Of a stretch of 64,000 bases of DNA, positions 1 through 64,000 are shown in pieces. The stretch's first letter is position 1, and each line of letters starts with the position of its first letter. Position numbers and translations under genes: made by a program. The stretch is from Chiloscyllium plagiosum (taxonomy: Eukaryota): positions 58,073,274-58,137,273 of the forward strand of contig NC_057715.1 of NCBI RefSeq assembly GCF_004010195.1, read 5' to 3'. The notes under the pieces were generated by a model that saw nothing but the letters and a program-made list of their open reading frames with translations, was not told the origin of the DNA and did no database searches.

Positions 1-427
1 TCCCAACGGTACAGATCCCCCCGGTTCCAAAACTGATGCCAATGCCCCATGAAGTGGAATCCCTCTTTCCCACACCAATCCCTTAGCCACGTGTTTACTT
101 CCCTAATTTTCTTATCCCTATGCCAATTGGCACGTGGCTCTGGCAGTAATCCGGAGATTATGACTCTTGAGGACCTGTACTTCAATTTCCTTCCTAGTGC
201 TTGGTAATCTCCAAACAGGTCCTCCACCCTAGCTTTGCCTATGTTGTTAGTCCCAACGTGAACCACAACAACTGGATCCTCCCCCTCCTGCTCCAATATC
301 CTTTCAAGCCGGTCCGAGATGTCCCGCACCCTGGCACGGGGCAGGCAACACATCATGTGGAATCCTGATCCGGCTTGCAAAGGATACTATCTGTCCCCCT
401 AATTATAGAATTCCCTATAACAACTAG
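1..427 (-). mobile_element. CR1-clade LINE ORF1 fragment (SGNH/GDSL esterase domain)
   Basis: Minus-strand translation, with one frameshift: LVVIGNSIIRGTD...CCLPRARVRDI...PVVVVHVGTNNIG...VIISGLLP...HWHQFWNRGDLYRW. These match the GDS and GxND blocks of CR1 ORF1 esterase. Confidence 0.88.
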
Positions 428-429
428 TT

Positions 430-1500
430 TCACAACATCTTTCCTATAGCAGGGAGACCAGAATTGGATGCAGTATTCCAAAAGTGGCCATCCAATGTCC
501 TGTACAGCCACAATACAACTTCCCAAATTAAGACAAGCATACCAAACACTATCCTGTCTACCTGGGACTCCACGTTCAAGGAACTATGAAACTACACTCC
601 AAGGTCTGTTTGTTTGGAAACACTCCCCTGGTCCTTACTACTAAATTTGCCCTGATTTGCCTTTCCAAAATGTAGCACCTCACATTTATCTGGATTAAGC
701 TCCATCTGCCCATCGGTCCATCTGATCAAGGTCTTGTTGTACTTGGAGGTAACCTTCATTACACAACCAATTTTGGTGTCATTTGAAAATTTTCTAACCA
801 TACCTTCTATATTCGCATTAAAATAATTTCTGTAAATGAAAAAAAAAGTGTACCCAGCACTGATTTTTGCAGTACACCACTGATCACAAGCCTCTTATCC
901 AAAAAACAACCCTCCACCACCACCCTCTGTCCATATTTCAATCCAATTTTGTATCCGATTGGCTAGTTCTGCTTGTATTCCATGTGATCTAATTTTGTTA
1001 ACCAGTCTACCATGTGGAACCTTGTTGAACGCCTTACTGAGTCCATATAGACAATGTCCACCACTCTATCTCATCAATATTGTTTGTCACTTAGAGTCGT
1101 AGAGTCATAGAGATGTACAGCATGGAAACAGACCCTTCGGTCCAAACCATCCATGCCGACCAGATATCCCAACCCAATCTAGTCCCACCTGCCAGCACCC
1201 GACCCATATCCCACCAAACCCTTCCTATTCATATACCCATCCAAATGCCTCTTAAATTTTACAATTGTACCAGCCTCCACCACATCCTCTGGCAGCTCAT
1301 TCCATACATGTACCACCCTCTGTGTGAAAAAGTTGCCATTAGGTCTCTTTAATATCTTTCCCCTCTCACCCTAAACCTATGCCCTCTAGTTCTGGACTAC
1401 CCCATCCCTGGGAAAAGACTTTGTCTTTTCTTTTCTTCAAAAACCCAAACAAGTTAGTGAGACATGATTTCCCACAAACAAAGACATGTTGATTATCCCT
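430..1500 (-). mobile_element. CR1 LINE RT fragment with a nested CR1 3' end (about 1092-1425)
   Basis: ORF 592-801 reads KFSNDTKIG...NPDKCEVLHFGKANQG. The nested piece carries the (GACTCTAT)n-type CR1 tail, seen as TAGAGTCGTAGAGTCATAGAG on the + strand. Confidence 0.85.
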
Positions 1501-2278
1501 AGGACTGCAGACCATTTTATTTTACCCCTTAAGGCTGGGGGCTTACAAATTGAAACATGAAAATGGTAGGGAGACTTTGAATGAATATATGTCGAACTGT
1601 TTTCATGGTAGGAGATTCAAAGAAAGCATTCCAAGTAGAAAAGCAGAAGAAATTGAAAAAGGAGAACTTAAAACAATCCTAGTCACTCAACAAAAATTGT
1701 AAGAAAACTAATGGGACTAGCATTTGGAAAGTCTCCCATAAATGATGGCCTGCAGTTTAGGAAAATAGTTGTTGCATTATGGTACAGATTCCAGACAGCA
1801 TAAGCATTGTAACTTTAAGATAGTTACACGATATCGCAACATGACATTCTTAAATAAAGGTACCCACCTTGCTTTCAGTGTGTCATGGAATCAGTGAAGT
1901 GAGTCAGTTCTGTATGTAATAAACAGTTACATCAGTAAGCATCGAAGTCAGACTGTGTGTGTAAATTTGTGATGTCATGCCATAAATATCTAGTATTATA
2001 AAAAAGCTTCAACATATCTGATTTAACAATAATTTTATTATATATGTTACATAGGCTAACATAAAAAAATCCTAAAAGCACACCATGGAATAAGTGGGCA
2101 CTAAAAGCTAATTATGGCAGCTAGTTAGAGGCAGGAATTGAGGACCGAAGCCCAAAAAGGTGACAGTAGCGTGACATCTGTGAAAGATTTTTTTAATAGT
2201 GATCCATCAATCTGTCCAGGTTCAGAGCTAAAGTTACAACTGTAACCAAAACTAAAAAAAGCTACAACCAAAACTAAA

Positions 2279-2592
2279 GGCACGGTAGGCAGCACGGTGG
2301 CACAGTGGTTAGCACTGCTGCCTCCCAGCACCTGAGACCCGGGTTCAATTCCCGCCTCAGGCGTCTGACTGTGTGGAGTTTGCACATTCTCCCCGTGTCT
2401 GCGTGGGTTTCCTCCGGGTCTCCGGTTTCCTCCCACAGTCCAAAGATGTGCAGGTCAGGTGAATTGGCCATGCTAAATTGCCCGTAGTGTTATGTAAGGG
2501 GTAAATGTAGGGGTATGGGTGGGTTGCGCTTCGGTGGGTCGGTGTGGACTTGTTGGGCCGAAGGGCCTGTTTCCACACTGTAAGTAATCTAA
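2279..2592 (+). mobile_element. HE1-type tRNA-derived SINE, near full length
   Basis: A box TGGCACAGTGG, B box GGTTCAATTCC, body TGTGTGGAGTTTGCACATTCTCCCCGTG...GGCCATGCTAAATTGCCC, tail TAATCTAAT. Many copies occur in the window. Confidence 0.93.
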
Positions 2593-2819
2593 TTCAAAAA
2601 AAACCTGCATTGAAATTGCAACCACAATTAAAAATTTAAATATTTAAATTGTCCTTCAAGAACTCTTAATAGAAAATGTGCTTAAGAACACTGATAAAGC
2701 ATTTTCTAAACTAAAAAGGCCTTACCTGTATCAAAACATCAGTCAATTCTGTCATTAGTTTTCTCAAAATTGTTTAAAATTGAAAAATACCATGTGACTT
2801 TAATTTTTTTTTGGTTCAA

Positions 2820-2833
2820 GTGCCATCTACAGG
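2820..2833 (-). promoter_or_regulatory. CTCF-like motif
   Basis: Minus strand CCTGTAGATGGCAC matches 13/14 positions of CCASYAGRKGGCRS and sits in AT-rich unique DNA. Motif match only. Confidence 0.35.
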
Positions 2834-3929
2834 CAAAACCTATGACTATAAACTATAACTTTTAAAGGAATAACAACATCTCATAATACAAAACAAATTA
2901 AAACTAAAAAAAAGTTTGAAAATTTTAAAAAATCTAAAAAATACAAAAAGAGAAAAGCAGCTAAAATAAATAAAAGACCCAGTAAAGTATTACACAGCAG
3001 TTCAGATTCTTATGCTTGCATCTTAATAACCATTACCAGGAAAAAGCGGGAAAATGGGGTTGAAAAACCTATCGTCCATGATTGAATGGTGGAGCAGAGT
3101 CAGTGTGCCAAATAGCCTAATTTCTGCTCCTGTGTCTTATGGTCTTATGGTCTAAAACAAAGCAGAAGCAAGATGGAAAGCAAACATCTGACAATCGTTT
3201 GACATACAATTGATATCCTATCAGAACTTCAGTTGCTTCAATAAAGGAGCAATCTTAACCTTACACACCAGCAAATATAACTGACAAAGAATAGTTAAGA
3301 CTCTTCTTGCTTTGGACAACATTTTATCGTGAAGAAAAGCATTTTCCAGTATTTCTGATAATGGCAGCAAAGATACTAACAACAGTTTTCTGATTTTAGA
3401 AGATCAACTTCAAGTTTGAATGAATTTCAGGATACATAGAGTGGGTTATATCAGCAACAACTAAGTGAAAGGATTGATCTATTCATAGGTAGATGTTGAC
3501 GTAAAGGTATGGAATATGTTTTCACTGAAACTAATTTAGCTTAAAGCCTTATAAAACTAGTTAATGCCTCTACACTCATTAAATCCTTCAGAAAAACACA
3601 TCTGTATAAACCTAGGAATATAACATTGACACTCCGCTAGAAAAAGGATGCATGTTTGAAGCAATTGTAGCAGGCCAGCAGTATCTCCAAGTGTTTGACT
3701 CTGGAAGAATTAGTATAGCCATCAAAGCAAGAAACATACCTCATCTGGTATGAGATCTGGCTCATCACACCACCAAGACTGTGTCCAGCATTTTGTGACA
3801 TGTGAAAGCTTTCCTCTACAAGAGGATATTGGGCTAAAATGTGTAAGAAATTCAATTGCCCAGAGAAGCTCAAAATGCAACATAATGTTCCACAGTAGCA
3901 TGTGAAGAAGAAACAACAAAGGAACAATG

Positions 3930-4120
3930 GGAGAAAGTGAGGACTGCAGATGCTGGAGATTAGAGTTGAGAGTGTGGTGCTGGAAAAGCACAGCAGGTCA
4001 GGCAGTGTCCAAGGAGCAGGTGAATCGATGTTTTGGGCATAAGCCTTTCATTTGGATTCGTCAATTCTCCTGTTCCTTGGATGCTGCCTGACCTGCTGTG
4101 CTTTTCCAACACCACACTCT
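3930..4120. mobile_element. Palindromic PLE-derived element, family A
   Basis: Inverted arms GTGGTGCTGGAAAAGCACAGCAGGTCAGGCA / TGCCTGACCTGCTGTGCTTTTCCAACACCAC; 16-bp direct repeat CAACAAAGGAACAATG at 3914-3929 and 4121-4136. Confidence 0.85.
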
Positions 4121-4243
4121 CAACAAAGGAACAATGCCAAAGAAGCCACCAAAGTTCTGTCTGTGGCAAATATGTCAATGACATCCAAAAGATACTACTA
4201 TGTTTTCGTTTACAGACTCCAGTCAGACAGTATATATAGAGAC

Positions 4244-4448
4244 AAGATTAGAGTGGTGCTGAAAAAGCACAGCAGGTCAGGCAGCATCTGAGGAGCAGGA
4301 AAATCGGTGTATTAGGCAAAAGTCCTTCATGGCTTGCCTGAAACATTGATTTTCCTGCTCCTTGGATGCTGCCAGGCCTGCTGTGCTTTTCCAGCACCAC
4401 TCTAATCGTGACTCTAATTTCCAGAATCTGCAGTACCCACTTCTGCCT
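4244..4448. mobile_element. Palindromic PLE-derived element, family A
   Basis: Same inverted arms as 3930-4120; the long arm ends in the family terminus CTGCAGTACCCACTT. Confidence 0.85.
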
Positions 4449-5224
4449 ATATAAGGAGCCTGGCATACCATATAGATGATGTCAGAAAAGCTGAAGTTCT
4501 TTATCACTATTTAAGTGATACAACAAAAGGAACAGACAACATGAACTATGTACCAACATTGACACTGGTCCAAGTAAAAATATCTTACATCTTACAAGAG
4601 ATATTCTCAGAAAATTGGAACAATTCGGTGCAATCTGCATTTGGTAAGCTAACTGCTTACAACAGGTCCAACATCTCATGGATTGGTATTATTCATCTTG
4701 CATGCCAAGTCATCTCCTCAGGATAAACACCTGAAACCTACTACATCTTTGAAACAGTTAGATTGATTGCTATTGGCCTAACAGCGTATTCACATATTAT
4801 CATGATTTCTGAGATAACCAATCCATCATTTGTAAGACTAAAGGTTCAAGACCACAACACTAAATCCATCCATCTCCTGACCAGCCTTTACCCAATCACA
4901 TTTGTTCCTCTTGGTAACATTAAAGGCAATGCAGTGTTACATCTGAAAGATGATGCTGGACCCAGCATTGGTCCTCCTCATTGTTGCAACATTCACTTTC
5001 AAGATATGCTCAAACTAGAACAGGATTTCAGAGTAGAAGACAATGTCAACTGGAAAGTCATACTGATTGGTGTACTTCCATTATTTCCTGTTTTGAAGAA
5101 AGGCAGCATTGTATGTTTAGATTGAAGGTGATTGAACAATAAAGAGTTACCCACACAAGATTCTTACCCACACAACACTTTACCTGCACTTCTCACAAAC
5201 CATTCTACTGTATTCACTGCTAAC

Positions 5225-5575
5225 AATGTAGTCTCCCCTGCACTGGGGAAACAAAATATAGACTAGGAGACTGTTTTGCAGAACTGGGGACCCTGCAGCC
5301 CTCTGGAGTCAATATTGAATTCAATAATCTTCGGGCCTGAACTCTCCCATGTCCTAGCCCCCTACCACACACACCAGGCCTCATTATCACATAGTCTGCC
5401 CTTACACACTACCTATTGTTAGTCACTAACAGTCTCCATTAGCAGTTATTCACCCTTCCAACCAGATTGTTATCAACTCCATTGTTTGTCCAACTGTTCT
5501 CTGTCTTTGGGCTCTATCCCTACCTATCGTTTACCCCTTACCTCTGTCCCCATTCTACCTATTGCATATAAACCA
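5225..5575 (+). mobile_element. Penelope-like element 3' fragment (GIY-YIG C-terminus plus 3' UTR)
   Basis: TGETKYRLGDCFAE (YIGETxRxLxxRFxEH motif) followed by LQPSGVNIEFNN, a typical PLE ORF end, then a C/T-rich UTR. Confidence 0.78.
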
Positions 5576-6599
5576 ATTGGAACAAGAACAGACTTAGCAG
5601 TTAGAAGAAGTAACTAGTAGAATTCCATGTAGTAGGATTCTTTCCAGGTTAATCTGCTTTTGAAGGTAAGCAAATAGAATTAGATAAGAACTGTAAGGTT
5701 CCTGGTAGGCCAAATGGTTGTCTTCTGTGATGAAAACATCCATACTCCTCTCTCTAATAATGTTATTGAAATAACTGATAAAACTGAACAGATGGTGAGT
5801 ATAAAATGTAACAATTAAGTGGAATGCTTAAATGGCAAACGGATCTTGAAGCAGACATCCATGTCAATAAATTGTACTGATGAATATTGGAACCGGAAAA
5901 GCAAAATGTGTGCTGTAAACAACTGTGCTGGGATCTGATTGTTCAGTTTATCCATACGGTGACATTGATCACACATCTGGTAAAATGTAGCTTTCACCTC
6001 AGTAAAAGAACTAATAGAAATGCTGCAATAAGTTGGTTGTTTTTTGTGTGTTTCATCCTGAGATATTTTGAATGGAGCATTGTGAGTTACGTTTAATAGA
6101 CTGAGCAGAATGACAAACATACCATGATCATGTGAAGCACTTTTCCTATGTGACTCTGGATCCCAATTTCAACTATTAATGAAAAGCTCACCCTCAACAT
6201 TTACCATTCTGTTGATCAAAAGTATATACATATTGATAATGACAGCACCAAAAGCCTCATCATAACAACCAGTACAGCTCCAGGAGAAAATCCATGACCC
6301 AATAATGAAAGACTGGACAATAAGTACAGTTTTACCAATGTCATCCATATCCTCAGAACTAGTAAAGTAAAATAAAGTTGTTTGGCCTGATTTTCAAATT
6401 TTCTGCACCTGTTCAAATTAAGATCAACAGCAGACAAAGTTTATGTATCTATTTTAACCAAATGATTAAGGCGCTAACTCATGCATGTCCAGAACCGAAC
6501 TCTGCTACTTAACACTATCAATGAGCCTGTACACAATAGGAAACCCCAATAACCTCCTTTGCCAGTCACCTGATGCAGGCAACTGCTCTTCCTAAAGGC

Positions 6600-7250
6600 A
6601 GGCTGACATTTAAAGGGAAGCTGCACAAAGAGTTTTCTGCAATGAACATTCCTGGAAACTGAATCCTAGGGGCATTAGTTGTGCAGGTGAACAGGAGATC
6701 TAAATAACCACATTGGGAAGGGAGTTGGAGCAGGCAGCCAAAAACATCAATTTCCATAGTCTGGCCTCAAGGTTCTGGCCACAGTGTTCCAGGAAATCCA
6801 TTAATCTCACAAGGGTTGCCGATGCCAGTGAATATATCATCGCATGGTATTATCTATCCACTACCAAATATATCTCTCCTTCTGCTCAATACATCACATC
6901 CACTCAGTACCAGTCCTTGACATTCAACATTCACACCTGCCATCCAGGTACTCCACTGCATCCTCAAGCAGCAGCAATGATACCAGCCTCAGACCAACCT
7001 CTCACTGCCTCCACATAGTTAGTTGACTGTGACAGGTACATCACCAAATTAGAGTGTTACACAATTACTGATGTCCTGCCCTCTCCTCAGAGGATACAGT
7101 GACATAAAATAGAAGGGAGAAAAGAGGAGCTGACGGGGGAGAACACAGAGGAGAGCACTGATAGGTGTGAAGCCCAACATGCTGGATGCATTGGCTGGCT
7201 AACAGGCAGTTTCCTATTAATGTCAAGGAACATCGAGGAGTCCAGGAACT
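6600..7250 (+). mobile_element. Harbinger transposon Myb/SANT (trihelix) ORF remnant, two exons
   Basis: ORF 6713+ ELEQAAKNINFHSLASRFWPQCSRKSINLTRV resembles W..VA..VN..S...RTW.QC.KKFNDL. After an acceptor CTCTCCTCAG (7090) comes DTVT*NRREKRGADGG, resembling the DK.AHNRRE...TGGG motif. Confidence 0.7.
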
Positions 7251-7600
7251 TGGCAGAGGAGATAATGTAGAGCATTTATGCCATTGCATGTGGATGAAGT
7301 CAAATGATTGATTCTATACCTGTTCAGCTTTACCTTGAACAAGTCACTTACTCTTGGCCATCCTGTGAAAATAGAACAAAGCTCTACCATATATGCAAGA
7401 ATCTGCCAAAATAGCTCCAAAAACATTCCAGAATACTTTCAAATCCATTGCCATACAGAGTGTTCAAAAATTTTAGATTAACTTCAAGCAGGGTGTTTGG
7501 TCCTTTAAGTAACAGTTTCTGGGACTGTGGAGCATTTACCTTTGCTGCAGGGTGCATCTTGTTGTTTCATCCCACTTTGTTCATTACTAAATATCATTTT

Positions 7601-7614
7601 GTTATCCTGGCAAC
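7601..7614. promoter_or_regulatory. RFX X-box-like motif
   Basis: GTTATCCTGGCAAC resembles the GTTNCC(A)TGGNAAC palindrome; unique DNA. Confidence 0.35.
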
Positions 7615-8671
7615 ATAGCAGCTGTGTGCCGCCAAGGAAGTTCAAAATGAATATGTTTCAGTGCAAACAGGGAATACACATTTCCCACCTCTGTCTACAG
7701 GGAATGAACATGTATTAAACAGGCAGCAGCTGGAGGTACAGCATGGATCCCAGGAAGCCCATGTTAAACTAACAGTGCTATGCAAATGAATTTTGCGCCA
7801 TAGCACTTTGTGTGCAAATTTGACCTTAATCTTTAAAGAGATCGACCTAGTGAGTTCAAGCACAACATTGGCAACAGATTTGTATAATGAACTTAATTGT
7901 GTGGTAGAAAAGAAAATTGAGTGATCTTTAAAATGGCTTGAACACAAATGTAAAATTAATTTGCCTTAACTAAGACTCAAGATTCATAAACACATATTCT
8001 TACCTAGCAATAAATATGTGGAATAAAGTCCCATTAAGTACAATTAATGCTGTATACACTCATTTCTAGTTGAATAACTGCTTGATTCAAAATAATACTC
8101 AAGGGCATAACTTTAAGCACAATCAGTGATGACTGAATTTAAATATTGTGTTGGACAAGATGATTTCAGTATTGCTGACAGCAAGGAATCATTATGCGGC
8201 ATACATGATGGGTGAAGATGTGGAGCTTGATCAGCATTCTGGAGTCATGGTTACTGCTCAACATCAGGAACAGATTATGCAGAATGTTACCTCAGCAACT
8301 CAAATAAATATGATACTCTCCTTAAGACAGTGCATTTTCTCTGAATGATTTATAAATCAGGAACAATAAGAATGAATTCCAAAGTGAGAATATTATTAGT
8401 CTCCTGATATTCTGAACATTAGGATGTATGCCTTTTGAATTTCCAATTATTATCTTAGGAAATATTCAGTTTATAAACTGATATATTCTAGTTTAAATTT
8501 GGCAGGGTAGTAAATGAAGTATAAACAATAAGATTACTAATGATGCATGATGCAAAATATGGATGAATAGTGTTCATTTTGTGAGTGCAGTGAATGGTTT
8601 TAAATGCCCAAAATGACATCTGTAGTATGAGCTGTACCAGACACTATATTGGTGAGAGACAAAAAGTCCTG

Positions 8672-8706
8672 AGTCCTGAAGAAGGGTTAAACCCGAAATG
8701 TTGACT
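8672..8706 (+). ncRNA. Minimal hammerhead ribozyme motif (PLE terminus, family C-like)
   Basis: AGTC-CTGAAGA-A-GGGT-TAA-ACCC-GAAA-TG-TT-GACT. Stem I is AGTC/GACT, stem II is GGGT/ACCC, and the CUGANGA and GAAA boxes are present. Confidence 0.65.
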
Positions 8707-8719
8707 TCTCCACCTCCTG

Positions 8720-11010
8720 GTTAAGATTAAAGACAATAAAGTGGCCCCGAGACCCTGGTGAATGGATCCCTTCATCCTTAAGGATAATAAGCTTGTGGAG
8801 TACATCTCTTTGGAATTTATGGCATGCCCAGACACTAATTCAGGCTTGGTTAGTAGCCTATCCCTCCTTTAGGAAACTGCCAAAGCCTATGCCAGGGGGT
8901 TAGTTATTTCCTACTCTGCCAGTAGGAAATGGCAGAAGGAAGTGAGCAGCAACATCTCCTTGAAGCACAGTTGAAGGCAGCCGAGAAGACGGAGCTTACC
9001 TTTGCAAAACAAAGTTTATATGAGCATGGTGACAAACCGGGCAATTACCTAGCATATCTCATCAGGAAAAGGAAAGCCCCTCAAGCCATTACTTCAACAA
9101 CGGAAGGGGTTGGGAACCTTACATGTGATTCCAAAAAGATTAATGAGGCATTTTGAGATTTTACTCTGAATTACACCAATCTGAGGGTTGTGAGGAGAAG
9201 TGGACCAAGATGGAATCCTTTTTTAAGGATCTGGACCTCCCAGGTGTGACCCCTGAACAAGAGTCTTTTTTCAATGCCCCCTTATCAGAGCAAGTTGTGC
9301 AGGAAGCCGTGAAAAAGCTACAGAGTGGAAAGGCGCCTGGTCCTGATAGACTTCCCAACAAATTCTGTAAGGAATTTATAAGCATATTGTCAGGCCCGAT
9401 GCTCAACATGTTCAATGACATGTATAGTCATGATCATCTCCTGCCATCTCTAAGAGAGGACAATATTTTGCTTAATCTTAAAAAAGGGCAGGTCCCAGAG
9501 GACTGTGCTTCTTACAGGCCCATTTCACTCTCAAATGTGGACTTTAAAATCCTCTCTAAGGCTCTTGCTTTAAGGCTGGAAACTGTTACCTTCTATTGTT
9601 AAAGAGGACGAGGAGGGCTTCATAAAGGGCCACAGATCCACCAAAAATGTTAGGAGGCTGCTTCATGTAATTCAAGCATGTCAACAACAGTCAATACAAG
9701 GATTGGTGATTTCTCTAGATGCAGAGAAGGCATTTGACTGTACCTTTTTTATACTCTCGAGTGGTTTGGCTTGGGTGAAGTCTTTGTAAGATGGGTAAAG
9801 GTTGTCTACAGTGACCCTCTTGCTGCAATCATCACCAATACGGGACTATCAAGCAATTTTAGCATTTTTAGTGGCAGCCGGCAGGGCTGTCCCCTTTCAC
9901 CATTGCTTTTTACATTGGCGATCGAACAGTTGGCAGAGGACATTCAGAGGGATCCCAATATATTGGTTCCAGAAGTGGGGTCAAAATTACATAAGATTTT
10001 GTTGTATGTGCACGATGTTCTTATTTTTATTGTCAAATCCAGCAGTTCTAGTATCTCGCCTGTTACAATGCATCAGCTTGTTTGGCACCTTTTTGGGGTA
10101 CAAGAGTAACTTTGCAAAAATCAGAGGCTGTGCCATTGGGTGATCTTACAAAGGTGCTAGGTCTTGAGCGTGAATCTCGATTCCCAGTTAAGTGGTCACA
10201 GGGGGGTTTTATGTATTTGGGCATATTCATCACTCCAGTTTTTGATCGGTTGTTTAAAGCTAATTTGGTTCAATTATTCGACAAAATCAAACAAGGCCTT
10301 CAAGGATGGAGGACGCTTCTGGTCGCATGGTTAGGTCAGATAGCGCTTATTAAGATGAATATTCTCCCCCGTTTGTTGTACCCTATACGGATGCTCCCCC
10401 TGCTTTTCGATAAGCAAATGTTCAGGAGACTGAACGGCTGATTCAGTTCTTATATTTGGCATTTTAAGCGGACTCTTATTAAATTAGCTAAACTGCAATT
10501 GTGTTGCAGATAGGGGGGAGTGGATCTCCCAGACATTAAAAACTATCAGCTTTGATCTTATATGAGTGATTGTGTTTGCGGAGAACCTCTTTCAATATGG
10601 TTAGATTTCGAAACCTCTCAGACAAAGTGCCCCCTTACTAGTTTGCTGGTTTTGGACAAAATGAGGACAGTTAAGGAATATTGACATAACTCAATAGTTA
10701 TCAATACTATTAAAGCGTGGAGTCCAATTTGGCAGCAGGAAGGCAATATTGGCAAAACATCTTTTCTTACACCTATAGTGGGTATGCTGTGTTTTCAACT
10801 GGGGATGATGGATTCAGGATTCAAGCATTAGGCAGCTAGGGGTGTGTCTTACATGGGAAATTTATTTGAGGGAGACACAATGTCTTTTGATCAGTTGGCA
10901 TGGAAATACGAGCTAGCAGGGACCTCTTTAATTTTTTTTCAATTTAGGGATTTTATTCAAAAAAAAGACTGTACTTTTGACTGATCCCTACAAATCTGAC
11001 AGAGAGGTCT
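8720..11010 (+). mobile_element. L1-clade LINE ORF2 pseudo-copy (linker plus RT), frameshifted
   Basis: YEHGDKPGNYLA; LQSGKAPGPD; YRPISLSNVDFKILSKALA; SLDAEKAFD; GSRQGCPLSPLLF; LYVHDV (decayed YADD); IALIKMNILPRLLY. Confidence 0.92.
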
Positions 11011-14000
11011 ATTTATTTTGTTGAAAGCTCTCATGCAGTTTCCCTGTCAGTGAAGTATATCACTTGATCCAAAGTTAAATGAGCTGTTATTCATATTGGT
11101 AGCCTTGGTGGTCATTAATTCACAACATAAAATGTGCCCTAAGGGGGTTCAAATTCTTAAACTCATCAAAAACCTCAAGAACAATATGTTGGGAAATGTC
11201 TTGCATTAAGTCTTATACTCTTTCTTGCATCATGATATTAGATAAACAGACCATTAGCCCTTCAACTCTTCATTTATTTTTATTCTCTTCCCTTTACTAC
11301 AAGTTACATTGCATTATCCCATAAGACTGTTCTCACTAGAGGAAGATCCAAAGGCAATTCATATTTCCAAACCTATGCAGTTCCTTATATTTAAGCTCTG
11401 TTTTTATGTCTGGCATACATAGTGTATGGAATAAAGGTCCTGTCATGGTACAATCCATATCTTTCAACCAACTGAAATGATTGACTCTGCACTGCTCTTT
11501 TTTTTAATCTGTATTCTATAGTCAAAAGACACATGTTATTCAAAGATAAGATTTTCTTAAATTCAATATGAAGCTTTCAATAAATGTGAATGAAAGCATG
11601 TTGAAGAACAGAACAAAATCATTCACTTAGCTTAGATTTTATTTTGCGTTATTCACAGCAGTTAATAACTTTCTACAAAAATGATATTGACAAGGGCCAT
11701 GTCAAATGTTGTATAATTTATTGAATGCTTTCTTTTAATCCCTAAGAAACAGCTACAGAGAGTTAGTTGTCTGGTTTTGGTACTCCTTCTTTGTGCTAAA
11801 TTGTTCTGCCAGAACAGCCATTATTTTGCTGAGAAGGAAACCTATTGTGTCAGAATAGTTCAACAGATAACATGCAAAAACACTGCTCAGCCATTTCCAT
11901 CATGTCAACAGAAAAAGGAAGAAAATGGGAAAATTTAGAATGTATTTAATGATCAGGCCATCAAAATCAAAATTAAAATGCTTCCCAACACATAGAAAAA
12001 GTATTGTCATCATTGTACGCTTAATAACACAGTTATCTCAGAAGAACATTTATGTGATCCTATCTAGTCTAAATGTTTATTTCCCGTAAACCATTATTCA
12101 AAACATAAATGCATCCATTGATAACTGCATGCATTATTCTGACGCTCCATTGGTGTAGATCATGCAAAGAAACAAATTAAAAAGGAATTATTTATAATTA
12201 TACAGATGTAAGACAGCAGTTATGTTGCCACTTGCCTCAAAGTGGTTTAATTTCCTAATTGAGATGAGAGTATCAACATAAATTGTGCGTCAGATGGTGC
12301 ACCAGGAGGCTGTCTCACGATGATTTAATTCACATCAACTACAATAACTGGTGAAAAGCTCATTATAAGACTATATCATAGATCACTATGGGAATGTTTA
12401 AAATTTCATATGGCATCTTTTTAGCAGTAGATTAAGCCTCCTGCTGTACTTTGGTAACATACGAAATGAGCTGCTTGGTCAGAGGACGATGTACTTTCAA
12501 ACATGGGCCCAGCTCCTTTATTCCTCTCCTGTGATTACCTGAAGAAGTGTGTGGCTAATAACATAACAATTCAGCAGACATTACATTAGACAGCATTGAT
12601 ATTGGGCTAAGCTCAGTAACTGTAACAAAATTGCAATCTCAGATGATTTGTCAAATTCAAAGAACAAGTAACTCACTAGAATGTTTCAATAATGTGTCAG
12701 CTGGAGATCAATGGTATCTCTCCCAGCTTTGAGACAGAAGGTTGTGAGTTCAAAGTCACATTCCAGAGTCTTCACTAGATAATTTGCATCCACATGAAGG
12801 CTCATGATGACAATGTAATTGGTTAATTACTACCAGCACTTCTTGTTTTGGTTTTAGATTTCCAGCATCCAGAGTAGTTTGCATTGGTACTTTAGTGCAG
12901 TTTACAGAAGGACTATTATACTACTGTGTTAAGAGATGGACCCAGTTAATGAAGAAATTGGGGTGTTGTTTACATTATGTCAACACTTGATCAATAATAA
13001 AACAACTGACACAGATTCGAATTTTTGCCAAGACTCATAAACAATAAAGCACAATGTAGGGTTGAGTAATTTTTTTCAATAATTTTGATCTCATCCAGCA
13101 AGTGAGAAATCTGATTATATTTTATTCAGGTGTGGTCAATAAAATACCTGTGCGAGCACAACATTTGGTTCCCTCTGTCCCCATCTCACTCTCATCTTTG
13201 GTGACCTGTATTGTCCTTAACAGGCTTTACACGTAAATTGATCAGTGGGAAATCATGGGTGATTTACTTATAGTGGTTAATAGATGAAAAATACAATAAG
13301 TGATTTGATGAAGGGGGAACAAAAGCATTCAGTTCTGTGTAACAGCACTTCTGGATATGAAAAATAATCACAACATTTAGGAGAGCTCTGGCGGTGTGCT
13401 GGCAGTGCCCCGAACTCAGGATTAAGAAGCCTAGTTTTAAGTCCCACCTTTCGAAAGGGGTATAATGACATATTTAAATAGGTTGCTTTATAAAAAAAAC
13501 CCAACATTTTGCTTTTATCTGTGTATTTTGTTTCATTAAATAGCAGACCAGTCATTTGGTTATAGGTCAAAAGCACAAATGTTAGAACTCTCTGATATTG
13601 CCCAAGCCAATGTGAGCTCAAGAAAGCAAATGTTAAATCACTTTGATTTCTCTGTTCCTACGTGCTCTATTCTTGTGCAGTATTCAGTTCAAAAGGAAAA
13701 CACTGAGAGTGGGTAACTGGCATGTGTATAGATTGCATATAAATTTAAGCTCTGTAAATGAGTTTTGTGTTGTTAGTTTGAGCTTTATGCATTTTGTTGT
13801 ATCTTGTACTTCGTTATCTAAATTGTAACACAACTCAATGTTTTGATTTAGTTTGGCTCTTGCCAGTGTGACCCTTATTTCTCTGTAGAACAAAAGAAGG
13901 CAGTAATCTTTTGAAAGTGACTTTACTTAATGTATTAAACAATTATTTTAACAAAAATATATTGATATATGTTAGAATTTTCCAAAATACCTAGCTGGAA

Positions 14001-14430
14001 TTGGGCTGTTATTATCAATCAATAGGGGATGACACTATATATCCTCGAAACAGAAAACAAATTATTCTGGTGGTGGCTCATCACCTGGGTGGAGATTTGT
14101 GAAGGCGTGTCAACTAAATGGGCCAATCTATAATAAAAGGGATAGTGCCAAATTTGACTAACATCTCAAGAAACTAGTCAGTAAATAGTAGGAAATGATA
14201 TCAGCAAGACCACTACTCTTAAAGAAATCAATCAAAAATTAGATGCACACCACCTAGCCAATCTGAGATTGATCATGTGGTGTCCACATATTGTATTGCA
14301 AGCCAATTAGAGTGCAGGATCTTTGATCTTGAATAGTGAATAGAGGTTAGCAAGGGTTAATAAGCCATAACTCTTCGCAGTCCAGAGCACTGAGAAGATA
14401 GAAGATGGAAGGAGAATTTTGTTCAATAAA

Positions 14431-14726
14431 GCATGGTGGCTCAGTGGTTAGTACTGCTGCCTCACAGCGCCAGGGTCTCAGGTTCAATTCCAGCCTTGGG
14501 TGACTATCTGTGTGGAGTTTGCACATTCTCCCCATGTCTGTGTGGGTTTACTCTGGGTGCTCTGGTTTCCTCCCACATTCCAAAGATGTGCAGGTCAGGT
14601 GAATTGGCCATGCTAAATTATCCATAGTTGCTAGGTGCATTAGTCAGAGGTGGCTGGGTCACTCTTCGGAGGATCGGTGTGGACTTGTTGGGCTGAAAGG
14701 CTTGTTTACCATAGGGAATCTAATCA
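14431..14726 (+). mobile_element. HE1-type SINE
   Basis: A box TGGCTCAGTGG, B box GGTTCAATTCC, shared body, AATCTAATC tail. Confidence 0.92.
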
Positions 14727-15199
14727 AGCAAGAGATATGTACAATCAGTCAGAGGTCATGTACTAATAGTTCAATGTGAATTGACTTGCATCCACTGCTT
14801 TTATTAAGAATCATTCTTTTCTACTTACTATAATAAACTTAATAACTCCTGTGGAAGTTATGGAAGCTTAATATACCTGAATTAGTCTTGAATCTAATCA
14901 GGACTAGTAGACTTTTAGTTTGGCTCTCCAATAACTAATTTATACTTTCATTATAATTGACTTAAATCTTATAATTAAGGTAAAGTGAACCCCAAACTCT
15001 TACAGTGAAAACAAGTAATACATGTTTCAAGACAAATAAAACATGTTGAGCATCAAATAATTCATTAAAGAAAGCTAAGGGAAAAGTAATCAAGTTTATC
15101 AAAAATAGACTTGTTTTCAAATTGAGAATGACTCTTCACAATAAACAATGGAAACCTCTATTGCTAAATTATAGACATCAATTCAATTTCTCTAAATTT

Positions 15200-15600
15200 G
15201 GATTGAAGGTAGTTCAGAGAAAATTCACTCGGATGATGCCTGTTATACACAGATTATCTTATAAGCAAAAGCTAAACAGGTTGGGACTCCAGAACGAGAG
15301 GTGATCTCATCGAAACATATAGGATTCTTAGAGGACTTGACAGGGTAAATGGAAAGAGGATGCTTCCCCTCATGGGAGAATCTTGGACCAAAGGATATGG
15401 TTTCAGAGTAAAGGGTGCCAATTTAAGACTGAGATGAGGCAGAATTTTTTCTTTCAGGAAGTTAGGAGTCTTTGGAACTCCTTGCCACTGAGAGCTGTGG
15501 ACGCTGAGTCCTTGTGTATAACTAAGGTAGATTCTTGATCAGTCAGAGAATCAAGGGTAACTCCTGTTCCTATTTCTTATAATCTACTGGTCTTATGATT
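15200..15600 (+). mobile_element. Older CR1 LINE 3' fragment
   Basis: LKVVQRKFTRMMP...LSYKQKLNRLGL...RGDLIETY, then a 3' UTR ending in TCTTATG. Confidence 0.8.
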
Positions 15601-15682
15601 AAAGTGCAGCATCAGTGATGTTAAACAATGTCAAATCACATGTAACTGGAACCTGAGACAGAATGTTCTGAGGATATCCTAT

Positions 15683-16385
15683 AATAGTAAAGTCTGAGGG
15701 AGTGTTGCTGAACAAAGAGACCTTGTGCATAGATCCTTGAAAGTGGAGCCGCAGGTAGATAGGATAGTGAAGAAGGTGTTTGGTATGCTTTCCTTTATTG
15801 GTCAGAGTATTGAGTACAAGAGTTGGGAGGTCATGTTGCTGCTGTACAGGACATTGGTTAGGCCACTATTGGAATATTGCATGCAATTCTGGTCTCCTTT
15901 CTATCGGAAAGATGTTGTGAAACTTGAAAGGGTTCAGAAAAGATTTGCAGGGATGTTGCCAGGGTTGGAGGATTTGAGCTACAGGGAGAGATTGAATAGG
16001 CTGGGGCTGTTTTCCCTGGAGCATCGGAAGCTGAGGGGTGACCTTATAGAGGTTTATAAAATCATGAGGGGAATGGATTGGATAAATAGACAAAGTTTTT
16101 TTTCCCCACGGTGGGAGGTCCAGAACTAGAGAGTGAGAGGGGAAAGATGTAAAAGAGATCTAAGGGGCAACTTTTTCATGCAAAGGGTAATACCTGTATG
16201 GAATAAGCTGCCATTTAAAAGGCATCTGAATGGGTATATGAATAGGAAGGGTTTGGAGGGATATGGGCCAGGTATTGGCAGGTGGAACTAGATTGGGTGG
16301 GATATCTGGTCGGCATGAACGAGTTGGACCGTAGGGTCTGTTTCCATGCTGAAAATCTGTACGACTCTATGACTCTATGACTCTA
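15683..16385 (+). mobile_element. CR1 LINE 3' end, 5'-truncated
   Basis: ORF 15725-16129 LYRTLVRPLLEYCMQFWSP...LERVQKRF...LSYRERLNRLGLFSLE...RGDLIEVYKIM; tail (GACTCTAT)x3. Confidence 0.93.
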
Positions 16386-16404
16386 TTACAGTCCACTTGG
16401 TAAA

Positions 16405-18282
16405 TACAGTCTGTTCTGAAAATCACACAATAGAAATAATAGGGCCTACGGGAAAAACAGGGTTAGGGGCAGATCACCAATAGTATCAGTAAAGATCAAA
16501 ACAAAAGTAATAGTTAGCCTAACACAAACAATAGCACAGTCTAAGTAAATTTTTAAATCATCTTTTTTAAAAATTACATTAAGTTTAACATTGTAAGGGA
16601 TTTCTGAGTTTGCTGAGTTACAGAACTGTATTAAGAAAGGGCTGAGGGTTATCTTCAGCATCATCATTCAGTGCGAGGTTACAACGAAAGAACATATTTA
16701 GTCCAGAAGTGGATGGCTGTGGTTCATTGTCCTCAGACTGTTTCTTGGGGGTTAGCTTAAAAAAGACATCTAGTTTTCGATGCTTTATCATCTTTTTTTT
16801 TCATGAATAAGCTGTTCATAGGGTGCCAGATATGACTTAATACCACAAACTGCGAGCCTGCTGCATTCTGCATTGTAGACATCGTCTTCTAAGAAGTGCA
16901 ACTACTTCTCAACTTCCCTCAGGATAGAAGACAGAAGACAAGTGGGAAGTTCTCATGGTGCTGCATCCTGGACTTTATCTCAAGCTTCAATTTCCCCTGC
17001 AGCAACAAGTTGTTGCAGATCAGCTGTGGAGAGGTCTTCACAATGGGACTCAAGCAGCTCCTCGACATCCTCAGTCTCCACTTCTTCAAATCCAACTTGC
17101 TTTGCACGAGCAACACAATGTTATTTGATTGCTGGAAGCTTCTCTGGTGGTTCAACACCTTTAAAATCATGAAAAAAATTTGGGGGATGCTTCTGCCAAA
17201 CTGCATGCAGGCAGTCCTTACTGACATCTCCCCAGGCCTCCACAATGATGTCAATAGCACTCTTAATGTCAAAACTCTTCCAAACGTGAAAAACACTGTC
17301 CTCATCCCCCATAGCTGCAATCAGCTTCCTAAGTTTGCACCTTAAATAATAAGCTTTAAAAGTTGCTATTGCACCCTGATCTGTGGGTTGAATGAGACAG
17401 GCTGTGTTCGGAGGTAGAAGTAGCACTGAGATGCTTTCAGAAAGCTCACCAATGGTGGGAGAGTGGCTTGGTGCATTGCCCAGAATGAGGAGAATCTTGA
17501 AATCCAATTTTTTTCTTTTGCAATAATTTTGAGAAACAAAATCCTAGAAAGCACCGACAATAAGGTCAGAAACAATTTACCCCATCTTTTGCTTGACCTG
17601 AAGTAAACACTTCGAGTCGACTTAAGGTAATCTTTCAAGGCTCATGGGTTGGTAGAGTGGCACACCAACACAAGCTTAATCTTTAAGTCTCCACTAGCAT
17701 TGGCACCCAACAACACAGTCATACGATCCCTTTGCGACGTCAAAACCTGAAGCATGTCCTTCATTCTTAGAAAAGTAGGTTCTGGACGGCATTCACTTCC
17801 AGTATGAACCTGTCTCATCCAGGTAAAAGATTTGATCTAAAGTGTAGCCTTCTTCTTCAAACAATCTTTTTCACCATGGGAGGAAATGTCAGTGCACGTT
17901 TCTCGTCTGTACTGGCAGCTTCGCCACATAACCTTATGTTACAAAAAGCATAGTGGTTCTTAAATCCAGCAAACCAGGCACTACTAGTACCGAAGGCAGG
18001 CACATCTGCAGGATTTTCAGTTTCTTTGCCTTAGGTCCTCAAAAATTGATAAGGCTTTCTGTTTTATGGTGAGAAACGTGATCCCAGATCGCTTTTTCAA
18101 TTGATCTTCTATCCATGCACTTAGAAGCTGCTCCATCTCCTCAAGTTCCTTTGTTTGTGATCTCACAGAGTCGTGTAATAGTCAATGGAGGTTCGTGTCT
18201 AAAAAAAACTGTTCCCCAATTCACCAATCGCACTATAGCCAAATCGCATTGATGAAACATGTGCTATAGGAGAACGACCTGA
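16405..18282 (-). mobile_element. Tigger/pogo-type DNA transposon, degenerate
   Basis: QIFYLDETG.YWK*MPSRTY; DRMTVLLGANASGD; FKILLILGNAPSH...LPPNTACLIQPTDQGAIATFKAYYLR (DDE domain). Terminal CAGGTCGTTCTCCTATAG at about 18281 on the minus strand; the left TIR is degraded. Confidence 0.9.
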
Positions 18283-18996
18283 AATATAAATGGTCAATAA
18301 ATGTTGATTAGTTTGTAACAGCATGGTTTCCAGCTCTCTTCAAAGCCATATGTTCAATTATAATATAGAATACACATTTATACTTATATATAAGACATAA
18401 ACCAGTCAGGCAATTCAAGCAGAAATCTGAAATCAATGTAGGAAATGCAAAGCATAATCAGTTTCAGAAAGAGAAAGATCGTTGAACATATAACCTCCAT
18501 CAGAACTATACAATTTAAACTGTCCATTTATACTGAAACTAGCATCAGACTGAGAAAGAAGACTATTAAGACGGGCAGAGATGAAATTTTGAAACACTTA
18601 ATTGAAGTAAGCAATTGTATGAAATATAATATTAAAACTGAATGAAAATGAGGTCAACTTTGCTTTCAGCAGTGAATGAACTGCTCCAACCATTCATTAA
18701 ACTTATACACAGACATTTTTCTAAGAGTTTGCAATGACAAGTGCTGTAATTAGAGTGCCATTTCAGCATTGACCCTCCAAAGGCATTTGGGATCTAAGCA
18801 AAAAGGGCAAGCCATGTCTATTTCTTGAATCAATCAGATTGCAAAATCAATAATGAGCCAGAGTGTCTTGTTTTGAAAGACGGATTTTAGAAGATGATTA
18901 TGTTTCAGGATTGTCTCTTCAGTTTAAAGAAATATGGTCTAATGGAGAGTGACATTGATTTATTCTAAATTCTATCATACAAGCCTGGGTAGCTTG

Positions 18997-19010
18997 GTTG
19001 CCATGGAGAC
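18997..19010. promoter_or_regulatory. RFX X-box motif
   Basis: GTTGCCATGGAGAC, a near-consensus X-box in non-repeat DNA. Confidence 0.45.
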
Positions 19011-19109
19011 AGGGAGGGCCAAGTCAAGAGTTATTAAGAGCAAGGTGCAAAATGTTTGCAGCTGAAGAAAACGAAAGAGCAGCTGTGAATAACTGTGGGT
19101 GGACTTCAT

Positions 19110-19255
19110 ACAAACCCTACAGTGTGGAAGCAGGTCATTTGGCTCACTGAGATCATACAACTCCCCTAAAGAGTGTTCCACCCAGACCCACCCCTACCCC
19201 ATCCTCGTAACTGTGCATTTCCCATGGCTAATCCACCTAGCTCGCACATCCCTGA
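19110..19255 (-). mobile_element. HE1-like SINE 3' part
   Basis: CCCTACAGTGTGGAAGCAGG...CCACCCAGACCCA...CATGGCTAATCCACCT is shared with other copies. Confidence 0.75.
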
Positions 19256-19269
19256 CTTCCCTCTGAATA

Positions 19270-19502
19270 GAGAGACAACAGGATAGACAGAACCTGAGAA
19301 AAAGTATTGAGTTACAAAAAAGGCGAGATAGGATGGGACTTTTTTCACTGGCTGGTGGAAGGTTAAGAGTTGCAACCTTATATTTGTTGATAAAATCATG
19401 AGGGGTATAGATCGTGTTGATGGCAGTCATCTTTTCCCTAACATGGGGGACTTTAAGACGAGAGGGAGCCTTTTTAAGGTGAGAGGGGAAAGATTTTAAA
19501 AA
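19270..19502 (+). mobile_element. CR1 LINE 3' coding fragment
   Basis: LSYKKR.DRMGLFSL...RLR...KIMRGIDRV, as in the other CR1 ends. Confidence 0.7.
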
Positions 19503-20454
19503 ACAAAAAGTTAGTCTGGGCATGTTCAGGAGGGGACAGAATTGCTGGAGTGGGTTTCATTGCTGATATTCAGGCCAGACCTTTCTGGAAACTATAAGAA
19601 ACATTTACCCAATATTATGACCAGAAAAACAGGGCAAAACAAACAAATTAGAGGCAGATAGTGACGTTGGACGGGTTCTTATAAAATTTACAACATTGTG
19701 GCAATTGAGCAGTGAGAAATAGAATAGAATACCACAAAACAGAATAGAATAGCAATTTATTGACCTGTCTATTTTTACAAAAACTACAGTGAAAGGTTTT
19801 ATAAGTTGCTATACCACTTATGACAGAGGTCATAAATATTAAAAAAAAGAGTAAAAGTTCATCACAGTTCAATTAACAGTTCCTGGGTTTGGGGTACACT
19901 GGAAAACCGGGCCAAGACCGCTACACCACGCCATGACAAGACCTCCATGCCGGGACTAGACCTCCATGCTGGATCATTGGAAGACACTCTAAATCAAGGC
20001 AAGGTCTCCGCACCGGGACTAGACCTTCATGCCAAGCTACTGGAACACCCGAAAGCCACCGAAGACCTAAATACTGGAACAAGACCATCATGCCAGGTTG
20101 AGACCACTCCCCTCCTGGACAAGACTGCTACATAGGGAGACCACCATATAACTGTAACATGAGATTTTTGATTGCTTTAAAATTTAATGAGAGTTGCCTA
20201 CAAGGTATTGCTTAGTTGATGCTTCTTAAAGTTTATTATTATAGTAAAAGACTTACAACTTGAAATCTTGTAATGTGATTTCATGAAGTCATTCACTGGG
20301 AAATCAAATGTCTTTTAAAAAATCTGAGGTCTCAATGGGGAATCATAATACTCTATACCAGGAAATGCCAATTAGTATATTTAACATTTAATGTGAAATC
20401 AGATATGGAATGCATTATAAAAAGTGGAAAACAAAGGTGTAATTAAGAAAGATA

Positions 20455-20742
20455 TTGCTGCCTCACAGCACCAAGGTCGATTCCAGCCTCAGGCGACTGG
20501 CTGTGTGGAGTTTGCACATTCTCCTTGTGTCTGCGTGGGTTTCCTCCAGGTGCTCCGGTTTCCTCCCACAGTCCAAAGATTCGCAGGCCAGGTGAATTGG
20601 CCATGCTAAATTGCCCATAGTGTTAGGTACATTAGTCAGAGGGAAATGTATCTGGGTGGGTCACTCTTCGGAGGGTCGAGGTGGACTGGTTGGGCCAAAA
20701 GCCTGTTTCCACACTGTAGGGGATCGAATCTAATCTAATCTA
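20455..20742 (+). mobile_element. HE1-type SINE, 5'-truncated
   Basis: Shared body and (TAATC)x3 tail. Confidence 0.9.
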
Positions 20743-22119
20743 AAATTGTTTAAATCTCCGAAATCAGTTAAAGCATAAGGAATGTGGTTCCACTCTTGTA
20801 AAAATTCATTTTCAAGGACAAGAAGTTGTTAACAGTAATTAGGACTTACTGCACTGTTAAAAAAAAAACTTACAATTTTTAGGTGAGTTTAATGTACATT
20901 TATCGTGCAGTGACTTCATGCTGTCCAACATATTTAAATGCTGGGTCTCTTGGTGAGATAGTGTATAGCTCCTGGAGGAGCAACAGGGCAACACTATCAG
21001 CAACATTCTGGTTTCTGCATTTAATTGTAGTCACTAGTAATTCATATCCAATTTACTGTGAAAAAAAACTGAGTATAAATTACCTGGCCATAATTTCTCC
21101 AGCAAAATTTGGTCCAATATTTTATTCATTATAGAACTCTTAGATTAGCATCATGTGAAGATGATCTTAATTGCTTCAAAATACTTCAATAATCACTTTA
21201 TTATTATCAAACTACATTTTAAAAATTACAGTGATATTCAGAGTTTTTGTCACTGCTGAATTTGTCCTATTCATGTCAGGTTGAACAAGTTGATTAATAA
21301 TGTGAGTCATTGCATTAAATGTTGCATTAGCAGTTTCTTTGTTTTCAAATAAAAGGTTTAAAACATGTTTATATTTAAAACATTTCTATCTAAAGTTTTA
21401 GGATAAAGGTCTGTTTCATTTCTTAATATCTTTGTGGCCCAATTAAAAATATAACACTGTTGACAATTCATTTGATTTGTTGTCAATTCTGAATTTTGGC
21501 CCTTAACATACATATCTTGAATATAGATAAATTGACTAAGATCGTCGCTGCTAAATTTGAATCTGACATGCGCTAGGATCTAGAGAGATAATAAAAGAGT
21601 ATGAGTCCATGTTTGAACAAAATCCTTCATGGGTCAGGAGTTGGGTGAACATTTCAGAATTTTGAATGGAATATCCTTTAGGACATGTTGAGTTAAATAT
21701 TACTGATCTTGGTAACATTATCACTGCTTGCTGTTTGCCTTTGCACACCTAGACATAATGACCTAGGTTTTCCGATTAAAAGATAGTTCTTGCAACTTGA
21801 AAGAAGCTCTATGGGACCTCCCAAAGGTCTTGATGCACCAATCACAAAGAAAACTGACCAGAAACTTTAAACCTCCAATGATCAATTACCCGGCATCTAA
21901 AGCATTCAGGAAAACTTTGCGTTTCTAAGTTAAGGTTGGAGACCTCCAAAAGTTCTAATTCAGGAAACTGACTAGCTACCCGGCAAAGCATAGAGGGATT
22001 AAAACCTGCTATAATGCCTGGGTATTGACTCTCCTAATTTCTCACCCTTAACAGCCCCAGCAGCAACCCATCCCCTCCCTAAACTTTGATTCCCATTTAC
22101 TCCAGTTTTGCTACGGCAA

Positions 22120-23930
22120 TTTGATGCCATACTCAGTTAAATATAGCCTTAATGTCCAGGGCAGTCACTTTCACCTCACCTCGGGAATTCAAATCTTCCA
22201 TCCATGTTTGAACAAAATCCTTCGTGGGTCAGGAGTTGGGTGAACATTTCAGAACCTAAACTGGGTATTAGTGAGCACATTATTGCTAAGCAAATACTTC
22301 TCAATAGCACTGTTGATGTCAACTTCCATCATTTTACTGATGATTGAAAGTAGACTGATGGGACAGTAATTTTCTGCATTGGACTTTTCCTGCTTTTCAT
22401 ATACAGGTCATGGTCAATTTCCGACACTTTCAGGTAAATGCCAGTGTAACTCTACTGGAACAGCTTGGTAAGACACTCAACAAGTTCTGGAGTTTAGGTC
22501 TTCAGTACTATAGTCAGACTGCTGTCAGGGAGTTGTTGCAACATCCAGTCACTCCAGCTTGCTGTCATGTGGAGTGAATTGAATTGGCTGACAACTGGCA
22601 TCTGTGATGCTGGGAATCTCTGGAGGAGGCTGAGATGGATCATCAACTCAGCACCTCTGGCTGAAGGTTGGTACAAAAATGTCAGCCTTATATTTTGCAC
22701 TGGTGTGCTGGGCTCCCTCAACATTGAGGATGAGGATATTCATGGAGCCTCTTCCTCCACCAAATTTTTTGATGGTCGATCACCATTCATGACTGGATGC
22801 TGCAGGGCTGCAGAGCTTGGGTCTAATCTGCTGGTTGTTGGATCACTTAACTCAGTCTATTCAAATAGTTCTAGTTCATTGCTTTTCCAGTTTGATACCT
22901 CATGGTTAGGTACATCTGATGTGCTCCTGTCATGATGCTTGCATTCTTCTTTGAACTAGAGTGGTTTCCTGGCTTGATAGTAATGATAGAGTAGTGATAT
23001 GCTGGGTCATGAGGTTGCAAATTACATTGGAGTTCAAGTCGTCTGCCACTAATGGCCTATTGCGTATCATAGAAACCCAGTTTTGAGTTGCTAGATCTAT
23101 CAAATTCTATCCCATTTAGCATAATAATATTGCCACACAACAGGGTACAGGATATTCTCAATGTGAAGGTAGGAATTTGTCTCCACAAACACTCTCTAAT
23201 GATCACCTTTACTGATACTGTCATAGACAGATGCACCTGTTACAGGCCGATTGGAGAGGTTGAGGTCAGGTGTGTTTTCCTTCTTTTTTGTTCCCTGGTC
23301 CCCTATCTACAGGCCTACCCAGCAGTTATCTCCTTTAGGACACAACCAGCTTTATCAGTAATGGCGCTAAAGAGCCACTCTTGGGAGTGTTCATTGTTGC
23401 CATGAGTATATTCTGCATTCGTATCACGCTCAGTGCTTGCTTCAAGTGATGATCAATATGGAGATATACTGATTCAGCAGCTTAGTAGGGGTAGTAAATA
23501 GGAATCAGCAGAATGCCATGAGACTCCATGTTGAAGACTTACTGGCTAACTCCCTCCTAAATGTATACCGCTAGGCCACCACCTTTGCTTGATCTATCCT
23601 GCTGATGGAATGGTAATGGTGTTGTTTGGGATATTGTGTGTAATGTATGTTCCAAAGAATATGATTATATCAGGCTGTTCATTGACTAGAGTCTGTGAGT
23701 CAGCTCTCACAATTTTGGCACTAGCACTGTCATGTTGATAAGGAGATTTTGCAGTGTTGACAAGGCTGAGTTTGCCTTTGTTATTTCGATGCCTTTGTTG
23801 ATGCCAGATGATCCATCCATTTTCATTTCTTTTTGAGACATTTCAGCATTTCATACAACAGGAAAGCTTGTTAGAGCAGTTAAGAGCCAACTACATGTCG
23901 GCCAGACCAGGTAAGTACAACTGTTTTCTT
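22120..23930 (-). mobile_element. Old CR1/L2-group LINE ORF2 remnant
   Basis: On the minus strand, a decayed NYCPISLLSIISKM.EVDINSAIEKYLLSNN...QFRF block (about 22250-22370) and upstream endonuclease-like sequence. Family resemblance to 32125-32720 and 56880-57655. Confidence 0.7.
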
Positions 23931-24544
23931 TGCCCTAAAGGATATTCGTGAATTTGATAGATTTTTATGACAATCAACAAAAGTTTCATGCCCACCTTTT
24001 GACTATTAATTCTATACTTTTATTGAACTCAAATTCGACCATGTGCTGTGGTCAGGTTTGAACCAGAATCCTAAGGACATTTCCTGGATCTCCTGATTAC
24101 AAGTCAAACAACAATACTACTATGCCACTGTCTCCACTGGATTAATGGCAATCTACACATTTCTGAACCTTAGCGTCAGGACTTAGACCAAGAAATGTAG
24201 AGTGCTGATGCAGGATAAAGATCAAGAGCAGCAACATAGCATTGTGGGTCTACCTCTTACTGTATGGACTACAGCGGTTCGAGACGGCAGCTCAGTGCCA
24301 CCATAGCAAGGGCAACTAGGGATGCACAATAAATGTTGGATGAGCCAGAGATACTCAGATCCCAAAAATGAATACTTTTAAAAAACACATTTTTTTTTCT
24401 GGTTTCCAAAGTGTATTTGAGTGGACTAATCATTGCATATGTTTTGTTCTACGTGGGTGCTGGGGATGTAAGGTAACCATGACAGAACATTTAATTTTCC
24501 ATCTGCTCACAGGTTTATGAAGCCAATGTAAAATATTTTGCATG

Positions 24545-24833
24545 ATTAGATTATCAACAGTGTGAAAACAGGCCCTTCGGCACAACCAGTCCTCCGAAGA
24601 GTAACCTATCCAGACCCATTTCTGACTAATGCACCCAATACTACGGGCAATTTAGCTTGGCCAATTCACCTGACCTGCACATCTTTGGACTGTGGGAGGA
24701 AACTGGAGCATCTGGAGGAAACCCACGCAGAATGCACAAACTCCACACAGACAATTGCCCAAGGCTGGAATCAAACCTAGCACCCTGGTGCTGTGAGGCA
24801 GCAGTGCTAATCACTGAGCCAAAGTGCCACCCC
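24545..24833 (-). mobile_element. HE1-type SINE
   Basis: Reverse complement of the SINE body; GATTAGATT tail on the + strand. Confidence 0.9.
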
Positions 24834-25410
24834 TGATATCTATTAGTAGTTGAGAAGCAACCAACATCACCATGAGATCTTTTACATCCACCATCCAGTG
24901 TAATGTCTTATCCAAAATGCAACATTTCCAGCAGTACGGTACTGAATCACAGAATTATATAATCCCTACAGTGTGGAGGCAAGCCATTCAGCCCATCAAG
25001 TTCACACCAACCCTCTGAAGAGCATCCCACCCAGACACAACCCCCTACTCTATCCCTGTAACCCTGCATATCCCATGGCCAATCCACCTAACCTACACAT
25101 CTTTAGAGTGAATTTTCTGAGTTTGTAGTTCAAATCCAGTCCAGACTGATGAAATAAAAGCCTTATCTCAGCCTACACACCACAGATTTAGACAGCTTTG
25201 ATCTAGACACCACTGCATTTTAGATGGGAGAAAAATAACAAAGTAGTCCTACAGAGAAAGGCTGTTTTATTTGTGACCTTATACTGCTGGTAGTATCCCC
25301 ACATCTGAGCAATCTGTCCTGCAAAATGAGAGAATAGGAAAAATAACAAATTCACCATAGAAATATATTGTTGCTTTCTTCCTTGAATGTAAAACTGTGT
25401 TTATCAAGAT

Positions 25411-25509
25411 CTGGAGATGCCGGTGTTGGACTGGGGTGTACAAAGTTAAAAATTACATAACACCAGATTATAGACCAACAGGTTTAATTGGAAGCACACT
25501 AGCTTTCAG
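25411..25509 (-). mobile_element. PLE-derived short insert, family B, single arm
   Basis: TGGAGATGCCGGTGTTGGACTGGGGTGTACAAAGTTAAAA...CTAGCTTTC; 18-bp TSD AACTGTGTTTATCAAGAT at 25393-25410 and 25510-25527. Confidence 0.85.
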
Positions 25510-25995
25510 AACTGTGTTTATCAAGATTATTATTAAAAAACTAGTATGCAAGTGGATAATGTAAACAGCTGTTACAATTTAAAATTTAAGTTTTCTACAA
25601 AGACTATCAATCGTGGTGGAATATCACAGTTCCATTTGGCATGCTGTGGAGAAAAGCCATCTGTTGCTACTGATCTTAATTAAAATGTTGGCATCTGTGG
25701 TTGTCAAGCAGAATGGGACAGAAAGGCAGTGTGGCTTCATGAAGATATAAAGAATAGGGGTTTTGACCCTGAGACATTTGTGGAGCTACATCCCAGTGTG
25801 GGTTTAACTTTCATTAGGCATAGCTAATATGTACAAATCAGTGCAAATAAATCAGGAGCGACACTCAATTCCACCCTTGGGCAATGGTCTGGGTGGAGTT
25901 TGCACATTCTCCCATGTACGCATGGGTTTCCTCTGGTGCTCCAGTTTCCTCCCACAATCCAAAGATGTGCAGGTTAAGTGGAATGTCCATGCTAA

Positions 25996-26219
25996 ATTAG
26001 AGTGGTGCTGGAAAAGCACAGCAGGTCAGGCAACATTTGAGGAGCAGGAAAATCGATATTCCGGGCAAAAGCCCTTCATCAGGAATGCTGATGAAGGGCT
26101 TTTGCCCGAAACGTCGATTTTCCTTTTCCAGGAATGTTGCCTGACCTGCTGTGCTTTTCCAGCACCACTCTAATCTAGACTCTGATTTCTGGGCATCTGC
26201 AGTCCTCACTTTTTTCTGG
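25996..26219. mobile_element. Palindromic PLE-derived element, family A, best-preserved copy
   Basis: About 87-bp inverted arms spanning 25996-26174, plus the terminal extension; TSD CCATGCTAAATT at 25987-25998 and 26220-26231. Confidence 0.9.
26088..26115 (+). ncRNA. Minimal hammerhead ribozyme core
   Basis: CTGATGA-A-GGGC-TTTT-GCCC-GAAA-CG-TC: intact catalytic boxes, stem II and GUC cleavage triplet. Confidence 0.75.
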
Positions 26220-27486
26220 CCATGCTAAATTGCCCATTGTTTCAGGTTAGGTGGATTAGCCATGGAAAATGCAGGTTACAGGGATAAGGTGTGGAGGTTG
26301 ATCTAGGTGGGTTGCTGTTCAGAAGGTCTGTATGGATTTGATGGGCTGAATGGACTAATTCCATACTGTAGGGATTCTATAATTCTAGGTGCAGCCAACT
26401 TTAGTTGTGAGCATCAGAAAGATTATTAGGATTGTGATCCTAAGCATTTTTGTTTTACAGTTTTGCATCAGTATTTTTATGAGGTCCAAGTTGCTCTGTA
26501 ATTTATAAAAGGGGTTACAAATTGTGGTTTTATGTGACTATTCTATAATTCTATAATAGTCTTGGTGATCAGGTTACTATGCAAAGAATCAGTGTCAAGT
26601 TGAAGAATAATACTTGCCATTCTGAATTTGATATTAAGTCAGCCTATAAATCTGACAACATGCTAAACACTTTCTTGATTATGGTAACAGATCAGACGGA
26701 CACCTCTTCATTCCTTCTTCCTCTGTCTCACACCCCAGATGAAAGGGCGCTGCACAGAGTTCTCCGTGAAAAGGTAGATTTTATTCATAATATCCTGTCG
26801 CTCCTCTCAGTGCTATCTTTAAACTTCAGGCACACTGTTATCAACTTCTGTTGTTTCCTGTTGGTGATAACATAAATATTCTGTTCATTAAAAGGAATAG
26901 AATGTCAGTCACAACAGATGAAATGCAAAAAAGAACAGAAAGTATAAAAGTATAGAATGATAACAATGCATTGTTCAGTTTAAGGTCTACACTGTACAAA
27001 ATGTGTTTGCTGCAGTTTTCTACATTGTAATGGGCTATTTCTTAAAATATATTTTTGTTCATGGTGAGTTGCTTTTTGAATTATTTATTGTTGATGGTTT
27101 TATGTGAAATAGGTTTTGCTTCTAGCAGAATTATTTTATCGGCATTACCTATAATAAACCTTGTAACATAAGAAATTAGGTGTGGATATCGTGGTATTGA
27201 AGAATCCAATAGTGAGCTCTATCAGCTACAAATATGTACAGACATTCCATTTCTCAGATATATCAGCATCAAAGTTAACATTAAACAATTTGATTACAAT
27301 TGAGGGTTATGCTTCGAGTAGTAAGTGATTGAGTTAAGGTGGAGTATGCAATCTATATATCCTTAGGTCATACACCACGGTGATACGATAAGCATGTCTC
27401 TTACAGGTATATTGACACACTGTTTCTTAGAGCCAATATACTTTTAAACTGACCATGAGACAAACACAACATTATATAGTCATGAT

Positions 27487-27710
27487 TTGGAGATGCTGGT
27501 GTTGGACTGGGCTGTACAATGTTAAAAATCACATGACACCAGGTTATAGTCCAACAGGTTTAATTGGAAGCACTAGCTTTCGGAGTGCTGCTCCTTCTTC
27601 AGATGATTGTGGTGTACACAACCACATGATGAAGGAGCAGTGCTCTAAAAACTAGTGCTTCCAATTAAACCTGTTGGGCTATAACCTGGTGTCGTGTGAT
27701 TTTTAACATT
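27487..27710. mobile_element. Palindromic PLE-derived element, family B, with hammerhead core on the minus strand (27574-27602)
   Basis: Inverted arms AATGTTAAAAATCAC...CCAGGTTATAG / CTATAACCTGG...GTGATTTTTAACATT. Minus strand reads CTGAAGA-A-GGAG-CAGCA-CTCC-GAAA-GC-TA. Confidence 0.85.
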
Positions 27711-28111
27711 TTTTAGGTACTACAATTAAGTAGCTTATTTATAAATTGCTGAGAATATGCTTTGCAAACTTTATGTCGTAGGCACTTATGTGTGCATATA
27801 GTTTGTTCTTGTGAAACTAAAAGATAGTTTTAAAAATAATATCTGCGCATTGCACAGTCATCCTGATTTTGAAAGATGCTTGGATAAGTATGGGTTCACT
27901 ATAATTACTGAACCATTTGACTTGAATAATGAACATAGTTTACATTCCATTCATGGTCAATAGAAAAAATTAGGATGACCTGCTGAACCATTTAAGTAAT
28001 CCAAAGAGCAATATTCTAAATTACATTGTTATGAAAGGAACAGATTTATAAATAATTTAATAGTTTTGATCTCAGTATACTCTACGCTGGCTATAAGTTG
28101 GCACTAATACA

Positions 28112-28205
28112 GCACATTCCTGATGATGGGCTTATGCCCAAAATGGTGACTCTCCAGCTCCTCAGATGCTGCCTGACCTGCTGTGATTTTTCAGTGCCAC
28201 CTTTT
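28112..28205 (+). mobile_element. PLE-derived family A single arm with decayed hammerhead
   Basis: CTGATGATGGGCTTATGCCCAAAA...CTCCTCAGATGCTGCCTGACCTGCTGTG. Confidence 0.75.
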
Positions 28206-28769
28206 TTGACCATTGCAGCAAGTATATAAAGTAATAAAATTTTATAATGCCATACCTTGAGGTCCAGCTTCCAAACTGATATAAGAACAACCATATTAGA
28301 GGATAGCATCTTTTAAAGTAATACTTCATTGTTACATTTCAGAAAATGCAGTTTCAAAATACTTCTACTCAGTCAGCAGGAGTAACATTTCATCAGCACT
28401 CACAAATAGTGGATTCTGTTTACTTAATCTCCTGTAGGTTTATTTATAACTAAAACTAATGCAATGGAATCTCTACATATATCCTTGGCCTAGGGTACTG
28501 CATTGCAGTGTGACCATGAGCTCTGATCACATGATGACATCCTGGCCCTTGGTTTATCTCCATATTGAGCTCTGCAACAATAATATAACAACCCATTCCC
28601 TTTCTAAAGGTACGTTTTGTACTCTAAATGTGAAAGTATATAAATCTTGGGTTAAACAAATTAGTTACACAGAATAAAATTATAAAATTTACTAATATCA
28701 TGCTAATAGATGTTACGTTTAAGAGAACGTAAGTCTAAGAATTCATTTATTGTTACATTGGTTTGTCAA

Positions 28770-29495
28770 CTCTTCCAGATTCTGTAATGGAGTAACCTTC
28801 TGGAAATGTGAATTTCACCATTGGCTGCTCTTAACTCACAAGTGTGTCCTCAGCATATTGACTGTTGGCCATCACACTGACATTGTTCGGTTGTGCTCAT
28901 TCATGTCCACTGTGCATAACTGACATATTGTATATTTCCCTTAGCTAGTTTTTGTTCCTCCTCAACATTGCTCCATTGAGTTTGTGACTTTGTACAGCCT
29001 AAGCTGACGACACATCAATATCACTGCAGGAAACCAGGTTCCTATTGCAGCATGTATGACTTGGACATTTTATCTTATGTGTAACCAAAGTAATTTCACA
29101 CCCGAATGCCAGTCAGACAGAGTCTTCATTCTCTATTGTTTCTCAAGTAGAATGTCCTGCAACTTGGATAGATGGCAGCTTGTCAATTTCATTTTCACTT
29201 TCCTTCTGAACATGATTGCTGCTGGTAATGATTACTCCTTAACCAGAGAAATGCTACTCAGTGGTGTAATGTGGCAATATGAAAATCTTGTTTTGTTGTG
29301 ATACACTTTGAGATGAGTGACTTAACAGTGTGAACCATTAATGCATCTAGATTGTTTGATTTAGAATAATGTAGTGAGGATACCAGAAGGTTCACATTCC
29401 AGTTGGAACAAATGTTCCTGAAAGGTCTGTTCATATATAGCAACACCTTGTCAGAAATAATTTCTGCAGGTGCAACAGACAAACTGAATAACGCA
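28770..29495 (-). mobile_element. Ty3/Gypsy integrase remnant
   Basis: ORF 29258-29482 PAEIISDK...FRNICSNWNV...SSLHYSKSN...MVHTVKSLISKC resembles P.EIVSDNG...F...W.I.H..SSPHYP.SNG.AERMV.TVK. Downstream GAMLRRNK resembles the G..LRRNR motif. Confidence 0.75.
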
Positions 29496-29499
29496 TATT

Positions 29500-30830
29500 G
29501 GAAGATAAGAACAAGAGTCAGTCATTCAGCCTGCCAAGCCTGATCTGTCATTTCATACATTTGTGGCTTTTCCAACATTTCAATGCCTGTTATCCATAGA
29601 ATCCCCTTAACTCTTTATGCCATGGATAATCAAGAATTTATTGATCGCTACTTTAAATAGGATCAGAGACCGAACTTCCAAAGTCCCCTAGGTTCAAGCG
29701 TTCCAAAGAGTCAACACTTACTGAGTAATAAAAAAATTCTCCTTATCTTGGTGTCCCTTATTTTTAAATTGTGTCCCTTGATTTTGCACTCCTCAACCAG
29801 AAGAAGCATCCTACTTGCATTTACCCTTTAAATATCTGTCGTTTTCAATGAAATCAATTCTCATTTTACAAAGTTCTACAGAATACAGGCCCAGGTTGCC
29901 CAATCTCTCTTCATAGGACTCTCCCGCTGTCACAGGAACAAGTCTGGTGAATGCTTGTTTCATTCCCTCTGTGGCACTAATATCTTTCCTGAGATATGGA
30001 GATCAAAACTGCATACAATCGTCCAGGTGGGATCTAACTAAGCTCCTGTACAATCAAACCAAGACTTCACTACTCCTGTACTCAGATTCTACTGCAATAA
30101 AGGCTAACTTTCCATGAGCCTTTCTAACAGCCTGCTGCATCTGCATGTTAGTGTTGAGTGATTTATTGCTGAAAAACATCTAGGCCCCTTTGTACATCTA
30201 CACTTTCCAATCTCTCATTATTTAAGACATATTCTGCATCTTTGATTTTCCTACCAACGTATATAATATTATAGTTTTCCACATTATATTCAATCAATCA
30301 TGTTCATTAAGCCTGTCTAAATCCTCTCCATCTTACATCTTCCCCACAACACATATTCCCACTTAGTTTTGGGTATAATCTACATATTTGGAAATATTAA
30401 TTTTCGTCACCACCTCTAAATCAATGGCCAAACAAAGTACCCCACTGGCCATAGCCCTGCTAATATGAGAATGATCGATTTATTCCTACTATCTGCTTTA
30501 TGCTGTTAGTCAATCATTAATCCATGCAGGTACATTACCTTCTATCTCATGTGCTGTATTTTTCACTAACTAGACTCCTGCAGGGGAATTTATCAAAAGG
30601 CTTCTGAAAATCTAAGCATTTACATACATTCTTTATCAATTTTGTTAATAACATCTTCAAAAAACTCAAAAGCACTGATCAAGCACAATTTCCCACTCAC
30701 AAGTCCATGACAATGCCCAAACAGACATTATCACCCAGGTGTCTATTTATACCATCCTTCATAACAGATCTTACAACATATGTAACAGAGCCATAGTTCC
30801 CTGGTTCTTTCTCACTTGCTTTTCAAAACC
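29500..30830 (-). mobile_element. Old CR1 LINE RT and 3' end
   Basis: Reverse-strand CR1 3' UTR (TAAGAACAAGAGT...CATTCAGCC) and decayed RT blocks, including LDFQK.FDK at about 30590-30615. Confidence 0.72.
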
Positions 30831-32124
30831 GGCATGATAGGTGTCAGAGAGCCAGAGGGCATCAGCACTATGCACCCTGTTCCCATGCCCCTTGCCAATA
30901 CATTTAAAGAGAAATTAAAAAGGTGACATTGCAAAAAAAAAGCACTGCTGAGAAATAATTTGCAAGACTCTGTTGAGGATTCTATCGCAGCAAATTATTC
31001 ATGGGTATAGTCTGCTGCTGACCTCTCCGTTACCTGATTGGTTTGTGACTTGGCCTCTTATCAGTGTTCCAGCCAGAGGGACCCGCATTGCTTCCAAAAG
31101 ATTCTGCCTGTGAATCTAATTTAATTGGCAGAAGAACCAAAGGCCAAATGAGGAGATTCATTTGTTACTCAGTAAGTGATGTGCTGGACTGCACTGCCTG
31201 AAAAGATATGGTGAAAGCAAATTCAATAGCAACTTTCAAAATAAATTGATCACATGCTTGAAAAGGAAAAGTGCTTTTGGGAAGGAGCAATAAGAGTTGT
31301 ATTCATTGACGAACTCGTTCAAAAAACAACATTGGCACTCAGCCAAATTTCTCTGTCTGTTTCATTTGCATTTGTTCTCACAGTTTGTAACTAGCTTTTC
31401 GTAACATGGTTAAGCAAGTATCAAAAACAGCCACTTTATGTGATACAAAATGCTCTTGTACTTCCTTCTGTTCACAATGCATAATAAAATTATTGTGAAA
31501 AATAACATTTTAAATAGCAGCAACAAATTAGCTCTTCTGCTGATTGATGATGAAATGTCTGGCTAATGTTTCTAAAAATTAAATAATAAAGCTTCTGATA
31601 ATATAAGAAATTGTTTAATGACCTAAAATGTGATCTATGTTGTGGCAGTTTATAGAAAGGGCTAAGTTGACAGCTGCAGAGCTTAAAGTAGACTTATACT
31701 TTAACCTTAATAAAGTGGCCGAATGACTTTGAATTTCTGATTTTTTCAATTCTTTTTTGCCCATAATTAGGACTGTTTTCCTGTTCTCTTCCATTTTGTT
31801 ACTTTAAACATCAGGATACAGGCATCAGTTGTAGCAACTAATGAACTCATGTTACACGATCCAAGATGGATACTCTATGGAACATATTTCACTGTTCTAA
31901 TGTGATTATATATTATTTATTATTAAATTAGTAATTCATTTTAAGAACTTGGGTACATAAACCAGAGGGACTACAGCAATCAGTGGTTTCATCAATACTC
32001 CTATAACAATTCTACTTTTTGCCTCTACGTTCCACACATGCTCACTCCACTGCATCACAATGCATCAAAAGGTATATTAATATAGAGCCAGGGAGACAAG
32101 CACAGTTCATCTATGTATATTTTA

Positions 32125-32720
32125 TAATTTATTCGGGGAATGTAAGACATAGTTAGCTAAGCTAGCGTTTATTGTTCATCCCTAATTACCCTTGAGAAAA
32201 TAGTGGTACGCTGCCGTCATGAACCACTGCAATCCATTTGGTGTACAAATACCCACAATACCGTTTGGGAAGGAGTTCTAGGAATTTAACCCAGTGACTG
32301 AAGTTACAGTTACATATTTCCAAATCAGGATGATGAGCAGTTTGGAGGAAAACTTGCGGTTGGTGGTGTTCCTATTTATCTGCTGCTTTGTCCTTCGAGA
32401 TGATAGTGATTGTGAGTTTGGACAAGGAACACTAGTGAATTTCTTCAGTGCATCTTGCAGACGTTACACACTGCTGCTACTGAATCTTATTTCTAGAGGC
32501 AATGGATGTTCATGTGTGTGATACCAATTACATGGGTTTCTTTGTCCAGAATGGTGCCGTGCTTCTTGAGTTGAGCTGCACTCAGGTGGGGAGTATTTCA
32601 GCATACTCCTAACTTGTACCTTATTAGTGGCAGACAGTGCTTGGGGAGTTACTCACTGTAAGCTCACAAGTAAGTGTTTGACCTGCTCTGGTAGCCTTGG
32701 CACTGAAATGGTTAGTCCAG
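32125..32720 (-). mobile_element. Old CR1/L2-group LINE 3' end
   Basis: TTTATTGTTCATCCCTAATTACCCTTGAGAA is the reverse of the 3' end seen at about 24200-24375 on the + strand. Confidence 0.7.
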
Positions 32721-33069
32721 AGGTAGTCAGGTGACTGAGAGTGAGTCAGGCCAAGTCTGGGAGCAATTGGATATTTAGGGGTCAGTGAGGTGATCGGGTC
32801 GGGTGTGGGAGGATATCTTGTGTTCAGTTAGTGGGGACTGGGATTAATTTGTCTGGTCAGGGATATAGCCAGTTGGTCACTGCATTAGTCAGGTAGTTGT
32901 GAACTAGTTAGTTTGGGGTAGAGGTTAGGGATATAGTCATGTTGGTTTAGGTCAGGGGTTAGTTAGGTGGTTAAGCAGGTAGTCAGAACTCAGTTCTGAA
33001 GAAGGGTCACTGGACCCTGAAGCATTGACTCTGCTTTCTCTTCACAGATGCTGAGTATCTTGGATAAGT

Positions 33070-33326
33070 AGATTAGATTAGATTACTTACAGTGTGGAAA
33101 CAGGCCCTTCGGCCCAACAAGTACACACCGCCCCGGCAAAGCGCAACCCATCCATACCCCTACATTTACCCCTTACCTAACACTACGGGCAATTTAGCAC
33201 GGCCAATTCACCTGACCTGCACATCTTTGGACTGTGGGAGGAAACCGGAGCACCCGGAGGAAACCCACGCCGGGTCTCTGGCGCTGTGAGGCAGCAGTGC
33301 TAACCACTGTGCCACCGTGCCACCCA
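33070..33326 (-). mobile_element. HE1-type SINE, young, internally deleted
   Basis: Close to the reverse complement of 2279-2592 but lacking the segment around the B box. Confidence 0.92.
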
Positions 33327-33349
33327 CTAAGCAATTTTCTTCAATGCAA

Positions 33350-35575
33350 GATAGGTAAGGCAGATTAACTTAGGGTACGATTGGGAACATGGAACTGGAA
33401 TGTCATAGCTTTAACAGAAACGTAGCTCAGGGATGGACAACATGGCAGCTTAATGTTCTACAGTATAGATGCTCAAGGAAGAATAGAAAGGGAGGCAAGA
33501 GAGGAGGAGCAATGGCATTTTTGGTTAGAGAATGACATTACAACTATACTTAAGGAGGATATTCCTAGGAGATCGTCGAGTGAAATTATATAGACTGAGA
33601 AATAGGAAAGGGATGATCACCTTGTTGGGACTGCATCATAGGGTCCTCAATAGGCAATGGGAAATTGATAGGCAAATGTGTAAGAAGACCTCTGATATTT
33701 CAAAGAAAATTGGTATGAAGTAGTAGGGAATTTTAACTTACAAACTTAGACTAGGACTATCATACTGTTAAGTGCTTGGATGGAGAGGAACTTATTAAGT
33801 GTGTACAAGAAAACTTTCTTATTCAATATGTGCATGTATCTACTAAAAAAGGAGTAAAACTTGATCTTCTGTTGGGAAATAAGGCAGGACAAGTTACAGA
33901 GGTCTCAGTGAGAGAACACTTTGGGGCAACTGATCATAATTCTATTTGTTTCAAAGTAGTTATAGAAAGGGAGAGAATTGATCAAAAAGTTAAAGGCCTT
34001 ATAAGGCCAAATTTGACAGTATTAGACAGGAAATTTCCAAGTTGATGGGGCCAGGTAAAGGGACAGTTAGTAAGTCGGAGGCCTTCAAATATAAGGTAAT
34101 GAGAGTTCAGAGTCAGCATGTTCCTGTTAGTGCAAGGGGCAAGGCCGCTATGTCCAGGGAATGCTGGATGACTAGAGAAATTGAGGCTCTGGTCAAGAAA
34201 ATTAAGGAGGCATATATCAGGTGGGGATTGAGTGAATCCCTAGAGGAGTATAAGGGCAGTAGGAGTATACTTAAGAGGGAAATCAGGAAGACAGAAAGGG
34301 GACATGAGATAGCTTTGGCAAATAGGGTTAAAGAGAATCAAGAGAGATTCTATAAATACATTAGAACAGAAGAGTAACTAGAGAGAGAATAGGGCCCCTT
34401 AAAAATCAACATGGCCGTCTACCTATGGAACCACAGGAGATGGGTGAGATATTAAACAAATATTTTGCACCAATATTTACTGTGGAGAAGGATATGAAAA
34501 CTAGGGTACTTGGAGAAATAAATAGTGATGTCTTGAAAAGAATTCATATTACAGAAGAGGAGGTGCTAAAGGTCTTAAAACATATAAAGGTAGATAAATC
34601 CTCAGGACCTGATCAGATGTTTTGCAGAACTTTGTGCGAAGCTGAGAGAAGTGATTGCTGGGCTCCTTGCTGAGATACTTGTATCATCGATAGCCACAGG
34701 TGACGTGCCAGAAGACTTGAGATTGGCTAATGTGGTGCCACTATTTAAAAAAGGCTGTAAGGAAAAGACAGGGAACTATAGACTGGTGAGCTATATGTCA
34801 GTGGTGGGTGAGTTGTTGGAGGGGATTCTGAGGGACAGGATTTATATCTATTTAGAAAGGCAAGGACTGATTAGGGATAGTCAACATGACTTGGTGCATG
34901 GGAAATCATGTCTCACTAACTTATTTGGGTTTTTTGAAGAGTTGATAAAGAAGATTGATAAAAGCAGAGTGGTCAATGTTACCTATGTGGACTTCAGCAA
35001 ACAACCTTAATCCAACAACCATCTGATGAAAGAGCAGCACTCTGAAAGCTAGTGCTTTCAAATAAACCTGATGGACTGTAACCTGGTGTTGTGTGATTTT
35101 TGACTTCAGCAAAGCATTTGACAAGGTTCCGCATTGTAGACTGTTTAGTAAGGAAGGTCACAAGGGATCCAGGGGGAGCTAGCCAATTGGATACAAAACT
35201 GGCTTGAAAATATGAGATAGAGGGTACTGGTAGAGGGTTGCTTTTCAGACTGGAGGCCTATGACCAGCAGTGTGCCACAAAGATCAGTGCTGGGTCCACT
35301 GCTTTTTGTCATTTATGTAAATGACTTGGATATGAATATAAGATGTATGGTTAGCAAGTTTGCAGAGGGCACAAAAATAGCTGGTGTAGTGGACAGCGAA
35401 GAAGATTACTAAAATTACAAGGGGACCCTAATCAGATGGGCAAATGGGTCAAGGAGTAGCAGATAGAGTTTAATGGAATAGATTTCTATTTTAGATTTTT
35501 AGTTTAATTTATATAAATGTGACGTGTTGCATTTTGTTAAGGCATTTACAGTTAATGTTAGTGTCTTGGGGAGTG
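33350..35575 (+). mobile_element. CR1 LINE ORF2 (endonuclease plus RT), 3'-truncated
   Basis: LDLLLGN...HFGATDHNSICF; ANRVKENQERFYKYI; DKSSGPD; LANVVPLFKKG...NYRLVS; GKSCLTNL; YVDFSK|AFD; PQRSVLGPLLFVIYVND. Confidence 0.93.
35002..35101 (+). mobile_element. PLE-derived family B insert with hammerhead core (35023-35051), inside the CR1 RT
   Basis: CAT-CTGATGA-A-AGAG-CAGCA-CTCT-GAAA-GC-TA-GTG; TSD GACTTCAGCAAA at 34990-35001 and 35102-35113. Confidence 0.85.
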
Positions 35576-37030
35576 GTCAATGACGGGGTAGTCAGATGGT
35601 TGAGGATATAATTGGACTTGGTATGTTGGGTGGTTTACTCTGGTCTGGAAAGTAGCTGGGTGATTGGGGCTGGTTGAATCCGGTCCAGTGGGTAGTCGGG
35701 TCTGGTCCGGGGTCATGCTGTGGATCAGGGGTAGGCATGTGGTTGGGGGCTAGGAATGTGAAAGGGGGTTGGTCAAGTCTTCAGGGGGTAGTTAGGCTGT
35801 TGGAGATAGTCATGTGATCAGGGGTTGGTTGGGTTTGGGGATCAGAAGGATAGTCAGGTCACTGGAGGGAGAGGGGGTAGTTGCTAGAGGGTGAATGGGG
35901 AGGGACCAATTCTGGTGTTCTGCTGAATTACCATGTATAATCACAGAGGTAGCTCAGGTATTAAACTGTATAACTTTTCCATGGTAAGTATGCAGCAAGT
36001 CCTATGGATCTGACCCAAGACTCTGCCCTGAGTTCAGGGTTGGAGGCATTTGTAGAAGGTTTTGAACAGCAAGGAATCAGCCCATCGGAAGGTTAGATTT
36101 CTTGGAAAATTTGTACATATGTCTTTTTATCATGAATTATGCAGGATCCTGACACTCATATCCATTCTATAGTCCCAACTCCAATGATCCAGAGACTGGA
36201 ATATTTGAACCTATGTGGCTAACTGTGAAGATGATTGTATTTGTCAATGGTAGGGTATGGGAAAGTTCATAGATCGAGTATCATATGGCATTTTAAGCAG
36301 GGAAATGAGAGGTGGCTCATCTTAGCAAGAATGAAGAGCACACTCACAAAGAAAAATTTAAAAGAAGTAGAAGGCAAGAAATTTACCTATATGCCTTGTA
36401 GGATTGAGCAGAAATAACTAATGAAGCTACAAAATGCATCCAGGTTCATAAATTTATAAATATGGCTGTAATGTGGAAGGAATGTGGAATTAATTCTAAA
36501 TGCTTACCAGTCATTGTTTGGGCTACAGCTAAGAGATGTGTTAAGCTTGGAAAGTTTTATTTTATGAAAGAAGTCATGACCATAGAAAAGAATGTTGTCT
36601 TGTAGTTGGGTTTGGCAGAGATACTGGATCAAATGGAGCTCGGTAGGTGGTTATATGTTAATTAAGAGATAATTGCATGAGAGTTGGCTGTAAATAAGAA
36701 ATGAGTGAGTTTGAATTTTGTAATGTATGAGTTAGAATAAAAACTCTGACTAGAAAAGTATATGCCTTGCTTCTTTTAACCTCTTTACCCACTTTTCACC
36801 CTTTTAACCTCTGGTGAAGAGTCAAGTATGGTACCAAGGATAAGAAAGAACTGCAAAAGATAGAATAGGGAGGATGAAATCAAACTCACTTTCATTCTGA
36901 GAATCAGCCAGTATCAGATTGAAATAGTTTCCTCCAAATTCCAATAATGATTTTGCATTCATAAGACAATAAGAAATAGGCACAGGAGCAATTCAGCCCC
37001 TTGAGCCTGGTCTGCTATACATTAGGATCC

Positions 37031-37218
37031 CTGGTGTGGAGGTGCCGCTGTTGGACTGAGGTGGACAAAATCAGAAGTCACACATTACCAAGTTATAGTC
37101 TAACAAATTTATTTGAAATCACAAGCTTTTTGTCAGGTGAAGGGGCAGTGCTCTGAAAGCTTATGATTTTAGATAAACCTGTTGGACTATAACTTGGTGT
37201 CTTGTGACTTCTGACTTT
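37031..37218. mobile_element. Palindromic PLE-derived element, family B variant, inserted in a CR1 3' end
   Basis: Arms CAGAAGTCAC...CCAAGTTATAGTC / GACTATAACTTGG...GTGACTTCTG; decayed core GGGGCAGTGCTCTGAAAGCTT. Confidence 0.78.
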
Positions 37219-38606
37219 ATTCAATAGGATCATGACTGATCCATTTTCCAGTATTTTCCCCCTAACCCTTGATTCCCCGACTGATCAAGAATTCCTGCTG
37301 AGTATCAAGTTGAGCTTTCACCGGTTTCATATTGATTTAAATTTACTTTCTATTGACTTCAACGAGCAGTAAAATCTGACAACACATAGTTTGATGGGGT
37401 CTTAGTACAGATATCAATTGTTTCTGGGGTCTTGAGTCTGCACCACATCAGCAATGCACATATGGTGCAATTATGATATGGAAATAAGCTATTTGGTTGT
37501 AATCATTCATTCATTCCCTGATTCACAATGGTTAACAAGGGAAAGTGGCATAATACAGGCAATTTTTACTCAATTTAAAGGGCAGGCAACAATCATTGTC
37601 AAGGCTGCTCCCTAAGGAATGGAAGAAGGACCAGAGCAGGAGGCAGTGAGAAGGCTCACTGGGTGGACATGGCGGGAGATGGCACTGGAGATCTGACATA
37701 CGACATTTCCCTTACTTTATTTGTCCTGGAATGTGTTCCGGCTTGCCTACAAATCGATTTACCAACAGACTCCAGAACAAACCCATTCGCAACCTAAGAT
37801 GTCAGAACTTCCAGAGGAGGTGGTCAATGCAGTTTCAGTTACAATGTTTAAAAGACATTTAGATAAGTTGATGAATAAGAAACTCTTAGAGAAATATGGG
37901 TAAAGCGCAAGCAGGTGTCTCTAGTTTAGCTTGGGATTATGGTTGCCATAGACTTGTTGGAGCGACGAGTCTGTTTCCACCTATATGCCTTGTAGGATTG
38001 AGCAAAAATCCCCATCATCTAAAATACTGGAGCAAAACCCTGCACTTTTCAAAAACTTTTAAAAATAAAGGGGCAGCTGAGCTGAGCTCTGGAAAAAATA
38101 CACCAACATAAAGATGGCTGCCTGGAACCATTGTTCAGTCTGGAATTCCAATCTTCTATTTGAACAGAACAATCAAGCAAACCTAACGCTCTAGACTGAA
38201 GCTACCTTTTATACCTCGAGCTACCCAACACAGACAATATGGAACCTATACAGATACCAGATATTCAACTTCAATCAGCATTCATTCACAGAGATATCGG
38301 GCATTCAACTTCAAACAAATCCATTTACACATGCTCTTAACAATCGGAAGCCAGCTGACTTCAAAGAGAGCACCAGTAACACAATGGCAAGCGCAGATTT
38401 GGTGTGAAGATAAGAGGCCCACAATTAGTGTAATTGCAGCCCTGATCTCACCGGAACAAGCTATCCCACAGCTATCTCCAGAAGAGAGATCCCAAAGAGC
38501 TATCTCCCCGAGAGCTACTCCCCCAGCAGCGAATTCCAGTGGCTATTTCCAAGAGCTATCTCCGGAAAGGGGATTCCGACAACAATGCCAAAACCTACAG
38601 ACATAG

Positions 38607-38772
38607 TCCAGAGTGTGGTGCTGGAAAAGCGCAGCAGGTCAAGCAGCATCTGAGGAGCAGGATAATCAATGTTTCAAGCAAAAGCCCTTAATCAGGAATG
38701 CTTGATGAAGGGCTTTTGCCCAAAACCATACTTTCGACTCTGATCTCCAGCATCTGTAGTTCTCACTCTCTC
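38607..38772. mobile_element. Palindromic PLE-derived element, family A, internally deleted
   Basis: GTGTGGTGCTGGAAAAGC...AAAAGCCCTTAATCAGGAATGCTTGATGAAGGGCTTTTGCCC...CTCCAGCATCTGTAG. Confidence 0.82.
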
Positions 38773-38917
38773 ATAGACCTATACCAAGCCAGTGGAACCA
38801 ATGGCAACTGACCACAACCAACAGACCTAAGAACCGACAACCTCTAAAAACCACTGACCCACCAGCATCACAAGGCCTCAGACACATCCTGAGGTGAAAA
38901 CTGGGCCCGCTATACCA

Positions 38918-41155
38918 CCTGCACCCCAAGGTCTCTGTTCAGCAACACTCTCCAGGGCCTTACCATTAAGTGTATAAGTCCTGCTCTGATTTGCTTTTCC
39001 AAAATGCAGCAAATCGCATTTATCGAAATTAAACTCCCATCTGCCACTCCTGAGCCCATTGGCCCATCTGATCAAGATCCCACTGTACTCTGAGGTAACC
39101 TTCTTCGCTGTCCACTACACCTCCAATTTTGGTTTCATCTGCAAACTTTCTATCTACACCTCCTATGTTCACATCCAGGTCCTTTATATAAATGATGAAA
39201 AGCAGTGGACCCAGCACTGATCCCTGTGGCATGCCACTGGTCACAGGCCTCCAGGCTGAAAAGCAACCCTCTACCACCACCCTCCGTCTTCTACCTTCGA
39301 GCCAGTTCTGTATCCAAATGGCTAGTTCTCCCTGTATTCCATGAGATCTAATCTTGCTCACCAATCTCCCACAAGGAACCTTGTCGAAAGCCTTACTGAA
39401 GTCCATATAGATCACACTTACCGCTCTGCTCTCATCAATACTCTTTGTTACTTCTTCAAAAAACTCAATCAAGTTCATGAGGCATGATTTACCACGTAGA
39501 AAGCCATGCTGACTATCCTTAATCAGTCCTCACCTTTTCAAATACACATAAATCCTGTCCCTCAGGATTCCTTCCAACAACGTACCCTCCACCGACATCA
39601 GGCTCACTGGTCTATAGTTCCCTGTGTTTTCATTACTACCTTTCTTAAATAGTGGCACCTCCAGTCTTCCGGCACCTCACCTACGATTATTAATGATACA
39701 AATATCTCAGCGTGGGGCCCAGCAATCACTTCCCTAGCTCCCACACAGTTCTCAGGTACACCTGATCAAGTCCTGGGGATTTATCCACTTTTATGTGTTT
39801 CAAGACATCCAGCACCTCCTCCTCTGTAATATGGACACTTTACAAGATGTCACCATCTATTTCCATGCACTTCTGCATGATAAAAACTGATGCAAAATAC
39901 TTGTTTAGTATCTCCCCCATGTCTTGCCGCTCCACACATGGGCTGCCTTGCTGATCTTTGAGGGGCCCTATTTTCTCCCTAGCTGCCATTTTGTCCTTAA
40001 TATATATATAAAATCCCCTTGGATTCTCCTTAACCCTATTTGCCAAATCTCATGTCCCCTTTTATCCCTCCTGATTTCGCTCTTAAGTATACTCCTACTG
40101 CCTTTATACTCTTCTAAGGATTCATTCAATCTCTCCTGTCTACACCAGACATATGCTTCCTTTTTTTTTCTGAACTAAAACCTCAATTTCTCTAGTCATC
40201 CAGCTTTCCCTACACCTACCAGTCGTTCCTTTAACCCTAACAGGTATGTACTGTCTCTGGACTCTTGTGATCTCATTCCTGAAGGCTTCCCATTTTCCAG
40301 CTGTCCCTTTATTGCAAACATCTGCCCCCAATCAGCTTTTGAAAGTTCTTGCCTAATACCATCAAAATTGGCCTTTCTCCAATTTAGAACATCAACATTT
40401 AGATCTGGTCTATCCTTTTCCATCACTATTTAAAACTAATGGAATTATGGTCACTGACCCCAAAGTGCTGCCCCACGGACACTTCAGTCACTTGCACTGC
40501 CTTATTTTCCAAGGGTAGGTCAAGTTTTGTACTATCTCTAGTAGGTACATCCACATACTGAATCAGAAACCGTTTTTGTACAAACTTAAATTCCTCTCCA
40601 TCTAAATGCTTAACACTATGGCAGTCCCAGTCTATGTTTGGAAAGTTAAAATCCCCTACTATAACCACCCTATTATTCTTACAGATAACTGAAATCTCCT
40701 TACAAATTTGTTCCTCAATTTCCTGCTGACTACCAGGGAGTCTATAATGCAATCCCAATATGGTGAACATCCCTTTCTTATTTCTCAGTTCCACACAAAT
40801 AACTTCCCTGGATGTATTCCCCAGAATAACCTCCCTAAATACAGCAGTAATGCTATCCCTTATCAAAATCGCCACTCCTTCTCCTCTCTTGCACCCTTTC
40901 TGTTCTTTCTGTAGCATTTGTATCCTGGAACATTAAGCTGACAGTCTTGTCCACCCCTGAGCCACGTTTTATGTAATTGCTATGATATCCCAGTCCCATG
41001 TTCCTAAAAATACCCTGAGTTCACTTGCCTTCCCTGTTATGCCACTTGCATTGAAGCAAATGCAGCCTAATTTATCAGTCCTACCTTGCTCTCTGCTTTG
41101 TTCCTGCCTGCTGTTTGACCCCCTTTTCCTCCTGTACGAGTCTCAGATTGATCTC
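38918..41155 (-). mobile_element. CR1 LINE ORF2 (endonuclease plus RT), 3'-truncated
   Basis: ORF 40426-40917 GVAILIR...VIVGDFNFPNIDW...VSDHNSISF; ORF 39029-39478 YMDFSKAFDKVP...VTSGMPQGSVLGPLLFIIYI...KFADETKIGG. Confidence 0.94.
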
Positions 41156-41157
41156 TC

Positions 41158-41320
41158 ATGCAACGCCATATTAAAGAAAAATCTCTGTTTAGAAACAGTG
41201 CTTAAAGTGTTAGCGATGTAATCATCTTACAGCCACTACACATTTTAAAATTTCATGCTGTAGAAACAGTGTCTCCGATTTGTCAATCGCGTTACAGTGA
41301 ATTTGCAATAACGACCTGTA
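41158..41320. mobile_element. Tigger-family MITE end
   Basis: Ends AACGACCTGTA, i.e. TA plus CAGGTCGTT on the minus strand, the same terminus as the Tigger at about 18281. Confidence 0.6.
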
Positions 41321-42514
41321 CCCTGATTGTACAGTCATAGAATTATGATGCAAGGGGAAGGATTAAGTATCTACCCCACCCAGCTCCCACTACTCACTCA
41401 AACATAAATCACACCCTTGGCTTGTTGGAATTGGTATGAACATAATTATGATTTAGGAAATATCAGAACATTGTGACAGTACAGTAGCATTTAAAATACA
41501 AACTCTGTATTCAATGATACTGATTTATTTTCCTAAATTTGTCCAAAGATAAAGAGGAATATCATTGTAAAATAAACAAACTTTTTTTTATTGATGTTAC
41601 TGTTATTTTCATGCTTCTTTACTCTGAGATTACATGTCAAATTTTATGCATAATGCTTCTGTCACTTCACAAGAACAACTGGCAAAAAAACAGACATAAC
41701 CTCAGGACATTTTATTCATGGCAGAACTAGATCTACATATAACATTGTACAGATATTAAAAAATTGATCTGGTGCAACTTAAAAAGATCAAATTTTAGAA
41801 AAAACAAATGATTCTTTGACAATACATTGTGCTTGTACCATCAACAACCTATTACATCAAAATATTTCGGGAGGTTGGTGAGAAGTACATTAATCAATAA
41901 CCAGAACAGACTGCTTCTCAAAAATGATGTTACAATATTATCCTGACTACCTGGAGCCTGATCTTGTTTCCCAAGCAACACACAGTATCGCATGATCACT
42001 ATCTGTCTATCACTGAAACAGACAGGACAGAGGAAGATAAAACTGACTGTACTATCCTCACTAAATCAGTGTCTTTTTCATCATAAATTTTATATTCACA
42101 TCAGAAACAATCAGGTTTACTTTTTCTGTTAGATGACCAATAGTCAAGTATTTAAGTTAACTCTGTCAATAGTTTCTAAGAAAAATATCAGAAGGAATTG
42201 AAGTTCTGGTATATTGATATTGTGCCGACATATTTCGCTAGGAAAAGCCCCCCTCAATGCCAATGAAAAATTTCTAATCTTTTGGATATGTCCCACAGAA
42301 ATGCTATGAAGATGTAAGGGTACTGTACCTTTATGAGAGTTGAAGGACTTAGCAAGCACACAGAGTGCTGGGGAATGTACAATGTAATCTTTGGTCCAGC
42401 AGCTAGCAGTACCTGGGTTGCTATGAGACAAAAAATAATTTCAAGTTCGGCCAATCAATTTAAATGATGTTCCAGGATACTAACCTCCAATCAAGTTTGA
42501 ATTCAATATTTTGA

Positions 42515-43033
42515 CAATATTAAAACCAATGAAACAATCCAATGTTTTGGGGTATAAGACCGGAGAAAATTGAACAGTTGGAGGAGAACTGCCAAAAGAT
42601 CAACAGATGTAGGCTGCTTGTAAGAACTCTCTGAGAGGTACCTGGCTGGAGAAGGAGTTTGCACAGGTAAAAAAGATCAACACCGACCTGGAGAGCAAAT
42701 CTACAGAGGAAGATACCAAGAGAAGATTCGACAGCTGGCTGGTTTGAAATTTGATTTTTTCTAAAAATCTTAATCGGGGGTTTTATTGGACCAGCATTGT
42801 AGAGAGGAAGGTAAAACATAGCTTTAGATAAATGAGATGTAAATGGTTTAGTTAATTATTCTCTGTTAGATTTTCAAAAAAAATTAAAGTTGTTAATTTT
42901 TACTTTAAATAATGACTTTTGGGATAATTCTTTGCCTCTCAAATTTTAACAGATTACAGCACGGGTTAAATCATTTCTGTGATGCAGGTTTAAATTAGTG
43001 GGTGGGGTGAAGGGTTTACCCCATGCTGTAACG
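42515..43033 (+). mobile_element. Probable solo LTR fragment
   Basis: CCAAT boxes, then GGGGTATAAGA (TATA-like), an AT-rich region, and an end GGGTTTACCCCATGCTGTAAC. Confidence 0.45.
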
Positions 43034-43309
43034 TTCGCATCTAACTTTTATTTCCTAGAATCTAAATTATCACTGCACACTACTTTCTTAATGAACTTTT
43101 AAAGAAAGACGGACTGCTTAGTGACTGAAGAGCATGACAATTCATACTGAAGTGCAATATTACACAGTGAACATGTTATTGTATTATCTAGACATTTTGT
43201 TATTGTGAGGAAACTGAAGAACCTTCCAATGGCCAAGGCTGTGTGCCTTTAATAGTTGTAAAGGGTAAATAATTCTGGCATCACCTCAATATTGAGTAAC
43301 AACATGGCA

Positions 43310-43605
43310 TGGGGCAGCACAGTGGTTATCACTGCTGCCTCACAGACCAGGGACCAAGATTCAATTCCAGCCTTGACTGGCTGTTTGCACCATGTTCCAG
43401 TCTCCTCCTAGCATAAAAAGATGTGCAGGTTAAGTGGATTGACCTTGCTAAATTGTCCGTAGTGACCATAAATCTGTAGATTAGGTGGATTAGTCCTGTA
43501 AATGTGAGATTACAGGGATTGGATGGGATGCTCTTCAGAGGGTTGGTGTAGACTTGATGGGCTGAATGGCCTCTTTCTGCACTGGAAGGATTCTCTGATT
43601 CTGTG
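43310..43605 (+). mobile_element. Older HE1-like SINE
   Basis: GGCAGCACAGTGGTTATCACTGCTGCCTCACAG...GATGTGCAGGTTAAG...GATGGGCTGAATGGCCT. Confidence 0.8.
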
Positions 43606-43834
43606 ACAAGGCACCACAATATCACTGAAAAATATATTCACCTCTTTTGCCTAAAATCGAAATGTTTCTTGGCCTCTGTAACCATCACACCTAGAACTGG
43701 CTCAATTCTAAATGCACATTATATCCACTCATTCATCTTAATCAATGCTATATTGCAGACGAAAATAGAAATTGCTGGAAAAGCTCATCAGGGCTGGCAG
43801 CATCTGTGGCGAGAAATCAAGAGTTAATGTTTTG

Positions 43835-46024
43835 AGGCTTTCTCAGGTTCTTGGGACTTGTTAATTATAGCTAATTTGTGTCTTCTGGCAAATATGCTAA
43901 ACCCCTGCATCGATTACTGGAAAAAGGAAGGCTGTAGAAATGGACCCAGGAATGTGAAGAGGTTTACCAGGAGGTAAAGAAAGCACGAAAAATGTCAGAA
44001 GTATTGACTCATTTTGACCTGAAGTTGCCACTGCAGTTGGCATGTCATGCCTTTGCCCTATGGGGATGGTGCTGTACTGTCACACATCTTGCCAATTGGA
44101 GAGGAAAGGTCTTTCACATTCGCATCAAGGTCACTAACAAAGATGGAGGGAAAGCATGGCCAAGTGGAAAAGGAAGGATTGAGCATTGTTTTTGGTGTTA
44201 AGAAGTTCACCTGTTTCCTGTACAGCAGGCACTTCATGTTGCTCAAAGACCTCAAGCCGCTAACCTTCAGTTTTGGGCTGTATTTGGGAATACCATCAAT
44301 GGTATTCTGCATACCTGCAGAGATGGGTCCTGGTTCTGTCAGGCTATTTATACGAAATCAGGTACTGACAGTTAAAGAAGCAAGGTAATAGAGATGTTTT
44401 GGCAAGGTTACTACAACTAGGAAATAATGATGCTCCTGACTGGAACCTGAAAATCACGTACTTTTCCCAGGAAGATAAGGTACTGGTATCAATGCGTCAC
44501 GGGCGGAATGCTACCTGGAATGACCAGGCTTGAACCTTAGTGGTGGAATTTTCCTGAGAGGAAGGACTTATCATAGAAACCACTCAGAATTATGCCCTTA
44601 ACTGTCTGTTTCAGATGGGTGTTTAATGTCGGGAACAAGAATTATCATCCGTGCCCATTAAGAGGAAATGTGTTGAAACAAGAGCATCAAGGACACCCAG
44701 GCATTGTGCAAATGAAAGAAATAGCCACAAACTACTTTTGGTTACCGAATGGGAAAAATGGCCAGTTTGAGGTAAAAGCAGCATCTTGCAAATCCTGTGC
44801 ATTATTAAGGAAGGCACCACCATCGTCACCCCTTCACAGATGGGAATGGCATTAATCATCATGGCAATGGAATCAGTGGAATTGATTTCACTGGACCAAT
44901 GGAGAGGTGGATGTTACAGGTGGTCGTGGATGCCCACTCCAAGTGGCCTAAGTTGACGGTCATGAGATCGGTATCAGTGGAAACAATGATAGACCGACTG
45001 GATGAAATATTTGCCAGGTTCTGGAACCCAGAATGAGTTTTGAGCTCGACAGTTTGTGGTGCAAGAATTCAAGGAATACCTGGAAAATAGCAGAGTCAGA
45101 CATGTGAGATTGGTTCCATATCACCCTGTGACTATTGGCCAGGTGGAGAGATTTGTTCAAACCTTGAAGCAGGTCTTAACAGCCTCACAATAGGAGTGTT
45201 CACTAAGACAGCTACTGAACAAGTTCTTTAGCACACACAGGAACACGCCACATGCAACGGCCCAGTGTTCAACCACCAGCTGAGAACCATATTTGACTTA
45301 ATGCAGCCAAAAGAGCCTGGAAAGGCGGTAGTGCAAAATCAAGGGTAGGTGGCCTAGAAAGGCGGGATTCCAAAACCGAGATATCATGTTGGCCTGGAAT
45401 TATATGTCTGAGAACAAATGGATGCCAGCGGTGGTAGGGGTTCAAACAGGACCATTGTCATATGTGGTACAGACTAGGGATGAACAGATCTGGAGGAGAC
45501 ACACGGACCAGCTGCTTGCTGTGCCTCAACAACAGGATGGATCGTACCTCAGAATACTGAGCCAGTCCAGATGGACCACTGATGTCGACTGAGTCATGTG
45601 TCTCTGAGCCAGAGTTAGCCACACACAGGGAGGAAACTATAGTAATATCAGGACAACAACAGCCAATCAGAGAGGAACTGTGGAGCAACAGGAGCTTCCA
45701 GAAGCCTGAGAGACTACAGGAGAAAAGATTCCAGAGACAGTCTACTAGAGGTTTTCATCCCCCTGAGAGATTGATCATATCAATGTAGACTACAGAAGGA
45801 TTGTTAAGCTTTTTTTTTGTAAATATTCCTGACAATGTCCATGTGTTAGCTACAAAGCCTATATATATATATTCAACAAGTGGGTCAGGTGACCCAGAGG
45901 CAAGAACTGGGGAGGCCATCGAAACTGACTGTGGAGCTGAGAGATGCACAATAAAGTATTCCCTGTTCAAGTTTACCCTCCGTATACCTCATGTTCTATT
46001 TATCAAGCTAATAAACCACAAACA
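43835..46024 (+). mobile_element. Ty3/Gypsy LTR retrotransposon 3' part (RNase H, integrase, probable 3' LTR at about 45790-46024)
   Basis: VLTHFDLKLPLQLAC.A; GAVLSH...FASRSLTK...QVEKEGLSIVFGVKKF; integrase HQGHPGIVQMK...CKSC; IDFTGP...VVVDAHSKWP; GPLSYVVQT...WRRHTDQL. The LTR-like tail has TATATA and AATAAA and ends in ACA. Confidence 0.9.
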
Positions 46025-48899
46025 TTATAGTTTATGTACCTTAAAATACATCTTGAGAATGACTGAATGAGACAAAGACTAAAGATCCTCAGAGAAAGAC
46101 TTTGCCATTCACCACTTTTCACAACCCCCAAAAGAAAGCCATATGCATTTAGAGATCTTGGTAAAACCATACCACAGACATTTTGTGTAAAACACTGATG
46201 CAGGTGGTTGGGGTGGAAAAAGTGTGAATATAGTCAATCGGAATGGAATATAGTCAATCAGAATGAAGAGGTTGGGAGGAACAGATAGAAGTAAAGGGTT
46301 AACTACACATAGACTCTAAGAATAGTAGCTATACTTGTTCAGAAGGAGCTATGCCATTGCGATATCAGATCATGGAAAGGAGACCTGAATTTGTAGGGTT
46401 CCAGAGATATCCTCTCTTACCATCCTTGTACATGGTAATGTTGAATAAGAGATGTTAATGTTCACTCACCTGAGTGTACACTTGGATGGGCTACACCTCC
46501 CCCCCACCTACCATCCTACCCTTGGATGGCTGTTATGCTCTGGCCCTGATATTTATTGACTGTGCATGAATATGTTTTGCTGTTGAGTCCTCTTATGCAA
46601 CTGTGAATGTAACAGTATTATCATTTTTTTCATAATTGACAGTTTCCCTCAAAATAACTTGTGTATGTTTTGATACTAAAATAGCAACATTTGATTCTTT
46701 TCATCAATCACTTTGTGTTTTTAATTGTTACAGATAATGACATTAGAGAATATTCGAAGAAAACATGCATTCTATCATTCTTTAAAGATTTCTGGTTGCT
46801 AAGTTACTATTGCTAGGCAAATAGGTTGTTAGCTGACTGTTTAAGCATCGTTTTCTCCAGCAGGCCTTTCCAGTTCCAGAAATTTCTAGAAATCCAATGA
46901 TCACAGATTTCAACGACTCAAACAAAAATGAGTCCACCACAAAAAAAAGGTTTGGGAATTCATCTTGAACTGGTCTTTAAATTTTGAAATTTAAAAACTA
47001 TGTTAATTTATATTGTAAATTATATAGCAATTATAGAATTTTTGATTTAGGTTCACACAAATAGCACATCACAGACACATTGCTGATCCCAGGGAAAGAC
47101 TCCAGCATGTCATCGAATGATAAAACATCAGTCACCCTAAGCATCTAATGTGTGTCTCTGAGATGATTGAGTAAATTCATTGACAGAACCCTAACTGCAG
47201 TCATGGCTTTAACCTAACCCAGCTGGTGGGAATTAAGTGAGTTCGGTCAACGGCCATTTTATACCCAATATAATGCGCAAGTTTCAAAATAAGCTCTATT
47301 TAACAAGCTATATCATGAGTCATTCAGCTATCACGTGTTTCGCTTGAGTAAAAGAATATAAATTCCTATAGATTCTGAAGTAAGCAATGATTTTAGAATG
47401 AATAAGAATGATACAATCAATACATCAAAGTGTTAACTTTTATGTTAAGTATCAGTGATAGCAGAATTAAATAGATTAGTTAAAGTTTTATTGTTCTAAA
47501 ATAGCAATTTCACTGTCATCACTATAGACACCACGCAACTTATGTTCCAGGATAGAAAGTGACTTGCTGAAAGAAAGACCTCTGCATTAAATTTTCAGCA
47601 ATTTGAATGCAATTGTTGATGATAAAATCGAATTGATCTTTCTGTTGCTGTAGTGCCACCTGGCAGTTGTAAGGAAATAGCAGCCAGTTCTTGATTTTTA
47701 TGTTTAAAGCCATTTGTAGAATTAGCAAATCATTACATTTGAGACTTGGATCAATATGATAAATATACAATGGTGTAATAATAAAAAAATGCAAATGACA
47801 AATGCAACCTCATAGAAAGGATGGTCGGAAAAAATTGAATTATGGTTAAAATGTTCCACAAATGTCTTTGATTCTGAAAGTTCTATTGTATTATCATCCA
47901 AGCTGATTTAATTACTAGAAAGTCAGATCCCAGATTGAAATCTGGATTGATAGACCATAATTTGCCTTTTATTTTCATTTACAAGGCAGTGTTTCATGGA
48001 AACACGAGCATGCAATGTCTTAAATTGGTTTCACAAATAAAATTGAAGTTTATGATGTAAAAGAAGATAAAAGAGAAGAAACCAAATTATTGAGAAAAAA
48101 AAATTAGAGTACTTCAAAACATATAGTTAAAAATATAATCCTCTCTATCCGAGCACCATCACTTTACACAATTCAAACACGTAGAGAGACTGGTTCTTTA
48201 TCACATCTATAGATTTAACATAACTGCTTCTTTCAATTCCTGGTCTTAAGAGTTTTGTAGCCTTTTATTTGATCAATTTCAAAATTGAGATTAAACTTTC
48301 TTAGCTTCAAATAATCCATTCAGGATTCTATCTGAATACTTCTGGTCTGGACATTCAACTAAAACCTTTACATTGATGTAAATTATTCACTAACTTTTCT
48401 GAACTAGCTCTTCTCTTCAGCAGAAACTTTCAGACTTCTAACTTACATCAGGAATTCTACAAACTAAGAAATTGAAGTTTCCAAACAAAGGGTTTTTATC
48501 TAGACTAAAAATAATTCCTGGTACATCTAAACGAAAAATAATTCCTGGTACTTCTAATGCTCCCCAATATTTGCACTGTTTGCTTTAATGCTGTCACGAT
48601 GCAAACAAATCCTCATATCAACCTCATATTGTTTTGAAACAATCATGGCTACATAAATACTGGCTAAGTAATCACGAATGTAGGAGTTAATGGCAATAGC
48701 TTAAAAGGAGGCAAATGCTGGGCAAAATGTTTGCGGAACTGCCAAAGATGTCATGGAACCAGGAGAACATTACAGCATCATATTTCATGTAAATATGATA
48801 ATGGACTCTAATGAATGCAGTCAAAAATGAGATGGTTCTGGAATGGGAGGAGTATTGAAGTGCAGCAGGCATTCCTTTTTGATGTGTTGTGTCACTCAG

Positions 48900-49250
48900 C
48901 TGACACAGCTCCTTCACCAAATTGGTGCACATACTGCAACCATGGCAATAGTGAAGCAAAAGGTAGTGTTCTAAAGATGCTGTTCCACTATGTGGAGTGG
49001 TCTGTGTGGGCCCTTCTTTATAGTCAGGAGAGAGTGTGCTGCACAGTCCTAGCATGCTGTGAAATGCACAATTTGAGCAGGTAACACACAGATGTGACAG
49101 ATGCTAAGGAACTAAGGGTACAGGAGTAGTCATTTGAGGAGCATGAGAACACTGAGCTGAAGGAAGCTCATCTTGTGAATGGCAGAGCTCAGTTGCATCA
49201 GGTGCTACACAGCAGACAGGATATGATTGACACCTGATTCCAGTAGGTTC
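48900..49250 (+). mobile_element. Harbinger (HARBI1-like) transposase C-terminal remnant
   Basis: ORF 48815-49084 GSVLKMLFHYVEWSVWALLYSQERVCCTVLACCEMHNL resembles G.LKMRFRCLDRSGGALQYSPERV..IV.ACC.LHN. Confidence 0.75.
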
Positions 49251-49849
49251 TAGCTGGATGCAGAAGAACATTGTGGACTGTCAAGATCAAGATACCATCT
49301 GGTTTGCATTGTTGGTGTGAACTGCATCTTTCTTAATTTGTTTTATGACCCCATTTGTTGACTGTCAATAACAGCTCATGTTTGCTCTAAATGCTTGTCA
49401 TATGTCATGTTCCCCACTGGTCAATGACAAGATAGGAGCAACAAGGCATTAGGGAAAGCGTAGTGGGCATACTGATAGGTAATGTGTACAGCCTGTTGGG
49501 TAAAGACTAACTAGGATGAGGAAACAAATGTCAGCCATACCAGTTGTGTGCAGTGGGCAGCATCACTTCATGGCTGTTATCCCATTACGCCACCAGAGGG
49601 GCATCACCAGATTTCTCACACCAGATTGCACAGTAGCCTCTTAAAGATGGTGAGGTCATGAGGGATGCTGGTCTCCCAGTGGATATCTGGTGAATGATAA
49701 ATTGTTCTGCAAATGTGGTAAAGTGGAGCTATAATTGGACATGAGAGACACTATGGGATGGAGTGCATAATTATTGAGAAGCATTTGGTAAGGTACAATG
49801 AGAAAATCCCACCAAAAACCTGGTGCCATTTGCACTTAGCCAAAAATGA

Positions 49850-51400
49850 TAAGATTCAGATAAAAGTCACCTCAATCACTGAATATTTTTCTGACATGGA
49901 CAGTTTTTTTTAAAAAATAACTGACAGATCATTCAATCCTCATCTCTTCATCTTGCAGTAAAACACCACCTATACCAATGTCACTGGTATCAACGGCCAG
50001 TTTGAAAGACTTCTCATAACTTGGTGCAGCTAAAAGCAGTGGCATTTTCAGCACAGCTTTCAAGTTGTCAAAAACACTCTGACACTTTTGCATCCAATCA
50101 ATTTTTTGCATTTCTTCAACAACTTTATTCAAGGTGCAATAATAGTGCTGAAGTTTGGGACAAACTTGAGATAAAATCTAACCATGCCAACATAATACAA
50201 AATGACATGCTTTTTCCTAGACACTGGGAAATTTAAAACAGCCCATACTTACACTTCTGTATATGCTACTTGGCCTTGACCCACAGTGCAAGCCAAATAT
50301 GTCACTTTTGCTTTGGCAATTTCACTCAGCCAGGTTTATAATCAAATTGACTTTATGTAGCTAATCAAACTGCTCAGTCAAGTGTTGAAAGCCTTCTTCC
50401 AAGGTTTGTCTCGAAGCAACCAAGTTGTCAATGTAGACAACACAGTAACATTGTCCAAATGGCATGACTTTGTATTGATAACGGCCATCAAGTGTTACAA
50501 AAGCTGATATTTATTTGGCTCTATAAGTCAATGGAACTTGCCAATATCCCTTTAGAGAGTCACATTTTGTGATACATTGTTCTTGTCTAATTCATTCAAT
50601 ATAATCATTCAATCATGGAATAAGATTTTGTTGACACACTGACCTTATGATAATCAATGCAGAATTTTGTGACATTTCTTGCTTCTGCACCATTACAATA
50701 GGTGAGCCCCAGCTACTATGAACCTGTTCAATAATATTGTCCACTATGCACTTATTTTTTTTCACTTACTTGATCTAGTTTCACAGGATTGAGTCTGTAA
50801 GGATATTGTTTTATATGTGACACATTCCCTACATTATCATCATAAACAGTCAAAATCAATTTTCAAGCTGTATTCCCAGAAATTGATTTATAATTCTGTA
50901 ATAGCCACCATAAGTCAATTTTATACTTTTCTAGATGATAAATCATGATGCTATCTAACTTTTTAAGCACTTCTATATTATCCAAAATGATTACTGAAAG
51001 ATCAACTTTAGAATTTTCAATTTCTGAGTCACCTTTAAATTGTTCCAGTACTCCTATTTCCTTACTTCTTGCCTGACTATCATCTCTGTTAGATTACTAC
51101 TTTAACATGTTAACATGACACACTGACTGATTCTTTTATTTCTCTGCAGTACTTGCTACATACATAATTCACAGCAGTGAGTTTAGTTTTGATTTGATAA
51201 AGCCAGTGGATCTTTCTTTCAATGTCTCCCCATCTCCTTAACTCCATCAAAAACATTTCAAACTTTGGCTTTTTCATCTGTTCCAAATTTTATTGTTTTT
51301 GAGCACCCTTCAAATCCTATTTAGCCAACTCTGTGTTTTGGTCAGTTTCTCTCTGAAGTTCAAACATAGGCTGAAATCATAACCTCTGAACTTTGGTTTA
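49850..51400 (-). mobile_element. Gmr1-like Ty3/Gypsy remnant (integrase tail, then RT, then RNase H)
   Basis: Minus-strand order: VCHVNMLK (about 51100-51125); PYRLNPVKL; WGSPIVMV; CIDYHKV; DSLKGYWQVPL; YKVMPFG; CVVYIDNL; then FKLAVDTSDIGIGGVLLQ. Confidence 0.85.
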
Positions 51401-51467
51401 TTGATGTTTCTCATTCTGCGTTAGAAAGCAATCGGACGAAAGGAAATGGGACACCAAAATGACTTTC

Positions 51468-52199
51468 TGTTATTCTGAATGCTGGAATTCAATCATCGTC
51501 AAAAGGAATCAGAATTACAAGACTTCAAACCTAATAGCAAAACTAAGGATTGTGAAGCTGACTGTTCAACTACCAGTGTTAACACTGCCTCCAATGTTCC
51601 ACTACCCACTTTTCACAAATAAGTCGCAGACTGATCTGTGTTTCTGTTTTTTCTTTAATGTCTAGTTTTTTTCTGGACTCACCTCACATTTCCAATCCAT
51701 GTGTATGTGTGTTGCAGTACTAATTCTTCTTTTGTTTAGTAAACTCACTCTCTGAGTTAACTCAAGAATGCCTAGTTAAATTGGCATTTAGAACATAGAA
51801 CATTACAGCGCAGTACAGGCCCTTCGGCCCTCGATGTTGCACCGCCCTGTCATACTAATCTGAAGCCCACTCCACCTACACTATTCCATGTACGACTTGA
51901 ATGCACTTAAACTTGGCGAATCTACTACCGTTGCAGGCAAAACATTCCATACCCTTATTACTCTCTGAGTAAAGAAACTACCTCTGACATCCGTCTTATA
52001 CCTATCTCCCCTCACTTTAAAGTTGTGTCCTATTTAAAAGCATAAATTTATTTTGGTCTTGGAGAAAAGTATTCACAAGGAAAATGATCCTTATTTAGTC
52101 TTATTCGAACTGAGAGATAGGTGAATAAGAAGGGGATCCATGTCATCCTTCCTAAACTAGGAGTTTAACAATTTGTGGTATCCATCTGGAACCGTAACA
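51468..52199 (+). mobile_element. Probable solo LTR with a nested CR1 3' end (about 51789-52030, minus strand)
   Basis: Begins TGTTAT and ends CGTAACA. The insert has a TAGAACATAGAACA tail and CAGGCCCTTCGGCCC. Confidence 0.55.
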
Positions 52200-52439
52200 A
52201 ATTGGCAAATGGTTCATGTGTTTTTGAATAATAAGATGAATTCATGGCAATGAATCTACCTGAAGTATCTGAAATTATTCCAGTGGACATGACATGGATT
52301 CCTTTCCATTGTGATTGATGGTTCCCTTAACCATGACCGTTTTGTTTCCCACAGTCCCATTCTCATTGCTTGCTTTCCCTTTGTAAATCTTGACAGCATT
52401 CTCTTGGTCTTCCCCTTCTGCACCACTATATCCGACATT

Positions 52440-53545
52440 TAAATAATCATCCTTCACTAACTACAATGCAATGTCACTCTCAACCCTATATTTCCCTCAC
52501 CCACACTTTCAGCAAGCTAAAGAGAACCATTCCTTCCACTTGATTCATTCTTCTGTCATACTCATCCCTTTGCCCTAACACTTTCACAAATAAGCACATC
52601 ATGTGACGCCTGCTCGTTCAGCTTTCCCCTTTCTAATAACTAGATGAAACAGCAAATTTACTTGGATATCTACCAAATTAGTAAATCAAAATCTTTGCTT
52701 GCTATGTGGTTTCCTTAATGTTGGGAAGGCCCAATGATGACTGATAGATTGTTTTGCTGAGCACTTACATTTAGTATCCCTGATATTCAAACACTGCTCT
52801 CTGCCTCCAACGTTGTTCCAATGAATTTCAAAGCAAATCCTAACATTGAGATTAATTTTGCTGGTACAACTAGATAAAAATATTGATAGAGAATCATCAA
52901 CACTGTTTCATTCTCCCCTGATTCTTATGTTCATTGAAATCAAAAGAAATTGAAATGAAAGAAGCAAGATAGACTACAAACTTGCTATCACCTGTTTTCA
53001 CTTTCGCAAGCAAAGACAAAACACACACAATTGAGTTTACACTCTTTAGACTTAGTCCATGGCTCAATTTTCCTTTGTGTATGTGCTGGTCAGACAAGGA
53101 AGCTTTTCCATAATTATAGTACTTGAGATGGGAATCCCTGATTGATACATGGCTATAGGGTCACACCGCAATGGTCTACTCACTTTATTCTACCACATTG
53201 TCAGCCATGGGAACTTTCTTCTCTATGCCAGACCTTCAAAGCTTCCCTCCTTCAATCCTCCTGTAACTATTTATTCAGTCTCTGGACTTATGTTTGTTTC
53301 TATACTTGTCATATGATCACAATCTTCTATTTTGAATTATCATTATTTTTAATCATGTGATCATTCTTGCTCACTATCTCAGTTTATTCCTTCCCCTGCC
53401 CAGTACCTCCTTAACATATATTTGTATCTAACATCTTTCATTTATGATAAAAGGGCATATTGAAACATTAACATTGTTTTTTTCTCTCTCCACAGATATT
53501 GTCTGACCTGCTCAGTGCTTCCAGCATCTTCTGTTTATATTACAA
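52440..53545 (+). mobile_element. Degenerate Penelope-like element (GIY-YIG region, 3' UTR, terminus)
   Basis: Decayed FPSP.LSA, CLLCGFL.VG and DCFAEHL motifs; terminal CACAGATATTGTCTGACCTGCTCAGTGCTTCCAGCATCTTCTG at about 53490-53535. Confidence 0.6.
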
Positions 53546-54292
53546 ACACATTTTGTCCTAGCACAATAAAGTTGGTCTATCTCATTGATAAACAATTATT
53601 GAATATTTCTGCCATTTCACAGTGACCATCAAAGAATTTGCATTGACCAATCGTGGTCTTATATAACTATTTTGTTCAATGTACCTTGATAACCTAATTT
53701 CATAATTCCTCTTTGCCTTTCTAATTGTTTCTTTTATTGACTTCTTTTGCAGTGCTGTTTCTCTTGATCTGTTTCTATTTTTATTTGTTACTTTCTCCCT
53801 GCCGCCCATGTACTTAAAATTTATTCTATTCCTTACTCATAATTTTTCCCTTGCATCTTTATTCTTCTAAAAAGACTCATTTATGGTTCTTTTTTTCTTG
53901 CATTTTAAAGGAATATATTTTTCTTGAGCTCTGCTGAACACCATTTTAAATGTTTCTGATCACTGTTAAGCACCATTGTCTGCCAGCTTGTACATTTTAT
54001 TTTCTCAATTTCTAGCCTCAACCCCACAAAGTCGATTTTTCTTCAATTTGTCATATATAGATACTTTTCTATTTTTGTCTAAAAATGTATATTATGGTCA
54101 CTATTGCCTAAATATTTCCTTTTTTCTAAATAAAATTAAATTTGTGCATAATTTTAAGTGTTAAACCTGGTACTAAATTAAGTTTTATTATAAAGACAAT
54201 AAAAAAGATTAAGTAGAATCTGAATCTTTGCTCCGAGCAAACTCAACCTATGAAAAAGGCAGAGACAAGACAATAAAATGAATTCACATTGG

Positions 54293-54625
54293 GATTAGAT
54301 TAGATTCCCTACAGTGTGGAAACAGGCCCTTCAGCCCCACAAGTCCACACCGACCCTCCGAAGAGTAACCCACCCAGACCCATATGCCTACTCTATATTT
54401 ACCCCTGACTAATAGACCTAACACTAGGGGCAATTTAGCATGGCCAATTCACCTGACCGGCACAGCTTTGGATTGTGGAAGAAACCAGAGCACCCGGAGG
54501 AAACCCACGCAGATACGGGAGAATGTGCAAACTCCACACAGACAGTGGCCCGAGGCAGGAATCGAACCCAGGTCCCTGACGCTATGAGACTGCAATGCTA
54601 ACCACTGAGCCACCATGCCACCCTA
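54293..54625 (-). mobile_element. HE1-type SINE
   Basis: Full reverse copy with GATTAGATTAGATT tail. Confidence 0.92.
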
Positions 54626-54652
54626 AAATTTAATTCTCTTCTGATTAAGTTT

Positions 54653-54915
54653 ATTAGATTCCCTACAGTCGGCCCAATCAGTCCAAACCGACTCTCCGAA
54701 GAGTAACCCACCCAGACCCATTTCCCTCTGACTAATGCACCTAGCACTATGGGCAACTTAGCATGGCCAATTCACCTGGCCTGGAGGAGGAAACCCACGC
54801 AGCCATAGGGAGAATGTGCAAACTCCACAGAGACTGTCACCTGAGGCTAGATTCAAACCTGGGACCCTGGTGCTGTGAGGCAGCAGTGCTAACCACCGAG
54901 CCACCGTGTCGCCCT
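54653..54915 (-). mobile_element. HE1-type SINE with internal deletions
   Basis: Second reverse copy directly adjacent to the first. Confidence 0.88.
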
Positions 54916-56879
54916 AAATCAAATTTCAACATCTGCCACAGGGGGACTTAAACCCACAACCCAGCAAATAACCTAATGTTCTGTACTACAAGTCTAGTGA
55001 CTTACCACTACGCCACTGCCTTAATTGTATGTATAATTTTCATGTAGTATATTACCTTCATGTTTAAGTGGATTTGAAAATTGTGTTAGATGTCTAAGTA
55101 GAATTCTTACAGTACATATCTGGCTACATTGATGTACACAACCACCATTATTTCTAGTTGGAATCATTAATATATCAGTTATATCGAGATAAATTGACTA
55201 TTTCAATTATCCTACACTGTATAATATTGTACCCATTACTGTAATGTAAACTAAGATTTATTCTTATAATAAAATACTATTAAGCAATTGTTAATCAGCT
55301 AAAGACTCACATTTAATGCTTCGAAGACCCACAGACAAATAAAAATAATCTAGAATGCTTAAGTCTGGATTTTATTTACTGATAATGGTGAATAATGATA
55401 ATGATACACTTTTGTAGCTATATTTAATCCTGCTGTAACTTTGCTCATCTGAAAACTCCTGAAGTGGAAGAAATTCCAGTTTAGGACCAAGCCTACAGCT
55501 AGTACTAAATCCCTATAATGATTTAAAACCTCTAATTAGGATTTAGTGTAACAGTTTATTTAACTGAATAAATTTACCTTTCAAGGGTGGAAGGGATGGG
55601 GAATAGAGAAAAGGCAGTAGAACCATTAACACTTTTACCGTTCATATTTCCTTTGGTTCATTCCCCATTACTGGATCCAACAACAGATTTTCTATATGTA
55701 GGCTCCATATATCCTCAAATATATGTATGAAGAAGGAGTCTAGTATATAATGTAGGTAACCCATTCCATTATCCTCCCTCTTCTCAACAATAAGTTTTAG
55801 TACAATTAAACTTCCTTCAGATTATACTTCTATCTTTGTAACTCATTTCAATAATTTGTTTGTAGAGTTCTTCCTCTTTTTTTTCCTTCCATCAGGTGGT
55901 CTCTAGACATTGGTGAATTAGATCATTTATTACATCTAAGTAGATTCCATTTTGATCTTTCTAATGGCTGCATTTTTTAATGATTACTATATCATCGCTA
56001 GTGAGTATAATAACTCCACATTCTTATTCTCCTCTCTATCTTTTCTAAATATATTGCTGCTTTGCATTGTTTAAATCCCAGTTTGTTTTCTGTAACCAGT
56101 AATTCCTAAAACATTCAGTACCTTACCATATATCATTCTCTCCAGTGCCCATGCATTTTTTTCCAGAAAATGTGTGCTATGCTGTACAAACAGTTTGTCA
56201 AATTTTAATAGCAGATGTTCTCACTTTATTTATAGCAATCTTTTCATTCTTTTGCTCTGTAACTATTTATTCCCTGGTCATTTGTGTCCTTCCTTAGTTT
56301 ACACTGTCCTACACTCTCCTTTTCTATTTCAGTTACATTTTAGTTTGTCTTATTTCTTATCGATCCCTACTCCTACCCTACTGTTCCAAAGCTAAGGGTA
56401 GTTTCCTGTCTTTCCAATAGATCACTGGACCCACTCATGTTCTGGTGGAACTTAGTCCATTATTCCAGTTCTCCCTAACCCAACACTAGTGCTGATATCC
56501 CATATATCAGATTCCTCTTTTTCCACATTTCTATTTTCCAAAGATTATCATCTTGCACAAATTGGCAGTCAGCTCCTTTTTTTAATGGAATCGTGGAATA
56601 AAATCATAGAATTTCTACAGTGTGGAAGAAGGCCATTTAGCCTATTGAGTCCACACTGACCCTCTGAACAGTATCCCACTCAGACCCATCCCATATCCTC
56701 TCCCTGTAATCTTGCATTTCCTATGGCTAATCATCCTAGCCACTTTATAAAAGGAGAGAGCTCCGCATTTCTGATAAGAGATTGCAATCCAAGCTCTTTC
56801 TGAAATACAGAGATGTACATCCCCTCTGACAATTCTTTCATAGCGCTGAATTATTAGGGAAGGCTACCCACTCTTTTCA

Positions 56880-57655
56880 AGGATCAACCATCAAATGCCA
56901 AAATCTAAAGGTTCAGAGTCACAGGCAGCTACTTTGACAGCTGTGCTCAAGTAGTTCAAGACATCTCTGCAGGTGTTCCTCAGGTTAGTGTCCTTGTCCT
57001 AATCATCTTCAACCACCTCATCAATGACCTGCTCGCCATCGTAAAGTCAGAAGTACAGATGTTCCTTGATGATTGCACTATATTCAGCAACATTTGTGAC
57101 TGCTCAGATAATTCAGCAGTCCACATTCAAAGCAACAAGATCCAAAAATATCCAGATTTGAGTTAAAAAGTGGCAACTAACAATTGTACCAAACAAATGC
57201 CAGGCAATAGCTATCTTCAATAAGAAAGAATCGAACCATCATCAATTGACGTTCAATAGTGTTACCAAGACTGAATCCCCCAGTATCAATACTTGGGAAT
57301 TGGGTGTTACCATTGACCAGACACTGAACTGGTCTAGAAATATAAATACAGCATCTATAAGAGCAAGTCAGAGGCTAAGAATACCATAGTGAGTAACTCA
57401 CCTCCTGAGTCCGCAAAGCCTGACCACCATCTGCAAAGCACAAGTCAGGAATGTGATGGAATGCTCCATACCTGCCCAGATGAGTCCAACTCCAACAGCA
57501 CTCAAAACATTTGAGACCTTCCAAGAGAAGGCAGCCCATCAATTGACACCACATCTCCAAATACCAACTCCCTCCTCCACCAATGCTCAGTAGGATCAGT
57601 GTGTATCATCTACAAGATGTGTTGCAGAAATTGTCCAATGCACCTTAGACAACAT
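56880..57655 (+). mobile_element. Old CR1/L2-group LINE RT remnant
   Basis: ISAGVPQVSVLVLIIFNHLINDL...MFLDDCTIF...KWQLTIVPNKCQA. Confidence 0.8.
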
Positions 57656-58165
57656 TAAGGAGTTTGGGTCTTGGGGTGTGAGTTGGGAAGCAAAAGTAGG
57701 TGGAGTCTGGAGCAGGGCTGGGGTGGTCGAGGATCTGCTGAAGTCAGGGATGAGGTGAATGGATCCAGAATAGGGTCAGGGGTTTCAGGTCTACCAGTGG
57801 TGGAAGGAGATTGGGTTCAGAGTTGGGAAAAGGGGTTTTGAATCTACAGTGGGGCAATATATGGTCAGGTCCAGAGCAAAGGGTGGGGGGTTCAGTCCAG
57901 TGGTTGAGGATTAGGAATGAATGAGGTAAGGAAAATGTCAATTGAACAGTTACTAAGAAGTTTATGCATTTAACAGTCTGACTTTTCCTGAGTAACTATT
58001 TACCTCATGTCATTGGAACCATCCAAACACCCCCGTTTAGGAGGGTTCCAGGTGCACAGGAATTTCCCAGGCAATTCCTTTGGAGTCTGCTGTGATAGGT
58101 CTCAATGCCCAACTCCTATCTAGGCTGAAATAAAAACTGCTCAGCCATCAGAAAATTCAAGCCAT
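57655..58165 (+). repeat. G/T-rich non-autonomous element
   Basis: G-rich tract, then ACTTTTCCTGAGTAACTATT, ending GAAAATTCAAGCC (Harbinger-like terminus). Confidence 0.5.
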
Positions 58166-58639
58166 AAATCATCTGATCTGTAAAGCATGATCTGACTTAA
58201 TATGTCTGCAAAATAAATTCCCACAAGAATGTCACCCTGTCAAAGCCAAGCCTTACAGAAATGTGCATGGCAACAAACTAAGATTTCATAACCTCAGTCT
58301 GAGCTTTCCCTGTTGGACTCTGTCATTAGATAGCTTCTGTCTGCACTGCATAGGATGCTAAGGTACTTGGCAGACACTGTATCATGTTGGAAAATGGTTT
58401 GGAATGACAGTGACCATGAAAGGGATATCTACTTAACAGTCTGGTGTATTCTTAATCTTAGACTTATTTTTCCTAGTCCCCTTAGTGTCAATTCAGTTGA
58501 AAGTCACACAACTCCAGGTTATAGTCCAACAGGCTTATTTGAAATTGCAATAGTGTTGTTCTCCCCTCGATCTCTAACTGAGACTTTTCTTATTGAGTGT
58601 CTGTTTTTGTTAAGGTTATATCATTGATCACATCCCTGA

Positions 58640-59325
58640 CTGATTTACATTAATCTCTTACTCCAGAAAATGCCAGTGTTCTGGAGTTGGCCACCAGCTG
58701 AAAAAAGTTGATTTCAAACACTTTGCAAAGCCCTGTGCTAAGCTGGATTACAATTCCTCCACATTCCTTGACAGTGACTTTTTAACAGGCCTGCAACTGC
58801 ATCAAGCATAAGTATGAATCTTTCTCAGCATGCTGCCCTAACAAAGTCCTCATTTGAATACTCTGTACTAGTGTACATGTGCCTTCTATGGAGCTAGCAC
58901 AACATTATCCTCTCCCCTGGTTGCAGATCAAACATGCCCAGTGACTGACCCTTCAGTATATATTTGCGAGTTTCAGAGCTGGTGGCTAGTTATATGAGAT
59001 CATGTGACATTGTTTTATCTTCATTCAGTTCCTATTTAACTTGGACTTCATATTCTCATATAAATGACTAAATGCAGATAGAGTTGATGCAATCCATAGC
59101 TTGTAAATTGAAAGGAACTGTGGAATGAGGGGTAAGTAAAATTTGAAATGTTCCCTAAGTAAGAATATACCATCATCTTCAATGGTATGAGTGTCATCAA
59201 TGCCCATGGCCTCAAGTATAGTCACTCCAATGGTCAAAACCACTACATCCATGAGGGTGAGGACCTATGGCTGCATCTGGCCCCAGCCAGTTGGGTGGTG
59301 CTATCTTCAGATATAGCTGTCCTAC
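58640..59325 (-). mobile_element. Harbinger Myb/SANT ORF remnant, downstream exons
   Basis: Acceptor CTTTCCTCTATATTGTAG, then ...TGWGQMQP*VLTLMDVVVLTIGVTILEAMGIDDTHTIEDDG|GT, resembling TGGG....VLTPMEE.VL. Decayed low-complexity coding sequence follows. Confidence 0.6.
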
Positions 59326-60720
59326 AATATAGAGGAAAGCATGAATCAAAATAATGGGTTTGGGTTAAATATGCATTGTGAACCCCTCACCCCATCCTGC
59401 CAATTCCAATTCTTCCCCCTACATTTGTTACAGACAATGAAGATTTCATTTCCATTTGTTGGCTGATATAATTTGTGTTTCAAATTTAAAAATGGCAATG
59501 CCAAAGCAGCTCATCCTTTCAAAAAAATTTTGTGCAATCGTGAAGACAATTATTACCATTTACCATAATATTTATGCCAGCAGGAAAATCCTCTTCTCTA
59601 AACTGTTGAGATGTTAATTTTCTTGATTATATCTGAAGTCTATTTTCAAGATGTAAACACCTGTGATAGTATAATATTACCGTGGAAAGAAAAGAATGGA
59701 AAGTCAGTGAAACCTTCCACAAATGCTTCCAGAATTGGCATTTTTAAAGATAAATCAATTAGTTATCCTATCAACTTTGGACTAAATGTCCAAACCTGAA
59801 AAATATCAAGGTTGTATGACTTACTAATATGTCTGTCATTGATGGATGATGTTTAATTAACCTCAGCTAGGCAGGTACAAGTGGAAGTTTCACTTCTAAC
59901 ATGATGGAAAAGGGAGAAATATATCTATTATCATTGTCATTACATCTCAGAATGGTGATAATTGAGAGAAAGTAACTCCAAAATATTCCTCCAATTGTTG
60001 AAGAATATTGTTCTGATGAAGGGAGGTTCCAGGAATAATTTAATGTATCATCAAACCACAGAAATGGCATTTTATTACAATTTTAATTTTAAAAGTTGCC
60101 TGAATGTCTCCACGGTGAAAACAGTCACATTGAAGAAGAAATTTACGGTTACAATTTATGAAATTTCACTCTGAATGGGGAGCTGTGATCTTAGAAGAAA
60201 TGATAGGTCAATATGTTTCAGGCAAAATACTCTATTATCAAGTAGAAGAATGACTGAGCCAAGTGAAAGAGCTAGTTATATAGTGAAGGACAGGAAGGGG
60301 TCTAACTACTGATTGGTCAGGCAATTTGTGGTTGTAATAGGTCAGTGCAAATTAACATTTTTGCTGCCCACCCAAAACAAAAAAAATTACGGTGATTATG
60401 AATATGAACTTGTCTTCATGAGGAGACAGGGCATGGCATTCATTAGGCTCAAGGAGCATCAAACCTCCTTCAAACAAAATGGGACAAATCAGCAATTGAC
60501 AAACATACTAAACAATTCTGCAATTCAATTTAAATAGGTGCAAAAGCTTAAAAAGCCCAACTTGCAATTCCAAAATTGACAGTAATGCCTTGCAATCTTT
60601 GAATGAAATGAAATAAATCTGAGGTACTCTGACAAGACACAGATCCTCTCAATACACTGAAATAAAAACAGGAAGTGCTACAGAAAGTCAGCAGGTCAGT
60701 AAAGAGAAAAACTTTTCCAC

Positions 60721-60758
60721 GTTAATATTTCAAGTCTGAGATGACTCTTCTTCAGAAC
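60721..60758 (-). ncRNA. Minimal hammerhead ribozyme motif at a PLE terminus (family C)
   Basis: GTT-CTGAAGA-A-GAGTC-ATCTCA-GACTT-GAAA-TA-TT-AAC; stems I and II both pair. Confidence 0.62.
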
Positions 60759-60799
60759 TGAGTGAGTAAATGAATGAGAAATTAGATCAGTGGGTTAAT

Positions 60800-61250
60800 G
60801 AGTGAATGATAGTTAGCTCAGGGGAGTAACTGGGTCTGCTCAGGGAGGAGAGGATAGTTTGGTTGGGTTAGGTCAGGTTGCAGAAGTGGCAGTAGGATAG
60901 GGCTGTGTTGGTGGGGAGTTAGTTGGGTTGGGTTAGATCACATTAGATCAGGAAGAAGAAGGCAGGTGGGGAGCATCGTTAGCTTAGGAGGGGATGTGGT
61001 CACATCAGGTTGGATTGTTGAGTTGGGGTGGGGTGAGGTGATGATTGGGGAAGCTAGTGTCAGTTAGCGGGGTGCTTAATTTACCTATCAAGTCCAAGTC
61101 TTTGAGCCTGAGCTCATACATTCCACAGTGTTCAGCCACTGCAAATCAGTCCATTTGAAGTTTAAACTTCCTTGGCCAATTCAATACATTTGTGTGAACT
61201 TTGATGTCTGCAGGGTCCCAATACCCCTCATAGACTTAAGTCTAGGTTTC
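60800..61250 (+). repeat. G/T-rich non-autonomous element
   Basis: GGTTGGG/GGTCAGG tract, then GAAGTTTAAACTTCCTTGGCCAATT, similar to the other copies. Confidence 0.45.
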
Positions 61251-61499
61251 ACCATTTCAATCATTAAAGATTAAGACCATCATATTATATTGTCTCATTG
61301 GATGCTCTTAATTACAAGAGTATTTCGAAAATCCTGCCAGGTAAAATATGCAGAGACCTGTAATTCTGATTGTCAGCATTAAGAAGGAAGTTGACAAACT
61401 GGAAAAATACATGAAATAATAAGAAAATTGAGGAATAAACATCAAATTATATCTCTATACCATCAAATGCCAAATGCTTCACAACTGACTCAGAAATAT

Positions 61500-61770
61500 T
61501 GAAGTGTAGTTGCTGATGTGATGGAGGAGAGATGGCATCCAATTTATACACAGCAGAGATACCATAAACAGCAATGTGATAATCTATTTACTTAGCAAAG
61601 AACATTAAAGGATAAATATTGGCTGTAAAAACACTTCACCACTCGTCTTGAGACATTTTGTATCTAACCCAGAGTGTAGAAGGGATGGCAGCTAAACAAA
61701 AAGATGTCAGTTTTGACAGATCAGTGCTTAGTGCTGCATTGGAATATCAGCATAGATTTAGTTTGTATAT
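61500..61770 (-). mobile_element. Probable DeuSINE (SacSINE1/AmnSINE1-like) remnant
   Basis: ACAGCAGAGATACCATAAACAGCAATGTGATAAT...GGATAAATATTGGC...CTGCATTGGAATATCAGCATAGATT resembles a reversed Deu-domain SINE. Recognised by eye. Confidence 0.5.
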
Positions 61771-62983
61771 TCCCAGAATGATATTCAAAATCAGGGGCAG
61801 GCCATATAAAGTAGATAGGGAGGAACTTGCCAAAAGATCAAGAGCCAGAGGACACAGATTAAAGCCATTTGCAAAAGAAACAAATTAGGGTAAGAAAAAT
61901 TATTTTCACACAGCAAGTAGTTTGGTGAAGAGTGCACTGCTTGGAAGTATGATGGAGGCAGGTTCATTTAATGCATTCAAGGCATTAAACAATTATTTGG
62001 CTAATAATTTACAAGGCAAGGTGGAAAAAGCAGAAGATTGGCAGTAGGTAATGAAACTAATTTGATGAGTCAGCACAGACGTGATTGGTTGAATTATGTT
62101 GTTCCATATCACAACACTTCTGTGAAGACCACACTTTCTGACTCAGAAGTGATACTTCTAGCAACTGATGACCACTTAGTTTCTCTCTGAGTGGTCATCC
62201 CTGAACTTCTGCCTCAGTCAAGGTATGACATCCAGAGAATCCCAGGGGAAACTAGTGATGAATGACACTAACTTTATGCATCTGCACATGGTCCAGTGAT
62301 TGATGTTCAAATCTCCATGGGTCAGACTGAACTCATTTTGTTAAATGGAGATTAGGGAGGTGATGATCCTGGTAATGTACCTGTAATTGCAGTCTTCATC
62401 ATAACTGCTGTATTGCTTTCCAAGTAAAGGCTAACTTCCTCAATGTCAAGCAGAATAGCAGTCTGTTCCTGGACTGTGAAAAAAATGAAGTAATACATTT
62501 ATATTGTGACTTTCATGATCTCAGGACATCCTGAAGTATTGTACAGTACAGGTCACATTTTGAGTTGTGCACTAGCCACTAGCACAGCATGGCATTTTTT
62601 TTGACATTCCTCTTCAATGCAGATCACTACAAATCAGCAGTACACCTATGCTTTCACAACCTACACTTGCTACCAACAAGGCTGTGCAATGAACTGCAAA
62701 AGCAAGGGAAAATTGAAAAATGCAAAGTTCTGACCATCTTCATATTCAGTTTCATAACTTCAAGGTTGATAATTCAGTTGTCATTTCAAATAAATAATTC
62801 CCACTGAAAGTGTCTACACTCCAATTTTTATGCTATTAAAGTCAAAACCTTTAATGGCTGCAGCATTCTTCTGATCAAGCATGATACATATTTTTTGTAG
62901 TGTTACAACACAAATGGTGAGGAAATAATGAATATGCATAAAAAGGATAGAATTGGTGCAGAGTATTGCAAAGTCTCATTTTA

Positions 62984-63150
62984 AGGTTAGGTGAATTGGC
63001 CTGCTAAAATTGCCTGTAGTGTGAGGTGCATTTGTCAGGGGTAAATGTAGGGGAATGGGTCTGGGTGGGTTGTTCTTCGGAGGGTTGCTGTGGACATGTT
63101 GGGCTGAAGGACCTGTTTCCACACTGTAGGGAATCTAATCTAATCTAATC
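62984..63150 (+). mobile_element. HE1-type SINE 3' half
   Basis: GGTTAGGTGAATTGGC...CACACTGTAGGG(AATCT)n. Confidence 0.88.
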
Positions 63151-64000
63151 AAACTAGTTGTGACTCTGGAGAAAATATTTATGCCATTCCTCTGGAGTAT
63201 CTGCTACTTTACTGATGATGTTATTGCAGATGGTTGATAGTTCACCCACACGAAGAAATGAGCATTTGTTTAACTCAACATTCTATACCTTATTGAAAAT
63301 TGTAGGCTGAATTATTTTTGGCAAACTAAGCTTGAACTTGTCTAGTGGTTAAACTAGATTAAAAAGAATAAGGGAAACTACAAGCCTACTGTCACTTCAG
63401 CACGTGTTCTGTATTTTCTGTTCCCCAGTGCTACCAAAGTCAACACTGGCCATCCATTTCTCGCTTTATGCATGCAAATAATCATTGAGGGTAAGCTCTG
63501 GAACCCAGATGGATTCCCTACTTTACTACCCAGGTTACAGCTATTTATGGATACTTTTATGGGAAATGCAGTGGTATGCATCCCAGGAGGTAATAATAAT
63601 CTTGGCAAAGCCTGATATTAATTCATATTAATTTCTTGATGTTCTTCGGTCTTTCCTGAGGACTATATATCAGCCAATATGCTGTTCTCCAGACTGTTTT
63701 GACCTCTAACAGTCTGGTCTCTTCTGCAAGCTCACTGACTGCCATAAAAGTGTTCTCAAAAATGACAGACTTCTTCATTGTGACCGGGATCTTTCTGGCA
63801 GTTCGTCAAGTTTACTGCTTGACTTCTACTTAGTTTGCAATTGTTATAACAGAGGACGGACAAATGGTAGTCCAGCTCCACAACAGCAGTGTGACTGGAA
63901 CATTGTCTGTCTATTTGTGTCAGATTTGGTCTGGGAGTCACAGCTTATCCCAAAACAAGTCTGAAGTCATAGGTATTCCTTGATAAGCCAGGGTAATGAG

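What the first reader, a model, noticed from the sequence alone, without database searches (positions are those of the whole stretch)
25987..26231. Palindromic, non-coding, ribozyme-bearing mini-retroelement inserted as a unit
Seen: about 87-bp inverted arms whose centre holds a hammerhead core on each strand. The + core is intact at 26088-26115 (CTGATGA-A-GGGC-TTTT-GCCC-GAAA-CG-TC); the minus core has GAAA changed to GGAA. The insert sits inside an HE1 SINE with a 12-bp exact TSD (15 bp with one mismatch). Established: Penelope-like elements carry minimal hammerheads in their terminal repeats and often show inverted termini. Inference: this is either a SINE/MITE-like non-autonomous unit mobilised by PLE machinery or a recurrent product of inverted priming. 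It would present a ribozyme, or a long dsRNA hairpin, whichever strand is transcribed. This is the best candidate for an under-described system in the window.
Basis: partly seen in the sequence, partly recalled or inferred. Interest (0 to 1): 0.7.

Follow-up and report, generated by a model that had tools for sequence, protein, structure and literature searches.

The report
Back-to-back Penelope retroelement ends, shark
This 218-base mirror-image insert is one of very many back-to-back stubs of a known kind of jumping gene (a Penelope-like retroelement) in a shark-like genome; it was likely built on the spot when both cut DNA strands copied the short front end of the element's RNA, so it is a footprint of how these elements insert and probably not a self-spreading ribozyme element.

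Summary
The palindrome, the target-site duplication (TSD) and the hammerhead cores are real. It is not a palindromic family spreading as a unit. Each arm is the terminal repeat (pLTR) of an RT + GIY-YIG Penelope-like element (PLE) present in this genome. An inverted pLTR with a one-sided ~38-nt 'tail' and a TSD is the published PLE insertion layout. In 1.41 Mb of arbitrarily chosen DNA plus the window, 70 head-to-head pairs had 68 different junctions. Of 67 scorable pairs, 64 carried exactly one tail and none carried two. Arm 5' ends pile up 1-6 nt upstream of the hammerhead core at an initiator-like motif, not at the cleavage site. A non-parental G is enriched there genome-wide (4,426 G, 2,064 A, 837 T), as expected from copying a capped RNA end. 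Best reading (inferred): two target-primed cDNAs start at the element's two internal start sites, run off the mRNA 5' end and are joined head to head. On read-through RNA the hairpin is predicted to sequester both cores; the minus core is broken. The scan has noted this reading before on other DNA, including this genome.

The parts
25984..25998 (+). Left target-site duplication (15 nt; one mismatch to the right copy). Its last 7 nt also read as the outer end of the inverted arm (microhomology).
25999..26087 (-). Inverted, tail-less pLTR arm: parent positions -5 to about +84/+91 (C3 of the hammerhead core = +1)
26055..26082 (-). Broken minimal hammerhead core (GAAA->GGAA, helix III CG->TA)
26083..26087 (+). 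Unpaired 5-nt centre: positions -5..-1 of the inverted arm (initiator-like motif), joined bluntly to +1 of the direct arm
26088..26216 (+). Direct pLTR arm, +1 to +129, with tail
26088..26115 (+). Minimal type I hammerhead core, intact in sequence; predicted cleavage after 26115; 5' strand of helix I lost
26179..26216 (+). 38-nt one-sided PLE 'tail'
   Evidence: layout as in PMC3846280 and PMC8557442
26217..26231 (+). Right target-site duplication
25865..26386 (+). Host SINE (HE1-like, name recalled), interrupted by the insert; ends approximate

Best explanation
The insert is two 5'-truncated terminal repeats of a Penelope-like retroelement lying head to head between target-site duplications, likely made anew at this site when both cut target strands primed reverse transcription of the short front end of the element's probably capped RNA. 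Shown: the arm is both the 3' end of RT-GIY-YIG elements and the 5' leader of their ORF; pairs carry one tailed (+~127) and one tail-less (+~90) arm; junctions differ from copy to copy; 5' ends pile up at -6..-1 with a G excess before -4. Inferred: transcription starts at the A at -4 of an initiator-like motif; the element's protein nicks both strands about 15 nt apart; one end primes at +~127 and the other at +~90 on the same RNA; both cDNAs run off or stall near the cap and are joined by end-joining. The hammerhead is a passenger here and does not set the junction.
For: Arm upstream runs into a GIY-YIG frame in 20 of 41 long arms tested, including L075, 88% identical to the window arm (the 41 included some mis-called rows, corrected). 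Weak Pfam GIY-YIG match, E=0.0011, below the curated cut-off. Homologs with RVT_1 + GIY-YIG. RT-GIY frames of 649-893 aa in 9 of 16 fetched loci; in 8 of the 9 an arm follows within about 0.5 kb of the matched region, some frames running into it. pLTR-ORF-pLTR layout in L200; in L198 an upstream copy's end runs into the ORF start. 64 of 67 scorable pairs are tail + no-tail and 0 are tail + tail, while single arms split 70:75 (p=3e-16). A second family gives 26 of 26, singles 16:18. 68 junction types in 70 pairs; TSD in 48 of 67 against a mean of 0.5 for shuffled flanks; same stem II loop in both arms in 18 of 21 against 5.6 shuffled. 5'-end rate 0.077/nt at -1..-6, 0.008 across the cleavage site, <=0.008 upstream of -14. 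Base before -4 genome-wide in one subfamily: C (parental) 19,738, G 4,426, A 2,064, T 837; G is 60% of non-parental against 26% expected. Neighbouring positions show no such excess: 16 G of the first 100 at -4, 24 G to 21 A of the first 100 at -6. The tail-less arm reaches further upstream in 37 of 64 pairs, which simple fold-back copying cannot give. In vitro, an Anolis PLE cuts and extends both strands and starts at two internal sites that bound the tail (PMC11167929). An extra G marks capped 5' ends in L1 insertions (PMC11702581).
Against: No transcription start was mapped: RNA reads showed no pile-up of starts or ends (3'-type single-cell library, 2% of the run read). Of 40 G loci inspected by eye, only 10 have a G that neither target nor partner arm supplies; 8 have it in the target (microhomology; 2 of these are duplicates), 11 could take it from the partner arm, 8 follow spacers of unknown origin and 3 have other causes. 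The G count is for a sister subfamily, not the window's own, and the window copy has no extra G. Later asymmetric deletion of a fold-back centre could also give either arm the longer reach. 3 of 67 pairs have no tail; 19 of 67 have no TSD by my rule. PMC11167929 found no difference in start site between strands, so the coupling of one tail per pair is not yet explained in vitro. No full-length copy of the window's exact subfamily was found.
Confidence: 0.7

Rival explanations
1. Fold-back or self-priming: one cDNA (or an antisense RNA) folds back at its 3' end and is copied into the second arm; the endonuclease then trims one end to leave the one-sided tail, and centres are later eroded.
For: This is the published interpretation (PMC3846280; tail as endonuclease resolution, PMC8557442). 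It explains the shared subfamily of both arms (18 of 21) and the one-tail rule. Overlapping (microhomologous) junctions occur in 23 of 70 pairs.
Against: In 37 of 64 pairs each arm holds sequence the other lacks. 40 of 70 junctions have spacers of 1-39 nt and 7 are blunt. Single arms end at both positions about equally (70:75), so +~90 is an independent end. The G excess at -4 points to a sense, capped template.
Confidence: 0.2
2. A SINE/MITE-like non-autonomous palindromic unit that is transcribed whole and re-inserted by PLE proteins.
For: Very high copy number (about 49 pairs per Mb, roughly 170,000 if extrapolated); narrow size; TSDs; 40 close full-length matches at 84-91% (selected by similarity). 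Two junction types occur twice among 70 pairs.
Against: 68 of 70 junctions differ; there is a size continuum up to ORF-bearing inverted copies; both outer ends sit at the PLE end positions; the inferred promoters point outwards, so neither would transcribe both arms. The two repeated junction types are microhomology overlaps.
Confidence: 0.05
3. The 5' ends cluster because reverse transcriptase stalls at the hammerhead structure or meets a ribozyme-cut RNA end, with no special RNA start at -4.
For: 5'-end rate is already raised at +1..+10 (0.027/nt) inside the core.
Against: No peak at the cleavage site (+27..+31: 9 of 230, same rate as its neighbours). The peak lies at -4/-3, beyond the structure, and the G excess is position-specific. 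PMC11167929 found hammerhead mutants did not change insertion in vitro.
Confidence: 0.05

Closest known systems
Endonuclease-bearing PLE insertions with inverted pLTR, one-sided tail and TSD (Pen2a_Av and others, PMC3846280; general scheme PMC8557442 Fig. 2; D. virilis Penelope, PMC2377424)
   Same: Head-to-head inverted 5'-truncated copy, 30-40-nt tail at one end only, TSD, hammerhead in the pLTR, RT + C-terminal GIY-YIG parent.
   Different: Here both copies are truncated to under 135 nt, so nothing lies between them; TSD about 15 nt rather than 8-10; on the order of 10^5 copies; 5' ends cluster at one motif.
Poseidon of Anolis carolinensis (PAc), PMC11167929
   Same: Two end positions about 35-40 nt apart downstream of a minimal hammerhead; hammerhead not needed for the insertion pattern.
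   Different: Different clade (the parent here has a CX4CxxC linker). In L200 the first in-frame Met of the ORF lies downstream of the arm, not in stem II. In the passages read, that paper does not derive the inverted copy or describe a cap signature.
Minimal hammerheads of metazoan PLEs, PMC4209133
   Same: Core with one extra nucleotide before stem II, G10.1-C11.1 pair, 2-nt palindromic helix III, weak helix I; pairs on opposite strands 100-700 bp apart were mentioned.
   Different: Stem II is 4 bp here; the opposite-strand pair is only 5 nt apart.
Non-LTR retrozymes, PMC7229834 (abstract and outline only)
   Same: Small, ORF-less, hammerhead-bearing repeats.
   Different: Retrozymes are direct tandem repeats giving 170-400-nt circular RNAs; this is an inverted pair cut from an autonomous PLE end.
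L1 twin priming and cap-derived extra G (passages in PMC11702581)
   Same: Both target ends primed on RNA, joined by end-joining; extra G at a complete 5' end.
   Different: L1 twin priming inverts adjacent, non-overlapping segments (recalled); here both cDNAs would copy the same segment.

Membership tests
EN+ Penelope-like element (terminus of) | Arm contiguous with a single ORF of RT plus C-terminal GIY-YIG | tested here: met
   Pfam matches are weak. Shown for sister subfamilies in full and for the window's subfamily as far as the GIY-YIG region (L075).
EN+ Penelope-like element (terminus of) | [quoted passage not shown] | tested here: met
   L200 has arm-ORF-arm; L198 has an upstream copy's end running into the ORF start
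EN+ Penelope-like element (terminus of) | Inverted 5'-truncated copy and 30-40-nt tail at one end | tested here: met
   64 of 67 pairs; 38-nt tail in the window
EN+ Penelope-like element (terminus of) | TSD around the whole unit | tested here: met
   Window 15 nt; 48 of 67 pairs against 0.5 shuffled
Neptune clade | CX2-5CxxC linker between RT and EN (also in Nematis) | tested here: met
   CX4CxxC seen in the translated frames; definition from PMC8557442
Neptune clade | RT phylogeny groups with Neptune | not tested
   No tree built; no named reference proteins in hand
Minimal PLE hammerhead | Core, stem II and palindromic helix III, with covariation between families | tested here: met
   80 hits against 0 shuffled; several stem II variants and CG/GC helix III. 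Met for the plus core only.
Minimal PLE hammerhead | Helix I around the cleavage site in this copy | tested here: not met
   First pair is G.G on the plus core; the minus core has the helix strand but a broken core
Minimal PLE hammerhead | Self-cleavage | not testable with these tools
   Needs an assay
Non-autonomous SINE/MITE-like family | Copies share one fixed internal structure inherited as a unit | tested here: not met
   68 junction types in 70 pairs
Non-LTR retrozyme | Direct tandem units with one hammerhead each, no autonomous parent sequence | tested here: not met
   Arrangement is inverted; arms continue into a PLE ORF
Non-LTR retrozyme | Abundant unit-length linear and circular RNA | tested here: inconclusive
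   No pile-up of read ends in an unsuitable library

The most novel reading that the evidence does not exclude
These stubs record the missing steps of PLE transposition: one protein dimer nicks both strands, primes two cDNAs from the two internal start sites of a single capped mRNA, and the commonest product is a short run-off of the 5' leader. That would explain together the inverted pLTR, the one-sided tail and the flood of ORF-less hammerhead copies, and replace the antisense self-priming model.
Probability: 0.55. Interest if true: 0.55.

Novelty: new member of a known kind. Interest (0 to 1): 0.33.

Why it matters
As an object it is ordinary: one old copy among very many, with a published layout. 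Its value is as data. How PLEs make their inverted ends and one-sided tail is still open in the papers read, and the family statistics (one tail per pair, a cap-like G at a fixed 5' end, no mark at the ribozyme cut site) give a specific model that existing in vitro systems can test. If the extrapolation holds, the genome also carries on the order of 170,000 near-perfect 80-90-bp inverted repeats that would form dsRNA in read-through transcripts; no effect of this was shown.

Tried and rejected
Rfam: no hammerhead model matched; only miRNA-like hairpin hits far below gathering scores. Best-hit genome search returns full palindromes by construction, so it was not used for statistics. Searches used a reference (L079) that contained an inverted arm and mis-called about 10 pairs as long singles; one search corrects this and its numbers are the ones reported (one search's list of long arms still holds the mis-called rows). 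Ribozyme cleavage as the cause of the junction: no peak at +29. A 3' splice site upstream of the core: no conserved AG across subfamilies (by eye). Sequencing runs: no RNA holder listed. Laid RNA reads came from other family copies (99% run on unlike), so there is no locus-level expression or editing evidence; A>G differences also appear in DNA contigs. No contig bridged the insert, so presence or absence at the orthologous site in two related organisms is unresolved. No tblastn match of the PLE protein P0010 in the 64-kb window. No ORF link was found for family B in 900 nt upstream of its arms. Literature searches for a prior description: (0 papers with Penelope-like + shark + Neptune); none showed twin priming or a cap G for PLEs. 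Subscription papers, Repbase and supplements were not seen and may hold it. PMC7353768 was checked and is irrelevant.

Full report
Observation. The window holds a 91-nt inverted repeat at 25992-26082 / 26088-26178 that folds far better than shuffles (z -20.4). It is flanked by a 15-nt duplication with one mismatch. Six other copies of the surrounding SINE in the window have that motif once, so the 218-nt piece 25999-26216 is an insertion into the SINE. The insert is asymmetric: the right arm continues 38 nt past the palindrome. The minus core has two lesions, and the plus core lacks its parental helix I strand. Rfam does not detect these minimal cores; a descriptor finds 80 in 1.41 Mb and 0 in five shuffles, with covarying stem II and helix III among families.

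What the arm is. The window lies in a 3.56-Gb genome. The closest named protein relatives of the element are from carpet sharks. I took 140 arbitrarily placed 10-kb stretches (1.35 Mb without N). Many single arms continue upstream into a shared pyrimidine-rich region and then a GIY-YIG frame. Relatives of that frame carry RVT_1 and GIY-YIG. Searching the genome with one of them gave long RT-GIY frames followed by the arm. In L200 and L198 the arm also precedes the ORF start. The arm is therefore the pLTR of an endonuclease-bearing PLE, with a Neptune-type CX4CxxC linker (no tree was built). For the window's own subfamily the link is shown as far as the GIY-YIG region (L075, 88% identical arm).

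Is the palindrome a propagating unit? Corrected mapping gave 288 arms, of which 140 form 70 head-to-head pairs (66 outside the window, 49 per Mb). These have 68 different junctions. Larger inverted copies that include coding sequence also occur. Of 67 scorable pairs, 64 have one tailed and one tail-less arm, 3 have no tail and none has two, while single arms split 70:75. An unrelated hammerhead family in the same sample gives 26 of 26. TSDs were found in 48 of 67 pairs (shuffled mean 0.5, maximum 3). Both arms share the stem II loop variant in 18 of 21 scorable pairs (shuffled mean 5.6). So each palindrome looks assembled at insertion from one source element. Only 3 of 70 keep two intact cores, 26 keep one and 41 none.

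Where arms begin. The 5'-end rate is 0.077 per nt at -1..-6 from the core, 0.027 at +1..+10, 0.008 across the predicted cleavage site and at most 0.008 upstream of -14 (276 arms; 12 next to N or an edge were dropped). Long copies read (C/T)ATTC just before the core (49 of 52), which resembles a Pol II initiator (consensus recalled). Whole-genome counts for one sister subfamily give the base before -4 as C 19,738, G 4,426, A 2,064, T 837. Positions -4 and -6 show no G excess in the first 100 listed matches. I read the first 40 G loci by eye. In 39 the element begins at -4. The G is unambiguously extra in 10, matches the target in 8, could come from the partner arm in 11, follows a spacer in 8, and has other causes in 3. 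An extra G is the known mark of copying an mRNA cap in L1 (PMC11702581, passages). I infer a capped RNA starting at -4; this was not mapped, and RNA reads gave no start signal.

Mechanism. Published PLE work shows the inverted pLTR with a one-sided tail (PMC3846280, passages; PMC8557442, passages; PMC8969392 and PMC2377424, passages). It shows minimal hammerheads in pLTRs (PMC4209133, parts 1-2 of 4). An Anolis PLE cuts and extends both strands from two internal RNA sites bounding the tail, without needing its hammerhead (PMC11167929, parts 1-2 of 4). Because those sites lie in the 5' leader as well as at the 3' end, priming on the leader would give 90-130-nt run-off cDNAs ending at the cap. 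Priming from both target ends, one at each site, then joining, gives the window's structure. The tail-less arm reaches further upstream in 37 of 64 pairs, the tailed arm in 23, with 4 ties. In the 37, each arm holds sequence the other lacks, which argues against plain fold-back, though later centre deletion could mimic it.

Ribozyme or hairpin? On read-through RNA of either strand the long hairpin takes over and stem II pairing is 0.0; on single-arm RNA it is above 0.9. The claim of a ribozyme on either strand therefore fails in prediction. A dsRNA hairpin is predicted but was not observed.

Novelty. The layout and the ribozyme type are published; this is a miniature member of a known kind. 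The twin-priming and cap run-off reading was not found in my paper searches, which miss subscription journals, Repbase and supplements. Earlier notes of this scan reach the same reading in this and other shark genomes; I read them after my analysis, and they are not independent support. Interest 0.33.

Noticed in passing
window 3930-4118, 4237-4448, 38612-38772: Three more head-to-head pairs of the same family, each with one tail and a different junction; a single arm at 28115-28200.
   Followed up: yes
window 27480-27710, 37037-37223, 35015-35104, 25404-25510, 58496-58557: A second hammerhead family (different stem II, GC helix III) with the same one-tail palindrome rule (26 of 26 pairs in the sample); its coding parent was not found.
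   Followed up: partly
window 8676-8720: Short stub of a third hammerhead family with a 5-bp helix I; related longer copy in L107.
   Followed up: no
L243 3868-4058; L048 6230-6407: Junctions where one arm cut at about +29 joins the other at the core start, through homology that mimics hammerhead helix I.
   Followed up: no
L036 3900-4150; L191 oriented 4986-5503; L193, L196 near ORF 5' ends: Tandem re-copies of 66-120-nt ORF segments at 5' truncation points of long copies, suggestive of repeated template jumps or slippage.
   Followed up: no
G000:C1 18547208-18547255 and 8 similar pairs in the first 100 rows: Recurrent perfect palindromes centred on a self-complementary 4-nt overlap at -4, a microhomology hot-spot that inflates the A count.
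   Followed up: no
window 26238-26275: The host SINE has an internal partial duplication of about 35-40 nt, also seen in another copy at 24951-25110.
   Followed up: no
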